Shown here one piece after another: positions 1-12,809 of a stretch of 12,809 nt of DNA; the stretch's first letter is position 1, and every line of letters begins with the position of its first letter. The notes below the pieces were generated by a model. That model was given only the letters and a program-made list of their open reading frames with translations, ran no database searches and was not told where the DNA came from. Position numbers and translations under genes: made by a program. The DNA is from Promethearchaeota archaeon (GTDB lineage Archaea > Asgardarchaeota > Odinarchaeia > Odinarchaeales > JBHLKK01), in contig JBHLPL010000053.1 of NCBI GenBank assembly GCA_048939465.1, positions 1-12,809 on the forward strand, read 5' to 3'.

Positions 1-1
1 C

Positions 2-226
2 TGTGGGGTACTTAATGGGATATTTAACCCGCCTTTTGAGGGTAAATACGGAGCAATACTAGGGATCTGTATGTTATTTGCAACATATCCTATAACAGTC
101 TATGGTCTGAGGATTGATCTAGATGCAGTCGGAGGACGGAGATCGGCTTTCGTATCAGGTCTTCTTCAGTTCTTTTTCTTATGGATAGTAGTTTGGACCC
201 TTACTTTCTCACTCATTCGTATGTAA
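2..226 (+). CDS. EMC6-like small membrane protein (archaeal DUF5379 / Rab5ip-EMC6 type), 5'-truncated at the window edge
   Basis: My translation of frame +2 is open from base 2 to TAA at 224-226: CGVLNGIFNPPFEGKYGAILGICMLFATYPITVYGLRIDLDAVGGRRSAFVSGLLQFFFLWIVVWTLTFSLIRM. It has two hydrophobic segments. The C-terminal G-L-x2-FFxxWxxxWTLxxxL resembles EMC6 (human GGLFTYVLFWTFLYGMV, from memory). Not in the ORF track. Confidence 0.65.
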   Translation, partial: CGVLNGIFNPPFEGKYGAILGICMLFATYPITVYGLRIDLDAVGGRRSAFVSGLLQFFFLWIVVWTLTFSLIRM

Positions 227-298
227 CGAGTATTTCACATATAAAGCCACGAAATGTCTGCATTTTGATACATAGGAGCGTGTGGTGAGACGGTTACG

Positions 299-937
299 AT
301 GAGTACGAGAAAAGGACCACGAATGATCATAGAGCACTTGGAGAAGGTGCTTGGACGTTGGATATGGTTGGAATACAGACATGTCTCTTGGCTTGTGGGC
401 AGAAAAAACCTTCTTATCACAAATGTGAAAAAGAGAAGAGACGCCATAAAACTTGCGGGGATAGCAAGTATAGGGAACCCAAGCATAACTAAGCTTCCTT
501 TTGATAAGACTAAACTTCTAATACTTGATCCTGGAGCCGAAATAGCCCTAAACTATCAGGACCTTAAGAGCGACAAATGGCTCATACTAGGAGGAATCCT
601 GGGAGATCATCCCCCAATTGGGCGTACAGAGTTGCTCCTAAGCAAAAGGATGAGAGACATACCTCGTAGAAATATCGGAAAGCATCAATTCTCTATTGAC
701 GGTACAGCATTTGTCATATTGCAGATAGCCAAGGGGAAGAGCCTTAGAGACATTCCGATTACGATCGAGCCTGAATTCAAAATAACAGAGAATTATAGCG
801 TGATCTTGCCTTTTGCGTTTCCGCAAGTAAATGGAAAACCTTTGCTCGCCCCGGGGCTAATCGGCTACCTCAAAAAGGGAATAGTTGAAGATGAAAAAGA
901 AATAATTACGACTGGAAAGCCAATACCCGTCGCGTAG
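299..937 (+). CDS. SPOUT-family SAM-dependent methyltransferase, Sfm1-like (COG2428 type)
   Basis: Motifs IIEHLE..W..LEYRH, LILDP, GGILGDHPP, G..QFSIDG and ILPFAFP are typical of the family. A GGTGAG SD-like site lies about 9 nt before ATG 299. Confidence 0.85.
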   Translation: MSTRKGPRMIIEHLEKVLGRWIWLEYRHVSWLVGRKNLLITNVKKRRDAIKLAGIASIGNPSITKLPFDKTKLLILDPGAEIALNYQDLKSDKWLILGGILGDHPPIGRTELLLSKRMRDIPRRNIGKHQFSIDGTAFVILQIAKGKSLRDIPITIEPEFKITENYSVILPFAFPQVNGKPLLAPGLIGYLKKGIVEDEKEIITTGKPIPVA

Positions 938-977
938 GACTAGCTTATGAGAAGATCGCCACTGAGGTACGAATGGT

Positions 978-1754
978 ATGCAAATCGAGCAATGCCTGCT
1001 GGAAATCATAAGCGTCTTGGTAGTAATCTCTACTCTAAGCTATACTGCTTGGTTGGACTGGAAATATAGAAGAGTAGATAATAGCATATGGGCATACCCC
1101 ATTGGGGTAGGCACAGTGATCTTGTTGGTCAGAACCTACCTGAGTTTTGAATATCTCCTGCTATTTTTCCTATCTGTAGGAGTTACTTTTCTTCTGGTCT
1201 TCACCCTATTCTCAATCGGTGTGTTTGGGGGAGCAGATGGAAAAGCATTACTCGCCACCGCGCTAGTCCTGCCCACGACACCCACCCTGATAGGAGATCT
1301 ACAAACTCTACCCATTTTCAGTATATCACTATTTGATAACATGATAATCTTGATTGCCATCTCATCGATTCTATTGCTAATCTGGAATATCGTTAGGTCA
1401 GCGCCGACCTACAGCCCTTTTGAAGGATTTAGGAAAGAGAAGACCTGGAGGAGAATACTGACTTTGTTTACTTGCTATAGAGTTTCCATATCTAAGATCA
1501 AGCACGGAGGACGCATAAGGATTAGAGAAACAATAAAGGACAATGATCTATATCTGAAAACCTTCGGAGAATCAGGAAGTGAAGATGAAACCAGCCTAGT
1601 ATCGCTTGAAAGCTACAAAAAGAAAAAAGGACTTCAGCAAAAAGTCTGGGTAAGCTCACCCGTACCACTCATACTATTCATGTTGGGGGGACTCATCATT
1701 TCATTAACAGCAGGTGATATAATTCTTAGAATAGCCTATTCTCTTCTTGCGTAG
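978..1754 (+). CDS. pibD: A24 prepilin/prearchaellin peptidase (PibD/FlaK type)
   Basis: Multi-TM protein with both catalytic Asp motifs (AWLDWKYR and GGADGKAL) and the archaeal C-terminal KVWVSSPVPLILFM motif. GAGGT SD at 965-969. Confidence 0.9.
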   Translation: MQIEQCLLEIISVLVVISTLSYTAWLDWKYRRVDNSIWAYPIGVGTVILLVRTYLSFEYLLLFFLSVGVTFLLVFTLFSIGVFGGADGKALLATALVLPTTPTLIGDLQTLPIFSISLFDNMIILIAISSILLLIWNIVRSAPTYSPFEGFRKEKTWRRILTLFTCYRVSISKIKHGGRIRIRETIKDNDLYLKTFGESGSEDETSLVSLESYKKKKGLQQKVWVSSPVPLILFMLGGLIISLTAGDIILRIAYSLLA

Positions 1755-1806
1755 AATCTACGGTTGAAGACACAGAAGCCGGAAAAGCCTTTTCAGGTCA
1801 GGATGC

Positions 1807-2544
1807 CTATACTTCCTCGCCCGGCATAACCACAATACCACGGCTTGAGATTTCAAATGGATATCTTTTGAGAGAGTGAGCGGTTGATCTCATTTTCCGC
1901 ACAATTAAGCTTCGTCTCAGCTCTCCCTCTTTCTCATCCAGATAAAGCAAGACTAGACCTTGGGCCACGAATTCTTCAACACCGTATCGGCTATACGTCC
2001 CTTGGCCAACTATCTCCGACGTCATTAGGGAGGTAGTACTAAGCTCCCTTAGGAGAGCACTAAGTTTGAAGATGGCCGTTCTGATCCCTGCAAGATCATC
2101 AAATCGCAAGCCAAGCGCAGACAGGGAGTCGATAGTAACCCGTTGAGCATTGATTTTATTTGCCGCCATATAGATTTGCTCTGCCAGATCATTAATTCCG
2201 AAGCCCCTACGGACAGCATAAGCCTCATCTGTAGGCAAACCTGCTCTCGCTGAGGCTGCGTCGATTATCGCAAGCTTATTTTGCTTTTCTAGTTCCGGTA
2301 GGTCCCATCCAAACTGTAGAGCTTCACGCCTGAGCTCTTTGGGAATCTCTTCCAGAGTTATGAAAACACCGGGTTCATTGCTTTCAACAACACCGTTGTA
2401 GAGGAATTGCATTCCAATTATCGTCTTGCCGGTCCCAGCACCGCCTGTTACTAATGTGTTGTTTCCTTGTATGAAGCCTCCGTGAAGAATCCCATCAAGG
2501 CCAGGAATTCCGGTTTTGATGCGTTGCAAGACTTGCCTTTTCAT
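1807..2544 (-). CDS. Single-domain KaiC-like / RecA-superfamily ATPase (COG0467)
   Basis: N-terminal RIKTGIPGLDGILHGG, Walker A GGAGTGKT, ITLEE, Walker B-like VTIDSLS, GVEEFVAQG and arginine-finger region RKMR. GAGGAGG SD upstream. Confidence 0.92.
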   Translation of the reverse strand: MKRQVLQRIKTGIPGLDGILHGGFIQGNNTLVTGGAGTGKTIIGMQFLYNGVVESNEPGVFITLEEIPKELRREALQFGWDLPELEKQNKLAIIDAASARAGLPTDEAYAVRRGFGINDLAEQIYMAANKINAQRVTIDSLSALGLRFDDLAGIRTAIFKLSALLRELSTTSLMTSEIVGQGTYSRYGVEEFVAQGLVLLYLDEKEGELRRSLIVRKMRSTAHSLKRYPFEISSRGIVVMPGEEV

Positions 2545-2562
2545 CGATTTTCCTCCTCTTTC

Positions 2563-3084
2563 TTATATAGGACTGGGGGTAATCATGTCTTTACCCTTCA
2601 ATATTCTTGACATGCTCCACAAATCTACTTCCTGAATGTCTGGATCATTTCTGAGCTCTCTAATAAAAGACTCAAGGGCATCTTGGTTTTCAGCTATGAC
2701 TATTGCATACAGCGAGGTTTTGTCCTCGCCAGTCGCCAGGAACCTGATGCGTGGATCTTTCAAGAACTTCCTTGAGATTTCTTCCGTTCTTTTGATACTA
2801 ATGTCTTCGATTATGTGTCCACCAATTTTGAAGCTAATCAAAGCAAACAGCTCATATCCCAGGCTTTCAGGCGGTATATTAATTGTAAACCTCTTTATGA
2901 TTCCACTATCCTTGAGCTTCTTGACTCTGAAATGTATGGTGGTATCAGGAATCTTGTCTTTGGGACCGAGTTCTCCCATTTTGCGCAACTCTTTAGTTAC
3001 GCTGCTGGCAATCTTCGTAAAAGGAGTTCTTGCATCCTCAACTAACATGGCCAAAATCTGGCGATCGAGTTTGTCTAATCGCAT
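2563..3084 (-). CDS. Lrp/AsnC-family transcriptional regulator with an insertion in the HTH
   Basis: MRLDKLDRQILAMLVEDARTPFTKIA...TTIHFRVKKLKDSGIIKRFT wHTH followed by a RAM-like C-terminal domain. Its stop lies 18 nt before the KaiC-like start. Confidence 0.88.
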   Translation of the reverse strand: MRLDKLDRQILAMLVEDARTPFTKIASSVTKELRKMGELGPKDKIPDTTIHFRVKKLKDSGIIKRFTINIPPESLGYELFALISFKIGGHIIEDISIKRTEEISRKFLKDPRIRFLATGEDKTSLYAIVIAENQDALESFIRELRNDPDIQEVDLWSMSRILKGKDMITPSPI

Positions 3085-3129
3085 CTTATGCCCCCAACAA
3101 CTGCTACATTCATAATTAAGAAGTATAGG

Positions 3130-3144
3130 TATTTAACAATTTCG
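3130..3144 (-). promoter_or_regulatory. Candidate BRE+TATA promoter of the lrp-kaiC-like pair
   Basis: Minus strand reads CGAAA-TT-GTTAAATA, about 45 nt upstream of ATG 3084. This resembles the archaeal BRE/TATA arrangement. Confidence 0.5.
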
Positions 3145-3461
3145 CAAAAAACCGGTTCGTTATTATGAAAAACGCATCTAATGATTTTCCTAGTGCGATA
3201 AATAGGCCTTTTATTGTGCGAATCTGCCAGAAAACAAACAGGAACCACTATAGGTTATATTCTCCAATAAAGTCGGGAGATCTGTTGATTTTCAGCCAAA
3301 AAAGGTCAGAATAGGGTTTTCGCGAGGCATACCTTTTTAACCAAGAAGGTCTATTATGCTTTGAGAGATGGCTAGCGGATATAGGAAATTGGGTGAGCAA
3401 AAGTAGAGGAGAGAGTCGGGCGATCTCGCATCGCAGACAGAAACAGAATACGGTGTCGTAG

Positions 3462-3707
3462 ATGGCAGTTAAGATGGAGGAGCAAGAACAGGTCCATAAG
3501 AAGAGGAACCATATTAGTAGCGGATTACTTTATGAAGAATACCCAGCTTCTAAAGACGAGCTCAGGCCAAGGCCTACATACCGGGACGGTTGCCCCTGTT
3601 TTACATGTAGGAACATTACAGCTTGCGGAGTAGGGCAGGAAGCGTCACCAATCTCATGTTCAGAGATTGGGATTTGGGTTCAAGAACTAGCCAGGAGAAA
3701 AACGTAG
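3462..3707 (+). CDS. Small Cys-rich protein matching the RPC34/RPC39/TFEbeta C-terminal [4Fe-4S] domain, with no winged helix
   Basis: PCFTC-RNITA-C-GVGQEASPIS-C-SEIGIW gives P-C-x2-C-x5-C-x10-C-x5-W with an SP before the last Cys, the same pattern as Pol III RPC39/C34 and crenarchaeal TFEbeta. GGTG SD at 3452-3455 and an oligo-T run after the stop. Confidence 0.75.
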   Translation: MAVKMEEQEQVHKKRNHISSGLLYEEYPASKDELRPRPTYRDGCPCFTCRNITACGVGQEASPISCSEIGIWVQELARRKT

Positions 3708-3715
3708 CTTGAATC

Positions 3716-3725
3716 TTCGTTTTTT
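3716..3725 (+). terminator. Oligo-T terminator candidate
   Basis: TTCGTTTTTT in the 20-bp gap between the convergent Fe-S protein and MEMO1 genes. Confidence 0.4.
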
Positions 3726-3727
3726 GG

Positions 3728-4633
3728 CTAGCGTGTTATCTTAACGCTGAGATAGCCTACTATCGCGTCTTCACTACCCCGTGTATCGTAGCTTGTGGCA
3801 TATTTTAGTTTCCTAACCTCTTTTGCATCCAAAACACGCGATGCCTCCAATGCAATTGCAACTGGTACTGATCCGCACATTGTGGTCTTTTTGGCAAGGT
3901 TTAGCATTTTGTTAGTATCAAGCTCACAGATGGCAGATATGATTTCCCCATCTGTTCTGTAAATCCATTTAATCACCTTCTCAATGGGTCCCGGTCCAGC
4001 AGGAGCAAAACCATAAAACATAGAGCCGTAGTGGGTCATATCAGTGCTTGCGAGAATAACACTGTCCCGTTTATTTTCTTCTATGGCTTTGGCCACAACC
4101 TCGCCTGTCCGACGGCACGTATCTAGATCAGACCTTCCAACAGTAATAGGCACAATGTTGAAATCTTCTCCATAAAGAAATTGAAGGAAAGGAAGTTGGA
4201 CTTCTAGGCTATGCTCGCGCTCATGAGGCCAACTATCTGCCACTATAAGGCGTTTATCTTCCTCTCTTCCCAGCTTCATTATAGACTCAGCAAGTGTCTC
4301 ATCGATCTTGACCTTACCCAAGGGGGTTTGCCAAAATCCTTTTTCCATAATGGCGGTTCCGAGGTACCCACCATGGCTGGGGCCAATAATCACAAAAGTC
4401 TCGGGCCGGCCATCACAAGCCAACTCGTAGAAGAGATGAGCCGCAATAGGACCAGAATAAATGTATCCCGCATGAGGACTGATCCCTCCAATTATATTAC
4501 GCGGTCCATCAGTTCTTGCTTTTGGTAGCTTACCAGGACCTTGAGGGTCCAGGAAGGAGTTTCTAATGAGTTCTTTTGTCTCATCAAGTGATGGCGAGTA
4601 GAAGCCAGTAGCAATTGGGCGTCTTACAACCAA
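3728..4633 (-). CDS. amrB: MEMO1-family protein (AmmeMemoRadiSam protein B)
   Basis: Motifs RRPIATGFY, SPHAGYIYSG, IGPSH, WQTPLG, EHSLEVQLPFLQ, ASTDMTHYG, TMCG and VGY. TTG start with a GGAGG SD. Confidence 0.93.
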   Translation of the reverse strand: MVVRRPIATGFYSPSLDETKELIRNSFLDPQGPGKLPKARTDGPRNIIGGISPHAGYIYSGPIAAHLFYELACDGRPETFVIIGPSHGGYLGTAIMEKGFWQTPLGKVKIDETLAESIMKLGREEDKRLIVADSWPHEREHSLEVQLPFLQFLYGEDFNIVPITVGRSDLDTCRRTGEVVAKAIEENKRDSVILASTDMTHYGSMFYGFAPAGPGPIEKVIKWIYRTDGEIISAICELDTNKMLNLAKKTTMCGSVPVAIALEASRVLDAKEVRKLKYATSYDTRGSEDAIVGYLSVKITR

Positions 4634-4687
4634 ATAAATCCCTCCAGATTCGTTTATTTAGTCCCCCGACGAATATAGATCTCCCCC

Positions 4688-4722
4688 ATATAATTACTTT
4701 TTCAGCGAAAAGGTGATTAAAG
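4688..4722. promoter_or_regulatory. Back-to-back divergent BRE/TATA promoter candidates
   Basis: Minus strand GAAAAAG-TAATTATAT (4688-4703) faces MEMO1. Plus strand CGAAAAG-GTGATTAAAG (4706-4722) faces the PurM-like gene. Confidence 0.45.
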
Positions 4723-4783
4723 CATAAAGGAATTAAATGATAAGGCAATTCATCTTATTCTGAATCCGGTGGAGGAAAATTCT

Positions 4784-5833
4784 ATGCGAAGAAGGCCTGT
4801 GGGGAAAATCAGCCTAGAACAACTCAAGAAGTCTGTATTTCCGTATACAGGGGCTCACGATAGTTCCGTTTTATTAGGACCAGAAGTTGGCGAAGATACT
4901 GCTTTAATTGACTTAGGACCTAACGTCCTTATATTAAAAGCAGATCCTGTAACCGGGGCCGTTGAACGAGCCGGCTGGCTATCCGTTCATGTTAATGCCA
5001 ATGACGTAGCTACAAGAGGAGCGGAACCAAGATGGTTCTTGCCAACGCTCATAATGCCTACCACCTCTACGGTCAAAACAGTAGAAGAAATCATGAGGCA
5101 GATTCATGAGGCCGCCACAGAACTAGGAGTAGCCATAGTTGGAGGTCATACCGAGTTCATTGACGGTATTGATCACCCCATTATTGCAGGAACTATGGCT
5201 GCAGTAATTGAAAAAGACAGATACGTCACTTCCGGAGGGGCAAGGCCAGGAGACAAGATAATCTTGACAAAAGGAGCAGCAATAGAATGCACAGTAATAT
5301 TGGCTACAGACATGTCGGAAGAAATCAGAAAAGAATTAGGATCAGAAATTGTGGAAAGAGGGAAAGCATTCATCCAGAAGATAAGTATCGTAAAAGACGC
5401 TCTTATTGCCGTTAAGAATGGAAAAGTCACTGCAATGCATGATGCTACTGAAGGGGGGGTTGCTACAGCGCTGCACGAAGTAGCAGAAGCCTCAAACATA
5501 GGTTTTATGGTGTATGAAGACAAGATCTATGTTGCTCCAGAAACCAACAAAATGTGTCTCCTATTCGATTTGGATCCACTACAGGTGATAAGTTCAGGTG
5601 CGCTAATTATCACTGCAACTTCAAAAACCAGTCAAAAGATAGTAGATAGCCTTAATAAGGCAGGTATCAAAGCTGAGATAATAGGAGAAGCAACAGATAA
5701 GAATAAAGGTCGGAGCATTGTCAAAAGAGACGGCAGCATAGTAAATTTGCCGTTGCCGGAACAAGACCAGCTCTGGAAACTCTCCGATGCCATTACAGCA
5801 AAAGCTAGAATGTCGAAGCGAACCAAAACATGA
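4784..5833 (+). CDS. AIR synthase-related (PurM/HypE/ThiL superfamily) ATP-binding protein
   Basis: Motifs GKIS, GEDTA, DPVTG, NDVATRGAEP, GGHTE, GDKIILTKG, MHDATEGG and SSGALI. Start moved from the track's GTG 4769 to ATG 4784 because GGAGG lies at 4771-4775. Confidence 0.88.
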   Translation: MRRRPVGKISLEQLKKSVFPYTGAHDSSVLLGPEVGEDTALIDLGPNVLILKADPVTGAVERAGWLSVHVNANDVATRGAEPRWFLPTLIMPTTSTVKTVEEIMRQIHEAATELGVAIVGGHTEFIDGIDHPIIAGTMAAVIEKDRYVTSGGARPGDKIILTKGAAIECTVILATDMSEEIRKELGSEIVERGKAFIQKISIVKDALIAVKNGKVTAMHDATEGGVATALHEVAEASNIGFMVYEDKIYVAPETNKMCLLFDLDPLQVISSGALIITATSKTSQKIVDSLNKAGIKAEIIGEATDKNKGRSIVKRDGSIVNLPLPEQDQLWKLSDAITAKARMSKRTKT

Positions 5834-5844
5834 CTAGATGTCCA

Positions 5845-5859
5845 CCAAAAATTTATATG
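5845..5859 (+). promoter_or_regulatory. Candidate BRE+TATA promoter of the fwdDBAC operon
   Basis: CCAAAAA-TTTATATG immediately after the PurM-like stop and about 65 nt before the fwdD ATG. Confidence 0.55.
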
Positions 5860-5923
5860 CTTGACACTGACTAACAGAAGACTCTCCGAGCAAATAGTTG
5901 CAAAAGCACTGATTGTGAGGGAA

Positions 5924-6334
5924 ATGAAAGACAGAAATCAGACTCTGGAAGTTGTTGTGATCACCGGTAGAACCATAGATCAAGGAAGAGCCATTGAAGG
6001 CAAGAAGATCTCAGAGGATTTGCTGAGTATTGCAGCCATTTGCGAACTGTGTCAAGAGGACATGGATAAGCTCAACGTCAAAGAAGGAGAAACGGTAAAA
6101 CTCATGACCGATTATGGTGAGAATATATTCATCGCTAAACCATCCAAGTCCCTCGATAGTGGCATTGTTTTCATACCCATGGGTCTTTGGGCAAATAGGA
6201 TAATCAGCCCGAACACAGGTAACATCGGAATGCCTTCTTTTAAGGGCGTTAGGGGCACTCTGGTGGCTGCACCGGGAGAAAAGCCATCTACTCCCAAGAA
6301 GTTCATAAAGAACCTACTCGAGTCTAAGCAATGA
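5924..6334 (+). CDS. fwdD: Formylmethanofuran dehydrogenase subunit D (molybdopterin dinucleotide-binding)
   Basis: Motifs ITGRTIDQG, CEL..EDM..L.V..G..V, G.VFIPMG.WAN and G.G.PSFKG. Start placed at ATG 5924 (GTGAGG SD) rather than TTG 5861. Its stop overlaps the fwdB ATG (ATGA). Confidence 0.9.
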   Translation: MKDRNQTLEVVVITGRTIDQGRAIEGKKISEDLLSIAAICELCQEDMDKLNVKEGETVKLMTDYGENIFIAKPSKSLDSGIVFIPMGLWANRIISPNTGNIGMPSFKGVRGTLVAAPGEKPSTPKKFIKNLLESKQ

Positions 6335-7638
6335 AGGTGCCGACCATGAAGTCCATTAGTGATGTTGTTTGCTCATTTTGTGGATGTTTGTGTGACGATA
6401 TAGAAGTTGTCATAGACAATAATCGGATAGCAAAGGCCAAGAAAGCGTGTGCGTTAGGAAAGGCTAGATTGCTTACGGCAGAGGACCCAGAAAGATTAAG
6501 AAAACCTCTAGTACGGGAACAGGGAGAATTAGTCGATGCCAGTTTAGATCGAGCAATCAAGAATAGCGCTGGAATACTATCAAACGCAAAATTGCCTTTA
6601 TTATACGGATGGAGTACGACAAGCTGTGAAGCACAAAGAATCGGACTGGAAATAGCAGAAGAGATTGGGGGTATATTTGATAACACGACATCGGTCTGTC
6701 ACGGCCCGACCACATTAGCATACCATGAGGTGGGGATGAGCGCATGCACCCTAGGCGAAGTAAAAAACCGAGCGGATGTGATAATCTACTGGGGGAGCAA
6801 TCCACTAGAGGCTCATCCGCGACACATAAGCAGATACACGTATCTTTCTAAAGGTCTTTTCAGAAAGAGTCCGAAAGAGAGAGAACTCATTGTGGTTGAT
6901 GCCAGAGAAACCAAGAGTGCAAGACTTGCAACACGATTCTTGAAAGTAAAGCCAAACAGCGATTACGAACTTCTCTCTGCCTTAAGAATAGCAGTAAAAA
7001 CTGGAGATTTAGACCGTGAAACAGTGGCAGGTATCACTAAGGAAGAGATAATAGAGATTGCAGAGTTGATGAAGAATGCAGAATATGGTGCCTTGTTCTT
7101 TGGCTTAGGACTGACTATGAGCAGAGGAAAGCACAGGAATATAGACGCAGCGATATGTCTCACAAGTGATTTGAACGCGTACACAAAATGGGTAATAATG
7201 CCGATGAGAGGACACTATAATGTTACAGGAGCGAACGCGGTCTCGGCGTGGATTGCGGGTTTTCCTTTTGGAGTCGACTTTAGCAGAGGCTATCCTCGAT
7301 ATAACCCGGGAGAGACAACTGCCGTTGAACTCCTGTTGCGAGAAGAGGTTGATGCAGCATTAATAGTGGCATCAGATCCGGTATCAAACTTCCCAATAAA
7401 AGCAGCGGAACATCTTGCCAGAATACCGATGATTGCAATTGATCCCCACAGGACTCCTACGACTGAGATAGCGGATGTTGTAATCCCATCTGCTATTGTC
7501 GGAATTGAAGTCGAGGGAACTGCATATAGAATGGATCATGTACCCCTCAGATTGAAGAAGATGGTTGAACCTCCAGCAGGTTGTCTCGCTGATGAGGAGA
7601 TTCTGGAAAGATTGTTAAAGGCAATCAAAAAGCCCTGA
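6331..7638 (+). CDS. fwdB: Formylmethanofuran dehydrogenase subunit B (Mo/W-bis-MGD, [4Fe-4S])
   Basis: CSFCGCLCDD...C cluster motif, SVCHGPT with a Cys ligand (not Sec), WGSNPLEAHPRH, MRGHYNVTG and GTAYRMD. An alternative start is ATG 6346. Confidence 0.95.
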   Translation: MKVPTMKSISDVVCSFCGCLCDDIEVVIDNNRIAKAKKACALGKARLLTAEDPERLRKPLVREQGELVDASLDRAIKNSAGILSNAKLPLLYGWSTTSCEAQRIGLEIAEEIGGIFDNTTSVCHGPTTLAYHEVGMSACTLGEVKNRADVIIYWGSNPLEAHPRHISRYTYLSKGLFRKSPKERELIVVDARETKSARLATRFLKVKPNSDYELLSALRIAVKTGDLDRETVAGITKEEIIEIAELMKNAEYGALFFGLGLTMSRGKHRNIDAAICLTSDLNAYTKWVIMPMRGHYNVTGANAVSAWIAGFPFGVDFSRGYPRYNPGETTAVELLLREEVDAALIVASDPVSNFPIKAAEHLARIPMIAIDPHRTPTTEIADVVIPSAIVGIEVEGTAYRMDHVPLRLKKMVEPPAGCLADEEILERLLKAIKKP

Positions 7639-7641
7639 TTA

Positions 7642-9384
7642 ATGAAAGCAGGACGGATGAGAAAAGTGTCTACCCCCATTAGGAATTCACTAATTATAAA
7701 CAACGGAATTGTCTACGACCCGCTTAATGATATCATGGGAGAGAAGATGGATCTATACATCAAAAATGGCAAGATAGTGGAAGAGTTCAGAAAAAATGGT
7801 GCTAGAACAATAGACGCTCAAGGAATGCTTGTTATGCCTGGTGGTGTTGACATACACACACATATAGCAGGCTCCAAAGTAAACACAGGTCGCATGCTCA
7901 GACCGGAAGAACATCGAACATCGTTCGTACCCAAAGGTGTGATGCCCAGATCTGGCGGAGGATATTCGACTCCTACAACATACATATGTGGATATAGATA
8001 TGCCATCATGGGTTATACAACGGCATTCGAACCTGCTACACCGCCTCTAAAAACAAGACATACTCATGAAGAACTGAATGATATTCCGATTATTGATAAG
8101 GCCTGTTTTCCGTTGCTCGGAAATAATTGGATAATCATGAATTATCTCAGAGATGGTGAAACTGAGAGACTTAAGGGATACATAGCCTGGATCATGCGGG
8201 CTGTCAAAGGGTATGCGATCAAAGTTGTGGCACCAGGTTCTACTGAGGCTTGGAGCTGGGCTAAGGGGATATCAAGCCTCGACGAAGAAGTTCCTCACTT
8301 TGGTATCTCTCCAAGAGAAATAATCCGAGGACTTGTGGAGATAAATGAGGATCTGAAACTCCCGCATACAGTTCACCTACATACACTCAACTTGGGACGA
8401 CCCGGAAATTATGAAACGGCCATCGAAACAATGAGGATTCTAGAGGGTGTCAATCCCGCACGAGGACGTAAACGAGTGCTTCACGTTACTCACATTCAGT
8501 TTAATTCATACTCAGGTACATCCTGGAAGGATTTTGGTTCAGGTGCAGCAGAGATAGCCAACTACCTGAATTCGCACGACCACATAAGTGTTGACATGGG
8601 ACAGGTTGTTTTCGGGAATACAACCACCATGACTGCGGATGGTGAATGGCAATATCGACTTCGAAAACTGACCGGACTCAAATGGGTGAATGGAGATGTT
8701 GAACTAGAGACAGGAATGGGTGTGGTTCCTTATATTTTTTCACGTAAAAATCTCGTTAATGCTGTTCAATGGTCAATAGGATTAGAACTGGCCCTCCTGA
8801 CAGAAGATCCTTGGCAGATTTATCTTACCACTGATCATCCGAATGGGGGACCTTTTACAGCCTATCCTACGATCATCTCATGGCTTATGAGCAAGAAAGC
8901 CAGAGGAGAAATGCTGGAAAAAGTCCATAAAGCAGCGTCGGATAGGTCAACCTTGTCTGATGTTACCAGAGAATTTGATTTTGGAGAAATAGCAATAATA
9001 TCACGCGCGGCCACAGCCAAGGCCCTTGGCTTAAAGAACAAGGGACACCTAGGTTCTGGCGCCGATGCTGACATAGCCATATATCCGATCTATCCCAAGA
9101 AGGATGATGCGACCACCGAACCTAAAAAAGTGATTAAGGCTTTTTCCAAAACAGCCTACACGATTAAAGATGGGGCTGTGGTTGCTAAGAGAGGCAAAAT
9201 AGTCGAACAACCTTTTGGCAGAACCTTCTGGATAGATATAGAAATGCCAGAGAACATAATGAAAGAAACATATGATGACGTAAAGGAAACCTTTGAAAAA
9301 AACTATACAATCAATCTGTCAAACTACCTAATAGGAGATGAGGAACTCCTTAAATCATCTCCGATAAAGGTTAGCTCTCGATAG
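7642..9384 (+). CDS. fwdA: Formylmethanofuran dehydrogenase subunit A (amidohydrolase fold)
   Basis: Motifs MPGGVDIHTHIAG, GYTTAFEPA, HTVHLH, HVTHIQF and LTTDHPNGGPF. An alternative start is ATG 7657. Confidence 0.96.
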   Translation: MKAGRMRKVSTPIRNSLIINNGIVYDPLNDIMGEKMDLYIKNGKIVEEFRKNGARTIDAQGMLVMPGGVDIHTHIAGSKVNTGRMLRPEEHRTSFVPKGVMPRSGGGYSTPTTYICGYRYAIMGYTTAFEPATPPLKTRHTHEELNDIPIIDKACFPLLGNNWIIMNYLRDGETERLKGYIAWIMRAVKGYAIKVVAPGSTEAWSWAKGISSLDEEVPHFGISPREIIRGLVEINEDLKLPHTVHLHTLNLGRPGNYETAIETMRILEGVNPARGRKRVLHVTHIQFNSYSGTSWKDFGSGAAEIANYLNSHDHISVDMGQVVFGNTTTMTADGEWQYRLRKLTGLKWVNGDVELETGMGVVPYIFSRKNLVNAVQWSIGLELALLTEDPWQIYLTTDHPNGGPFTAYPTIISWLMSKKARGEMLEKVHKAASDRSTLSDVTREFDFGEIAIISRAATAKALGLKNKGHLGSGADADIAIYPIYPKKDDATTEPKKVIKAFSKTAYTIKDGAVVAKRGKIVEQPFGRTFWIDIEMPENIMKETYDDVKETFEKNYTINLSNYLIGDEELLKSSPIKVSSR

Positions 9385-9407
9385 AAATGAATCTGTGGGG
9401 AAGTAGG

Positions 9408-10217
9408 ATGAAGGAAATCGTGCTTACACTCAAGAAAGAATCAAAAGTTCCCCTTGAAGCTGAATTGATATCTCCAGACTCATTCTCAGGAAAGGAATTG
9501 AACGAGATTGCTAATCTTACGGCATGGCACGGAAACAAAAAGATTAAGCTGGGAGATTTCTTCAAGGCAGAGGGAGAACCGTCTGACAAACCGGAGGACT
9601 TGCACATAATAGTTAAAGGAGATGCTTCAAAAGTCAAATGGATCGGTAAACGAATGACCTCTGGTAAAATCACGATAGCAGGAAATGCGGGGATGCATGT
9701 TGGAGCTGAGATGTACGGGGGAGAAATTACGGTTGAGGGGGATGCTGAGAGTTGGGCCGGCACGGAGCTCCACGGAGGTCTGCTTCATATCAAAGGAAAT
9801 GCGGGGGATTACGTAGGCGCCGTGTACAGAGGAGAATGGAGAGGAATGAAAGAAGGGTTAATAGTGGTCGAGGGAAATGTTGGCAATGAACTAGCACTAT
9901 GGATGATGGGCGGAAGAATAATCGTGAAGGGGGGCGCAGGCCTATTTGCTGCCGCACATCTGAGGGGGGGAACTGTATTGATTCATGGTAATATAGGGAG
10001 GTTCTTAGGGGCAGAGATGAAAAAGGGCACAGTGGTTGCGCTTGGTAATCTAGAAAGCTTATTACCCGGATTCAAGTTTAATGAAGAAACACCCCTCTTA
10101 AAATTAGATGACGAAGAAGAACTGAAGGGTCCATTTCTCAGATTCATGGGGGACCTTGCAGAAAATGGAAAGGGAGAACTGTACCTTCTAAAGGAGAAAA
10201 ACAAGCATATAATCTGA
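9408..10217 (+). CDS. fwdC: Formylmethanofuran dehydrogenase subunit C (beta-helix)
   Basis: Repeated G.I.(I/V).G.AG...G..M.GG units, PLEAELISPD and YRGEWRGM. ATG 9408 is preferred over 9387 because MKEIVL resembles the usual N-terminus. Confidence 0.94.
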   Translation: MKEIVLTLKKESKVPLEAELISPDSFSGKELNEIANLTAWHGNKKIKLGDFFKAEGEPSDKPEDLHIIVKGDASKVKWIGKRMTSGKITIAGNAGMHVGAEMYGGEITVEGDAESWAGTELHGGLLHIKGNAGDYVGAVYRGEWRGMKEGLIVVEGNVGNELALWMMGGRIIVKGGAGLFAAAHLRGGTVLIHGNIGRFLGAEMKKGTVVALGNLESLLPGFKFNEETPLLKLDDEEELKGPFLRFMGDLAENGKGELYLLKEKNKHII

Positions 10218-10234
10218 ACCAAGTAGGAATCTAT

Positions 10235-10262
10235 CATTTTCTTTCTATGGATTTTGCTTTTG
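10235..10262 (+). terminator. T-rich terminator region after fwdC
   Basis: Several T tracts (CATTTTCTTTCT, ATTTTGCTTTTG) lie in the gap between the convergent fwdC and GPT genes. Confidence 0.35.
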
Positions 10263-10274
10263 TGGAAACCTAAG

Positions 10275-11255
10275 CTAAGGAAGAAAATACCACCAAGAAA
10301 GGACAATAGCAGAGACTACTACCTGGATTGAAATTAAAGTATATACGAGGCGTTTTTCACTTTGTGGTCCAAAGATACGTAGAATCAGATTAAGAAGTGT
10401 ACTATAATGAGAGTCATGAAGCAATCCTGTCTCTTTGTTAAAAGCAGGAAGTCTATGCTGAGGACATTCTCCGAGAAAATCCTTCATTGAATAGATGAAA
10501 TTTAGAAACTGGGGGATCGTACATAATATTATAATCTTTTCCATATTTGACAGAATAGATGTAACAATAATACACATTCCACTGAAGTAGGTATATGAAT
10601 TGCCAACGAAAACCCGAGCAGGATACCTGTTGTAATACGCAAGGGCAAGACTAGCTGCTAAGAACGGTGTCATCATGAATACGGAGAAGAGGCGTTCTGT
10701 TAAAACGCCCAACAGAAGCACTGCCCCTCCAAGCACAATTGATTGTCCAACTTCAAGTAGGTTTATCCCGGCATAGATGTTTATCGCATTGGCCATATAG
10801 ACGGTCATCGTAGGGATCAATAGCCAAGTGTAAACCAATCCAAGTTCAACAACACCAAAAAGAGGAAGAGAAATAGCGGTCTCACCGGCATAGTTTACTA
10901 TGAGAGGTATGGCGGAAACAAGAGGAATCAGCAATTTGTACCTCCAGCGTACGTTTAAAACATCATCCATAAACCCCAGAAGAAGAGCAGACGAAATTGC
11001 CAGCAGACTGGTGTAGATGAGATTAACTTGCATTCCAAGAAGTGGCGAAAAGGCTACGACGGAGAGAATAAAAATCATCCCGACAACCAACCCCAGACTC
11101 TCCGGGATCTTTGTCTCTTCGGCCCTGTGATAATCCACACCAGATAGACCATTTTCCATAAACTTGTGCCCGGCCGTTGGTATAAAGGCAAAGCTCAGTG
11201 CAAATGTAGCTATGAATTGCAAAAGGAATAGCCACCATAGAGATGCGAAAGCCAT
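10275..11255 (-). CDS. aglH: UDP-GlcNAc:dolichyl-phosphate GlcNAc-1-P transferase (DPAGT1/Alg7/AglH; PNPT family)
   Basis: Multi-TM protein with GVD....KIPESLG, LGFMDDVLNVRWRYKLLIP, NAINIYAGIN.LE, YPARVFVG, PQFLNF.YS and CPQHRLP. GGGTG SD upstream of the ATG. Confidence 0.9.
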   Translation of the reverse strand: MAFASLWWLFLLQFIATFALSFAFIPTAGHKFMENGLSGVDYHRAEETKIPESLGLVVGMIFILSVVAFSPLLGMQVNLIYTSLLAISSALLLGFMDDVLNVRWRYKLLIPLVSAIPLIVNYAGETAISLPLFGVVELGLVYTWLLIPTMTVYMANAINIYAGINLLEVGQSIVLGGAVLLLGVLTERLFSVFMMTPFLAASLALAYYNRYPARVFVGNSYTYFSGMCIIVTSILSNMEKIIILCTIPQFLNFIYSMKDFLGECPQHRLPAFNKETGLLHDSHYSTLLNLILRIFGPQSEKRLVYTLISIQVVVSAIVLSWWYFLP

Positions 11256-11317
11256 TTTGTAACACCCTTTAAACCGGAGTCCATCCTGATTGGAATCAAA
11301 GATTTAACTACTAATAT

Positions 11318-11377
11318 CTTATATATATGATTTCTATCGTGAAGACGTTCCTTCAACACTTTAAATAGCATTATTTT
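11318..11377. promoter_or_regulatory. Divergent TATA-box candidates for aglH (-) and ribL (+)
   Basis: Minus strand AGAAA-TC-ATATATATAAG (about 11318-11335). Plus strand TTTAAATA at 11370-11377. Confidence 0.45.
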
Positions 11378-11424
11378 ATTTAGTGATTGAAAGAGCATTC
11401 TAAGATTGGAGGGCAGGAGTATAG

Positions 11425-11886
11425 ATGAGGTCAAAGACTCAAAAACCAAGAGTCGTCGTTGGAGGAACCTTTGACCTAATCCACCCCGGACACTTGTACT
11501 TCCTCAAAAGAGCACGAGAATTCGGAAGACTGATTGTTGTAGTAGCAAGAGACAAGAATGTTGAAAGAATTAAGAAGCATAAACCAGTCATCCCGGAAAG
11601 ACAACGTTTAGCAGTGGTTAAAGGTATAAGATTTGTGGATGAGGCAGTCCTTGGCAATGAATCAGATGACCTATTGGATATAATGAAGGAATTAAGGCCA
11701 GATATCATAGTTTTGGGCCCAGATCAAGTATTTTCAGAAGAAGAGATGCAGAGCAGATTAAGAAGCCAAGGATTGAATGTTGAGATAATCCGTATTAACG
11801 AGGTTTGTGATGAATATCAGCTTTGTCACACTCAGAAGATCATTGAAGAAATATTAAATAGAAGAAGAGAATATGCAAATCGCTAG
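11425..11886 (+). CDS. ribL: Archaeal FAD synthetase (cytidylyltransferase fold)
   Basis: GGTFDLIHPGH (HxGH), VVVARD, QRL.VV..I..VD.A.LG and PDIIVLGPDQ, with C-terminal Cys residues. GGAG SD upstream. Confidence 0.88.
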   Translation: MRSKTQKPRVVVGGTFDLIHPGHLYFLKRAREFGRLIVVVARDKNVERIKKHKPVIPERQRLAVVKGIRFVDEAVLGNESDDLLDIMKELRPDIIVLGPDQVFSEEEMQSRLRSQGLNVEIIRINEVCDEYQLCHTQKIIEEILNRRREYANR

Positions 11887-11900
11887 AAATGTTTCTTTCT

Positions 11901-12578
11901 TTATTTTACTTCAGCCCTCTCTGCAACTACAGTTAAGCTTACAATATCCCCGTCTTCAAGACCTAGTTTCTTTCGGAGATTGGCTGGAGAGATTATCTCC
12001 AGAACATCGTTTCCATAATGCGTCCGTCTGATAAATATGACCGCTCCTTCCACCTTCCCGTCTACAACAACACGGTGGCATTTTACAGAACCAAAGGATC
12101 TACCTTCGTTTGTGAATCCCTCTATTACGATACCAGGAAGCAGATCCAGCATCTTTCTCGCGCGTAGATCATCTTGTGTTTTTACACGTATATTCAGCGT
12201 GCCAGCAAAAGGCTCAAATCCCAGCTTTGTCTTGAACTGCCGAGAATATCCTTCTCGACTTACATAGTAGGCACCTTCTCCCATTCCCTCGAAAACTTCT
12301 CCTTTAATCTCAAAAGGAGCAAGATGACCTTCAAAAATAGTACTTAAAGATATATAGACAGCTCTCAAAGCGTTCATACCTGTTTCTGTGATTTCGACCT
12401 TCTGCCCCTTTCTAGACACTTCACGAGTGATCCAGTCCATCTTTTCAAGTTCCTGAAGATGTCTTGATGCGGTCTGCTGACTTAATCCGAGCATCCCAGC
12501 CATTTTCACAGATGAGATCTCAATTTCCCTACCGATCTCAGCCAGTCGAAGCAATACAAACCATAAGCTGGTCTCCAT
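11901..12578 (-). CDS. ribK: CTP-dependent riboflavin kinase with N-terminal wHTH (RbkR type)
   Basis: wHTH LGLSQQTASRHLQELEKMDWITR, then the kinase motifs G.V..G.GEG.YY, GF.PF.GTLN, RTHY and LEIISP..LR..L.L.DGD. ATG 12578 with a GAGGAG SD is preferred over TTG 12596. Confidence 0.93.
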   Translation of the reverse strand: METSLWFVLLRLAEIGREIEISSVKMAGMLGLSQQTASRHLQELEKMDWITREVSRKGQKVEITETGMNALRAVYISLSTIFEGHLAPFEIKGEVFEGMGEGAYYVSREGYSRQFKTKLGFEPFAGTLNIRVKTQDDLRARKMLDLLPGIVIEGFTNEGRSFGSVKCHRVVVDGKVEGAVIFIRRTHYGNDVLEIISPANLRKKLGLEDGDIVSLTVVAERAEVK

Positions 12579-12657
12579 GAAAGATCTTCTCCTCAAAAAG
12601 TACTAGACGGTGATCCATAAAAGCTATTCTTAATCGTTGGAGATTTCGGATTGGCTT

Positions 12658-12807
12658 TTAACTGTGGAGCGACAGTAGTGGATTCAATCGTCTACCAAGA
12701 TTCCATATCTTTAGATATTCCCCTTGTATGATTCTTGTTTTTTCTTCCATTCTTATGTGTCGATTAATCTTTCCGAGGAAATCTTCGGCCAATGATTTCT
12801 CTTTTTC
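12658..12807 (-). CDS. 3' end of an unidentified CDS running in from the right edge
   Basis: Stop-free for 49 codons (EKEKSLAEDFLGKINRHIRMEEKTRIIQGEYLKIWNLGRRLNPLLSLHS*), with purine-rich codon usage like the neighbouring genes. The family was not recognised. Confidence 0.45.
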   Translation of the reverse strand, partial: EKEKSLAEDFLGKINRHIRMEEKTRIIQGEYLKIWNLGRRLNPLLSLHS

Positions 12808-12809
12808 AA

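Follow-up and report, generated by a model that had tools for sequence, protein, structure and literature searches.

The transcription factor TFE-beta is described as a winged helix joined to an Fe-S domain, and its known variants have lost either the whole gene or the cluster (PMC5861453 and reviews). In vitro the winged helix can be spared for forming the dimer, for melting DNA and for stimulating transcription, and only strengthens the pre-initiation complex (PIC). The contig analysed here, a stretch of 12,809 nucleotides referred to as the window, comes from an Odin-type Asgard archaeon whose genus belongs to the same order as Odinarchaeum, the latter representing the closest other family of that order. 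It carries an open reading frame for 81 residues that a first-pass annotation had described as a stand-alone RNA polymerase III C34/TFEbeta-type Fe-S domain with no winged helix, which raises the question of whether a lineage can possess a TFE-beta from which the winged helix has been naturally removed. A literature search covering few subscription papers returned no report of such a protein. Judged by its sequence, the gene is a truncated TFE-beta orthologue and not a canonical two-domain member of the family.

Identity and integrity of the short tfeB gene

The reading frame was confirmed on the sequence (Table 1). Its product possesses Cys44, Cys46, Cys49, Cys55 and Cys66 together with Pro45, Ser62-Pro63 and Trp72, so that the pattern first described for it, with cysteines spaced 3/6/11, a proline before the first, Ser-Pro before the last, and Trp72, is present as claimed. 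The spacing is that of the cluster cysteines C92/95/101/112 in TFE-beta from Saccharolobus solfataricus (Sso; PMC4495717), and of C287/290/296/307 in human RPC6. Across six frames of the 1.96 Mb genome the motif PC-x2-C-x5-C-x8-12-C occurs once, at tfeB. Searched alone, the product has no meaningful match in Pfam, NCBIfam or the PDB (ATX_III, E 0.023; VTA1, E 0.3), and the Pfam family RNA_pol_Rpc34 (PF05158) is not matched by the 81-residue protein itself; 7 of 18 aligned relatives match it weakly. A profile built from the product and its relatives has human RPC6 as its best PDB match (E 5.5e-9, covering its Fe-S domain as well as its second winged helix), which bears out the assignment of the four-cysteine domain to the C34/TFEbeta type. 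The protein is also colinear and gap-free with positions 43-128 of the full-length profile (E 1.7e-15), and Cys44, at first taken for an extra cysteine, belongs to a family-wide CPC found in 131 of 133 homologues. Human RPC39/RPC6 (PF05158; PDB 7a6h_P) shares the C-terminal four-cysteine spacing, which carries [4Fe-4S] in the human protein, as well as the Ser-Pro before the last cysteine and the tryptophan helix, but it is a eukaryotic protein of 316 residues with tandem winged helices and a stable Pol III subunit alongside RPC62/RPC32. With 81 residues, no tandem winged helices and an archaeal genome around it, the short protein is not classed as RPC34/RPC39.

Table 1. The tfeB locus and its parts, in coordinates of the window
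Feature	Position	Strand	Evidence
Truncated tfeB (TFE-beta orthologue), 81 residues; sole copy found in the genome	3462..3707	+	Frame uninterrupted across 7 genus-level sequences, with dN/dS 0.24 when pooled
Residues 1-27, what is left of the winged helix, an eroded C-terminal half (last part of helix 3, then the wing)	3462..3542	+	Register tests; dN/dS 0.13
Residues 28-42, linker relaxed in sequence, of the same length as in Odinarchaeum	3543..3587	+	dN/dS 0.83
Residues 43-80, four-cysteine domain (C46, C49, C55, C66; CPC with C44; Pro63; Trp72 helix)	3588..3701	+	Fe-S profile, E 4.7e-14
In-frame TAG before the start codon, species-specific; CAG/GAG in genus mates	3459..3461	+	Comparison of loci
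GGTGTC, Shine-Dalgarno-like, 5-10 nt 5' of the ATG	3452..3457	+	Invariant in 9 loci
TATA-like block (CTTTTTA at 3333-3339), probable promoter	3328..3345	+	Between-clade identity 0.90 vs 0.52-0.60 in spacers
MEMO1-family gene, convergent with tfeB	3728..4633	-	Synteny marker common to full-length tfeB of Odinarchaeum

Among 61 relatives 50 were matched, and nearly all of their frames are at least 113 residues long with both the winged helix and the Fe-S domain. Each of the three genus members, like Odinarchaeum, has a single TFE-beta match per genome, and tfeB and MEMO1 converge in this window as they do in the four genomes of the Odinarchaeum family that carry the full-length gene. The single copy, the mutual best match within the family and the conserved synteny together identify the 81-residue gene as the orthologue and not a spare copy, in assemblies that are 78-91% complete (91% for the source genome, 78% and 82% for its genus mates) and in which a second copy might be missed. 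The search for a second, full-length TFEbeta that the first-pass annotation had proposed found none by profile or motif in the 91%-complete source genome. The closest point of comparison is OdinLCB4_002215 of Candidatus Odinarchaeum yellowstonii (127 residues), an orthologue with the same MEMO1 neighbour and 28-30% identity, which differs in that its N-terminus is longer by about 39 residues and its basic wing (Gly-Arg-Trp-Thr-Tyr-Arg-Leu) is intact.

The ATG of Table 1 is the only start codon common to all nine loci compared, and the GGTGTC element lends it further support as the probable start of tfeB (GGTG lies 5' of 140 of the 898 long reading frames in the genome). The TATA-like block would give tfeB a leader of roughly 95 nt. 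An upstream ATG at 3368 was considered as a coding start and rejected. The in-frame TAG directly before the start is real, as first noted, and is kept in other assemblies; since it is specific to this lineage and genus mates that lack it are likewise short, it did not cause the truncation. Read-through was likewise rejected, as it would need TGA and TAG/TAA to be passed jointly, in addition to lineage-specific indels.

It is scarcely credible that the winged helix is missing or broken because of a mistake in sequencing or assembly. The source genome is a fragmented metagenome assembly of 152 contigs, and short forms seen in two single genomes (G329 and G009, below) do resemble a frameshift or contamination, but the identical truncation is common to three genomes and at least six further contigs from JGI, ENA and Logan. 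Contigs from run X5 (another sample) and run X2 (possibly the source) agree across the tfeB start, crossing the TAG without indel or change, and a divergent strain in run X7 keeps the TAG 26 nt from its contig end; the assembly error against which the first-pass annotation had cautioned is thus countered by independent assemblies. No RNA run was listed as containing the locus, and raw-read run X16 gave no reads over it. That annotation had also allowed for a split TFEbeta, and a split gene or programmed frameshift, in which the upstream frame or another gene would supply what the winged helix lacks, is extremely unlikely. Blockwise conservation of the leader and an open, basic upstream frame in genus mate G001 that slightly resembles helix 1 might be read in its favour, but this frame is disrupted by differing stops or indels in most of the nine loci and its phase relative to the main reading frame varies among three, and no upstream frame scores above chance level against the N-terminal half of the winged-helix profile (p 0.16-0.49). 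The earlier impression that the upstream sequence does not read like a winged helix therefore stands, and the helix-1-like frame was rejected as coding. A winged-helix profile that finds Odinarchaeum tfeB with E 2.6e-35 finds nothing comparable in the source genome (G000) or in G001, G002 and G011. As neither a separate winged-helix gene nor a conserved upstream frame was found, we reject the split gene.

Two E2F/DP-family winged-helix genes above the Pfam cut-off are present in the source genome (G000 C96:1-468 and C33:7782-7976, both on the minus strand); there are two per genome in this genus and one in Odinarchaeum, and the family is present in 15 of 30 Asgard genomes. Replacement of the lost domain by such a gene was rejected because the gene coexists with full-length tfeB in Odinarchaeum and was not found in the other short-form genomes searched.

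Several further elements surround the gene. A near-invariant imperfect palindrome, TCTCC...GGGAGA (3259-3282; between-clade identity 0.92; pattern found once in the genome), sits between a divergent Lrp/AsnC gene (2563-3084, minus strand) and tfeB; it is possibly the operator of an Lrp-type regulator, which could put tfeB under its control. A purine-rich leader block (3384-3412; identity 0.86 against 0.52-0.60 in spacers) contains a Shine-Dalgarno-like GGGTGA with no shared start codon downstream. At 3453-3468 there is weak evidence for a hairpin of 5-6 bp, with a GAGA loop in most genus mates and UAGA here, that would mask the start codon together with some of the Shine-Dalgarno-like site; structure in the leader RNA is unsupported (z 0.17, two-sided change in 1 of 22 pairs). 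Elsewhere in the window, a cut reading frame (2-226, plus strand) weakly resembles EMC6/EMC6_arch (E 0.002, under the cut-off), the genes at 5861-10217 are what we take, reading from the sequence, to be a formylmethanofuran dehydrogenase-like cluster with subunits D, B, A and C, and a glycosyltransferase family 4 gene (PF00953; 10275-11255) is presumably of the eukaryote-like DPAGT1/Alg7 type.

The remains of the winged helix

Met1 of the short protein aligns to Ile40 of the Odinarchaeum protein, a position in helix 3, and in both proteins this residue lies 43 residues before the CPC motif. When residues 1-27 are compared with 115 other full-length homologues, they fit best where helix 3 ends and the wing follows (p 0.001-0.004 with any register allowed), and a shuffle test anchored on the cysteines gives p of about 3e-4. 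Unanchored hhalign leaves residues 1-27 undetected, from which it follows that the remnant is strongly eroded, and the case for its presence is built on the register tests and the full-length profile alignment. The remnant possesses neither the conserved glycine after helix 3 nor the Gly-Arg-Trp of the wing, and its net charge is -1 compared with +6/+7 in full-length forms; in Sso TFE-beta basic wing residues have been implicated in DNA contact (PMC4495717). What is left is a half-domain unable to fold as a normal winged helix. The original description of a protein with no winged helix is therefore right as regards an intact domain and wrong as regards residues 1-27, which match the last part of helix 3 and the wing of full-length TFE-beta in a gap-free alignment.

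The three parts of the protein have evolved under different constraints. Pooled pairwise counts over 7 related sequences, whose intervals are optimistic, give a dN/dS of 0.13 (95% 0.04-0.32) for residues 1-27, 0.83 (95% 0.44-1.77) for the linker at residues 28-42 and 0.19 (95% 0.10-0.34) for the Fe-S domain at residues 43-80. The remnant is under purifying selection and is about as constrained as the Fe-S domain. The AlphaFold model of the single chain is poor, with a pLDDT of 48 overall and below 50 in the N-terminal tail (the Odinarchaeum orthologue, modelled without an alignment, reaches 42), and the remnant may be disordered in the free protein. In the first-pass annotation this segment was a charged and probably disordered N-tail, of which the possible disorder of the free chain can be retained, while the rest gives way to a selected remnant with a net charge of -1. 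What is new at this locus is the intermediate stage, in which the remnant is under selection and a closely related full-length form is at hand to compare it with.

Predicted partnership with TFE-alpha and probable function

An intact TFE-alpha of 180 residues is encoded in the source genome (G000 C41:15090-15632), and the gene is intact in G001 as well. Co-folding of the short protein with its own TFE-alpha and a 4Fe-4S cluster scored 0.70 against 0.21 for the best control; 58 of 80 solved complexes attain that mark, as do 2 of 110 mismatched pairs. At least 62% of contacts are common to the runs, and the pLDDT of the partner is at least 57. The model thus favours the binding to TFEalpha that was first proposed, although the pass may reflect likeness to the solved human Pol III RPC62-RPC39 pair; a PDB profile search returned no archaeal TFE-beta among its matches. 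The modelled interface on TFE-beta comprises residues 44-80, the Fe-S domain only, and the contacts on TFE-alpha (107-121 and 164-176) fit the measured need for its winged helix and tail. The co-fold model also has the N-terminal helix of TFE-alpha touching the Fe-S domain. Compared with Odinarchaeum, this genus has a TFE-alpha that is longer by about 10 residues near the N-terminus; in both the zinc ribbon has three cysteines.

Experiments on other archaea offer a guide to what such a protein could do. In Sulfolobus the gene cannot be dispensed with (tfeB, Saci_1342 in Sulfolobus acidocaldarius, is essential). Sso0944, the TFE-beta of S. solfataricus (Blombach et al. 2015, PMC4495717), shares the 3/6/11 four-cysteine domain, the preceding linker, the single copy and the presence of TFE-alpha, and a dimer through the Fe-S domain is predicted here. 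Its delta-1-73 construct (delta-WH) can still form the dimer, bind the clamp, melt DNA and stimulate transcription, although it stimulates the PIC less strongly, whereas delta-1-84 is unstable and loss of the cluster breaks the dimer (PMC4495717). In contrast to that construct, which has no remnant, the loss here is natural, a neutralised 27-residue piece of helix 3 and wing is kept, and the protein is known from sequence and models. The TFE-beta of Haloferax volcanii is also naturally reduced and still dimerises, its winged helix being dispensable for the dimer, but it has been reduced in the opposite direction, with the winged helix kept and the cluster cysteines lost (Blombach et al. 2018, PMC5861453).

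We consider it probable that the short gene is the working TFE-beta of the lineage in shortened form, a natural delta-WH TFE-beta. The ancestor of the genus would have lost helices 1-2 and part of helix 3, with translation now starting inside helix 3. By analogy with Sso TFE-beta and human RPC39 the four-cysteine domain most likely binds a cubane [4Fe-4S] cluster, and in the model it packs on the helix that follows the TFE-alpha winged helix and on the C-terminal tail. Once formed, the dimer would be expected to attach to the clamp of RNA polymerase and assist promoter opening, as delta-1-73 does, presumably lacking, to judge from the lost charge, the additional stabilisation of the PIC that the canonical basic wing gives. 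The branch of the short form is very long, at 2.26 changes per site, and its function may have shifted. The redox- or iron-sensitive behaviour that the first-pass annotation suggested would not be peculiar to the short form, since lability of the cluster is already known for canonical TFE-beta.

Other readings keep the identity of the gene and alter its function or its fate. The most substantial of these, though rather doubtful, is that the dimer is kept while residues 1-27 have taken on a new role in contacting another protein, be it RNA polymerase, TFB, an Fe-S delivery factor or a regulator, making TFE-beta an adaptor or switch and more than a reduced basal factor. This would suit a remnant that is constrained like the Fe-S domain while the linker drifts, and that changed greatly on the stem branch as its basic surface became neutral; the Hodarchaeales forms described below, entirely without a remnant, indicate moreover that it is dispensable for a minimal module. 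Against this, the interval is wide for an estimate made on 26 codons of 7 related sequences, and the constraint could mean stability or solubility only, given the instability of Sso delta-1-84 (PMC4495717). In its broadest and similarly speculative form, Asgard archaea would repeatedly have stripped the winged helix, and here the remnant would have been recruited under new selection, TFE-beta becoming an Fe-S-gated adaptor that controls TFE-alpha and not a DNA-binding subunit. It is unlikely that the same partner is bound by a domain that carries zinc instead of a cluster: the domain was originally read as a zinc finger (PMC2770514), four cysteines alone do not fix the metal, and haloarchaeal TFE-beta functions without a cluster (PMC5861453), but [4Fe-4S] has been found in both tested homologues of this spacing, Sso TFE-beta and human RPC39 (PMC4495717), and the present protein keeps that spacing. 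Very unlikely is a gene decaying towards loss, as in several euryarchaeal lineages that have lost tfeB and in which TFE-alpha works alone. In favour of decay, some archaea can do without tfeB (PMC5861453), the branch here is long, and dN/dS, at 0.26, is roughly double the 0.12 of MEMO1 next to it. However, the ratio is well below 1, the frame, all four cysteines, Pro63 and Trp72 are kept at dS up to about 1, and the promoter-like and Shine-Dalgarno-like elements are conserved.

Short forms in other Asgard archaea

A search of 400 Asgard genomes gave matches of which the best 150 nearly all extend over the winged helix; short forms recur elsewhere. One Jordarchaeales species has a TFE-beta of 68-75 residues that starts at the wing, with the deletions visible against full-length congeners. 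A family of Hodarchaeales has a single, Fe-S-only gene of 53-56 residues in 18 of 22 genomes, sharing with the present gene its status as the sole match per genome, the intact four-cysteine domain and the lack of an intact winged helix, but differing in that the remnant is absent, the loss is family-wide and the motif is xPC and not CPC; it is probably a separate loss. Short genes of 56 and 71 residues sit between SRP19 and FtsJ-Trm1, FtsJ being the usual neighbour of full-length Asgard tfeB. The library representatives gave 48 short hits, many of which may be fragments. Pattern scans matched nothing in metagenome contigs, and in genome contigs three full-length relatives only.

Single genomes G028, G125 and G308 offer candidates for TFE-beta without a recognisable winged helix. 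In the last of these, L097 lacks most of the winged helix present in L092 (G307) through an internal deletion that keeps the frame and is either real or an assembly artefact. Short matches in G384 and G387 were rejected as contig ends, that in G329 as apparently frameshifted, and that in G009 as probable contamination, its four-cysteine domain being identical to that of a protein labelled Bathyarchaeota.

In the tree the Jordarchaeales short form nests inside its full-length congeners, while this genus stands on a long stem near the Odin-type full-length proteins with weak support (82/54). None of 200 bootstrap trees joins the Odin-type and Jordarchaeales short forms, and a single clade for the two is not rejected by the AU test (p 0.13); the independence of the two losses rests on the tree together with the full-length congeners. 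As the winged helix is present in the sister family, in most Asgard lineages searched and in eukaryotic RPC39, its loss is derived and probably repeated. The short form does not reveal an ancestral state and tells little of how TFIIE and Pol III arose; the suggestion that it would bear on TFIIE/Pol III subcomplex evolution is not supported.

Natural truncations that are under selection indicate that whole lineages manage without the winged helix, and suggest that the core of the factor is the Fe-S/TFE-alpha module. This is the mirror image of haloarchaea and of eukaryotic TFIIE-beta, where the cluster was lost and the winged helix kept. The near-isogenic pairs (this genus with Odinarchaeum, and the Jordarchaeales species with its congeners) make the role of the winged helix testable.

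Two further arrangements were seen among the homologues. In a genome labelled Heimdallarchaeota (G061 C138:7400-9000; L042 and L121) a divergent gene with winged helix and Fe-S domain is followed by a stand-alone four-cysteine gene of 81 residues; since this genome carries both forms, a decoy role for the stand-alone gene is possible. Families f9 and f30 (L081-L110) contain TFE-beta homologues of 200-280 residues with long lysine-rich N-terminal extensions before a divergent winged helix, and some of these have an additional zinc-finger-like motif, C-x2-C...H-x-C.
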